Shown here: positions 1-64,000 of the stretch, one piece after another
Layout: the number at the start of each line of letters is the position of its first letter
Position numbering within the stretch: position 1 is the first letter of the stretch
Source of the DNA: Mytilus californianus
Lineage: Eukaryota
Reading direction: 5' to 3'
Length of the DNA: 64,000 nucleotides
Assembly (NCBI RefSeq): GCF_021869535.1
Contig: NW_026262690.1
Location: forward strand, 11,842,001 to 11,906,000
The notes under the pieces: generated by a model
Databases searched by the model: none
What the model was told of the DNA's origin: nothing
Seen by the model: only the letters and a program-made list of their open reading frames with translations
Position numbers and translations under genes: made by a program

Positions 1-390
1 ACTGCATACACAACAGTGGCAGGGAATACATATTTTCCTTTGGACTATGGGGAAGTTAAACAACATTGACTACACACTAGGGTCTTGCATAGTTGGTTAC
101 TTTAACTTTTTACCACAGCTGTTTTTAAATACTTTAAACCAACAATCTCCAACTGACAACTTGTTTCACCTTTTGTCTATGTTGCTAACACCTTTTATAC
201 ATTCTGTTCAATTTACTCTTACAATATTGGTATTCCTCAGCTTTAAGAATTATTTCCCTATGAAAGAGCTGATGTAACTGAGTCATGATACTGATAAGCA
301 TATTTTTGTTATGTTTGAGTCAACTGTATTTTTCTTTTAAATGTGTGTATGGAATACTGATGTGTTTAGTACTAACATTCACAGACTTAC

Positions 391-461
391 TTAAAGATAG
401 TTCTAGACAGAGCTAAACTATAAAGAAAACATATACATCCATTACTCCCATCTGATTGGAA
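391..461 (-). CDS. MINDY4B: MINDY4B-like coding exon 8 (FQSDGSNGCICFLYSLALSRTIF)
   Basis: Acceptor tttcag, donor gtaagt; G.ILFLYSLILSRT motif. Confidence 0.9.
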
Positions 462-3400
462 CTGAAAGACATCAAGTTAAAATTTCACAATAAGCAGGTG
501 TAGAACAAATATATTCAAGAGATAGTATCTAACAATTTTTTTCTCACACCAAGTCACTAGTTTAAAGCAATTGAAAACTATAATATCAATAAAAAATTGT
601 AATGGGTTCCACAGAACCCTTTGTCTCCCCTGCGATTGCTGCTGCCAGTGTAAAAGTGAAATGTTGACTTAAAAAGTGAGTCTATTTATCAGTAAAATAC
701 AGAATTTAAAAAAAAATCAAACTTTTTCTTAATATGCTATTTCTTGGTCTTGAAGATTAGCTTCTGTCCTACTTTCATAACAAGCCATGAAGTTTACAAA
801 TTTATCATGTCAAAAAAATCTAATCCCAGACTGTCTGTAAATGTTAACTGTAAAAAACTAAATCATCTATCAGCTATGAAGCTTTGACAAAGTAATTGAT
901 GTGTAACAAACTTTAACCCCTGACTGAATCTGAATGTTACCTGTAAAAAAACTAAGTTTATTTATCAGTAAAATACAGAAAAATGAAAATAAATATTTTA
1001 AAAATTTTGCTCTGGATACTGTATTTTGGTCATAAACAAGCTTCTGTCCAAATTTCATAAAACCCCATGAAGGTTTGACAAAGTTATTGATGACTGAAAA
1101 ACTTTAACTTCAGACTGAATCTCAATGTTACCTGTAAAAAAATCCTATTTAGTCCATTTATCAGTAAAATATGGAAAAATGGAAATAAATATTTTCAAAA
1201 TTTAGCTCTGGATACTGTCTTTTGGTGAAAAACAACCATCTGTACAAATTTCATAAAATTCCATGAAGATTTGACAAAGTTATTGTCTAAAAATACTTTA
1301 ACCACAAACTGAACCTAAATGTTACGTCACCCACGCCGCCACTGATGGAATCAGGGCTTCCAAAAAATATTTGAGCCAGCATGACATTATATGTCTTATC
1401 CCGATTTTAATCCCTTAAGACTTAGTAACAAAAGGCAATTATGGTAATCAGTTGGCCATCATATAACCAATGATTGACATTAAAATAACGATATTAAACT
1501 TTACGTTGATATAAATTCGATGTTCTGACGTAAACTGTTAAATTGACAGTGCATCATTCGAAGTGTGCAACATCAGCGTACTAATATCTGCCTTAGATTC
1601 TTTATTTGTGCAAAATAACGTTGTCAAAAACTTTACTTTTGTTTTTAAAAAGCACATTTTCCTAATACCGGATGTTGACATGACAATGGTTAAACATGGA
1701 CCGGAGACGGATACGTAAAATCTGTGTAAGTTTACAAAGCAAGATTGAGTTTAAGTAGCTCTTTCCACGGTATTTCTTCAAGAAAATACTCGAAATGAAC
1801 GTTAGATAAAGGTATCAATGATAATTTTAGCATTTTTGAAGAATTAGGATGCATAATTAAATTTCCCAGCTGCATACACGTGTACTAGTTCAAACAACGT
1901 GGTTCTGACGATTTTTCGTTTTAAAACCCTTTTTAAATTTTTCATCAAATCATATATATAAACGTATTTCTGATAATTTCAATCTTTTTGAATAAATTAA
2001 TTAGATGCAAACCGCTGAAATGTAAGAAAACAACTTTGAATAGACCGATCAATGTCTGGTACAAAATAGTTTACCTGTCGCCTGAACAGGTAAATTTCAG
2101 ATGTCCGACAACTCATTAACCTTGATTAAAATGAGAAGGTATTAAAGGAGGGTTTGTTTTGATAGTACTTATTCATCATGTTAATTTTATGACTGGAAAT
2201 GTGTTGCTGTTTAAGGCAAAAGGTTGGGTCATAAAGATCGCATAAACTTCCAATTATTTTTGAATTATGTTAAAATGACCATATCTTAAGAAAGCCTTGA
2301 AAACTAAAAGTAGATGTCCGTTTCATGTTTTTCCCAGATGGACAATGTCTGGTAAATTTATAAATGTCCGGAATATATGACTGTTTTGGAAGCCATGGAC
2401 GGAATAGAAGATTGCTATGTCTTTTTTATGCAACATAAATGTTGCAAGCTCGACAAACAAATGACTAAGCAAGGACTAGATATTTCAGGGAGTAAGTTCT
2501 CATTATACATTTGTACATAAACTGTTGACACAGAGATATTTCTTGCCTGTATGTAATTTTTCATAGTACATTTGTGTATAATGCAAATGTTGATATTAAA
2601 ATGGCAATATTTTAACATGTAAACTATGCAAAAATCAATGAATGGACAAAAGGCTATACCTATTCCACCCCAAAAAACCTTTACATTGTGAATAATTATA
2701 TATAATCATATGCTATAGCAGATATGGTGTAGACAGACACGAAATTGTAACACATCAACAACAAAGGGGAAACCACTGCATTACGTTTATTGATAATTGG
2801 CCTGATTTTTGAATTCAAAAAAAGTATAATTCAATTGAAGATGTTACTCACAAATTCGATGTTCCTTTTCACAAACAGTTGAAGATCCTGGAATTTCTTG
2901 AACTCATATAAAAACAACTGAAATATCAAAAAAGTATATATATCATAAATTAAAATTACAGATGTTGATTTATACTTATTTATTTCCTCACTTTTTATTT
3001 TCCTGTTGTTTTCAAAATATGGCTCATGAATGATTTGACATGTCAACATAACTTTAGCTTATCATTCAAATAATATGAAGAAAGCATTAATCAAAACAAG
3101 ACCTTATAAAATTATAACATTCCAACAGCAAACTCACTCATCAGTCAAAATATTGAGATTAAATAACATGAAACAATACTTAAATGGTCTAACAATGTGA
3201 GAAGTACAAAGGAAGATACTTATATGACAGTTATTATGTACATTTCAAAGGTATCTACAAACACTGTCATTTGGAGAATGGACCCCTCTTTGAACCCTTA
3301 TTACTCTAAGACACAACATCATTAGATCAATTTACCATTCTCAGATTATTGTATAATGGGTTTCAAGTCACAATTGTGTGCCCATTGTTTTCTATTCATT

Positions 3401-6400
3401 CACTATATAAAACCTAACACTAAATTATTGTGAAACTGATTGATAAGAAATCCTCATCTTCAAAATTGCCACTTGGCCATAAGCAAAATTATTATGCAAA
3501 CAATTACTCGCAAATTATCTGTAAATGTATGCTAAAACCTTCAGACACGAACAGTGGATTATTTGTATGTAAGTTTGACCCATCCTAATTATGCTGAGTT
3601 ATCTACCGTTTGTATGATTTTTGGGGTTATGACTATATTTCAGGTTATTTGGGGCATTTGATGAACCATTTAAAGAGAATATTTGCTCATTGTTAAACGT
3701 TTTAATAACAGTGCTTTTTCCAGAAGTACAGTTTCCTAATTTAGAAACAAGATCATACTGAATGGTTGATCAATTTGTGACTTTTTTTTTATAAATAATT
3801 CAGATATCTGAGCCAAATGATTATGATAATGAACTATCTGAGATAATTCCACCTTATGTAATAATGCTGTATTTTGATTGGATGAGAGACATGGTATTTT
3901 TCACCAATTTCTATGTATTGAGATTTTCTTTTCTCTGCCGAGGTATTTGTCATTAGGGAATTCCATGTGCCAGGGTATTTGCTAGCAAATACCATGGCAG
4001 ATGGGGAATACCATGTCTAAAAATAACCCAATGAATTATTTGTAATCTAAAAGGACAAATTTATGGTCATTCTTAATATACGGTTCCAAGTGAAATATTT
4101 AGGATAAAAAACATCGTAAATAAATTAGGAGCGAATGACGTCAAAATTCCGCGAACCTGTACTTTTAATGACGTCATAAATAAAACTCAACGGAAACACA
4201 TTGTCAACCTGTCATAAACATAAACTGGAATCCGCTTGTATTACGCTTCACTCAAACTGATGAAGAAAGTGTAGTAGTCAGCCGAGAACCAGCTTATCAT
4301 AAACAGGGATATATATATATATATATACGGTCAGTGACTGTACATCAAAAATGATCAGAAATGATTTTACGGCCAATGCAATTTGTCTGCGCAAATAGGA
4401 CAGCTGCAGAATATACAAAAATTATACATTCAAGTAGAAACTCCATATGATACCTGATTACAATAAACTTTCTGAGGTCAAGATGGATACAAAGAACATT
4501 CGGTGGAATTAAACAATTATACCATGCTTACAAGGGGTATTTGCCGAAAATACCGGTTTCGAGGTAATCAAATTTCCCTCGCCTAACGGCTCTGGAAATT
4601 TGTACCTCTCAACCGGTATTTTTGGCAAATACCCCTTGTAAGCACGATATATTTGTATAAAATGTTCTTAGACATGTTTATTTCATATATGGGGAGGGCT
4701 GTTTTTTTTAATAAAAAAATTACTTTCTCTAGAACTTTTTAACCCCAAAAGTGTTGATTTCTTTTATAGATTATTATGATACAAGGACTTGTACAACATA
4801 ACATATGCATGATAAAGAACAAGGCTACAACAAAAACACAAAAATGTTAAAGACAGAGCAGAAAAATAAAAGATTTAGCAGAAAATCAATATCCTGTTCA
4901 ATTTGTGTAATTTACCTTTCTGTAGTTCAACAAAAAGACACCTCAAATTGTTGGGCTAGTGGAACTTAAAATGGGTGAGTAGTTCCCATGTTACTCATCC
5001 AATTTGACGAGTGGTAAAAAAATCTAATTAACACTGTGACATCACAGGTAAGACTAAAAGATGATGTAGAGTATATGTCTTGATGAGTCAGCAAACTCAC
5101 CAACAATATGAAATTAGAAATTCATATAGAGATCATATAGAGATCATGATGAGTCAGCAACTCACCAACAATATGAAATTAGAAATTCATATAGAGATCA
5201 TATAGAGATCATGATGAGTCAGCAACTCACCAACAATATGAAATTAGAAATTCATATAGAGATCATATAGAGATCTTGATGAGTCAGCAACTCACCAACA
5301 ATATGAAATTAGAAATTCATATAGAGATCTTGATGAGTCAGCAACTCACCAACAATATGAAATTAGAAATTCATATAGAGATCATATAGAGATCTTGATG
5401 AGTCAGCAACTCACCAACAATATGAAATTAGAAATTCATAAAGAGATCATATAGAGATCTTGATGAGTCAGCAACTCACCAACAATATGAAATTAGAAAT
5501 TCATATAGAGATCTTGATGAGTCAGCAACTCACAAACAATATGAAATTAGAAATTCATATAGAGATCATATAGAGATCTTGATGAGTCAGCAACTCACAA
5601 ACAATATGAAATTAGAAATTCATATAGAGATCATATAGAGATCTTAATGAGTCAGCAACTCACAAACAATATGAAATTAGAAATTCATATAGAGATCATA
5701 TAGAGATCTTGATGAGTCAGCAACTCACCAACAATATGAAATTAGAAATTCATATAGAGATCATATAGAGATCTTGATGAGTCAGCAACTCACAAACAAT
5801 ATGAAATTAGAAATTCATATAGAGATCATATAGAGATCTTAATGAGTCAGCAACTCACAAACAATATGAAATTAGAAATTCATATAGAGATCATATAGAG
5901 ATCTTGATGAGTCAGCAACTCACAAACAATATGAAATTAGAAATTCATATAGAGATCTTGATGAGTCAGCAACTCACAAACAATATGAAATTAGAAATTC
6001 ATATAGAGATCTTGATGAGTCAGCAACTCACAAACAATATGAAATTAGAAACTCATATAGAGATCAGCCTTCAGTCTTTATCAATAGACAAATGTCTACA
6101 CCATCTAATTTAGGATATTTGCTTTAGTTTACTTGTGTTGTTTAGTTGCTGTCTCATTGACAAATATGAAACATTCTCAATTCATAATCATATGATACTG
6201 TAATTGTTGCTATGTTAAAGCTAGGGGATATAATTCATACCTTCTCAGTAATCCCATCATCTCTAACACGATAATCTTTATCATAACACCTATCCTCTTG
6301 TAAGAGACATATACAGCACCGTTTCTTTTCACCTGCTGCCCATAACATCTCACATATAGCACCAATTAATGCACGTTTTCTCTCAAATTCATTTGGTTTT

Positions 6401-9400
6401 AAGGCACTGTAAAGAATATTCCAAGATTATGAATCATTGAAAAATAATAGACAAGACCTGGTCATTAAACATTTTCTAAATACTTAAATGTTAATAGGAT
6501 TGCAAGATAAGAAGTATTTGTCGTTGAAATAGACACTACAATAAATACAATATTTTAGATTTGATACTTTTTAACACGTAATATCAACTTTTGTGAAACA
6601 TATAATATGGGATGGTTGTAATTACCTCCCTTAGACTGTTACTGGGGTCAAAATTAAACACTATTTTTCAGAATGTTTGTTTTTTCTGTTTGATATAGAT
6701 CTCTCTGTCTCTCCACATTATCAATAAAAAAAAATCTACATGATTTTTTTTCCATTTATTCTTTTGGATTGATTGATTATATACATATCTATACTACTAA
6801 ATCTAAAGACCGTTTTTTGTTCCCCTAATAAACGTATAACTGAAGAAAGCTACAAGTCAAACTTATAGAAGGGTATATATACTTGATAGGGTATACTGAA
6901 AATTTTAACCTTTTACATCGATTACTGTTTGAAACAATAAGCAATTAGACAAATTTATAAGTTCCGGAACTATCCGATGCGATTTCCTTTTAGTCATGTC
7001 ATTATATTTTCCGGTCTAATGTAAGCAGTAGCTTTCTTGGGTTATACGTTTATTAGGTGAACAAAAAACTGTCTTTAGATTTAGTAGTATAGATGTTAAA
7101 GAACAAGATTTTGAAAGCAGAGAAAACTGCACCTGATAATCAACATAACTTTATCAGATGATAATACGATTACTAAAAATAAGGCGTAGGTACTTTAATT
7201 CAGTCCCGGTTCTGCGATATCGCGGGTGTGTTCTAGTATAAAACAGAAAACTGGTAACAAACATATGTTATCAATTTGTCCAAATCTTAAGATTACATTT
7301 TTACTTTTCAGTAATAGTTTATAAAGTTTGTGATGATTATAGGGAGATTATATATATACATGTAAAAGGTAAATCATTAAGCACAAGAAATCAGAACGTT
7401 TTGTGTGGTGAAATTTTACTCAAAAAGACATTTACCAGACTGATACTCAGTTGAAATTAAACAAAAGAAATTGAACTGTTTATTAGAGAAGGTAAATAAG
7501 GCCAAGTTGGTATATTTGAATTATTTACATCTGTTTCTGTTGACTTTAAAAGTTTAATGTAGGTGCATAATTTATGATTTTATGCATCTTATATATGTGT
7601 TTTTACTTAAATTATAGTATGGAGCTTCAAGATATTTGTAAACTTTTTAATTAAAGACAAATTTTCACAAAACTGTCGATTGTGGTAGGTGCAAATACAT
7701 ATGAATCATTTCTGTGCATAAGCATAAATTCCGCTGAAAAAAATTCCTCAAAAAGATAAAAAAAATGATCTTTTTAAAGCATTAATTTGCATCTCTGCCC
7801 ATCCAAATTCAAACTTGATCTGAGTTTTGTGGTAATAAGCATTGTGTATAATTTTCATATTATTTGATTGAGGCAAACTAAAGTTAAAGGAAACCAATTT
7901 CGGGACGTACAGAGTTACAGACGTAGACGGACAAGGGCAACACTTAATGCCCCTTCCGCTGCGGCCAGGGCATAAAAATCCTAAAAATGGGCAATAATTT
8001 CATGGAAAAGGTAAAGTAAGAGTACACCTTTTTAAGTTCAGGCATGTCTAATTGACTATTTTGATTTGAAAACGTATAAAGCAAAAATATTTGATACATC
8101 ACCTCGCTTCAGATTCTACTATTTTTATATTTCAAGGCTACAAGTTGATATAATACCATGAAATTCACAGTAATAAAAAATGAAATATGTGGGTCAAGTG
8201 AAAAACCTTTCTAATGAGTCATAACAACAGAGTAGGTGTGTTAGAATAACATTTTTTTTTTACTAAAACTACTTGGCGACAGACTTTGCAAGTGGATCTT
8301 AAAAATGTATTATTTCAAAAGGATTGTAATGATGCTGTATGGATAAATTTATCGGTTCTCAAGCACTAAATTGACAGAGTGTCATTCCTGCAATGGCTTC
8401 CATTTTTTTATGATTGAAAAATTAGGTGGCGTAATTAGTAGATAATGTTGACAAAGTAGAATCCTGACTGTAAAAAAATACCTTCTTGCAAGTTCCACAG
8501 AAAAGTATTCTCTTTCAAAAATTAAATGCTTCAATAAAAATGCTTGCACACAAAGCACCAAACCACGAGATCCACACTGAAAGTATAAAAATATAGTATT
8601 ATCATAATGCCCTTAACATACCAAAGTTATTTAAGTTTAATGATGGCTTTTATTAAAATATAATCATTTGGTGCTTTAAAATTAATTCAATAATAACTAG
8701 GTTTTCATCAAATTTCCAATGCAAAACTTTTGTACTATTTTTTGTAAATGTAGTACAATGTATATATGTAAAGTATTGGAATGGTGACACACTTCATTTT
8801 ACCAATTATATTCTAATTATTCCTTGTTGTAGGGAAAGAACTTCCTACAATATCTTCTTCAGTTTTGTATTTTTACTATATAACAATAAGATGATGTGGT
8901 ACATATATATGGTATGATTGCCAATGAAACAACTATACATTCCGAACAAAGGACCAAGATTTGAACAATTACAATTTGATATTTTTATTTATTACATTTT
9001 TTGGTTTTTGTTTCACACAAGTTAACATTGTTTGCAGCTGAAATCAAAATAAAAACATTTTCATAATTTAAGCCCTTTTCTGTAAAATAGGAATAAGGCA
9101 TCTAAATATCAAAGATTTGTAAGTGACAGGATAATAACCCATGACCTCCCTCACTCAAGGTCAGCAATTTACAATGAAACAACCATTGCTGTTTGTGTGT
9201 TTTAAAATAAATATGAGAAAAAAGTGGTTGCAAGGCAAAAATTTGAAAAATAAATTGCATTAAAAAAAGGTCAGAAAGGTAACAAAATATTTAGGAAAAT
9301 AAAAAATGTCAGCAACAAACAACAAAGATCCCAAAAGAGAATATGAAAACAAAAAATTCTCATAAGTAAACTTATATTAAAACTATTAAAATCTGCACAT

Positions 9401-12400
9401 ACTGTCTATTCTTTCTAATATTATTTGTTTCTTTGTATTATAATTACTTCATTGATTGATATAAGGTAATAAACAATGTTCAATTCAAGTTTCATTACCT
9501 GATTTTTCTAGTTAATGCAAAACATCATTTAAACCCTCTTGCAGATATTGAAAAAAGAACCAACCCTATACTAACCATCCAAACAGTGAAATTCTTTGCA
9601 AAATTTTGAAGTGCATACATATCAAGGTGAAATGTTTTACTTTAATTACCTTGCTAAACCTGATTAACTTCCTGATAAAAAAACAAATTAATGATTAAAA
9701 AAAGTGATATATTACACAAGTGATTGATTTATTGATGGGTTTGTAAACTAAAATGCACACGTTGTCATGTTTAGCATACCCCCAACTCAATGTAATTCAA
9801 TACATTGGAAAACAGAGAGTAATTGTCTAAAGTGTTGAAAATGTTTAAGTTCATTTTCAATAAATAGAGATATGTCTTTCTTGTATGTTATTTTGATAGT
9901 AAAATGCAAATGTTGAAATCGAAACTACAATACTTTAAAAACGTGTAAAATATGCAAAACATTCATCGTCAATAAACCATAACTGAATCTACAGGTCCAA
10001 ATGATCTCAATGGAAATAATATATGACAGTGTTAATAAAACAGCATACTGTGGATTCATTATTATTCGATGGGTACCAATTTTCATGGATTTCTTGGGTA
10101 CAGTTGAACCACTAAATTAAATGTTCAACTAATGACATATTTTCTACAGGCTTGTATACAGACTTTAGCAAAACCACGACATTAAATATCCATGATCATG
10201 TAAGTTTTCCTCAATCCACGAAACTAAATGAATCCACAGTACCACATTGACTTATCATAATGAGGTTCTGAGAAAAATGTGAAGAAACAAAATTTGTTGG
10301 AATGGATAGGCAACAATCTGCAGGAAATTGTATACCCTATCTTCATTAGGTCACAATCTGCAGGAAACATGTACCCTATCTTCACAAATTATTTGCACTT
10401 TGGGAGGACCAGCCATGCTCTTACTCCTAAATGCTGCTAGCTCAGCAAATATAAATATAATAGAGGTTCTCAGGTTTTTGAGCCTCAGTGGTCTTTTGGT
10501 CCAGTCACTGTTCAAGCATAACTGGTCCACTCAGTGTATTAGTTGTATTTTACAGTATGAGTATTACAAAATTCTAATATCTACACTGGGCCACAATAAA
10601 AATATTGTTTGTTTCCCCTAGCCCGACCGACCCACTGAAAACCGTGCCTACTCAAAAATGTTTTTATTCCCTTTTTTCTGTTGCATTTTTTTTTATTTCG
10701 GTTTTACTTTCGGAAACGAAATTTCTGGATCCGATTTGTTTTTATGTTGACCGGAAGTTCAGGAAAGTTTTTCTCTGAATTGCCTTTACATTTGAGGTAA
10801 AATGCCGAGAGAAAACCTGTAAGTTGTCTGCTTAAAATGTCGTCTACATCAGGCTAAAAACGACAACATAGTGGCAATAAGTTTACTTTATGTAATGTAT
10901 GAAACATGGAACGATGCCCTGAATGATCTCTTAGACACTGAAAACTACAAACTTCATAAAACACACACGGTAAGACTATGTGTGAGTGATAAGCTTATGG
11001 GAACATTAACATTTACACATGACACTGAAGAGGCTATTAGAATAGTCAAAGAGTTTGATTAAAATTTAAAATGTGTAGTTGATACAGTACACAGAGATGA
11101 AGATGTTGGTCTGACAGACCATAAAAATGCAAATACTTTAGGAACAACAAAATCTGTATTTGCTGTAATGATGAATTCCTCCAACACAAAGAAATATAAT
11201 CCTACACCAAAGGATGCCTCATCAGAAAACTTTACAGGTATGTTCAATGCAAATTTAATGAATTCTCTCAAAGAGGAGATTGGTTCCTTTAGGATAAGGG
11301 GAACCTTCTCCCATCTCCTCTTTGCTATTTTTTTTTATTAACCTGGTTTAAGTTTAGGGGGGAAATCCTTTATGATAGGGGGAACCCCTGCCCAAATTTT
11401 TTTAAGGGTATGTGAACAACGTCTCCATGATTCAAATAAACTGTTAACACAGAGATATGTCTCGCATATTTGTTATTTTGATAATGCAAATGTTGAAATA
11501 AAAATAGCAATACTTTAACATGTAAGTTATGCAAGTATTCAAAGTCAATGAACCATGACTGAAGGTACAGGGCTAAACAATCTCCATGAAAATGAGATGT
11601 GCCAATGCTAATACAACTGCAAACCAAATACCATTGACTTTTCATAAGTTGTTCCCTTTAAACAAACCTAAACACAAACATTAACTTGTAAACTATGTAA
11701 AAGTTTCAAAGTCAATGAACCATAATTAGGGGTTAGGGTTATATAATCTCCATGGAAATGAAACTTGCAAATGCCAATAAATTTGGATACAGTATATCAT
11801 TGACTTAACATTAGTGGTTCATCTTAAACTGACCCAATCACAAACTAATACATGTAAACAAAGCAAAAGTTTCAAAGTCAATAGACCATGACTGAGGGGT
11901 AAGGACCAAATATTCTCCATGGAAATGAGATGTGCTAATGCTTATACAACTGCATACCAATTATCATTGACCTACCATTAATGGTTCCCATTAAACTGAC
12001 CTAATCACAAACTAATACATGAAAACTAAGCAAAAGTTTTAAAGTCAATAGACCATGAATGAGGGGACGGAGCCAAATAATCTCCATGGAAATGAGATAT
12101 GCCAATGCTTATACAACTGCATACCAAATATCATTGACCTACCACTAGTGGTTCTCATTAAACTGACCTAATCACAAACTAATACATGTAATCTAAGCAG
12201 AGTTTCAAAGTCAATAGACCTTGACTGAGGGGACTGGGCCAAATAATCTCCATGGTAATGAGATGTGCCAATGCTAATACAACTGTATACCAAATATCAT
12301 TGACCTACCACTAGTGGTTCACCATATGCATGAACTAGACCTTATCACAAACTAATACATTGTTGATGCCGCTGCCGACGCCGGAAACAGCATACGTATG

Positions 12401-15400
12401 TCTCGCTTTTTGACTCCGTCAAGGCGAGACAAAAAAGGTGAAGGGCGTTAAACTGGTAGGTTAAATACAAACAAACTAATTTCTGGTTCCTCTATATAGC
12501 TAGGATAATGGAACATTCTCCCATATCATTGTTTCATATATTAATTTTTGTTACTGAATTTCTACAAAATATTTCATTTTCTTCTTGCGTGTATGTATTG
12601 TTAATGGTGTTCTGTTTTTTACAGGAGATGCTTAGTAGGGAAAAGGTTTTGTACGATTACAATTAAATTTGTCATGTTCAACATATATTGAGTTTCCTGT
12701 CTATTCATCAAGTGTTGGTCGACCAGATATTCACTGTCATTGTGCTGCATCAAATACTACAAGTAATGAAAATACCTTCATGAAAAATCATATAGTAGTG
12801 TTGACGGTTTGCGGAAACTGTGTGCAGAAGGGAATGCCAATAAAATGACATTTCTTCTCGACAGTATCTGTCAGACATTAAAATTTAGTAACAAAATGTT
12901 CAAATCTAGTCATTGAATAAAAGTCTGAAAATTTTTTTAATTTTATTCGCCCTTTTTCAGAAGAAAATTCTGTGGATAAAAAAAATCTTTTTACCTACCT
13001 ACCCACTTTTGGAAAGTAGGGTAGGGAGAGGGGAAACAGACATATTTTTAAATTTGGCCCTGGTCATATGGTCCAGTAATTGATTAAATTTTACTGGACT
13101 GAACCATTTATTACTGGACATTATCACGTCTGACAGACCTTGGGAATGACTGATATAAGATTTTTTGGTTTGACCTTAAAAGGAAATCTGAAGAACCTCT
13201 TGTACTAGAGGCAATCACATGACCAGTAGATCACACAGGAGAAGAAATAACGTGATGTACATATTTGATTTGATTCTTCATAACATAAATTTCTGTTTCA
13301 TTTTGATGTCTAAATCATCGCTTAAGTTAAGGCTGTTTATTTTATTGCTTTTTAAAAATGTCTGCAAACCAAGTTTTTTTTTTTGTGGCCTTATAATGAA
13401 TCAATTATTAGTTTATTATGACTTTTGTTTCATGCTTAAGAAATCAATGATGTCATTTAACCGATTTTACCTCACAGCTTTTAACAAAGGAAATCAATTG
13501 ACATAAAATCAGCCACTTAATAGGTGAACAATCAGCTAACAATGTCATGTTCTGTAGGCTCTACATTTTACTGGTAAAATTCTAGAGAAGAGATAATTGG
13601 ATAGAAAGAATCTCTTAAATTTTCATTGTTCCACAGGTTAAGGAGTGGAAGTGGATAAATATATATTGATGAACAGAGGAACAAAGAGAATAAATTGTCC
13701 TGTTTTGTTCATTCATTAGCATAAAGCCCTATTCTATGTCAAATACCAGAATATTTACTGTTGTACTTTATAAAGTCATTGATATAACATTAAAGACTTG
13801 AACAAGACAAACATGATGCACTGCTGTATGCAGGAAATAAGTGCCACAAGCATTCTAAAACCTTCAACATTCTGTTATTAGTGGAAGATTTAGAGAAAAT
13901 CAAAATCCAGATCAAATGCACGCCTTTAGTATATGTAATAACACCTTACATCATATAAAAGTTCTAGCTTGATAACTGTAGGAGAAGTTAGCAAGACAAA
14001 CTATGTATCGTATGTGGAACAGACTGACAGACAGGGGTGAAACAATATGTCACTTACATTTCGTTACAGGGCCATCAATATATAACTTTGAAAACAAAAT
14101 CGAGTTGAATAAATCAATCTGCTTATGTCACAGACTCATAATTATAACAGGGTACATGTTAACTGTTCTTACCCTGTGAGTCTGAAGTCCCCATGGAAAT
14201 GGACTAGAAATATCTTGAAACTGTAACGTAGACTTCTTCCACTCACGACTAAAGGAGTGATATGGTGATCCATAAACTATATGTCGTAAAGCCTGCAAAA
14301 CAAACATTGTGTCTAATATTTATTTGTAGACTTTTATACTGTTTATCATCAAGTATGGAAACAGAAAAAGGTCTGCTATTCATTTTTTCAAAAGAAAATG
14401 AAAGTGCACCAGAGCCACCAGTAAAAGTTGGTAGGAGGACTTGACCAGAATATCTTATATTATCTGATACATTTTTCTGTTTGGTTAATATGATGCTACT
14501 ATCTACCATGTACAGATAGATACTGTTAGTACCATCCTTCCTTACTGGAAAGTAGGGCATGATTTGCCATTTTGAGGCTTATATCTGTCTCTGAAATTTG
14601 TTTGCTTTCTATTGTTATTTTTTTCTTTTCTTTCTTTTAACATGGAATCAACAGATTTTAAGTATTATAACAGAAATTACTAATAAATTCATTATTCAAT
14701 TTACAACTATATCAATTATTGCATATATCATACATGTATGCATATAAAAATGGCAAAAACATAGAAAAGATTCAAAAGATTCATATTAGTGAGAATTTTC
14801 TTCTTCTTCTTCAAAATTCACATATTCTGTAAAACTTTCTCTTATCTCGAGGTAAATATATACTTACTACTGCAGTATCTATTGTAATAGGTGTACCACC
14901 AATTAATCTACTGGAACGGGGTCGTAGTGTGTTGTCTGCAAAATATAACATCCAATTAAATACTATGTTTTCTTGCTATTACTTATTCTTCATCTTATAT
15001 AGTTAAATGCTTTAACTAGAGGCTCCAAGTAGCCTTTATGGCTTATCTGGTATTTTTTGTGTGTGTAAAATTGAAATGATGCAATAACAATATCATCTGA
15101 TTGTTTCCAGCAAAAACATAAAGTAGAGACTCTAAAGAGCCTGTGTCCCTCACCTTGGTCTATGTGCATATTCAACAAAGGACAGTCTCCAACATTGTAG
15201 ACGAGAATAGAATTCATGACAAAAATCTCTTTTGTATTGATCTTGTATTGATGATCATTTTGTCCGTTTACTTTCTCTCTATTTTCTTCATTTTTGCTCA
15301 AAACACAAAAGAGAGCAAAAAAAAAATACTCATTTAAGGGCAATCACTCCTATAAAGATTGACAGTAAATCAATCCTATAGAGATTGACTGTCTACTAAC

Positions 15401-18400
15401 TATATCGGCAAAATTTTACTCATTTGTAGATCTTGCCTTGCTGATCAGTTTTGTTATTTAAAGTTTCTGTTTATCTACTATAACTTTATCATATAAGGCA
15501 AAACGCCAAAAAATTGGTAAAATTCGTCATTAAGGTATAGAACCACTGATTCGGCCCGGTTAGAAAGATCATACAAGAAAGTAGAACATATTTTGAACAA
15601 AATAGTTCATATGCATAGCTGTCAGTGGCGTAGCTTGCATGTATGCTCAGATGCTCAAGCATGCACATCATTTTGACCAAAAAAAAAAAAAATAATTGTA
15701 TATGATCGCATTAAATATGTTCGCAGCAGATACCGAATGTAACAAGGGTAAGGATATGAGGATAACGCCCAATCATTTCCGAAGCATGTGCTTGGTCAGT
15801 ACGTGTCTGTTCTTCATTAAGTTTATGTATACTAGATGGATAAATCGCAGAAAAGTGTTCTCTACTTTTTTCGTAAAAAGTCTTCGTCGTCGTCGGCTAC
15901 AGCAAGCGCAGAGGATGATGATATGCAGACCCGCGGACATGTTTCATCTGAAATTGAGCCAAGCAGAGCGATGGCTTCTACATCTGACAGAGCAACGTTA
16001 ACATCAATTAAACTACCATATCCTGATATCGCTTCCTGTGACAAGAAAGACGAATTGATCAAAACTCAATTTGTGACAGGGTGCGATCATTCCTGGGCTT
16101 AAAAATACCTGTTTCCATCTAGGAACAAATATTAATTTTATTTTCAATAAAACATACCTCTTATATTCTAACAGAATATACATTTTGTAACATTGCGCAC
16201 ACACAAGGTTGTCGCGTCATGATTGACATGAAATTTGAGGCCCTCATGGCGGGTCCAAATAATTGCATAATCACAAATGTTTTGGCAATATCATCACTAA
16301 AAAGGCCAAGTAATCATAAATCAAAAACCCCATGGAGAGGCTCAAATTCCGGGAAAAGGGGGATCACTGGTTCCAATATTCCAAAGTTTCATAAACAGAA
16401 GCGCCGCTGTAATGGGTCCAATTTTCTAGCTGTCAAATATGATTGGGTGGGGAACTTTTACATTAAATATTTATGAATTGAATGATGGTAGTTTGGAGAA
16501 AACAATAAAATTCTATTGGAAATATATGAATTGGTGGTTATATTGAAATTCAAAGCTACATAGCCTCAGGTATATCATGGCAGAAACTAAACCAAAGACA
16601 CTCCATGAAACACTTGTCACCACAAACAAAAATCTCTATCCGAACATTTCTGTTATTATATCTGTCCTTCCTACAATGCCAGCTTCAACATCCACAACAG
16701 AGAAATCTTTTAGCGCAATGAACAGAATTTAAACCTACTTGAGAACCACAATGAGAACAGAATAGAAAGCAAGGGGGCTATAGAATTTTGCTTGTTTAAG
16801 TTTCTATCTATCTATTATGACTTTTAAGATATAAGGCAAAAACACAAACAATTGGAAAAAATCATCATCAAAGGGCAATAACTCTAATAAGGAGTTGACT
16901 GACAATTTCAACCATTAAACTTATTTGAAGATCTTATCTTGTTGATCATTTTTGCAGTTAAAGATAATAGCCAAAAATGAAAAAAAAAGGAAAAATTTGT
17001 CATTTAAGGCCAACAACTCATACAAGAAGTCGTCTGACAGTTTTGACATTAATAGACAATTGGTAGAACTCACCATTTTGAACATTTTTGCCTTGTCAGA
17101 TTTGCTCTATTTATAAATAGCTAATACTTGCTTTCTACCCCTATGTTCTATTTTTAGCCGTGTCGGCCATCTTGGCCAAGTTTTGTAAAATTTGGTCTAG
17201 TAGTTTCAGAGGAGAAGATTTTTATAAAAGTTAACGGACAACAACGAAGGACACCAAGTGATGAGAAAAGCTCACTTGGGCCAGGTGAGCTAAAAATAGG
17301 TAAAAATCACTATTCAATGACAACTGCACCTATACATGGTCAACTGATGAAAACATCAGATATTATTGTAAATTTTTTATATATCTTTTATTGTTGAAAA
17401 TTAATGCTATTATAAAAACAGTTTCTCTCTATATTTACTATATTGTTTCCACAAAAAACACAAATATGGGTAACAATTGTCATTCAAGGGCAATAACTTC
17501 AATAAGAAGTAGACAGATATTAAGGTCATGCAGAATTTTTAGTAGATCTTGTCCTGCTGTTCATTTTTATGTTAAGAGTTTTTCTTTATCTACTTTATGT
17601 TTCACAAAAACACAAATATGGGTAAAATTTGTCATTCAAGGGCAATAACTCCTACAAGGAGTAGAAATAATTTATCCCAGTTGATTATTTTTCCTATTAA
17701 AATTCTCTCTTTATCTATTCAAGTTTTCAAGGTAATAGCCAAAATTGCTTCAACAAAAAGTATAGAAATCATTTCAAGGCAATATTAGTGTATACATTTG
17801 ACAGAAAGTTTTGGTTGAAATGGACAGTAGGTAGAATGTGACATTCTGAATGTTTCTGCCCCTGTCAGATTTAATCTATAACAGTTTACAAGATGACAAA
17901 CAAAACTTCTGTTTTATGGTCATGTTGGTTGGTATTTGTGATGATCAGTCACATTAAGCTACCCCAAGGATGATTGTGGTTACGTTTGGTTCTAATGAGA
18001 CCAGTGGTTTCAAAGAATATATTTTTGTAAAAGTTAACAAGTGACCACAACTGGAGAGGATGAAAGACAGACGGCTTATCTTTTTCTTGGGTTTCCCATT
18101 GCAATACTCACAGAGTACAAGGTATGAATTTGTGAGTTCTGTTCATATCGTCACAGTTTGTAGGGTAAATGTATTTAGTATTGTATACAACTATGCATGA
18201 CTTGCATGTTCCATATTTGATCACTATATACTGAACCAAGGTAGTGTTTAATTCAAAGGGATAAAATCAATTGGACTTGAACATTTCTAACTTTGTTTTG
18301 ATAACAGTTCAATGCATTAGAAATAATAAAATACATTTGTGTCATTTAAAATGAACTTTAACATGTAATTTGGCACAATTAATATTTCAATTCAATAAGT

Positions 18401-21400
18401 GCAAAATAGGAGTTGTAAGGAACCAGATAAAAATTTAAATTCATTTACATTTAAGTTATTTAATAAAATGTCTTAAAATTACTGCCGTGTTTAATTCCAC
18501 AATCAAATGTGTGTTTAATTAATGCATAAATGATAAAGAATAATGAAGTAATTTAAATAAAAAATACTACAAGCTTTAAAGAGCATCTTCTCCTGGATAA
18601 GTACCAGTATACCTATGTACAATGTCAATGTAAAAAAAATGGCAACTCTGCACTCAAATTTGAACTGTTTACCACATTTTTCGAATGATGGAAATTAAAC
18701 CAATCTGAACTGTTTACCCTTCAGGAGCATTTATTTTCCCCAGAGATCAAATGTCAAAAAGTTTTACTGGCAATAGATACGTACCCCTAGTAAAAGGGGA
18801 GCCATAATTAGGAGAAAGAAAGCAAAAGTGAAAAAAAGTATGACAAACTATGTCCAATATCACTAAAACATATGTAAAATGAAAATTTGTTATAAACCAA
18901 ATTTTGGACAGGAGCTTACATTGTACTCAAGGATCTTACCATTGTGCTAAAAAGTAATGCTGAAGAAAAAATTTAAGGTCTTACATGTACATGTAACTGT
19001 CAAATTTGAAAAAAATAAAGTTTCATAACTCAAGAATAGCAAATTACATAATTATTGATAAAGAAATGATTGCCATGACCCCCAACAAAACAAACAAAAG
19101 TTTTGAGGACCTTCAAACTGTTGTTAAGAGATGATAAAATGTTGAAAATTCAACAGAAAATGGACACAATATGAGGGCAAAACCTCAAATTAGCCCTTTG
19201 GGTTTTGCTATATATATGTGAACTTCTAGGGCACAAAAATTACTATCTACATGTAGATGAATTATTGTAAATTCAGAAATTATTGCGAGGTTTTTATTAA
19301 AGCGAATAAAGTGACTAGATGAGTATCTCAATAATAAGAACTCACATTCTCATATCTAATAGGTATATCTGTATGCAGATTTCCCTGAAATCGCAATAAT
19401 TAATCTCGCATGCATGTCCATTCTTCAAAAATCGCAATAATAAATGCATGCAATAATTTCTGAATTTACAGTAATCACAGGTTAGCAGAAAGAATAATAA
19501 ATATTTTCACACAAACATGTATTATTTTGTCAATATTGAATACTTACTTGAATGAGAAATTTTAGATAAAAGTATACTACTGCAATGTGATAGATTGGCT
19601 TATCTTTAAATCTATTTATTTTGTTGTTAAGACCATTTAATTCTCAAGTACTATACAGATAATTTAAACATGGACAACTATTTATTGATCTATATATCAT
19701 ACAATTTCAATAATTAACACAATAAAAGTACCTGGTAGAGTGTAAGTAACTTCAGTTTTGAGGACCTATCTAATATCTGTCAAAATTGTTTTCATATTTA
19801 TCAAAAGTTTATGGATTCATTGTATGATTAAAATTTTACGATGACAACTTAACCAATAAAACTTTATTGCATCTGTATGAAAATAATATAAGTACTAACT
19901 GTACATGTACTTCAACGGAAAAAAAGTGAATTTCTCTACATCTATATCTGTATATATATTCTTTAATTCCTCTTATACAGAGATGTGTAATATATACAAT
20001 TATATTGTTATAAGATCAAATTATTCATGAATAATTAATGTTTTTGGCAAGTAAAGGAGAACAAATTAATCGTCTTTAGAGAAAATCACACAAGCAGTGT
20101 CACGTAAGAACTTAGTGTGAATGTTCACAAAGCTATCTATATCACATTCTATATCTGGATAGTTTTCTATGACAAGATTTGTTAAGAACATGCCAAAAAT
20201 AGCTAATTTATCTGTATAATGAATGAATTGTCCAAGGTGAAATATTTGGTCTGTTCCTGTTCTAAAGTCTTACTCAAAGACAATCAGTCAAATATTCAAC
20301 TTCACCTGCATTGAACTTGACCTCTGGCCATGAATCCACATAAAATGTCTTCACTCTTTGAGTTAGTTTTGGTCGATCATCTTCCTCTTCATCTCCAACA
20401 TCTCTAAATCCAACTCTTTTTCTCTACAATGATCAAATTTACTATAAACTAGAGGCTCTTAAGAGCTGGTGTCGCTCACCTTGGTCCAAAATTGAAGACG
20501 AGAATAGAATTCACGACAAAAATCTGTTTTGTTGATTTTGTTTTGCTGAATGTTTAGTCTGTTTAGTTTCTCTCTATCTTCTTTAGTTTTTGCTCAAAAC
20601 ACAAAACAAGAGGCTCTCAAGAGCCTGAATCACTCACCTGTACTTCAGAGGAAAAGATTTTTAAATATTAGCAAACTTGATGAACAAATTGTGTAAAATT
20701 GTCTTTAAAGGGCAATAACTCCTTAAGGGGTCAATTGACAATTTTGGTCATTTAACTTTTTTGTAGATCTTACTTTGCTGAACATTATTGCTGCTTACAG
20801 TTTATATATATCTATAATAATATTCAAAATAATAACAAAAAACTGCAAAATTTTGTTAAAACTACCAATTCGGTGGCAGCAACCCAACAATGGGTTGCAT
20901 GATTCGTCTGATAATTTCAGGGTCGATAGATCTTGACCAATTAAACAATTTTACCCCATGTCACATTTGCTCTAAAAGATATAGTTTTTGAGATATAAGC
21001 CAAAAACTGCATTTGACCCTTATGTTCTATTTTTAGCCATGGCAGCCATGTTTGTCAATGGATACAAACTTCGGATACAATTTATAAACAAGATACCCTA
21101 AGGAACATTTATTTAAAGTTTGAAGGTAATTGGCCCAGTAGTTTCAGAGGAGAAGATTTTTTAAATATTAGCAAACTTGATGAACAAATTGTGTAAAATT
21201 GTCTTTAAAGGGCAATAACTCCTTAAGGGGTCAATTGACAATTTTGGTCATATTAACTTTTTTGTAGATCTTACTTTGCTGAACATTATTGCTGCTTACA
21301 GTTTATATATATCTATAATAATATTCAAAATAATAACAAAAAACAGCAAAATTTTGTTAAAACTACCAATTCGGTGGCAGCAACCCAACAATGGGTTGTT

Positions 21401-24400
21401 TGATTCGTCTGAAAATTTCAGAGGTGATAGATCTTGACCAATTGAACAATTTTACCCAATGTCAGATAAGCTTTAAAAGCTTTAGTTTTTGAGATATAAG
21501 CCAAAAACTGCATTTGACCCCTATGTTCTAGTTTTAGCCATGGCGGCCATGTTTGTCAATGGGTCAAAACTTCAGATACAATTTATAAACTAGATACTCT
21601 AAGGAACATTTAGTTAAAGTTTGGAGGTATTTGGCCCAGTAGTTTCAGAGGAGAAGATATAGTTTACGACGACAGACGATGACGACGACGACGGACGTAC
21701 AAATACATTTGCAAACCAAATATCATTGACTTAACATCAGTGGATCATCTTCACAAACTTATACCTGTAAACTAAGCAAAAGTTTCAAAGTCAATAGACC
21801 ATGACTGAGGGGGCGGGGCCAATAATAATCTCCATGGAAATGAGATGTGCCAATGCTTATACAACTACATACCAAATATCATTGACCAACCAATAGTGGT
21901 TCCCCATAAACTAACCTAATCACAAATTAATACATGTAAACTAAGCAAAAGTTTCAAATTCAATAGACCATGATTGAGGGGCTAGGCCAAATAATCTCCA
22001 TGGAAATGAGATGTGCCAATGATTATACAACTACATAACAAATATCATTGACCAACCAATAGTGGTTCCCCATAAACTAACCTAATCACAAACTAATACA
22101 TGTAAACTAAGCAAAATTTTCAGTCAATAGACCATGACTGAGGGAGCAGGGCCAAATAATCTCCATGGAAATGAGATATGCCAATGCTTATACAACTACA
22201 TACCAAATATCATTGACCTACCACTAGTGGTTCCCCATAAACTGACCTTATCACAAACTAATACATGTAAACTAAGCAATAGTTTCAAAGTCAATAGACC
22301 ATGACTGAGGGGGCAGGGCCAAAATATATCCATGGAAATGAGATGTGCGAAAGCTAATACAACTACATACCAAATATCATTGACCTACCACTAGTGGTTC
22401 ACCATAAACTAGACCTTATCACAAACTTATACATTGTTGATGCCGCTGCCCGCTGGAAACAGCATACCTATGTCTCGCTTTTTGACTCACTCAAGGCGAG
22501 ACAAAAATTGGTAAAAATCATCATCAAAGGGCAATAGCTGTAATAAGGAGTTGACTGAAGATTTCAACCATTAGACTTATTTGTAGAACATGTCTTGCTG
22601 ATCATTTTTGCAATTTAAAGTTTCTCTTTAACTATTATAGTTTTCAAGATAATAGGCAAAAATGAAGAAAATGGTAAAATTTTTGATTTAAGGGCAATAA
22701 CTCCTATAAGAAGTCGTCTGACAGTTTTGACGTATCAAGACAATTGGTAAAGCTCACTGTGCTGAACATTTTTGCTCTTGTCAGATTTTCTCTTTTTATA
22801 ACAGTTTCAAAATAATAGATTTCAAAATAATAGACAAAACTTGCATTTTTACCCTAGGCCTATGTTCTGTTTTTAGCCATGTCTGCCATCTTGGTTGGCA
22901 GGCAGGGTCATTGGACACATTGTTTTAAACTAGATACCCCAATGATGATTGTGGCCAAGTTTGGTTAAATTTTGCCCTGTAGTTTCTGAGAAGATTTTTG
23001 TAAAAGTTAACGGACGAAAACGACGACAGACGAAGGACGTCAAGTGATGAGAAAAGCTCACTTGGCCCAGTGGGCCAGCTGACCTAAAAATGTAACATTT
23101 TTACATTGTTTCAATTTTAACCAAAAAGTATAATCATAATAAAAATGTAAAATACCAAAGTACTTTCAGTTGCCTTATTAAGTGCACCTAATTGTGCAGG
23201 GTAACCAAATTGAGTGTTGTTATTTGGTACTTACCCTGCTGTCCTATATATGTAAAAAACAACTTATTTAAGTTATACAATTCTCCTATTTTTGGCACTC
23301 TGTACAAACTTAATAAATCAATGTTAGTGCTGTAAAATTAATTGACAGCAGAATGACCATTACATCAATAACATGTGTTCTACACAGCAGAATTGCATGG
23401 TTGATTGAAAACTTATGCATGGTACATAACATTGTATTCATTGTCCATTTTTTACATTAATTGATTGTTTCTAGCTTAAAGTCCAGTGGCAAATATGTCA
23501 AGCATACATGTAGTCAGGACAACTGTTTGTTATACTAAATTGTAGTAAACATTATATAGGGAAGTATAAAACTTTGAAATAATTGAAAACATCGTAACAG
23601 ATAGAAGATCTTACATAGATCAATTTCTACAGAAAAAGCAAGAGGCAGTGTCAGCCGATACCCATGTTATAACTCTTCAGTAAATTGAAAGTTGATAGAG
23701 TGAATATTATTGGAAGGACCTATGCAAACCAGTTTAGCCCCTTCCTTGGAAGGAAGAGGGTATAATAAATTATTTTCCAGGGTACTTAATTATCAATTGA
23801 AGAGATAAAAAAATGGTTTAGCATAAATAATAATAGAATAATTTTGTTTGGAATTCTTATCTTGCCACATTAAATAATAGTCCTGAATTGCCAACATCTT
23901 CAAAATAAGAAATCTATAGTAGATGTTAAATTATTGTTAAAATCTAGGCATGAGTGACCTACTTTTCTAAGAGGCTGATGTACTCCTGGACCATTAGATG
24001 CATCCTTAACACTTAGTTTAATGATTTAAGCTCTTAACATACATGTATGAGGACTGAACTTTGACATATAACTCATATTTAAGCCACTGGACAATGAAAT
24101 AAAGGCAAGTGACCATGGTGACCATTATTTTATGGCACATGTATGGCCAGTCTGATGAAGATGTGTCTGCACATATCTGTATATTTATTATCTATGAAGA
24201 ATTGGCTACAATACACATGATTAACAAATTTTTGTGGCAAACCATGCTGTGCAAAATTTTATACTGTAAATTAAGAAATTATTGTGTGCATTTATAATTG
24301 AGATTTTTGAAGAATGGACATAAATGTGAGATTTATTATTGTGATTTCAGGAAAATCTATATACTTATACATTGTATATGCATCAGATATCAGAATGTGA

Positions 24401-27368
24401 GTTCTTATCATCGTGATACTCACCCAGTTGCATTATTCCCATTAATAAATACCATGCAATAATTTGTGAATTTACAGTAACATTTCTCAGATAAGCAAAC
24501 TGTTATATGATACACGTTGCTTTTTCAACAAATAAAGTTCCATTACTCCTCAATGTCGTATCAGAAATTTATAAAATAAACCTAAGGGAGCTTATTTAAA
24601 TAGATATAAACCAGTCAATAAAGCTTCATGAAAACTGCTCAAAGCATTTTTGAGTTATTGTCCGAAAACTTGAAAATCCCCCTTTTTAATGAATAAAATC
24701 CCATAACTTGGAAACGTAAAATCAAAAATTTGCAAAAATCGAAAGGGAGCTTACGTCAATAGATATAAACAATTCACAAAAGTTTCATGAAAATTGTTTA
24801 AAGTTTTTTTGAGTTATTGTCTGACATGTTGATGACAGATGGACGGACAGAAGGATGGACTGACAGACAATGGTATACCATAATAGGTCCCATAAACGGG
24901 CATATAAAAAAGTTTGGTTATCAATGTTTTGTTCAATAGTTATGATTTATATCACAACTATATTTGTTATAATGAAAAAGGTTAAACATCATATTGAATC
25001 ATTTAATGAAACAATTCTGAAAAACCATCATATAGTTAAAAAAAAATATTATTCTATATGATCTAATGTTTTAAAATTATTTAAAACTTTTTGTGATGGA
25101 TTTCAATGTTTTCTTGAACAATGAGCAAAGAATCAGTGTTGTACATGGTCCACAAAATCCTTGCTTAAATTGATTTAAATCAATTTTTCAGTTAGCATGA
25201 TTAGAATAAACTAGAATAATTAAAACTGTCTAAAGTCAGACTTGCCCAATGGAGGTGAAGCCCATCCTTCACAAGGTTTTGATTTGTACATGTACAAAAG
25301 TATAGTTTGACCATTACCTGTGATAATAACAATACAGGAACAAGTCTGCTGTTTTAGGGTAACAATTAAGCGTCCATAAGAATACCTACAATTTGTTGAT
25401 AACTTTTTTGCCAAAACATATACATATTATATAGATATTGCAAGAAGGAAATTAACAGTTTTAATCATCTAATGGATGTTTGTCATTAACCAAAAATTGT
25501 GAGGGATGATCTCAGAATTGGAAAGTAAAAATCTGCAATGAAAGTTTGGTGTGATTAGTAAACTAGAGTCTCTAAAGAGCCGGTGTCACTCACCTAGGTC
25601 TATGTGCATCTTCAACAATGGACACTCTCAAACATTATAGACTAGATTAGTATTCAAGACAAAAATCTCTCTTTTTTTATCTTGTAATGCTTACAAATTT
25701 TTCTGTTTAAAACTGTTGATTTTTACCAAAACATAAAAAAAAGATTTACAAAAATTGTCTTAAGTCAATCACTCCTATGAAGAGTCTACTAATGATTTTG
25801 ACACAGACTTATTTATAGATCTGGTCTTGCTGATAGTTTTTGTGATTTATGTGTCTATTGTTTTTATGTTGGTTGTTTTTATGCCTCAAACCGATCCTTT
25901 GAGTTAAGCCAATTGCAAATGAGTTTTAGTTTATTCTTAATTTGTGCGGTTACACCACTGTTCCAGGTTAGGGGAGGGTTTCAAAAGTGCTCACAAACAT
26001 CTTTAACCCCACCATATTCTGTATCATCATGTATGTGCCTGTCCCAAGTCAGGAACTAGTATTTCAGTGGTTGTAATTGTTTCATGTCTGCCGTATTTGT
26101 TTCTTTGTAAATTGTTTTTATTATAAATTAGGGTGTCAGTTTTCTCGTTTGAATTATTTCACATTTTTCATGTCCGGGCCTTTTATAGCAAACTATACAG
26201 CATTGGTTTCATTTTTGAAGGCCATATGATATGGTTGCCTATTATGGCTTACATCCACTTACATGTACAATGTACTTGAACACTGGTGGATAGTTGTCTC
26301 ATTGGCAATCATACCACATCTCCTTATTCTTATATTTTTGGTAGATCTTGTCGTGCTGATCATATTTGCTCACTAAAGTTTCCCTCTATCTTCCATTTTC
26401 AAGATAATAGGAAATATTGAAAAAAAATTGCAAGTTGTCATTTAAGGGCAATAACTCCTATAAGAAGTTGTCTGACAATTTTGACATAAATGGACAGTAG
26501 GTACACATGTAGATCTCAGCATTCTGAACCTTTCTACTCCTATTAGATGTTCTCAATTTTAAGCGGATTTTGGGATAAAAGACAAAACTTGCATCTTAAC
26601 CCTATGTTCTATTTTAAGCCATGTTGGTTCAATGGCAGGCAGGTTCATGGAACACATTTTCTAAACTATTACCCAATGATGTTTGTGGCCAAGTTTGGTT
26701 AAATTTGGCCCAGTAGTTTCAGAGAAGATTTTTGTAAAAGTGAATGATGATGACGGACGACAAGTGATGAGAAAAGCTCACTTGGCCCTTTGGGCCAGGT
26801 GAGCCATAAACTCAATATTAACTTACTTTTTCTCCTTCCTAGTAAACAATAGTTACCATGTTAATATTTAAACATGGATATTTGTATGTACATGAAATAA
26901 GCTGCAGTCAGAACAGCTTGTATATATATGCATATAAATTATATTGAAAACAACATTCTTAATTAATCTTAATCTAGAATGCACTAAACAGTATAGATCC
27001 AATGACTTAACTATTGTATAAACGAGTGGACAATATCATTCTAACCCTAAGTTTGTATACAATGAGTCTTCTTGTGATTAACATTTTATTCATTATTGAA
27101 CCCATACATGTACTGACCATAAATACGATAAAACTATAACTTAATCACAGAATTAGAAAAAAGATTCACAGGACCGGTGAAACTTAACGAAAAGGAAATT
27201 CATGTGCTGTCTTACTTGCAAGAAGATGTTGTTCAAAGTTTTACTTACTTTATTATCTTTCAGGCCAAATGCAATACTGTTATCAAAAAGTTTCAAAAGC
27301 CTATCAAGTCGCTCTCTCTCTTCACCAGGGGATGACAACCCCAAATTTGTTGTTTTTGTTGTTGCCAT
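391..27368 (-). CDS. MINDY4B: MINDY4B-like inactive ubiquitin C-terminal hydrolase, spliced gene, 8 coding exons in window, 3' part outside window
   Basis: Exons 27216-27368, 20306-20423, 14868-14935, 14173-14292, 8482-8576, 6241-6406, 2852-2917 and 391-461 all have GT-AG boundaries and join in phase (0,1,0,0,2,0,0). The product ...GGTPITIDTAVALRHIVYGSPYHSFSREWKK...WGLQTHRCGSRGLVLCVQAFLLKHLIF...ALIGAICEMLWAAG...DGITEKLFLYEF...GSNGCICFLYSLALSRT matches the MINDY4/4B motif order as I recall it. Confidence 0.9.
597..2457 (+). mobile_element. Helentron-associated non-autonomous element (HINE/pearl-like), family B copy 1, interrupted by a hAT MITE
   Basis: 5' hairpin GGGTTCCACAGAACCC, ~180-190-bp core repeats, 3' GCTATGTC plus hairpin TGCAACATAAATGTTGCA and GCTCGACA; homologous to 27640-28644. 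Confidence 0.75.
1352..2397. mobile_element. hAT-type non-autonomous DNA transposon
   Basis: 14-bp TIR CAGGGCTTCCAAAA / TTTTGGAAGCCATG; 8-bp TSD GATGGAAT (1344-1351) / GACGGAAT (2398-2405). Confidence 0.85.
2852..2917 (-). CDS. MINDY4B: MINDY4B-like coding exon 7 (LFLYEFKKFQDLQLFVKRNIEF)
   Basis: Acceptor atttcag, donor gtgagt; 66 nt, phase 0-0. Confidence 0.9.
4525..4644. repeat. Foldback palindrome (~50-bp arms), probably a non-autonomous element
   Basis: TGCTTACAAGGGGTATTTGCC...GGCAAATACCCCTTGTAAGCA with apical CTCGCCTAACGGCTC. Confidence 0.8.
5081..6065 (+). repeat. Intronic minisatellite, 16 units of 65 or 54 bp
   Basis: Unit GATGAGTCAGCAACTCACCAACAATATGAAATTAGAAATTCATATAGAGAT(CATATAGAGAT)CTT. 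Confidence 0.95.
6241..6406 (-). CDS. MINDY4B: MINDY4B-like coding exon 6 (ALKPNEFERKRALIGAICEMLWAAG...DDGITEK)
   Basis: Acceptor tttacag, donor gtatga; 166 nt, phase 2-0; LWAAG motif. Confidence 0.92.
6788..7236 (+). mobile_element. Non-autonomous canonical Helitron
   Basis: A|TCTATACTACTAAA 5' end; subterminal hairpin CCCG..GCGATATCGCGGG; CTAG|T 3' end; A/T insertion site with no TSD. Confidence 0.8.
7690..7977 (+). mobile_element. HINE-like 3' fragment
   Basis: GACG/GACA microsatellite then hairpin ATGCCC..CCGCTGCGG..GGGCAT and A-run. Confidence 0.6.
8482..8576 (-). CDS. MINDY4B: MINDY4B-like coding exon 5, active-site loop (CGSRGLVLCVQAFLLKHLIFEREYFSVELAR)
   Basis: Acceptor tttcag, donor gtattt; 95 nt, phase 0-2; aligns to GGPCGVLAAVQ of MINDY4. 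Confidence 0.9.
10048..10239. mobile_element. Tc1/mariner-type MITE
   Basis: TA|CTGTGGATTCATT ... AATGAATCCACAG|TA. Confidence 0.8.
10589..13059. mobile_element. TIR DNA transposon derivative (Zator or Harbinger-like) containing a nested HINE
   Basis: GGCC termini, imperfect ~30-bp TIR (GGCCA.AA..AAAAATAT.T.TGTTTCCCCT), 3-bp flanking duplication CTG. Confidence 0.65.
11438..12436 (+). mobile_element. HINE family C copy 1 with five ~166-bp core repeats
   Basis: 5' ATATGTCTCGC; tandem core (CAAAGTCAAT at 11540, 11707, 11874, 12040, 12206); 3' TATGTCTCGC-TTTTTGACTCCGTCAA-GGCGAGACAAAAA. Confidence 0.85.
13900..14077 (+). mobile_element. HINE-like 3' fragment (degenerate)
   Basis: GACAGACAGGGGTGAAACAATATG end motif with a decayed hairpin. 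Confidence 0.4.
14173..14292 (-). CDS. MINDY4B: MINDY4B-like coding exon 4 (ALRHIVYGSPYHSFSREWKKSTLQFQDISSPFPWGLQTHR)
   Basis: Acceptor ttgcag, donor gtaaga; 120 nt, phase 0-0. Confidence 0.92.
14868..14935 (-). CDS. MINDY4B: MINDY4B-like coding exon 3 (NTLRPRSSRLIGGTPITIDTAV)
   Basis: Acceptor ttgcag, donor gtaagt; phase 1-0; GGxPI motif that precedes the catalytic domain. Confidence 0.85.
15120..17296 (+). mobile_element. HINE family E copy 1, interrupted by a hAT-derived insert
   Basis: 5' CTCTAAAGAGCCTGTGTCCCTCACC; 3' GTGATGAGAAAAGCTCACTTGGGCCAGGTGAGCTAAAAA. Confidence 0.8.
15623..16780 (+). pseudogene. Internally deleted hAT (Tip100/ZMYM1/P52rIPK-like) transposase remnant
   Basis: Starts CAGTGGCGTAGC (hAT-type end); N-terminal-like ORF 15836-16102; C-terminal dimerisation motif YPNISVIISVLPTMPASTSTTEKSFSAMNRI*TYLRTTM at ~16640-16755. 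Confidence 0.7.
17390..18080 (+). mobile_element. Degenerate HINE family E fragment
   Basis: Repeated AAGGGCAATAACT core and 3' block similar to 16850-17250. Confidence 0.6.
19265..19471. mobile_element. Tc1/mariner-type MITE
   Basis: TA|TTGTAAATTCAGAAATTATTGC ... GCAATAATTTCTGAATTTACAG|TA. Confidence 0.8.
20306..20423 (-). CDS. MINDY4B: Probable MINDY4B-like coding exon 2 (RKRVGFRDVGDEEEDDRPKLTQRVKTFYVDSWPEVKFNA)
   Basis: Purine-rich open frame, ttgtag acceptor, gtgaag donor; phase 0-1 fits both neighbours; little recognisable homology. Confidence 0.7.
20447..23090 (+). mobile_element. HINE family E copy 2, split by a 1.9-kb chimeric HINE
   Basis: 5' CTAGAGGCTCTTAAGAGCTGGTGTCGCTCACC; resumes at 22508; 3' GTGATGAGAAAAGCTCACTTGGCCCAGTGGGCCAG. 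Confidence 0.8.
20605..22507 (+). mobile_element. Chimeric HINE: family D 5' end, two ~500-bp repeats and a GACGAC microsatellite fused to family C core and 3' end
   Basis: ACAAGAGGCTCTCAAGAGCCTGAATCACTCACC start; TTCAGAGG at 20645, 21143 and 21644; junction ~21698; ends TGTCTCGC..GGCGAGACAAAAA. Confidence 0.75.
24300..24478. mobile_element. Partial inverted copy of the 19265-19471 MITE family
   Basis: Reverse complement matches 19265-19400, including TIR GCAATAATTTGTGAATTTACAG|TA. Confidence 0.7.
24540..24911 (+). mobile_element. HINE-like element (family F), 3' part
   Basis: Two core repeats, GGAC/GACA microsatellite, terminal TAGGTCCC..GGGCATATAAAAA. Confidence 0.65.
25560..26808 (+). 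mobile_element. HINE family E copy 3, interrupted by a SINE
   Basis: 5' CTAGAGTCTCTAAAGAGCCGGTGTCACTCACC; 3' AAGCTCACTTGGCCCTTTGGGCCAGGTGAGC. Confidence 0.8.
25870..26330 (+). mobile_element. SINE-like interspersed repeat (possibly Meta-domain type)
   Basis: CCTGTCCCAAGTCAGGA core and 3' GTTGTCTCATTGGCAATCATACCACATCT tail; related to 34597-35060. Confidence 0.6.
27216..27368 (-). CDS. MINDY4B: Probable first coding exon (MATTKTTNLG...NNIFLQ)
   Basis: ATG in gcaATGG context with an in-frame TGA 12 nt upstream; donor gtaaga in phase 0. Confidence 0.65.
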
Positions 27369-27374
27369 TGCAAC
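27361..27374. promoter_or_regulatory. RFX X-box-like palindrome overlapping the start codon
   Basis: GTTGCCATTGCAAC is one mismatch from GTTGCCATGGCAAC. Confidence 0.35.
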
Positions 27375-27435
27375 AATTCATAGTCTTCTGTTTTTATTAA
27401 AATGCTACAATATATTGAGAAGAAATCATCAAATA

Positions 27436-28680
27436 GATATAAGAAGATGTGGTATGAGTGCCAATGAGACAACTCTCTATCCAAGTCAAAATTTATAAAA
27501 GTAAACCATTATAGGTCAAAGTACGGTCTTCAACACGGAGCCTTGGCTCACACCGAACAGCAAGCTATAAAGGGCCCTAAAAATTACTAGTGTAAAACCA
27601 ATCAAACGGGAAAACCAACGGTCAAATCTAAATAAAAAATTCGTAAGGGTTCCACGGAACCCAGTGTCTCGCCTACTTTTTCTGTTAATTGCCGGCTCAA
27701 CAAAAATGAGGAAGTAAATCAATAAAAATATTCCTCTTGATACTATCTTTTGATTGTAAGAAGCTTCTGTCCAAGTTTGGTAAAAATCCAGGATAGTTTA
27801 TGAATCTAATAAATGTTTAAAAACTTTAACTGCAGACTGAATGTAATGTTAACTGGAAGAAAACAAAATTTCCTTCTAGATACTAGCATTTGATCATAAA
27901 CAATCTTCTGTCCAAGTTTGGTACAAATCCAAAATAGTACAAGAAAGTTATTAAAATTTTAAAAACTTTAACCACAGAGTGAATGTGTTGTTTCCTGGCA
28001 GAAATCTAAGTCCATTTAAAAGTAAAATACGGAAAAAATGGATTTATTTTTTTACAAAATTTCCTTCTAGATACTAGCTTTTGGTCATAAACAAGCTTCT
28101 GTCCAGGTTTGGTACAAATCCAAAATAGTATAAGAAAGTTATTAAAATTTTAAAAACTTTAACCACAGAGTGAATGTGTTGTTTCGTGGCAGAAAATCTA
28201 AGTCCATTTAAAAGTAAAATAAGGAAAAAATGGATTTTTTTTTTTACAAAATTTACTTCTGGATACTATCTTATGATCATAAAAAAGCTTCTGTCCAAGT
28301 TTGGTAGAAACCCAGGATAGTTTAAGAAAGTTTTTAAAATTTTAAAAACTTTAACCACAGACATGACAGATTGAATGTAATGTTTCCCAGCAGAAAAACT
28401 AAGTCCATTTATAAGTAAAATACGGAAAAAATGGAATTTTATTATTACAAAATTTACTTCTGGATACTATCTTATGATCATAAACAAGCTTCTGTCCAAG
28501 TTTGGTAGAAATCCAGGATAATTTAAGAAAGTTATTAAAATTTCAAAAACTGTAACCACAGAGTGAATATTTGTGGATGCCGCCGACGGAATGTAGGATC
28601 GCTATGTCTCGCTTTTTCGACTAAAGTCGAAGGCTCGACAAAAACGAGAAACACTTATGAACCACATCAACAAATGACAA
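27436..28680 (-). mobile_element. SINE-like repeat split by HINE B2
   Basis: 27436-27639 and 28645-28680 together match the contiguous copy at 34597-34845. Confidence 0.8.
27640..28644 (+). mobile_element. HINE family B copy 2 (~191-bp core repeats)
   Basis: 5' GGGTTCCACGGAACCC-CAGTGTCTCGCC; CTTCTGTCCA(A/G)GTTTGG five times; 3' TATGTCTCGC-TTTTTCGACTAAAGTCGAA-GGCTCGACAAAAA. Confidence 0.85.
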
Positions 28681-31600
28681 AAATGTTATAAAGAAATAAA
28701 GATGGACTCACTATGTATGTATATATCACAGGGATAAATTAGATGTGTCGGAATGACACAAATACATGTAGCCCCACTCGCCAAAAAAAGCTTGAAGCCA
28801 TTTTTAGAAGTGGAAATTTGAGAATAAAAGTCAGTATAACTGTTATTTACATGAAATTTTCAAAGTCCAAAACCTGTAATATCGACACAAATCAGTGGAT
28901 CAAAACCAGACATAAACTCAATGACAACCTGTAACTGTAGGCGTACTTTCATTTCGCCGTGTATTTATTCCGGGTAACTGTTTTTCACTAAAGAATATTG
29001 GATGTAAATAGTGTGAAAGCGTTGATCTTGATATCGTTGTATTGTTTATATTAGACCGGTTTATTGTTTACATAAATAAATGGGTTAAAATTAAAATGAT
29101 TTTCAAGGAACCAGTTTAATTAATCTGAGTCAATCCAATAAATAATATTGATGATGATGAGGAGGATATTTTTATAACTCAAAATACTTTATCAATGATC
29201 AGGACATTGCACTTGATATAAACCAAATTTAAAGAGCAGATTTGTTCTTACATAAAGTTTCAATTATAGAAGCATCCTTTGATATTGACATAGAAGACAT
29301 GATTTTTTATATCTAAGTCGACCGAAAAGCAAATACACAGTAAAACTTCGGCAATCCAATAAATATAAATATTACAATTAGTGACAATTTAAAAGCATAT
29401 GATTTTATAGATTTGCATAGAAAAATTATTTAAATCTTATTCGTTAATAAGCATTATTGTGTTATCGTGTGTTCAAAATGAGTATTAATCACTTCATCAA
29501 TGTATGGATCTAAATAAAGCACTAGTGTAATTAATCCTGGTATAAAATAACTAGTGCAATCATTAGTGTGAGCATTCCTTGGATGAAAACTCTCCACTTT
29601 TTACATAAATCAACTATGCAAGTTTCAAATACACTAAAAACTATTAAGCCACATTTTATATATATTTCCCCTTCAAAAAACTTTTTTTAGAACCTTATAA
29701 TGACTGGTGGATGTTTTATACTGGACCCGGATAGAAAAACCTAGTGAATTTTTGTTGGTGGATAAAAACAGGGTTTAAGATAGGATTTTGAGGGCTTTAG
29801 CCACTTTTGCGGGAGATGAAATCAACCTTTTTTTGGGTAACAGCAAGGGACAAAGCATATATATTACTACATGTAGCTATATGTATACATGTACATCTTT
29901 GTCAGACTTTGAAGGACTTAGGCATGCTAGGCATTTATTGCATGATTTGACTGATGTGGTGCTTAAATATGAAGATTATGATATAGGATCTGGAAATCTA
30001 GTTCACAATTTCACTTTAGTTTGTTTCAGTGGACATTCCTGATCAACAAAAGTTGGATTCCAATTTTTTAAAACCAGGAATCACAGCATAAATGAACTTG
30101 TAACGACTACATGTATTTCACTGCATAATCATTATCCTTAAAAACGTTTAAATCGATATCTGGAATTCACTTCTATAAGAGTTGGAAACAAGGATTTGTA
30201 CAAATCCTTATTGGAACGATTCTAATGACTGTAAAGCGGTTGTAAACTAATCAAGAATAGATCATCACGTTAACTTTCAATTTTCAAATGAAATGAAAAC
30301 GGGAAGTGACACATGGATATAAAATTCAGAATGAATTCGGATTCATCTACGGATTGGGTCGTGTTTAAAAAAAGGCAGGAAATTATCATTTTTTAAATTC
30401 AATTTGCGTAGTTAGAGATATATATTTGTCTCTCTTGTTGAATTTGATACTAATTATAAATTATTACGTATTTTACGTTTTTAGTGTCTATAAATATTCA
30501 TAGGAATACTTTCATGCATGCGCAGTACATAGTACAGGCAGCACCTGTTTAGCTCATGAAAACATTTCTGAAAGTTCTGAATAAAGTTCTTTCTTTTTAA
30601 TCGAAATTGTCGAAAGTTTTTGATGAAAAGTCATATCTAATATGACGAAAATACATTCAAATGACGAAACTACGACAAACGATCTGCAAATTGTGATCGT
30701 TTGAGAAATATTGAAAATAAACAGAATATTCATCATGTTGAATGTGGGCAGTATTTGGAAAAAGAAATGCGAACTGGCCAGGGGAAAACAATTTTGTTCA
30801 AAAGACGAAACAACCACAAACGAACTGCAAGTTTTACTGTGGAAAATAATTGTGATGGTCAATTATGAGGTTTATATTATAATTAACAGATTAGTGACCC
30901 ATCCGATGGTGATAAGCGGATTACCTGTAATCACAACTTTTAACACGTTGTAAATGTTAATTAGCTGAGGGTCATAAACTTGTCAGAAACATGATGACAG
31001 GTAGAATTATAGTATTTTCATGCGAAAATATTTTAACACTTTCCAAATTTAAGTGACGAAATTGATTTGAAATACTTTCGTCATTTTGAAAACCGTTTCG
31101 TAAATGACGAAAATGACGAGCGCTAGCAAAATCACTGGGGATTTTCTTCCTCCGGATAAAGAACACTGGCGAATCAAACCACTGTTACATAACTCATTAT
31201 ACAGAACTGTAGCTAGAATTGGATTATATATGTGGTCAGCTGTGACACAAATATTCCATAAAGGTCAACCAAATCATGTTGTCATCCCTATATTTCCATT
31301 AGATCACTATACAATGTTAATTGTATATATATCGATACAGACTGTAATGCAGTGTGAGAATTTAAATAGAAATATATGGGACTCTTCCCTCGTAACATGT
31401 ACTCAACGTTATATGCTTTTCTGTAATAGATGTAATTTATGTTAGTGATTTTAAATTTATACTATTTCGCTTCATTTCAATAAAAGAAAACAGAAGTAGT
31501 TAAAGATAAAAAAAAAAAAAAGCCACTGTGTCGACTCAACATAACTGTGAATTAACTTACAGTTTGCGTGATTATTCCATAGTTGCGTGCAACTGTATAA

Positions 31601-33654
31601 ATATTGGTGATTTACAGCTACAGGATGTTTACAATTAATCTTGGTCGACTAATTTAAAGTTAAGTGTTGTTTTTATGTCCCTGAAACATTTATGACTTTC
31701 ATCCTGATCATGTTGCCAAAGACGCTTTTCCTTTCGGAACTCCTCTGAAAAAAGGCGGGAAAATAATTTTATTTTTAAAAGAATCTCACCTAAATCGTGT
31801 ATACAGCATGTATGTGCAATGCATAGACACTCAGCATGTTCTTTATCCAATCTCTCACAATGTACAGAGTAGCACACCTTTATTTTAATCATTTGTTTTA
31901 TAAATTTGTGTGACCTGGTAGATTTTAGAACTGCAAATATGTCAGTCTGGCTCCCATCTGAGATCATAGTCATTATAGTCGCAGTCATCTATAAGTCACT
32001 AGCTAAAACTATAGACCAGTCAGTTTGACATCAGTTGTGTGTAAAATAATGGAAAAAATACTACGGCATTATGTAGTAGAGTCCGGTTTTTATCATTTAT
32101 TGTCAATTACAGTTATATTACATTGACATATATATTTACAGAGACATATAAAATGTCTCTGATATTTATTATCTTAATCAGGAACATATATATTGACGTT
32201 CCATAGATTGGTAATTAGTTATATACATTTCATGAACTAAGTGAATATATTGATATATAATATAAGAATAGTATGATATGAAGTACTGAAATATCTACCT
32301 GTAAGAGTTATCTTCCTTGTGTAAAACTTCATGAAATACATACTGAAATGTAACTGTAGTTTTAGGAGTTATATTATTACTTACCTTATTGGTAGAGTTT
32401 GAATTGTCTCACTGACAATTCTTAAAGAGGAATTGTTGCAAATATTATAGTAATGCAGACAGATTGTTTATGCATGTTTCTTTGTAATTGATTATAATAT
32501 GTATGTGTCACATCTACTGTATTTTATGTTATTTATGGTATTTAATACTTGTAATAATTGTTATTTTATAGGGTACTGATATACTGAATATTTAGAATAA
32601 AGATTATATAAAAGAACCTTAGCCTTTGTGGTTTATCTCCGTATTGGAAATCCACAACTGTTACAATTATATAAGTAAAGACGCAAAAGAAAACAAACTG
32701 TTTTCTAAAAACAATATAATAGTGTTATTGCGGGGAGGTCAACTAGATATAGACTTCAACTCACTTGAGCCGCGGATTATTGATAAGTTGACAATGGCAT
32801 GGTCACCCCAAAAAATCGATCCGTGGAGGACAACTTGAAAATTTATAAAAAAACAAAAAACAAACTTCATTTCAAAGACAACAAAGAAGAATGTATCAAT
32901 TAGAGTTATCATAAAACAATATATTAATTTTTTTATAATACCAGATGGTTGGAAAAAAACTGGCGATATACTCAGTAAAAGAGAAGATGAAATATTTGTA
33001 TGCAATTGATAAAAATATTGCTATGAAAAACAAAAGTGAATATTAGTTTGAACTTTCACAGATAATGGAATATTTTAAATATATTACGTAGTTCAGTAAA
33101 GTATATATCTTTACTGCTATAAATTAAAATGTAGGATTTACTATACTCAGAGACGTCTCTGCTATACTGAATTATAATTTAATGTCCAGATGAATTTGTC
33201 TTGAAAACTCTTTTTCTCTCTCTCTCAATCTCTCTCTATGGTGTCCAGACTGTCTTACTCTCTATCTTATATACGTATATTTAGAAGGAAAAAAGCTTCA
33301 TAAGAAAGATGTATTGATTAGATAATATTAATATTCATATTATTATATATTGCTATTATATTTGTGTATATTATGCTGTAAATTGGAAATTATAAATAAT
33401 AATAATAAAAAAAGAAGGTATCAATTAAAACAGCTGGAGGAAAGAAGTCATTACTCTAGATTAACGTCATCATAAGACGAATAATACAACGAAAGAACAA
33501 AACTGCTGTTGACTGGAACAACCTTGAAGACGGCAAAATCACACCCAAGACAGCCGAAGGCTCAGTCAAAGCGGCACTATATAGCCGCACTCGGGACAAA
33601 TTGCGTTCTCCGTCCCCGAAATAAACTCATGACAACTTTGTAAACAATCTGATA

Positions 33655-33785
33655 GTCAATACGCCTTCGGGTGCGGGAGTTTCTCGCTGCATTGAAGACC
33701 CATTGGTGGCCTTCGGCTGTTGTCTGCTCTATGGTCGGGTTGTTGTCTCTTTGACACATTCCCCATTTCCATTCTCAATTTTATT
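33655..33785 (+). mobile_element. Short interspersed repeat 3' fragment (a second fragment lies at ~37580-37635)
   Basis: GGTCGGGTTGTTGTCTCTTTGACACATTCCCCATTTCCATTCTCAATTTT occurs twice in the window. Confidence 0.6.
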
Positions 33786-33799
33786 TAGGTTACTAAACT

Positions 33800-34596
33800 A
33801 TTTTGGAATATTCCATAGCCAATGGCAGACAAACGAGGGATTCCACCACTTCAAACCAAAAAAAAAAAATGAAAAACTTGCCGAAAACGACAGCGAGAAA
33901 GCTGAAGCTCTAAATCAACAGTATATAAGCGTTTATTACAGAAACAAAGTTTGATTCTGTACAGTATAGTAAATCAATATCAAAATAATGAACCGCAATG
34001 TTATCAGAAAAGAAGTGGAAAATATGCTAAAGATTAGAAATGCTACTTAAGCGATAAGACTTGACGGCATCCATCCCCGTGTTATGAAGGAAATGTCAAC
34101 AGATCTATCAGACATCCTACCCAGTAAGTATCTATCAGTATCAATAACTTGTATCACATGTAAATTAATAGAACACATCATATATTCAAACCTTATACAC
34201 ACTGCACTTTGAAGACCAAAACATACTCAACAACAGACAGCACTCCAATCTGATTAAAATTCAGATCTATTCTACCTCGCGTCCCCCTGATCAAAATTCA
34301 CATCTATCTTAACTCGCGTGCTCGTATATAAGCTCATATGCGAGACACAACTGCAACACAACTAAAACTTGCATCCACTTCATTTGAATTTTGGTATCTC
34401 ATCGGCAATCATACCACATCTCCTTATTTTTATACGGTAAGCATAAAACACTAACAGGCAACTACCATAGACAACAAGAAACAGGCTGACATTTTTATAC
34501 TTGACTTTGAAAATGCAGTTGATACGGTACCTCACGAACTTCTAAAAAGTAAGGTCAATAGATATGGAATAGGAACAAAGACATTACATTGGATAG
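33800..34596 (+). pseudogene. Degraded CR1-group LINE RT fragment
   Basis: Broken translations KAEALNQQYISVY, DGIHPRVMKE, ITCITCKLIEHII, ADIFILDFENAVDTVPH. Confidence 0.7.
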
Positions 34597-35060
34597 ATAT
34601 AAGAAGATGTGGTATGAGTGCAAATGAGACAACTCTCCATCCAAGTCAGAATTTATAAAAGTAAACCATTATAGGTCAAAGTACGGTCATCAACACGGAG
34701 CCTTGGCTCACACCGCACAGTAAGCTATAAAGGACCCCAAAAGTTACTAGTGTAAAACCATTCATACGGGAAAACCAACGGTCTAATCTATTTAAAAAAA
34801 ACGAGAAAAGAGAAACACTTATGAACCACATCAACAAACGACAACTACTGAACATCAGATTCCTGACTTAGGACAGGTGCAAACAATTGCAGCGGGTTTA
34901 AACGTTTTAATGGTACCAAACCTTCACCCTTATCTGAAACATCACAACATAGAAAGACACACTATAAAATATCAATTGAAATGGCTTAACTCAATCAAAA
35001 GACATATTAACACAAGTGAACATACACTGAACGAATAAATTTGATCTATGATACAATGTA
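34597..35060 (-). mobile_element. SINE-like repeat, most complete copy in window
   Basis: Matches 27436-27639 plus 28645-28680; contains TTCCTGACTTAGGACAGG. Confidence 0.75.
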
Positions 35061-35614
35061 AATACAATAACTATTATATTGTAGTGATGCAAATCAGTAT
35101 ACTTTGGTTTGTTGTTATATATTATATTAATGTTTGTATATAACAGTTACATGTATAAAATATAATTTTCATATAATTTTCATCCATTTGTATATCATTA
35201 AATTTTATTATTCTAATAATAGTGCAGTGCAAGTGCATGGTGGACACTCTTCTGTAATAATATGATTTTTCTAATAGATTGGATTTGAGCAGGCATTCAT
35301 ATTTTCCCGCAAAACGTTCTTGAGATATTCTTCCGCATGCGTTTACACAATTTTTCTGTACGTGTGCATAGATATTATCAATGATTTTTTACTTACATAT
35401 ATATTTCTAACGACAAAACATTTTCATACTATTAATTTATGTTCTAAACACAAATTTTTTATGAGTATTCATTTAAGAAATGAATTAATAACAAGCGATA
35501 ATAACATATCCGTTTTTAATTCGTGAAACAGATATCCAATAACTGTCAATCAACTTGTGATCACGTCCGTAAAAATTTCGGATGAATGACTTTAGCTTTA
35601 CCACTTGGAACCCT

Positions 35615-36270
35615 TGGTGTGGTAAAATACTCAATAAATCATACTAACAGTATGGTAAGATATTCAATAAAACACATAATTTTCCTATATTCTCAATACA
35701 CCACAATCACCTTGTGATAAGTAACTCAATCTACTACAAGCAAGCATCGTCTGGTAAAATACTCAATAAAACGCCTTTCATCGTCTGGTAAAATACTAAA
35801 TGAACGACATTCACCGGCTGGTAAAATACTCAATAAACGACATTCACCGTCTAGTAAATACCCAATAAATGACCTTCACCGTCTGGTAAAATACTCAATG
35901 GACGACTCACTGTCTGGTAAAATACTCAATTAACGACATTCACCGTCTGGTAAAATACTGAATAAACGACATTCAACTTCTGGTAAAATCCTCAATAAAG
36001 TAACTCAATCTACTACAAGCAAGCATCGTCTGGTAAAATACTCAATAAAACGCCTTTCATCGTCTGGTAAAAAAACTCAATGAACGACATTCACCGTCTG
36101 GTAAAATACTCAATGGACGACTAAAATGGACGGGAAAAACAAGTAACAAACACAGTATTGGTTAAGTATAATATTCAATAAAACATAAACATCGTGTAGT
36201 TTATTACTCTACCACAACCACCCTGAGGTAAAATACTCAATACACAACATCTACTGTGTGGTAAAATATT
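35615..36270 (+). repeat. ~33-bp minisatellite (GGTAAAATACTCAAT core, ~15 copies) with a 279-bp internal duplication
   Basis: Unit ACGACATTCACCGTCTGGTAAAATACTCAATAA; block at ~35718 repeated at ~35997. Confidence 0.85.
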
Positions 36271-36949
36271 CAATACATAATTCACAATAAAACTTAACGC
36301 CAGTATCGGATTATGAGGGCAATGGAACATGATGGTTCACATTGGATTATCTCTCCTTTAGCAGAAAACTAAAAATAAATTGGGTCTGGAACTTCAGTTT
36401 AGTACGAGTTATGTTAATTGTCTTGACGTCTCTTTTATCAACAATCAACATAATTCATGAATATGCAGGTATACATCAAAGAGACAGCAACCCAACGACA
36501 AAATTAACCAAAATCTATATAGAAGGCAACATACAGTCTTAACAATATTCACAAATTCTACTACCATGCAAAATACAGGAAACGATCCAAGATTATTAAT
36601 AACATATTTTGGAGGGTTAGCAGTTCTAAATAAAGACAAATTGAAACCGTATATCCAAAATTTGAATAATACTAACCCGTATTATCAATTAACCCGTATT
36701 ATCAATGGGTAAATCTTCAAAGCAATTATTTCGGTTTCGGAGAAGATCTGTATATATGTTTATTTAAACCATTGTGGTGACGTCAGCCTATTCATTTACC
36801 GTGGATTCTTTTTCTAGAATCAACGCTTCCTAAATATGCCGCTGAAATTGACTCGCCAAATTATATTCAATTGTTTCCTTTGTGTGCCTAATTTCATTAA
36901 GTTTGAATTGGCTAATTTACTGATTTCTGTTCACGAATGGAATTAATTT

Positions 36950-37310
36950 AAAAACTTACCTTTAAATTTTGTTATTTTTATATGCCTTCACTGGGAATCG
37001 AACCCTTCCTTGAAATCTGTTATGTGTGACTGACATCAACACATCGACGAAACCTCTCGGCCACCAATGGGTTACACTATAGATGTCTATTTTATATATT
37101 TAAACGAACATCTGATATACATCGGTTCATCGGACACACAGGGCTTGTACCTTTATATAGACACAATAGGCAGTCGTATAGTATGAGTTGGTAGCCTCGA
37201 GGTTAGCATGGTTAAAATCAATGAGTTAAAGATAGGGATTTGTCGGTTTAGGTTCGAATCCCTGTATTCTCTCTGTTGTTCCAATTCTTAAGTTATCCTG
37301 GTTTTATTCT
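36950..37310. promoter_or_regulatory. Divergent pair of Pol III type-2 promoter modules (A box plus B box)
   Basis: Minus: GGTGGCCGAGAGGTT (37065-37051) and GGGTTCGATTCCC (37005-36993). Plus: GGTAGCCTCGAGGTT (37190-37204) and GGTTCGAATCCC (37251-37262). Confidence 0.6.
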
Positions 37311-37874
37311 AATTTTGCATGTTATAGTGGATATTTTTGTAATAATAGCGAGTTTTATCGGTTTTTTTTTATTATTATTGGCTATTTCACATGTTTGAAA
37401 CAAAAATGATTACATTCTATTTGTCAAATTTTGTTTTATAAATATAGTATGATTTCATCTGTTTTACTACATAATTTTACAAAGGTTTGTTCGCAAATTC
37501 CTATGCGAGAAAATCGTGATGTGCCTAGAGTGCTAGAAATATTTCGATAACATACTTATTATATATACTTTATATATGCCTTTTGGTCGGGTTGTTGTCT
37601 CTTTGACACGTTCCCCATTTCCATTTTCAATTTTATTAGAACTAATTTTGAATATGTCTTATTTTGTATAAACAGATAATATTCATATGCCTGGTAATAT
37701 AAAGATCTTTAAAGGTAGAAGTGTTATATTTGTATTTTGTTAACCAATTAATTGTGATCTGAGATTTATCAATGCATCGTTGGTCACGATAACATGGTTA
37801 TTTAAACTCACTTACAATACCTTCTAATTGAGAAAAGGCTTTAATTTTGAAAAGAAATTAACATAATAGTTTAA

Positions 37875-37983
37875 GTTATAGATACAATGGATAAGCGTAG
37901 ATTCATGAAAAACAAACCATTCGCCCTCCGGGCTCATGGTTTCTTTTTCAAGAATCCACGCTTATCCATTGTATCTATATAAC
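37875..37983. repeat. Foldback palindrome (~46-bp arms)
   Basis: GTTATAGATACAATGGATAAGCGT...ACGCTTATCCATTGTATCTATATAAC with apical TCGCCCTCCGGGCTC. Confidence 0.8.
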
Positions 37984-38307
37984 GTATTATTCACCCAGTT
38001 GTCCAGCATATACTAGCGACACGACCTTACCTTACGATTTTAAGAACGTGGCTTAAGTTTACTCTATGTATATTTTAATGCTAAAGTTACATGACAAAAA
38101 AAATGGGCATGCGTCAAATGATATGGTAGGGTAAACGAACAGTCCTCGAAAATGGGATATAATTGATGGATAACGCATTATTTTTCCTGAAAACTGTCAT
38201 TTATTTCATTCCTGAATACTTTAATGTTTATCTGAACTGAAAATCAGTGAACAAACTTTGATGTAAACATTATGTTTTACTGAGCTTAGCTCCGTGCAGA
38301 TTTTGTA

Positions 38308-39424
38308 ATGAGTGAAAACAATATGGCGTCCCCCACAAATGTAAACAAGGACTTGCCAGATGAAAGCCAAGATGATATTTTGGTAACCTGCTCTCAACCA
38401 GGTCTTACAATAACCACTCAAGAGTCTATTTGTAACAAGAGACCCCATCCAGACAGCCCCGATACCCTCCCAGCGACACTTAAACAGCGGACAAGACAAC
38501 TCCGAAGGCGAGGCAATTCGTTAGGTGATCTTACTGATTTAGATATTCCCAAAAAAGCGGCTTCACTTAGAAAGTCTGTTGCTGATAGAGTCCTGGAGGC
38601 CCTAAGCAGTCCAGAGGTCATAAACACTATTATGCCTATTTTGTCAAAACAAATAAGTGAAACCTTGGTGCCAATTATACAAACGGAGGTCAAAAAATGT
38701 GTTATGGACGAAATGGAACCACTTTTACACAAAATCGACAGTCAGAATAAAACAATTGAAAAACAACAGCAACAAATCACCATACAATTTATCCAACTTT
38801 CAGCCTTACAAAGCACCACTAAAGATCAAGTAACATCAAACAAAGAACGAGACAACGATGTCAACTTCCTTCATAATAGAACTAGAGAACAGACTTGAAA
38901 TTCAAGAACAGTACTCTAGAAGGACAAGTCTTCGTTTCAATAATATCCCTATTCCTGTAGACCGACTCAGTGGAGGTAAAATTGTACATCCTGTCGATAC
39001 TGACAAAATCATATTGGATACATGTAAAAACAAACTCAAACTTGATATTGGTATCCAAGACATAGGAAGATCACATGTCATTGGCAAAGTCAAACAAGGA
39101 AAGTCTCAAGTGATTGTACGATTCATTTCCTACAGAACTAGACAACTAGTATACTCAAACAAAAAGGCTCTAAAAGGTGATCCAAATGGTACCTTCATTA
39201 CAGAAAATTTGACCCAATTTAGGACAAACCTCGTCAAAAAATTAGCCGCTCTAAAATTTAACAATAAAATCAATACATACTGGACCATGGACGGTCGAAT
39301 CTTTGTCAAACTGACTGCAAACAGTAATAAACGAATAATCAACGATCTCCAAGATATTTCTGATCTTGAGGCAGCAATCCGTCAAGGTGAAGACAGCACA
39401 AACTCAAACAACTCTGGAGACTAG
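38308..39424 (+). pseudogene. LINE ORF1 (coiled coil plus L1 transposase-22-like RRM/CTD), one frameshift near 38880
   Basis: ORFs 38308-38898 and 38858-39424; motifs LENRLEIQEQYSRRTSLRFNNIP, IGRSHVIG, VIVRF, FITENLT, WTMDGRIFVK. Confidence 0.85.
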
Positions 39425-40283
39425 AGTTCAGGATCTCATCAACTTTTCAAAACTTTAATAAACTCACTTCTTATTTGTTTCGCATTGTTTCACGTTTCCT
39501 AATAAGTATCATATGTGCTAATCAAGGTGTTGCCAATTACAAATAGAGTATTCATGTCAAAAAAAATCCTAATTAAATAAAAAATAATGAACGAAAGTGA
39601 TCACACTATATAACACATCTCTATGAATAAAGTAAATTAGCGTTTTCCTTTACTATGAAAATTGACACTTATTCACTCTTAATTATGAAGAAGACTTAAG
39701 TTAACTCTTCTATTTAATAAACAGCAGCTGGTACACTTATGTGATTGATTTTTGATAAGCAATAATAATTCGGACGAAGCATATCATAGTATGCGTTTAT
39801 AGTTTGGAGCCCATCTCTTTCTTGTTTTGTTTTTCTGCTTAACATGCAAATTTTCCCTTTAACTCCATCCCTCGTCATCTTCTTCCTTTATACGCAATAA
39901 CATACATTCGTTGAAAACTGCTAACAGGGTTATTGTCCTGTTTAATAACCTTATGAAAATAGATCAGTTATTACTTATTATGACTTTCAACATGGTATTC
40001 AAGTTTCTTATTTGTATTATTAATGGCTATCTTTATATGGTAAAATTCATGCTAAAAGTAAGGCGCTGGCTCGCCGTTTACAGTTTTATAAAAAAAAATC
40101 AAATCAAACATTTATGTACGTAACAAGTACATATATTAAAATTACCAAATCAGTAATAAGTACAGGACATAATCGAATCTTATAAATGTTAACTCCTTAT
40201 TTTCTATTATTTTTCCGTCCAATCTTCTTTTATTTATAGTTCATATACAACCAGTACAATTGTCAACAGCATGTAATATATTA

Positions 40284-41779
40284 GGGGACAACCATTTGAT
40301 ATTCTGGGGGGGGCAGGAGGATTTTGAAAATAAATAACTCAGCCTTGATAATCACAAAAATAAATGGTTTGTTCTGTGGTAGTTCGAAAATAAATAACCT
40401 GACTTACAATGTATTGAAAATGAATAACTCGGCAGGTCTTTAAGCCATTTTATAAATGCTATTCGACAGTATGAGGTGGCACGAAGATTCTTCATAAAAT
40501 TCCTCTTTTTTTCAAAAAAAATTCGGGAAACACTTCCCAAATCTTTTAATAATAAAAGTATAAATATTATTTAAATATACTTGAAATGTCTGAAAATGGG
40601 TTTCATTTAACTTGAGATATATTGGCTCAGGAACACTTACCTCACTTTTATTACAGGGCTGTAACTACATTGAGGCAAATGCCTTTATGAAGGAAATATT
40701 AAAACCAAAAGCTTGTCTTCATATCAAACTATTTTCACAGCAAGTGTTTGCAAGAAGCAAGTTCTGTTCTCCCTTGGACGTAGCACCTGTTTTTTTCGGG
40801 ATCAATGTTTTTTTAAATTTGTCTTTTGTTCATTGATTGCCCTTCTGTATTTTCTTAGTGTTGCATTCCTTTTGTGATTTAGTAATTTTGTTTTCAACTT
40901 GATCATGAGTTTTATTTTATTTAAGACTTTTTAGCTAATTTTACAACTTAACTACTTTAAATTGTATCCCAGTTAAGAGCTACATCAAGTTATAATTGAA
41001 ATGTGTTATTAAAAATTACTTGACATAGTTATATCACTGATAATCAGCCCCCTCCTAACTTAATTTGAATAAAACCCCATATAATTTACAGGTATAAAAG
41101 ATTTAAATTCTGCATGCCGAAAAAAAAAAAACAAAAACAAAAACAAAAACAAAAAAAAACCAGCAGCCACATACTTAACTATGTGAATTACATTTTTACT
41201 TTATTCTTCATATTGGTCTTTTGATGTTGTCCATAAAAACTTAAATCTATACATTTTGCTTTAAGACCAAAATATTGTCAAAAAATTATTAAAACAGAAC
41301 TTGCGATTTCAGAATAAGAAAGGGTCTGGGGACGCCCAGAAAGCACGATTTTGCAACATTTGTTCTATAGTTTCTTTGGGCCTTCAGCGGCTTCAAAACC
41401 CTTCAAAATTTGTTTGCCTCGCTCCGCTCGGCGTAAATATATTTGGCAATACTTTTAAAAGAGGCTAGTCACAGCCCAACTCTAATACCATGTATTTATG
41501 CATACATGTATATGCAGTTTGGGATTCAGAAGATTCATTTCCGCAGAGGATGATGATTAATTCTGATTAAATGGTACATTAATGACTTGACTGTACATGT
41601 ATTGTTTATAATAAAAAATGAATTCAATAATTGTATGTTTTCAAATATTATTAATATAGTTATAAATAATCAGTCCCTTGTTTTAATGAAAATGAAAAAT
41701 CTTGCTTCAACAGTGCAGAAAATAAATAATCTGTCCTCTTAGTTTACAAAAATAAATAACCGATCCAAAACAAATCCTC

Positions 41780-41817
<38 letters not shown>

Positions 41818-41839
41818 AGAATATCAAATGGTCGTCCCC
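40284..41839. mobile_element. PIF/Harbinger-type MITE
   Basis: TTA TSD (40281-40283, 41840-41842); TIR GGGGACAACCATTTGATATTCTGGGG..CAGGAGGA; periodic AAAATAAATAA subterminal motifs. Confidence 0.85.
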
Positions 41840-42499
41840 TTAGTGTACACTGTAGAAATCCAGTAAATACTCTTACCGAACTCTACACAAATGATCAATT
41901 TAAATACCTATCGACGGATAGCTCACCATAGCAGTGTATCAGTATTTAATAAATGCATAATTTGAGAATGAATAAAAAAAAAACAAAGCGTAAAGAATAG
42001 CTGTAATGCAAGATGAAATTTGTCTATTATTATATGAGCCATTTGCCTTGACCTTTTGTATTGTATTCCTGTTCGGTTGTCAATGTATTTATGTTTATTG
42101 TGTATGCTGTGGTAATTTGTACTTTCATGTTTATTGTCTTTGCTGTTTTTTTGTAATGTTTGATTTAGATGTAAAACCAATAGCATATATGGAAGTTTGG
42201 GCTAATACTGCTAACAACAATGATAGCTATAAAACTACAAAAAATAATGATAGATTTTAAAGAAACGTCTATATCCCATTCCTCTGGCTAATTAAATATG
42301 TGTTCTGGCTACCAAACTTGTAATTTAAAACTTGTTTACTTCCAGGTCTAATAGTTTGAACTTTATCGTGTACAGCTTTCTCATTGGCATTCATACTTAG
42401 TGCCTTATTTAATATCAATACAGTTTCAATTTAATTTTTTTTGTCTAGTTTTTCCCTGTAAGTATAATACTAAATTTTTTCAATATAACAGAATCCCAT

Positions 42500-42613
42500 T
42501 TTCATTCAACGATCATGACTTCCATGTATGTCAAACTTACTTCTCATGCTTTTATACTGTTCAAATTATTTTTTGAATCTTTTTGTTTTTTTTTATTTTG
42601 TTGTGTTTTCCTG

Positions 42614-42646
<33 letters not shown>

Positions 42647-45600
42647 GTGTGCCGGTTTGGTAATGCTTCCCTACAACAGTCCTTTCTTATCCCCTGTTAC
42701 GGCTGTTTCAGTCAATGGGTAACAGCGTTCAAGATTACAGGGCTGCTGTAGGTATATTTAATAATCGAAGAAAATACTGTAAACCTTTAGCACGTATAAA
42801 AATGGATTCCTATTCAGATATACTTTTTACTAACTTACGCTGCAGTTTCCTCGTCTTCAATCTCTCGGTTTTACAAACAGTAAGTCCAAGATCAGACATT
42901 ATTTTTCTGTTGTATGTACTTCATTTTATCCTCCTAATTGGAAATGTTGAAACAAACCCAGATCCAAATCTTCGTAACGAATCGAATACACCGTCATTTA
43001 ACGACACAAATACATCAGAAAATTTTATTTCCATTTGTAGTCTGAACATTAGATCCGTCAGAAATAAACTAGCATTTCTAGATAATTTTTGTGACGAATT
43101 TGATATTGTAACATTAACAGAAACGCACTTAGATCCCAACATCGCTGATGACAACATACAACTAGACTCTTTCTCTTCAAATATCGTAAGAAAAGATAGA
43201 AATAGCTTTGGTGGTGGTTTACTTATCTATGTTAAAGATGGTATTGGACTTAAACGCATTGATGCACTCGAAACAATAGACGATGAATCCCTTTTTGTAA
43301 ATATCCATGTTAGAGGCCAAACATTTTTATTATGTCACACTTATCGATCGCCTAATTCAGATAATAACTACTGGACACGTTTAAATCATGCAATCGGAAT
43401 GGGATTACAGGTCAATGAGAGGATGGTTATTACGGGCGATTTGAACTCTGACTTACTTACAGCGCACAACAACAAACTGATTGACACATTAAATTTGTTC
43501 AATCTAACCAATGTAATTAAGCTACCTACTAGAATAACGGACCATAGTAGCACTCTGCTAGATCCGATTATAATAAGTGACTCTATGACATGTTCCTTTT
43601 CTAGTGTTCTAAAAACCCCATCCGATATTAGTGATCATGATGCACCTATTGCATTTCTCGAATGTCCAATGTCCTATTTTAAATCTTTTAAAAGAGAAAT
43701 ATGGCTCTATGATAGGGCTGATAAATCAAAATTTGCGGAGAAATTAGATGAAATAGACTGGAACACAGTGCTTCCGGACACTAAAAACACCAACGAGTTG
43801 TGTGAAATATTTACAATCAATAGAATTTTTGAAAATAACCAAAGAGTGTATCCCTACTAAGCTAATAACTGTAAGACATAACGACAAACACTGGTTCACT
43901 AACGATATAAGACGAGAAATTCGAATTCGAGACCGATTAAGAAAAAAGGCAGTTAAATCCAAGACTGAAAATGACATTTTGAGGTACAAGCAACAGAGAA
44001 ATAAAGTAAATAATATGAAAAAAATAGCCAAAGAAAAGTTTGAAACAAATTTGGACAGTATTATACTAGAAAACTCCCCGAACTCAAAAACGTATTGGAA
44101 ACTTATGAAAATGTTGATTAAATCAAATAAAAATTCGGACAACATACCCCCTCTCCAAAATATTATAAATGATAATGGACTAAACGATGTCGTATATGAA
44201 GATGAGGATAAATGCAGCTTATTAAACAAATATTTTAGTATGATTTCAAAACTTGATGAAGAACATGTAAATTTACCCGAATTTAAAACAAAAACTGATA
44301 GTAAATTTTCGGAAATCAAAATAAATACACAAGAAATCATAGATATTATCCAGATATTAGATCCAAACAAGGCATCAGGCCCAGATGTGATCAGCCATAA
44401 AATGCTTAAGTTATGTCCGGAAAAGGTTGCAGTTCCGCTAAACATTATATTCAATAAATCTTTAAGAGAAGGCAAATATCCAACCAGTTGGAAGATAGCT
44501 AATTTAATACCTATTTTCAAAAAGGGGGATTCATCCTTGCCTTCAAATTACAGACCAATTTCTCTTATTAGTTGTGTTGGAAAAGTAATGGAAAGAGTTG
44601 TTTTTAAGCACTTGTATAATCATCTACACGCTAACAAATTAATTTATGAATATCAATCCGGATTTCTTCCCCAAAATTCAACTGTCCATCAACTTTTAGA
44701 AATATACAACTGCATCTTAAACGCTTTGGAAAAAAAAGAAATAAACTGTTTTGTATTCTGTGATTTCTCTAAAGCGTTTGACAAAGTTTGGCATAGAGGT
44801 CTTATTCACAAACTGAAAGCCTATGGTATTGATGGAACCTTATTACAGTGGTTTGAAGATTATCTGCATGACAGGAAACAAAGAGTAGTACTGAATAATT
44901 CGTCCTCCTCTTTTTGTAATGTGTCAGCAGGTGTACCCCAGGGATCTGTTTTGGGCCCTCTTCTCTTTGTTTTATATATTAATGATATTGCTGATAAGCT
45001 TACATCGCTGTGTAGGCTATTTGCAGACGACACTTCATTCAGTTATTCCGGTAGCGATGGTGCACAGATTAAATCTGTGATCGACCGCGACCTGAAAGAG
45101 CTGGACGTTTGGTCAACTAAATGGCTTATGTCATTTAATCCTGATAAAACAGAAATTATGATATTTTCAAATATTGAGATACCAGATCTCAACTTTTCCC
45201 TAAATGATAAAACTATCCTTATAAATACATCGCATAAGCACCTGGGAGTTACCTTTAGTTGTGACGCAAAATGGAACAATCATATTGAAAGTATAATTAC
45301 AAGTGTAAAGAAACACCTTAATGTTCTGCGTAAACTTAAATATCGACTGTCTCGTAATAATTTAGAAAAACTTTATCTAGTTTTTATTAGACCCATTTTT
45401 GAATATGCCACGGAAGTGTGGGATAATTGTGGGATATGTTATTCAAATAAATTAGAAAATTTGCAATTGGAAGCCGCAAGAATTGTAACAGGTCTACCAA
45501 TCTTCACTAAAACTGATACTCTGTACTCTGAGGTTGGCTGGGAATCTTTATATGAAAGACGAAGAAGAAGAAAATTACAGATGTTTTATAATATAAATAA

Positions 45601-46488
45601 AAAACATGCACCTCAGTACCTGTGTAATCTTGTCCCCCCATGTATACAAAGTACAACCAACTATCCGTTGCGAAACGGTCAAAATATCATTGTTCCATTT
45701 TGTAGACTTTCCCTTACCACTAAATCTTTTATTCCATCCACAATACGAGAATGGAATAAGCTTGACTTAAAAATTCGAAACACCGACTCTATAGCTAAAT
45801 TTAAGAGAGAATTGAAAAATGAAAGTGTTCAGAGTAGAGTTGCGCCGTATTATATGTACGGTCCGAGAAAACTGAATATTATTTTAACTCAATTGCGATG
45901 TTCCGCTTCATTTTTGAACTCTGACCTTTTCAAAGCTAACATTATACTGGATCCTTCGTGTCAGTGTGGGTCTGATATTGAGGATGTTCATCATTTTCTT
46001 TTAGTTTGCCCAAAATACACTACGTGTAGAGAAATTTTACTTAACAATCTTAATTGGCTTACTGAAAACTTTATTATTGATACTAAACTATTAACTTGCG
46101 GAGATCTTGAACTTTCAAATGAACAAAATCTACTAATTTCCAAACATGTTCAAGATTTTATTAAAAGGTCTAACAGATTTCTAGTACCTTCATAAAATAT
46201 TATTGCTACCGGCACGGATGATCATCACCATCAAACCTAAGTCAACATCACAGAAAATATAATTTGCTTCTTTTTTCTTTTCCTCCTTTTCCATTCTTCT
46301 TGTTCTTTTTTTCTTTTTATTTATAGTTCGTATAATATTTAATGAATTTGTTAGCTTTACATGCATGCTCATAATGTTATTATTGTATATATACTTGTAT
46401 TGTAATATGGAGAAGACTTCATAAGTATGATTTACTTGTGTCTCATCCATTTTGCTGATATTTAGCAAATAAAATATGTTTAAACTAA
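42500..46488 (+). mobile_element. CR1-group non-LTR retrotransposon, ORF2 unit with UTRs (may extend 5' to ~38000 to include ORF1)
   Basis: 3' end with stem-loop TTTGCT-GATATTT-AGCAAA overlapping AATAAA, then ATATGTTTAAACTAAAC; 5' boundary approximate. Confidence 0.85.
42715..46195 (+). pseudogene. CR1-group LINE ORF2 (2A-like leader, APE endonuclease, reverse transcriptase, C-terminal Cys/His motif), single frameshift near 43810
   Basis: NIRS, LTETHL, GGGLLIYV, GDLNSD, SDHD; NYRPISL, DFSKAFDKV, GVPQGSVLGPLLF, FADDT; CQCG..EDVHHFLLVC. Confidence 0.95.
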
Positions 46489-46489
46489 A

Positions 46490-49400
46490 CATGACAGAAT
46501 ATGATTGAATCCAAAGAAAGTGAAAATTTAAATGTTAATAAAGTTCCTACAAAATATGACTACATTTCTAATAAAAGTGGAGATTTAAATGCTAGAGTTT
46601 TTACAGAATATGACTGCATTTCTAACAAAAGTGGAGATTTTAATGCCAAAGTTTCAACAGAATACGACTGCATTTCTAACGAAAGTGAGGATTTTAATGC
46701 CAAAGTTTCTACAGAATACGACTGCATTTCTAACGAAAGAGAAGATTTTAATGCCGAAGTTTCTACAGAATATGACTGCATTTCTAAAGAAAGGGGAGAT
46801 TTTAATGCTAAAGTTTCTACAAAATATGAGTAAATTTCTAATAAGAGTGGAGATTTAAATGCTGGAAATTCTACAAAAAATTTTAATGTTAATAAAGTTT
46901 CTACAGAATATGACTACATTTCTAATGAAAGATGAGATTTGAATGCTGGAGTTTCTTTCTACAGAATATGACCGAATTTCTAACGAAAGAAAGTAGAGAT
47001 TTAAATACTAGAGTTTCTAGAATATGACTTCATTTCTAAAGAAAGTGGAGATTTTAATGCCAAAGTTACTACAGAATATGACTGCATTTCCAACAAAAGG
47101 GGAGATTTTTATGCCAAAGTTTCTAAAGAATATGACTGCATTTCACAAGAAAGAAAGTGGGGATTTTAATGCTAAAGTTTCTAAAGAATACGACTGCATT
47201 TCTATTGAAAGAGGAGATTTTAATGCCAAAGTTTCTACAGAAAACGACTGCCTTTCTAACGAAAGTGGAGATATAAATGCCAAAGTTTCTACAGAATATG
47301 GCTGCATTTCTAACGAAAGTGGAGATTTTAATGCTAAAGTTACTACAGAATATGACTGCATTTCCAACAAAAAGGAAGATTTTAATGCCAAAGTTTCTAC
47401 AGAATATAGCTGCATTTCTAACGAAAGTGAGTGGAAATTTTAATGCTAGAGTTTCTACAAAATATGACTTCATTTTTAACGAAAGTGGAAATTTTATTGC
47501 CAAAGTTACTACAGAATATGACTGCATTTTCAACAAAAGGGGAGATTTTTATGCCAAAGTTTCTACAGCATATGACTGCATTTCCAAAGAAAGAAAGTGG
47601 AGATTTTAATGCTAGAGTTTCTAAAGAATGCATTTCTAACGAAAGAGGAGATTTTAATGCCAAAGTTTCTACAGAATACGACTGCATTTCTAACGAAAGT
47701 GAAGATTTTAATGCCAAAGTTTCTACAGAATACGACTGCATTTCTAACGAAAGAGAAGATTTTTAATGCCGAAGTTTCTACAGAATATGACTGCATTTCG
47801 AATGAAAGGGGAGATTTTAATGCTAAAGTTTCTACAGAATATGAGTAAATTTCTAATAAGAGTGGAGATTTTAATGCTGGAAATTCTACAGAAAATTTTA
47901 ATGTTAATAAAGTTTCTACAGAATATGACTACATTTCTATTGAAAGATGAGATTTGAATGCTGGAGTTTCTTTCTACAGAATATGACCGAATTTCTAACG
48001 AAAGAAAGTGGAGATTTTAATACTAGAGTTTCCAGAATATGATTTCATTTCTAACGAAACGATGGAGATTTTAATGCCAAAGTTACTACAGAATATGACT
48101 GCATTTCCAACAAAAGGGGAGATTTTTATGCCAAAGTTTCTACAGAATATAACTGCATTTCCAGAGAAAGAAAGTGGAGATTTTAATGCTAGAGTTTCTA
48201 AAGAATACGACTGCATTTCTAACGAAAGAGGAGATTTTAATGCCAAAGTTTCTACAGAATACGACTGCCTTTCTAACGAAAGTGGAGATATAAATGCCAA
48301 AGTTTCTACAGAATATGGCTGCATTTCAAACGAAAGTGGAGATTTTAATGCCAAAGTTACTACAGAATATGACTGCATTTCCAACAAAAGGGAAGATTTT
48401 AATGCCAAAGTTTCTACAGAATATGACTGCATTTCCAATATAAGAAAGTGGAGATTTTAATGCTAGATTTTCTAAAGAATACGACTGCATTTCTAACAAA
48501 AGAGGAGATTTTAATGCCAAAGTTTCTACAGAATACGACTGCCTTTCTAACGAAAGTGGAGATATAAATGCCAAAGTTTCTACAGAATATGGCTGCACTT
48601 CTAAGGAAAGTGAGTGGAAATTTTAATGCTAGAGTTTCTACAAAATATGACTTCATTTCTAACGAAAGTGGAAATTTTAATGCCAAAGTTACTACAGAAT
48701 ATGACTGCATTTTCAACAAAAGGGAAGATTTTAATGCCAAAGTTTCTACGGAATATCACTGCATTTCCAATGAAAGAAAGTGGAGATTTTTATGCTAAAG
48801 TTTCTAAAGAATACGACTGCATTTCTATTGAAAGAGGAGATTTTAATGCCAAAGTTTCTACAGAAAACGACTGCCTTTCTAACGAAAGTGGAGATATAAA
48901 TGCCAAAGTTTCTACAGAATATGGCTGCATTTCTAACGAAAGTGGAGATTTTAATGCTAAAGTTACTACAGAATATGACTGCATTTCCAACAAAAAGGAA
49001 GATTTTAATGCCAAAGTTTCTACAGAATATAGCTGCATTTCTAACGAAAGTGAGTGGAAATTTTAATGCTAGAGTTTCTACAAAATATGACTTCATTTTT
49101 AACGAAAGTGGAAATTTTATTGCCAAAGTTACTACAGAATATGACTGCATTTTCAACAAAAGGGGAGATTTTTATGCCAAAGTTTCTACAGCATATGACT
49201 GCATTTCCAAAGAAAGAAAGTGGAGATTTTAATGCTAGAGTTTCTAAAGAATGCATTTCTAACGAAAGAGGAGATTTTAATGCCAAAGTTTCTACAGAAT
49301 ACGACTGCATTTCTAACGAAAGTGAAGATTTTAATGCCAAAGTTTCTACAGAATACGACTGCATTTCTAACGAAAGAGAAGATTTTTAATGCCGAAGTTT

Positions 49401-52400
49401 CTACAGAATATGACTGCATTTCGAATGAAAGGGGAGATTTTAATGCTAAAGTTTCTACAGAATATGAGTAAATTTCTAATAAGAGTGGAGATTTTAATGC
49501 TGGAAATTCTACAGAAAATTTTAATGTTAATAAAGTTTCTACAGAATATGACTACATTTCTATTGAAAGATGAGATTTGAATGCTGGAGTTTCTTTCTAC
49601 AGAATATGACCGAATTTCTAACGAAAGAAAGTGGAGATTTTAATACTAGAGTTTCCAGAATATGATTTCATTTCTAACGAAACGATGGAGATTTTAATGC
49701 CAAAGTTACTACAGAATATGACTGCATTTCCAACAAAAGGGGAGATTTTTATGCCAAAGTTTCTACAGAATATAACTGCATTTCCAGAGAAAGAAAGTGG
49801 AGATTTTAATGCTAGAGTTTCTAAAGAATACGACTGCATTTCTAACGAAAGAGGAGATTTTAATGCCAAAGTTTCTACAGAATACGACTGCCTTTCTAAC
49901 GAAAGTGGAGATATAAATGCCAAAGTTTCTACAGAATATGGCTGCATTTCAAACGAAAGTGGAGATTTTAATGCCAAAGTTACTACAGAATATGACTGCA
50001 TTTCCAACAAAAGGGAAGATTTTAATGCCAAAGTTTCTACAGAATATGACTGCATTTCCAATATAAGAAAGTGGAGATTTTAATGCTAGATTTTCTAAAG
50101 AATACGACTGCATTTCTAACAAAAGAGGAGATTTTAATGCCAAAGTTTCTACAGAATACGACTGCCTTTCTAACGAAAGTGGAGATATAAATGCCAAAGT
50201 TTCTACAGAATATGGCTGCACTTCTAAGGAAAGTGAGTGGAAATTTTAATGCTAGAGTTTCTACAAAATATGACTTCATTTCTAACGAAAGTGGAAATTT
50301 TAATGCCAAAGTTACTACAGAATATGACTGCATTTTCAACAAAAGGGAAGATTTTAATGCCAAAGTTTCTACGGAATATCACTGCATTTCCAATGAAAGA
50401 AAGTGGAGATTTTTATGCTAAAGTTTCTAAAGAATACGACTGCATTTCTATTGAAAGAGGAGATTTTAATGCCAAAGTTTCTACAGAAAACGACTGCCTT
50501 TCTAACGAAAGTGGAGATATAAATGCCAAAGTTTCTACAGAATATGGCTGCATTTCTAACGAAAGTGGAGATTTTAATGCTAAAGTTACTACAGAATATG
50601 ACTGCATTTCCAACAAAAAGGAAGATTTTAATGCCAAAGTTTCTACAGAATATAGCTGCATTTCTAACGAAAGTGAGTGGAAATTTTAATGCTAGAGTTT
50701 CTACAAAATATGACTTCATTTTTAACGAAAGTGGAAATTTTATTGCCAAAGTTACTACAGAATATGACTGCATTTTCAACAAAAGGGGAGATTTTTATGC
50801 CAAAGTTTCTACAGCATATGACTGCATTTCCAAAGAAAGAAAGTGGAGATTTTAATGCTAGAGTTTCTAAAGAATGCATTTCTAACGAAAGAGGAGATTT
50901 TAATGCCAAAGTTTCTACAGAATACGACTGCATTTCTAACGAAAGTGAAGATTTAAATGCCAAAGTTTCTACAGAATACGACTGCATTTCTAACGAAAGA
51001 GAAGATTTTTAATGCCGAAGTTTCTACAGAATATGACTGCATTTCGAATGAAAGGGGAGATTTTAATGCTAAAGTTTCTACAGAATATGAGTAAATTTCT
51101 AATAAGAGTGGAGATTTTAATGCTGGAAATTCTACAGAAAATTTTAATGTTAATAAAGTTTCTACAGAATATGACTACATTTCTATTGAAAGATGAGATT
51201 TGAATGCTGGAGTTTCTTTCTACAGAATATGACCGAATTTCTAACGAAAGAAAGTGGAGATTTTAATACTAGAGTTTCCAGAATATGATTTCATTTCTAA
51301 CGAAACGATGGAGATTTTAATGCCAAAGTTACTACAGAATATGACTGCATTTCCAACAAAAGGGGAGATTTTTATGCCAAAGTTTCTACAGAATATAACT
51401 GCATTTCCAGAGAAAGAAAGTGGAGATTTTAATGTTAGAGTTTCTAAAGAATACGACTGCATTTCTAACGAAAGAGGAGATTTTAATGCCAAAGTTTCTA
51501 CAGAATACGACTGCCTTTCTAACGAAAGTGGAGATATAAATGCCAAAGTTTCTACAGAATATGGCTGCATTTCAAACGAAAGTGGAGATTTTAATGCCAA
51601 AGTTACTACAGAATATGACTGCATTTCCAACAAAAGGGAAGATTTTAATGCCAAAGTTTCTACAGAATATGACTGCATTTCCAATATAAGAAAGTGGAGA
51701 TTTTAATGCTAGATTTTCTAAAGAATACGACTGCATTTCTAACAAAAGAGGAGATTTTAATGCCAAAGTTTCTACAGAATACGACTGCCTTTCTAACGAA
51801 AGTGGAGATATAAATGCCAAAGTTTCTACAGAATATGGCTGCACTTCTAAGGAAAGTGAGTGGAAATTTTAATGCTAGAGTTTCTACAAAATATGACTTC
51901 ATTTCTAACGAAAGTGGAAATTTTAATGCCAAAGTTACTACAGAATATGACTGCATTTTCAACAAAAGGGAAGATTTTAATGCCAAAGTTTCTACGGAAT
52001 ATCACTGCATTTCCAATGAAAGAAAGTGAAGATTTTTATGCTTGAGTTTCTAAAAAATACGACTGCATTTCTAAAGAAAGAGGAGATTTTAATGCCAAAT
52101 GTTCTACAGAATACGACTGCCTTTCTAACGAAAGTGGAGATATAAATGCCAAAGTTTCTACAGAATATGGCTGCATTAAAACGAAAGTTGAGATTTTAAT
52201 GCCAAATTTTCTACAGAATAAGACTGCATTTCCAGCGAAAGGGGAGATTTTTATGCCAAAGTGTCTACAGAATATGACTGCATTTCCAAAAAAAGAAAGT
52301 GGAGATTTTAATGCTAGAGTCTCTAAACATACGACTGCATTTCTAACAAAAGTGGAGATTTTAGTAGAGATTTTAATGCCAAAGTTTCTACAGAATATGA

Positions 52401-53170
52401 CTGCATTTCTACTGAAAGTGGAGATTTTAATGCCAAAGTTTCTACACAATATGACTGCATTTCTAACGAAAGTGGATATTTTAATGCCAAAGTTTCTACA
52501 CAATATGTCTGCATTTCTAACAAAAGGGGATATTTTATTGCCAAAGTTTCTACAGAATATAACTGAATTTCTAACGAAAATTGAGATTTTAATGCCAAAG
52601 TTTCTACAGAATATGACTGCATTTCAAATGATAGGTGTGATGTTAGTGCCAACATTTCTTCAGAATTTCAGAATATGACAGCATTTTTACAGAAAGGGGA
52701 GATTTTCTACAGAATATGAGTACATTTCTAACGATTTCTAAATGTGCCAAAGTTTCTACAGAATATGACTGCATTTCTAACAAAAGTGGAGATATAAATG
52801 CCAAAGTGTCTACAGAATATGACTGCATTTCTAACGAAAGAAAATGGAGATTTTAATGCAAGAGTTTCTACAGATTATGAATGCTTTTCCAATGAAAGGG
52901 GAGATTTTTATACCAAAATTTTTACAGAATATGACTGCATTCCTAAAAAAAGAAAGTTAAGATTTTATTGCAAGAGTTTCTACAGAATATGACTACATTT
53001 CTAATGAGAGTGTACATTTTAATGCTGGAAATTCTACAGAAAAATTTAAATCTTAATAAAGTTTCTACAGAATGTGACTACATTTAAAATGAGAGTGGAG
53101 ATTTTAATTCTAGAATTTCTATAGAAATTGACTACTTTTCTAAAAATAGTCGATATTTTAATGCCAAAGT
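46490..53170 (+). repeat. 54-bp satellite (~120 monomers) with three 1623-bp higher-order repeats (~47170-52040)
   Basis: Monomer GTGGAGATTTTAATGCCAAAGTTTCTACAGAATATGACTGCATTTCTAACGAAA; identical ORFs recur at +1623 (47431/49054/50677; 48008/49631/51254). Confidence 0.95.
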
Positions 53171-53189
53171 TCAGATATCGGTAGTTCTG

Positions 53190-56100
53190 CTTTATGATTT
53201 TATGATTGCAAATAAATTTGGATATTTTCTGTGCAATTTAACAAAGTCTATCCATAAAAAGTTTTGGAATAATATCTTCAGTTTTCTTATCCTCTATTTG
53301 CGCATCGGGAGGAATTTGCTATAATGCGTCTGCGTTTTGATGCTTTCTACCTGATCGGTATTCTATATTCAAATCCTATTCCTGCAGAGTTAATGACTAT
53401 CATGCTACCCTTCCCGTAGGATCTTTAATGTCCATATGCCATTTTAAAGGATTATGATCCGGTATAATTGTCACTTTCTTCCGTAGAGAAAATGTCTAAA
53501 ATATTTCACACCCCATACGATTGCTAGAGTTTCTTTTTCGATGACAGCATAATTACGTTCGTTCGGTTTAAGAGTTCTACTTGCATACGCGATTTCCCTT
53601 TCACTCTCTGGTCCCTGTTGAGCAAATACTATTCCAAGACCTGTATCGCACGCATTTGTAATAACAAGAAAGGCAATTTAAAATCCGGATAGGGTAATAC
53701 TGGATATTGTGTCAAAGCCTGCTTAAATATGCCAAAGGTCTTTTCACATTTTCATCCTAAACAGATTTTATTCAACATGAACATCTCCAAAAGGTAATAT
53801 CTCATGGTCCTAAGTTCAGAGAACCCCAACACATCAATTGGAACCATAACTTCAAAATAATTATGGATTCCATTGAGGACTACGCCAGAGCATGGGCAAA
53901 ACGAGAAGAAGTTAAACTGGACACTGTGTCAGAATGGGTCAAAACTACCAGGTTTCTGATAAAACGTCAAATTTATAAGTTGAAAAACTGTGTGAATGAT
54001 CGACCAAAGTCCGTTTTCAGAGACAAAGAAGCAGTGAAATGTCTTTCATCTCTTCACGATAAATATGTTGTTGTTTCTGCGGACACATCTTCAAATAATA
54101 TTGTCTTTGTATGTAAATCGTACTACTACGAGTGTCTTATAAAAGAATTAGGAATAAATGAGCACTTAAAAATATATCATTTGACAAGGATGAGATTTTG
54201 GCGAATAATAAGTCCTTCATGGCTTCAATGAACATTACATTGAACAGCAAATCTGAGGACTTAACTTGTTTGTATTGGATACCTAAGCTTCACAAAATTC
54301 CGTACAATCAACGGTACATTGTCGGCTCATCTGCATGTTCAACAAAAGAATGTCCATAAGATTGACAAAAATTCTGTCCGCATTGAAATAGGGTCTTCAA
54401 AAATACTGTGAAACTGTTTACTCGCGTAGTGGTATTAACCATATGTGGATTCTAAAAAAACTCTAAAGAACTTCTGGATAATTTTAAATCTCGATCTTTC
54501 TCAGAAATTAATTCTATCAAAACTATTGATTTTTCAACTCTGTATACCACCATTCCCCATATTAAATTGAAAAATCATCTAAAAGAAATAATCCACAATG
54601 CTTTTCATTTTAAAAATAGTAACAAATGCTATAAATTTATTACGTTGGGATACCATACGGCATATGTTGTATATAGTGAACAAAAAGGTAAAACATGCTA
54701 CACAGAGGAACAAGTGATCAGTATGCTGGAGTTTCTTATTGACAACATATTTGTTGAATTTGGAGGTAGACTTTTTCAACAAATTGTCGGCATTCCTATG
54801 GGAACGATCTGTGCTCCTCTCCTTGCCGACCTCTTCTTATTTTCATATGAGTCGGAGTTCCTTCAGACACTTGTCAAAAACTTTTCTGATTTGGTTCCAT
54901 TAATATATCCTCCAGAACTAGAAATTAAAGAAACAACAGACACGGCTTCCTCCGCCTTATTTTTAGACTTAAACCTCGAATTTGACATAAGCGGTCATCT
55001 CAGTACCAGAATCTATGACAAACGAGACGATTTTAATTTTGAAATTGTCAATTTCCCCCACCTCAATAGCAATATACCAACTTCACCTGCATATGGGATA
55101 TACATTTTCTAACTCATTCGGTATTCAAGAGCTTGCAGCTGCAGACTTTATGAAACGTCACCAGTGTCTCATCAGAAAGTTGATGAACCATGGTTATGTC
55201 AAAGAACGTCTCGTCCTTTTTCTAGGAAAAGTTCATCGGAAGATACCAAGACCTTGTTGATAAATATTCCTTATCAACTTCACAAATAATACATGATTTG
55301 AAAATGATCATATCATCGATATAAACTTGATAAGACTTCCACAATAATCCATATAGTAATGTATCCTTTAGGGGTTGGAACGTAGGAGCGTAAATACATA
55401 ATTCAAACGGCATAAAGTTGAATTCATAATGACCACCGAAATACGAAAAAAAGCTGTTTTCTCTTTGTCGACTTCCCTGACGGGGACTTGATGATATCCT
55501 TGGCACATACAGAAACTGTATAATATTTTGGTTTGTTAAAACCGTCTTACATTTCGTCTATTTGAGGGATCGGATAAACATCCATTTTCGTTACTTCATT
55601 TATCTGACGATAATCGATACACAGTCTTATAGAACCATCACGTTTCGGAACCAAGACAAAGGAGCAGAGTACGAACTCTTATAAATGCCAATAATTCCTT
55701 TATCATACAGCATTTGTATTTTATCTCCTAATGCATTTCTTTCACTGAATGGGATTTTAAACGGACGTTGATATATTGGTTTACTATCTCCAATATCAAC
55801 GGAATGTTCGATAACCGTATTTTTTCCAAACTGGTCATCAGAAAATGCGAATATCGACTTGTATTTCTGAAGAAGAATTTGCTCATTTTCACTTTTCTCT
55901 AATCCTTCATCTATATTGAATGAATTTTCAATTTCATTCACACTTTCTACTAGATCTATTCCATTCATAGATTCAAGTTGTGTAACATCACATTTAGATA
56001 ACGGCATATCCTCTAAACATTCAAAATTTACATATTACTCATTATTAAACACAATACAATTATTTCCTAAATCTACATTGCATGAAAAATCACACATGAT

Positions 56101-57500
56101 ATCTAATCGTATGATACACTGATAGAAAAATAGCTGTTACATAGACATTGTACACAAATTCGCACTTATTCCCAATCTTAAATTGCACATTAGATTTTCC
56201 AATAATGTTGATTTCATCACCGGATGCAGAAGTAATGCATACATTACTAACCTTTGATACATCCCTTATATCAACAAAACTAGCATTGACAATACTGACG
56301 GTCGAGCCTGTATCCACCAACATTGCTACACTTTTCTCATTAATTGAACCTCTTATGTTGTCAACAAAATATTTAGGATTTAGTTCACAAGATATAACAT
56401 TTTCCTCTACGGCATCTGAATGGCGAGACAAGAATTTTCATTTACAATTTGTACCACTTGTGGACAAAACTTCGTGAAAGGAGAATTTCCACAATCACCA
56501 ACCTTTTCACTTATTTTAGGAATGATTCTTGGTTTTTCTGCTGTCCTGACTCTAACTAAGGAAGCAGCTCTTAGTTTCCGACCCATTGTTAAACCTTTTT
56601 CTCCTAACACCATATTTCAACGTGTCCCACTATCATATAGTAGTTACATATTGGCCTACTCACCTGTGTTCGCAAATTTCCGTTACTTCCATATCCACGG
56701 CCTCTTCCTTGTCCTTCCCATTGTTGAAATCTATTTCAAGGATTTCCAAAACTATCTCTTCCTCCTGTGGAGAAATCATTCATTTTTATTGTTAATACTT
56801 TCAATTGTTCATTTAAATCTTTAATATTGTCTTCCAGTTACTACTGAGCGCACATGTCACTGCTTGCTTGTCCCGGTTTGTGAATGTATTATTGCATTCC
56901 TCTTGTTTTGCAGAACGGAAAGCTTCCTCGAATGTTAACAGATTTGATAACATAACAAATCTCTTGATGTCTGTTTTAAACCTTGAATAAAAAGTTCCTT
57001 TATTAAGACATCCTTCTGGTTTCGCTACATGTCTGCATACGCACGTATTGCTAGTTTATTTATTTTTTATGCAAAGTCTCCAACGTTTTATCCATCGCGC
57101 TGGCGTGCTTGATATAGGTTGCTGTAATAATTATAACGATTGTAACTCTTTTGGCATGAATCGTTTTCTTAAGGCGTCACATAGCGTTAGATGTTTTTCC
57201 TTTTTATCTTCCTCTAAGGATTCGTATAGTTCTGTTGCACGTTCTCTTAAAAATGCAGGCAAACTATTAGATTTCCCATCATTGCTCCACTCCTTTGCAG
57301 TTGCGATTCGTTCAAAGTTTTTCAACCAACTATCTACATCTTCTTCTAAATTCCATAGAATATGGTTGGTTTTACAATGTCCTTCGCTGTGTGTGGAGCT
57401 GGTGATAACATATTAAGGTTATTTCTCATGTCAATTTCATCATCTTCGGAACGCATTGTTTTTTTATCTTCCTTTGGGTGGTATGTTGAATTTGTAAATG
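53190..57500 (-). mobile_element. Decayed Ty3/gypsy LTR retrotransposon (gag-PR-RT-RNaseH), no integrase or LTR found
   Basis: gag WLKNFERIATAKEW (~57330); protease MLVDTGSTVSIV (~56320); RT YQRPFKIP and QVYIDDMIIF (~55320); RNase H IAYASRTLKPNERNYAVIEKETLAIVWG (~53550). Confidence 0.9.
53770..55295 (+). mobile_element. Penelope-like element RT fragment (probably Naiad-type), degraded
   Basis: HGPKFREP, YVVVSAD..SNNIVFVCK, YWIPKLHK, DFSTLYT, GIPMGTICAPLLADLFL, IYDKRDDFNF; ends after the thumb region with no downstream GIY-YIG. Confidence 0.85.
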
Positions 57501-57553
57501 CTTATATATACAATGTCAATTATAAAAAGATAAAAACTAACTGAACTTAAAAT

Positions 57554-57753
57554 TGCATGAGGGTCCGGATGGGGTTTACAGAAAAGAGATGAATGGACCA
57601 ATACGACAGAATAATGATCCCAAAAAATAGAGAAAAATAAACCAATAAAAAATAAGGAATGTAGAATAATCGGGTGTTAAAATATAGAGAATAATGACCT
57701 GAAAAAAATAAAGAATACAGAATTGAGGGACGCAACATCCAGACCGTCTTGCA
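57554..57753. mobile_element. Small MITE
   Basis: Imperfect 18-bp TIR TGCATGAGGGTCCGGATG / CATCCAGACCGTCTTGCA; no clear TSD. Confidence 0.55.
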
Positions 57754-57844
57754 TGGTATAATAAAAGTAATGATGAAAAGTGGTAATACAAGGTGATCAC
57801 TGATAGCTATGAAAGTTTTAAATTGGTCGTTATAATTGCTATAC

Positions 57845-60250
57845 ATATATATATTTTATTGTGAAGCTACCCCTTCACAACGGGGGCAAGCGCAGCGGGG
57901 TACTGACACCTGCGTCATAAAAAAACATATCATAGTATTTACAAATAGCATTATATGATTGTAATAAAAATGGTACAAGATACTTGCAAATATTTAAAAG
58001 TCTATAAATACATTAACGCTAAAATAACATAATACATTGGTTATTTTGTAAAAGTACATAATAGTAACAAAGTCATATTCATATATTATTGGAGATCTTT
58101 CGTCCATAAAAGATTAAAAATTTCAATCTTGAAACTAAAAACGTTCGCACACAGTTCAAGATATTAAACATTTGAAATTTTATCAAGTACAAAAGAACGT
58201 TCATTCATAACGTCTGCAAGGTATTTTTTTCACGATCTTATCTAAACTATTACCTAAGTCTGGAGAATACAAGTAACCCAGATCACCTATCAAGCACTGT
58301 ATTTGTGCTAAGGGCGGCAACTCTGAAACACAGATATCCATTTTTAAACTATCGAAATATGCTTGTATATCAGTACTTGTTCTTTTTCTGATAGCCGAGA
58401 AAGAATGACAATCTAACATAACGTGAAAAATATTCTCGGTTGAATTTGAGGAACATAACTGACACTCATTGTTTGTTATAAGATTCATTCGTTGAAGCGT
58501 GGCAGTATAGGCAGACAATTCGTTCTTGCCAAAAATTTTAGCCTTGTTGAGCGGAAGTCGTCAACGTTTGATAGATACGGCTGCTTACGTTTAACAACCA
58601 CAAGGGATTGGTACAAGTTTAAACTACTCTTTCCTAAAATATTGGATAGTTGAGTATTGGTCGTTTCGTTACCATAAAGTTTATCAAAGATATTAACGTT
58701 TATGTTTCCATTTGCATAATGGTCAAGACCCGCAGTCTGTAGAATAGTTTCAATATTTTCTATATATTTCCGTTCATTACATTTAACAGGTATAATTTCA
58801 TTTAACGTCAGCCGAATAGCCGACATCCACAGAGAATGTCCAAAATCTATACGATTAAAATCCCCATGTTCACCTAAAATACGAATTGCATGATTTATTT
58901 TCCGTTGAAAATTTTCTTTCAGGTACTGCTCTATATGGTATGTAGATTTAAGGGATCTTGAAAAATATACGCCTAAATATTTATATTCATTAACTTCTTC
59001 AATGAGATAATTCCCTAGGTACCATTTTTTATCTGAGTCTTTCTTTTTACCTGTAACCAGAACCTTCGACTTTGATGAATAAACTTTAAGCTCCATTTTG
59101 AGACAAATTTATGAGCTATGTTTAAAAGAATTTGTAGCTCATCTTCCGTGTTTCCTAACAGGACAATGTCATCAGCGAAAAGAAGACAGTGAATTAATTC
59201 AGAAGCGATGCTTATACCCAAATTTGCCTCCTTCAGCATATCGCATAGGTCAGTCAGTCGGAAAAAAAGTGTAGGAGATAAAATGCATCCTTGTTTAAGA
59301 CCAAATTTTTGATCGAACCAATCAGACTCGTAATTACCAAAAAGGACTTTATTGCTAAAATTCTTATATAGTGCCCGTAGAATCTTCCAGCATTTACCCT
59401 GGATACCCTTTTTCCAGAGAACAGTCCATCCCGCCAAACTTTATCGAAAGCCGATGAAAGATCAAGGAAGGCAAGAAAAGTCTTTTCCTTCCTGGACTTT
59501 TTCATCGAACAAATTCCGTTCAGTATGAAAATGTGATCCTTCACCCTCCTGTCTTTTCGAAATGCACCTTGAGTTTCACCAAGTATCCCTTTATCTTCAA
59601 TATAACCAATCAGATTGCATTCAATTAGCTTACAGTATACCTTGTATACATTTGATGTGAGAGTTATACCTCTATAGTTACTCAGAGAGTGTGTAGACTA
59701 ACCTTTGTGTACGGGTATAATGATTCCTTTATGCCATTCATCTGGAATTGTTTCTAGATCTGTAATTTTTGTAAAAATATGAACAAGGGAGTTCAACAGA
59801 ATGTCCCCACCATATTTAAGGAATTCGTTAGGAATGCCATCAGTATCACAGGTTTTTCCAGATTTGAGACTTTTCAAAGTCTGTGAAATTTTATTTTCGT
59901 CGAAAGTAACCGATTGGGGAGAATCTGATATTAATAAATTTTCGTCAATATTTGTAATAAGGTTTTTAACATCTTTTTCAAGTTCACCATTTTCATTTTG
60001 AAAGGAACTTATGGAGCTAAAATGCTTGGAAAGGGCATTATATATCTCACCCGTAGCCGTTAATATTTTATCCGAATCATGTGGATACTTGCTAAATACA
60101 GACAAAAACAACAGACAATGCAAGACAAAGTATTATAATAATGACCACTTAAGGCTATATTCAGCAGATGTGGGCAAATGGTTTCAAAGATGAAAATTCT
60201 GGAAATTCCTAAGATAGCAAATATACATATGTAATGCACCGTCACGTTAA
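57845..60250 (-). mobile_element. 5'-truncated RTE-X/L2-group LINE remnant
   Basis: Frameshifted ORFs: DGIPNEFLKYGG, FLDLSSAFDKVWR, GLKQGCILSPTLF, LLFADDIVL, YKYLGV, CQLC..ENIFHVMLDC; 3' stem-loop, AATAAA and (TA)n tail; clade call tentative. Confidence 0.8.
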
Positions 60251-60859
60251 TGTGTATGTCATCACCAAAATATCAAGCAGTTTAATATCTATACTGTTGG
60301 CAATACAGGAATTACAAGGCTTTTCGTTCTCTTAATAATTAAAAAACTAAATGGAAAGGGATTTTGTTTCAAATTGAAAAAGTATTATTTCAGTGTATGA
60401 AGATACTAAAAAACCTTTAAATCAGAATTTAGAGGTCTCAATGGACACAACTTAGTGTTTTATGTCTAGCAAAGAAAAAATCTAATCAAGAAATCAATTC
60501 CAAGGAGGCATAAGTATAGATTTTACTCTACTTCTATACCTCTATTGACATACAAATTTTCGTTTCTTGACATGCACAAAGTTGATTATTCTATTTAGGC
60601 TTCGCTCTAGATCTGATTTATAAATTGTTATGCTTTCTAAGATTGACCGATCCCGGTGAATCTAATATTCTAACATTTACCGATCCTGGTGAATCTGAAA
60701 TGCAGAAACATCTATAAAATAAGAAAGAAGGTGTATTTTCAAATGCATGGCATGCAATCCCTTTTCGTACTTAAAAAAATCAAAACTAAGTAGCATTGTT
60801 TTAATAGATTTAACTAAGCTAACCATAGATCACTACAGCCTTGTACATTATATTCCAAA

Positions 60860-61032
60860 TAAACAAAGACTGAACAAAGTTTCTGAACTAGGACTCCCAA
60901 CAGTAGCATGTGGATACAAATAGACAAAGACTGAACAAGGTTTCTGAACTGGGATTCCAGCAGTAACATGTGGCTACCAATAGACAAAGACCAAACAAGG
61001 TTTCTGAACTTGGACTCCAGCAGTAACATGAA
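60860..61032 (+). repeat. 60-bp tandem repeat, 3 copies
   Basis: GACAAAGACTGAACAAGGTTTCTGAACT..CCAGCAGTAACATGTGG units. Confidence 0.85.
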
Positions 61033-62715
61033 GCTACGTTTTCATCATTTCTCCGTGCAGTTATAGCTATAGTATGGTGTGTATCGGGAAAAAGGACAAG
61101 CATTTAGTTTATTACTGGATATCAGCCTTAACATACTATTGAAAATTATCAGTTTCGCCCAAAGAAATGGTACATTCTTCAAAATATATTTTATAGTTTA
61201 CAATAAAAAATGTTTTACATTCACAAACTTAAAGTTGTCGGTTCGTAACTTTTATGCAATTGGACCTGTTATACATTAAAAATCATTCAAAGAAAAATAA
61301 ATAACTTGTAAAAAATGCAAAGACAAGTATTTTGTTTTTGTTAATCATCGCATGTTTACCCTGCAATACTTCAAAACTAATGTATCTCTATTTACCTTTG
61401 TGAAAAATCTCAGTCTACCACGTCTACAACAAAAACAGGATGTGATGTCCGAAATATTTTCAAATATCGTAAATATATTCGGTTACCAATGATATACGAG
61501 AATTCAAAATTGGGATTTCTTCATGTACTAAAATTTCAAAAGGATATTATACTTACTTCAAAAAGCCATGATTATCACAGACGAAAACCCTGTTGTCACT
61601 TTCAAAGTTTTCCATACAAAAATGTTGTCAAAGAAAATTTTAAACAAGAAAACCTGGTCAAAGTCATTTGCTGTCGCTATCAAAGTTTTTTTTTTATCGA
61701 AAACATGATCAAGGAAAGGCGGGAGTTTACAAAGAGAAAATGGCTAAAAAAAACTTCTCATAGAAAGACTGCGTTTCACTTTCACTGTGCATTCTGTGTA
61801 TTACCATTTTGAGAAGTCAGAGAAATACCTTTAATATTCCCCTTTAAGAACTTCACAGTGGTGACCCTGTCGAATTTATGGATTATCTTAAAATGGTCAA
61901 CACGACATTCAATCTGTTTCTTTGTACATTTTTACCACTGACTAAAATAAATTCATGTTTCATTTCATTTCTCTGCAGTAATTTTGTGCACTCTGGAACT
62001 CATCTAATTTTCTCGCCAATTATCATCATTTCAAAACTACACTTTGATGAGCTAATTCTGTCAAAGTCTATCCAAGTTTCAAGAAAAAACGGGATAAGAT
62101 TATATTCCATCAAAGTACGTCAAAGTTTTTGATCAACGTTTTCCTTTACGGTTGTCAGTATCAACAATGATCCTTTGAAAGCTTTGATAAATGTTTCTGT
62201 GGTCAAAGAACACTTTGATAATGACAACGGGCCTTTACACAAACGGTTTAATAAAGTCTTTGTTTCAGTGATTGGTCATGTTTGCCCCAACCTTAGTGGA
62301 TTAATACACTTAACTCAACTGTTACCTTTTTTTATTTAGCGTAATGTAACCATTTACCTCTCTATTTTCCTGTACCACATTCTAAATGTCGTAATCCAAT
62401 CGCTAATATTGTCAACTAGTGAGAAGAGAGGTTAAATCTAGTAGACATAAGTATTGAGAGAAACTTCTGATGAAAAGCAGTGGGAGTAATATAATGACTG
62501 CCATCATCATGGTCTACAGAATGTCGGTTAATACTAGAAGTGACTAGGAACTTTATACAATGATACATTTCCTAATGAGTCTCTTCAGTTAAGACGTCCA
62601 CTTTGTACTATTAACGTGGGTACTATAACCAGATCTAAATGACTTTATAATCACATGCAAGTACTTTTATTCCTTGATACTTCTCATAGCCAGAATATGT
62701 CGTTATATATACATA

Positions 62716-63873
62716 TGTAGGACTCTAAAGTGCAATGGGGACGCTAAAGTGCGATGGTATACGCTAAAGTGCGATGCCTCCATACGCTAAAGTCCGATGG
62801 TCCGCGAAAGTATAGACGTAAGAAACGTATTTTGATTATGACGTTAACAGTCGTTTATACAAACTAAAAATGAACACGCCGGAAAATAAATTACTAATAT
62901 TTGATTAACAAATGTTAAACCAAATGTCAATGGCTTATTAATAATTAATTTAAACCTAACCGTGCTTTGACGTCTGAAGCAAATGTGGTTTTTTTTCGGT
63001 AGCTGGAAGAAGAACTTGTATATTACAGTCGACCATTTTACTATTTAGATACAAAATAGTATTTGCATAAATATCCTGTATCGTGCTTTTATTGGAAGCG
63101 AACGGATACATTTAAATCATTGTTTTTGTTGCAGTTTACTTTGCGGTCCCCGTTGAAATATTGTCGCTTTGAAAAGTAACATCGGTAAAATAAAGGTACA
63201 TGTTTGCATGCGTAAATTATAAATTGTCGGCTAAAATATTAGTTTGTACATTATAGGAAAATATAACATGTATGTGTAGTCGCTACGAAAAAGGAGAAAA
63301 CTCGGCGAACATCGCCCTTTTCTCTCATTTAAATTAAAGCTTAAACAAATAAATGTTTAATATTCCGACAATAATCGAATTTTGTATTTGTAATTTACAA
63401 TGACGACTGTAAGGGGAGGTGTTCCCATTAATGATAGACTGTATGAATGGCAAGCTACGCCAATTATCACAATATTCAATACGCCCGAATTAGTAAAAAT
63501 TGATTTACAAGAAATATAGTATTTTGTGACACCTAAATTACCTTTTTAGCAATTATTACGTGGTCGGTCTTCTAAATTTAGAAACAATCACTTCAGCCTA
63601 CCAGTAGATTATAATGCCTATCACATATGGTATACCTTAGAATACTAGATTTTGCAAAAGGACTATTTTTACATCTTATGTTCTTTAACGTTTTTAAAGC
63701 CCTCGAACCTTACCCTATTGGTCCATCGCACTTTAGCTTGAATTACCACCGTACTTTAGTAAACAAACAACCATCTCACTTTAGCGTGAGACACCATCGC
63801 ACTTTAGCGTAGACCATCGCACTTTAGCGTGACCATCGCACTTTAGAGTACCATCGCACTTTAGAGTCTTACA
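62716..63873. mobile_element. MITE with TA flanks and multiple inverted subterminal repeats
   Basis: TA|TGTAGGACTCTAAAGTGC ... GCACTTTAGAGTCTTACA|TA; CTAAAGTGCGATGG about 4 times at left and inverted about 5-6 times at right. Confidence 0.8.
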
Positions 63874-64000
63874 TATATACTACAAATATATTAGATATCC
63901 AACAGGCGAGTTGAGTATGATATATCTGCCATGTTACTAGTACACAGTGAAATATAAACACAGTTATTAAGGGTTCAGAGAGCGTTGCATCCTTCTTACA

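Follow-up and report, generated by a model that had tools for sequence, protein, structure and literature searches.

The element and its copies

The window analysed here, a stretch of 64,000 nucleotides of the Mytilus californianus genome (contig NW_026262690.1, positions 11,842,001 to 11,906,000), contains a full-length copy of a two-ORF LINE whose ORF2 encodes an apurinic-type (APE) endonuclease followed by a reverse transcriptase (RT; Table 1). The element is an APE-type non-LTR retrotransposon not only by its domains but also because many 5'-truncated copies share one 3' end; we find at least 1,277 candidate 3' ends against about 17-27 hits for the segment upstream of ORF2, with variable 5' ends. 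Three copies start at 41959-42023, which may mark the start of a shorter RNA. The first-pass annotation of this locus wrote of CR1. Named relatives carry only 'uncharacterized' or 'transposon BS'-type labels and an ESM Atlas look-up of the RT returned only generic RT clusters with no clade name, and we use no clade name here. A 64-aa poly-Asp ORF (42528-42722) that lies over the 5' arm described below was rejected as coding, because T-run lengths shift its frame among copies.

The 2A-like motif of ORF2 is real but is already known for such elements (PMC3708506). It lies at aa 76-84 and satisfies the description of a D(V/I)ExNPGP motif 40-80 aa from the ORF2 N-terminus, after a hydrophobic leader. 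It reads GNVETNPGP in 10 of the other 15 copies read, with close variants (GNIETNPGP, ENVETNPGP) in four more, and is mutated to NPDP in the copy studied here.

Table 1. Features of the LINE copy, in window coordinates
Position	Strand	Feature	Basis
38100..46492	+	Full-length LINE copy, about 6.8 kb without the nested insertion	Other copies begin to match at 38098-38103; more than 1,000 candidate copies stop matching at about 46485-46495; no poly(A) run at the end
38308..39424	+	ORF1, in two frames in this copy (38308-38898 and 38858-39424)	ORF list; 68% aa identity to an ORF lying 1,275 nt upstream of ORF2 in the related element L077; no Pfam family above threshold
39425..42714	+	ORF1-ORF2 spacer, about 1.74 kb in the family	Other copies join 40290 directly to 41840; no conserved ORF
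40283..41840	.	Nested non-autonomous TIR element, private to this copy; not part of the LINE	Absent from all other copies; 38-nt terminal inverted repeats, 89% complementary
42600..42665	+	5' arm of the long-range duplex (predicted): outer helix, helix C, (GAU)n, helix A, extension	Co-folding, partner scans and minimum-energy fold; ends 49 nt before the ORF2 AUG
42666..42714	+	Pyrimidine-rich interval between the 5' arm and the ORF2 AUG	Sequence
42715..46195	+	ORF2 (APE endonuclease and reverse transcriptase), frameshifted near 43800-43860 in this copy	Pfam PF03372 (1.4e-8) and PF00078 (2.6e-37); ORFs 42715-43860 and 43802-46195
42940..42966	+	2A-like motif, GNVETNPDP here and GNVETNPGP in most other copies read	Translation of 16 copies
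46201..46263	+	3' arm of the long-range duplex (predicted)	Co-folding, partner scans and minimum-energy fold; starts 5 nt after the ORF2 stop codon
46264..46492	+	Rest of the 3'UTR: pyrimidine tract, then a highly conserved terminal ~90 nt	Alignment of 14 copies; 46400-46492 nearly unchanged even in copies whose UTRs are 22-26% diverged

Complementarity around ORF2

The first-pass annotation had described five antiparallel, collinear helices, A to E, flanking ORF2, and had proposed that they form an RNA panhandle between the 5'UTR and the 3'UTR. The observation itself is confirmed, and all of the sequences it named lie where it placed them. Two points had been set beforehand as tests, and both came out in favour of the pairing. 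First, co-folding 42500-42715 with 46195-46488 gains -41.3 kcal/mol over the two separate folds, whereas 200 dinucleotide shuffles give -8.9±3.7 (z -8.7) and none reaches the observed value. Second, the upstream arm is present in every copy that reaches that far, about 17. In addition, when a 67-nt 5' arm was scanned against 6,394 windows of the + strand across the 64 kb, the 3' arm was its best partner (-60.7, against -42.0 for the next unrelated site; mean -19.5, sd 4.8), and the reverse scan was reciprocal (-60.0 against -32.7). The minimum-energy fold of the 4,093-nt RNA 42400-46492 also contains pairs 42600-42665 x 46201-46263.

The duplex is longer than was first described. It consists of an outer A/U-G/U helix (42600-10/46253-63), helix C (42611-18/46246-53), (GAU)n at 42615-44 against AUCAUCACCAUCA, helix A (42648-56/46208-16) and an extension (42659-65/46201-07). 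Only helices A, B and C of the original five hold up. Helix D exists in the main family but its 5' arm is deleted in the diverged copies, and the TCAAACTTA arm of helix E is private to this copy (1 of 14), so neither is a conserved feature. We note that part of the energy comes from a trinucleotide repeat whose length varies among copies from 7 to about 240 units. The 5' arm is, moreover, not in the 5'UTR; it lies in the ORF1-ORF2 spacer, about 2.9 kb from the 5' end of the element in family coordinates, once the nested transposon is discounted, while the 3' arm lies about 230 nt from the 3' end. The arrangement thus encloses ORF2 rather than the whole RNA and is not end-to-end cyclisation of the viral or Ty1 type. 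Nor is it a terminal-inverted-repeat DNA transposon or foldback element around ORF2, since both arms are internal to the LINE unit and homology among copies continues 4.5 kb upstream and 230 nt downstream of them.

Conservation in subfamilies and related families

Copies were compared one by one. L058 and L059, copies whose UTRs are 22-26% diverged, keep reciprocal best pairing, whereas L061, a degraded copy that lacks the 5' arm of helix A and the whole 3' half, is uninformative. Helix A is GUGCCGGU/ACCGGCAC in the main family (12 5' arms and 25 3' arms; ACCGGCAC is found in 25 of 25 main-family 3' ends read). From the copies read and from two counts of matches to supplied patterns, helix A is the compensated GUGUCAGU/ACUGACAC in one subfamily of the same genome (3 and 28 copies) and GUGUCGGU/ACUGGCAC, with two G·U pairs, in another (its own 5' arm plus one main-family-like copy, and 4 copies). 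A neutral simulation gives P(at most 1 broken pair) of 0.003-0.015 and P(at least 2 double compensations) of about 0.006, although one of the two compensated pairs lies in a CpG on both arms, where parallel decay gives a compensated outcome half the time.

Five further families with 64-72% ORF2 identity, including Mytilus edulis, have a duplex of different sequence at the same position. RNAduplex applied to whole segments (200 x 120 nt) was too noisy, giving z of only -2 to -4 for distant families, and we therefore used 40 x 40-nt windows. In all eight lineages compared in this way the best duplex between the 200 nt before the AUG and the 120 nt after the stop is -26 to -51 kcal/mol (z -4.8 to -15.5), with 0 of 30 shuffles reaching it. 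The motifs differ: (GAU)n/(AUC)n, UGACGACGU/ACGUCGUCA, GGAUUAUCUC/GAGAUGAUCC with (GU)n/(AC)n, and GUGUGUGUGGAU/AUCCACAUACAC. G/U-rich repeat arms pair promiscuously, so dinucleotide shuffles overstate z for the microsatellite families. Among six families at 45-50% identity (L083 to L088), two or three have such a duplex. It is non-repetitive in L084 (-40.5, z -6.7) and L087 (-45.9, z -10.6), which are at 48-50% aa identity, and L088 is borderline, while L083, L085 and L086 (the last with an unreliable start) show no significant duplex even with 600 x 300-nt windows. The interval between the 5' arm and the ORF2 AUG is 42-61 nt in 9 of the 10 clearly positive lineages, the tenth, L087, having about 97 nt; the 3' arm begins within about 25 nt after the ORF2 stop in close relatives and 45-113 nt after it in distant ones. 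ORF2 is intact (1149-1157 aa) in the related elements L076-L081, and ORF1 plus a long spacer is conserved in L077.

It is possible that none of this reflects function, and that an old inverted duplication plus complementary microsatellites has drifted neutrally, the matches in relatives being shared ancestry or chance. Much of the pairing energy in four lineages is indeed (GAU)n/(AUC)n, which is length-polymorphic and promiscuous, one compensated pair is CpG-linked, three distant families lack a duplex, and only a few independent lineages were read. We consider this reading unlikely, however, because the arms differ completely in sequence between families and yet each stays complementary to its own partner at the same place, with the cognate partner beating non-cognate partners wherever the arms are not the shared microsatellite. 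Repeat type also co-varies between the arms (GAU with AUC, GU with AC, GAC with GUC), the compensated and G·U states are fixed in 28 and 4 copies and so arose in active lineages, and the neutral simulation and the excess of G·U over A·C mismatches both speak against it.

Mismatches in the arm alignments are G·U-type 24 against A·C-type 6, or 19:6 over independent families, where composition predicts a share of 0.52 (p 0.012); this points to the sense RNA. A-to-I editing would also leave G·U-type differences, and at 35-50 bp the duplex is long enough for dsRNA-binding proteins. The roughly 50-bp intramolecular dsRNA might be a substrate rather than a regulator, a trigger for Dicer/piRNA-type silencing or for ADAR editing that is kept, or tolerated, by the host-element conflict. 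We regard this as very unlikely, as an element gains nothing from keeping a silencing trigger across families with intact ORF2, and the fixed distance to the AUG would be unexplained.

Interpretation and comparison with known systems

We favour, with moderate confidence, the reading that the two arms form a selected long-range RNA duplex on the sense transcript that closes ORF2 into a loop of about 3.5 kb. What the analysis establishes is the complementarity, its statistical excess, its conservation of position with change of sequence and the bias towards G·U rather than A·C mismatches; transcription and transcript ends, pairing in the RNA of the cell, any function of that pairing and ribosome skipping at the 2A-like motif are inferred from sequence alone. 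That the duplex is real and selected we think likely, but that it acts on ORF2 translation rather than on another step is a tentative proposal, somewhat short of even odds. ORF2 sits behind ORF1 and a 1.3-1.7 kb spacer and the element has no poly(A) tail, so that neither scanning from the cap nor a cap-poly(A) closed loop could serve ORF2 well. In this view the bridge would bring the 3'UTR, and ribosomes terminating at the ORF2 stop, to within a helix width of the ORF2 start, and would set the rate of internal initiation or re-initiation on ORF2, either by delivering factors and 40S subunits or by acting as an on/off gate. Against this, translating ribosomes would melt a helix that starts 5 nt after the stop, a 3.5 kb span is kinetically unfavourable, and nothing here separates a translational role from one in reverse transcription or RNP assembly.

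The interpretation offered by the first-pass annotation is partly supported. A long-range pairing enclosing the endonuclease-RT ORF is supported, while its placement of the 5' arm in the 5'UTR, and two of its five helices, are not. It had suggested that the RNA circularises either to couple translation of a 2A-bearing ORF2 with cis-priming at the 3' end or to control internal initiation after the long spacer; of the two, the latter better fits the conserved 42-61 nt between the 5' arm and the AUG, the 3' terminus lying about 230 nt beyond the duplex.

Alternatively, the duplex may be real and selected but serve replication. It could mark or compact the template for ORF1p/ORF2p binding (cis-preference), or could pace or guide the reverse transcriptase, which would meet the 3' arm about 230 nt after initiation, as Ty1 CYC5-CYC3 pairing assists reverse transcription (PMC7969010, PMC3592414). 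The same conservation evidence applies, and in close relatives the 3' arm lies directly after the stop, where nascent ORF2p is released. We nevertheless think this unlikely, since the distance from the 5' arm to the AUG is better conserved than that to the RNA 3' end or to the stop (0-113 nt), the conserved terminal ~90 nt, the likelier RT recognition site, lies outside the duplex, and no ORF2-deleted derivatives joined at the helix base appeared among the roughly 20 copies holding the 5' arm.

How LINEs translate ORF2 from a bicistronic RNA is a long-standing question (PMC3708506, PMC3894237), and a conserved RNA bridge placed a fixed distance before the ORF2 start gives a concrete element that can be mutated and tested, with natural compensatory series (C-G, U·G, U-A) as ready-made experimental controls. 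Our literature searches, confined to a single library, found no described LINE panhandle, and such a bridge would extend long-range RNA cyclisation from RNA viruses and Ty1 to non-LTR retrotransposons. ORF2-flanking complementarity could also become a diagnostic feature for annotating this bivalve LINE clade. A more far-reaching possibility, which we consider doubtful but not excluded, is that a whole clade of bivalve two-ORF, 2A-bearing LINEs carries an ORF2-closing duplex fixed in position but free in sequence, as the LINE counterpart of viral genome cyclisation. It would replace the cap-poly(A) closed loop and make ORF2 an autonomous translation unit, with internal entry and hand-over of terminating ribosomes from the ORF2 stop to the ORF2 start, which would explain how ORF2 is made behind a kilobase-long spacer.

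Among known systems, the 2A-bearing non-LTR elements surveyed in 2013 (PMC3708506) share the APE and RT domains and a 2A motif in the 40-80 aa zone, including in molluscs, but most of them lack ORF1, which this family and L077 keep, and no RNA bridge was described there. In the silkworm LINE SART1, RNA structure controls ORF2 initiation on a bicistronic RNA by termination-reinitiation (summarised in PMC3708506), but SART1 needs an overlapping UAAUG stop-start and a local downstream structure, whereas here the ORF1 stop and the ORF2 AUG are about 1.74 kb apart (1,275 nt in L077), which does not fit termination-reinitiation of the SART1/calicivirus type, and the predicted structure spans ORF2. 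In uncapped, non-polyadenylated plant RNA viruses with 3' cap-independent translation elements (tombusvirus/luteovirus type), long-distance pairing between the 3'UTR and 5'UTR substitutes for the cap-poly(A) closed loop and delivers the translation machinery to a start region; the bridge proposed here would be analogous, although the viral contacts are usually 5-8 nt loop-loop kisses next to a structured factor-binding element, and no such element has been identified in this 3'UTR. The general principle of long-range viral RNA interactions has been described (PMC2648310). Ty1, a yeast LTR retrotransposon, is a retroelement whose RNA pairs its 5' and 3' regions over kilobases with a role in its own replication (PMC7969010, PMC3592414), but Ty1 pairs short (about 7-nt) sequences near the true RNA ends and acts in reverse transcription inside particles, whereas here 35-60 nt arms flank only ORF2 inside a bicistronic non-LTR element that uses target-primed reverse transcription. 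In flavivirus genome cyclisation (5'-3' CS/UAR panhandle), long-range, collinear, covarying helices bring the region near a start codon to the 3'UTR, as the predicted duplex would here (PMC7999817, PMC5101012); the viral arms, however, sit at the genome termini and serve an RNA-dependent RNA polymerase, whereas the 5' arm of the LINE is internal, behind ORF1 and a 1.7 kb spacer.

Structure of the element and of the predicted duplex

The complementary arms lie within a full-length LINE copy (see table). Its 5' end is set by four other copies that begin to match at 38098-38103, and its 3' end by more than 1,000 candidate copies that stop matching at about 46485-46495; the copies end in ...AAACTAAA without a poly(A) run. 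Both ORFs are frameshifted here, ORF2 near 43800-43860. ORF2 carries an APE endonuclease (PF03372) and a reverse transcriptase (PF00078). Other copies join 40290 directly to 41840, and the 1.56 kb between them, which contains long C/G runs and is bounded by 38-nt terminal inverted repeats (89% complementary), is absent from every other copy of the LINE and is probably a non-autonomous DNA transposon. The ORF1-ORF2 spacer of the family is therefore about 1.74 kb. A 2A-like motif at aa 76-84 of ORF2 reads GNVETNPGP in 10 of the other 15 copies read, with close variants in four more, and NPDP in this copy; such motifs at the ORF2 N-terminus of mollusc non-LTR elements have already been described (PMC3708506).

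Coordinates of the LINE copy, its parts and neighbouring features
Feature	Position	Strand	Remarks
Abundant repeat of ~385 nt	window 37600-37990		1,533 candidates, copies 98-99% identical; contains an internal ~115-nt inverted repeat; ends about 110 nt before the LINE's 5' end
Full-length LINE copy	window 38100-46492	+
ORF1	window 38308-39424
Nested element with terminal inverted repeats	window 40283-41840		in the LINE spacer
Stretch in which three independent copies begin	window 41959-42023		about 700 nt before the ORF2 AUG
5' arm of the duplex	window 42600-42665		ends 49 nt before the ORF2 AUG
Pyrimidine-rich interval	window 42666-42714
ORF2	window 42715-46195
Conserved ORF2 N-terminal motif	window 42715-42765		also at L084:2001 and L087:1934
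3' arm of the duplex	window 46201-46263		begins 5 nt after the ORF2 stop
Tandem array	window 46540-48200 and beyond		54-nt unit, 31 or more copies, 73% matches, 166- and 274-nt higher-order periods; begins about 50 nt after the LINE's 3' end
Fragment of a different reverse transcriptase	window 59422-59841	-	31% aa identity to this ORF2; another LINE family
Copy with expanded (GAT)n (L016/L018)	G000 C68:3058012-3059077
Copy with deleted helix A and start codon (L017/L023)	G000 C132:119212909-119213114		deletion corresponds to window 42625-42725

The complementarity described in the first-pass annotation is real, and every string quoted there is at the quoted place. Co-folding 42500-42715 with 46195-46488 lowers the energy by 41.3 kcal/mol relative to the two separate folds, whereas dinucleotide shuffles give 8.9±3.7 (z -8.7) and 0 of 200 reach the observed value. 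As a control that keeps real sequence context, we scanned each 67-nt arm against every window of the 64 kb + strand and found that the arms are reciprocal best partners (-60.7 against -42.0 for the next unrelated site, and -60.0 against -32.7). The minimum-energy fold of the 4,093-nt RNA 42400-46492 also contains the duplex. It has a layered build, consisting of an outer A/U-G/U helix, helix C (CUGUGAUG/CAUCACAG), a (GAU)n run facing AUCAUCACCAUCA, helix A (U-GUGCCGGU/ACCGGCAC-G) and a 7-bp extension (GGUAAUG/UAUUGCU).

The interpretation offered in that annotation, of an RNA panhandle made by 5'UTR-3'UTR pairing through five helices, is supported only in part. The upstream arm lies in the inter-ORF spacer and not in the 5'UTR, the 5' arm of helix D is deleted in diverged copies, and the TCAAACTTA arm of helix E is a private substitution of this copy.

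Variation of the arms among copies in the genome

The upstream arm is part of the element, as all copies that reach that far carry it. Among them the (GAU)n run varies from 7 to 21 units, and in one copy on contig C68 (L016/L018), in which helix A also carries a C-to-U change (GUGUCGGU), it has grown to about 700 bp. The repeat length is therefore not constrained, and the flanking clamps A and C are the informative parts. In a further copy (L017/L023) a deletion from inside the (GAT)n run to just past the ORF2 AUG removes helix A together with the start codon.

Two diverged copies, L058 and L059, hold both arms; they are 70-82% identical in DNA, with the UTR segments 22-26% diverged. In each, the arms are again reciprocal best partners within the 9 kb locus, with pairing gains of -41.9 (z -6.6) and -59.5 kcal/mol (z -15.1), respectively. 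Helix A reads GUGCCGGU/ACCGGCAC in the main family, GUGUCGGU/ACUGGCAC, with two G·U pairs, in L059, and GUGUCAGU/ACUGACAC, with both pairs compensated, in L058. Pattern counts show that these are lineage states rather than private decay: in the diverged 3'UTR context ACUGACAC occurs in 28 copies, ACUGGCAC in 4 and the main-family form in none, while among 5' arms GUGCCGGU occurs 12 times, GUGUCAGU 3 times and GUGUCGGU twice. The main-family 3' arm is ACCGGCAC in 25 of 25 copies.

A neutral simulation that placed the observed number of substitutions on helices C, A and the extension gave P(at most one broken pair) of 0.003-0.015 and P(two double compensations) of about 0.006. We note, however, that one of the two compensated pairs is a CpG on both arms, and that one change in L058 (C to A in the extension) breaks a pair. 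A copy at 94% identity (L062) has GAUGGUGAU facing AUCACCAUC, which repairs the single A·C mismatch noted in the first-pass annotation.

Predicted duplexes in related families

A protein search with the RT piece found two groups of relatives, one of 64-72% identity on metagenome and Logan contigs and in Mytilus edulis, and one of 45-50% identity in Pinctada, Mizuhopecten and other bivalve-derived assemblies. Eleven contigs were retrieved for ten of these proteins; those from metagenome assemblies are presumably bivalve DNA. For each lineage we took the best 40 x 40-nt duplex between the 200 nt before the ORF2 AUG and the 120 nt after the stop and compared it with dinucleotide shuffles.

In the close group, all eight lineages (the window copy, L058, L059 and the lineages L076, L078, L080, L081 and L082) give -26 to -51 kcal/mol, z -4.8 to -15.5, and none of 30 shuffles reaches the observed value in any of them. 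The 5' arm ends 42-58 nt before the AUG and the 3' arm starts between -3 and +14 nt after the stop; in L078 a clamp starts about 22 nt after the stop. The sequences differ by family: (GAU)n/(AUC)n with a different clamp (GGGU-U-ACAC/GUGUACCC) in L078, (GAU)3GUGUG/CACAC(AUC)3 in M. edulis, UGACGACGU/ACGUCGUCA in L076, GGAUUAUCUC/GAGAUGAUCC plus (GU)n/(AC)n in L080, and GUGUGUGUGGAU/AUCCACAUACAC in L081. The type of simple repeat thus co-varies between the two arms. It is possible that the arms are no more than a neutral inverted duplication, but this fits poorly with arms that change sequence yet stay matched, and we consider it unlikely.

The distant group is less uniform. L084 has a non-repetitive 35-bp duplex rich in G·U pairs (-40.5, z -6.7), 61 nt before the AUG and 45 nt after the stop. 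L087 has a 34-bp duplex (-45.9, z -10.6) that lies 55 nt after the stop and ends about 97 nt before the likely AUG, which we placed at L087:1934 by the conserved MG....YRAxxGxF start. This N-terminal motif, MG....YRAA(I/V)G.F, precedes the hydrophobic leader and the 2A motif and is kept even at 48-50% overall identity. L088 is borderline, and L083, L085 and L086 show no significant duplex, even with 600 x 300 nt windows.

In a cross-matrix the cognate 3' segment is the best partner wherever the arms are not the shared microsatellite (L076, L080, L084 and L087), whereas the (GAU)n families cross-pair, as expected. L077, a related element, carries an ORF1 homologue (68% aa) 1,275 nt upstream of ORF2, so the two-ORF, long-spacer layout is conserved too. 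ORF2 is intact (1149-1157 aa) on L076-L081, so these are young elements. The number of independent lineages behind these comparisons is nevertheless small.

To ask which molecule is constrained, we aligned each 5' arm with the reverse complement of its 3' arm under symmetric scoring. Transition mismatches are G·U-type 24 times and A·C-type 6 times, or 19:6 leaving out the two same-genome subfamilies, whereas base composition predicts a G·U share of 0.52 (p 0.012). On the antisense strand or in duplex DNA these would be mismatches, which points to the sense RNA as the constrained molecule. As L084 contributes 9 of the G·U cases, the test is suggestive and not strong.

Possible roles and relation to known systems

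On the evidence of sequence alone, we take the analysis to have shown a selected, position-fixed duplex that encloses ORF2; what the duplex does is inferred. The steadier constraint is the 42-61 nt between the 5' arm and the AUG, as the distance from the stop varies from 0 to 113 nt. ORF2 lies behind ORF1 and a 1.3-1.7 kb spacer, and the RNA has no poly(A) tail. We therefore tentatively favour a role in ORF2 translation, in which the bridge would bring the 3'UTR and terminating ribosomes next to the ORF2 start and would either promote internal or repeated initiation or gate it. The pyrimidine tract about 19 nt before the AUG resembles the Yn-Xm-AUG border of picornavirus entry sites, although this is a lead only. 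We also note that three independent copies (L004, L016/L018 and L058) begin within the same 65-nt stretch of the spacer, which could reflect chance 5' truncation or the start of a shorter ORF2-only RNA. The main rival, which we rank lower and think unlikely, is a role in template recognition or reverse transcription, as with CYC5-CYC3 of Ty1 (PMC7969010). Nor can we exclude that the duplex serves as a dsRNA substrate, although we regard this as very unlikely.

Our literature searches found no description of an ORF2-flanking duplex in any non-LTR element, and a survey of bivalve LINEs does not mention UTR structure. By contrast, 2A-bearing APE-type LINEs are already known (PMC3708506, PMC3894237), as is long-range RNA pairing in flaviviruses (PMC7999817), in plant RNA viruses (PMC2648310) and in Ty1.
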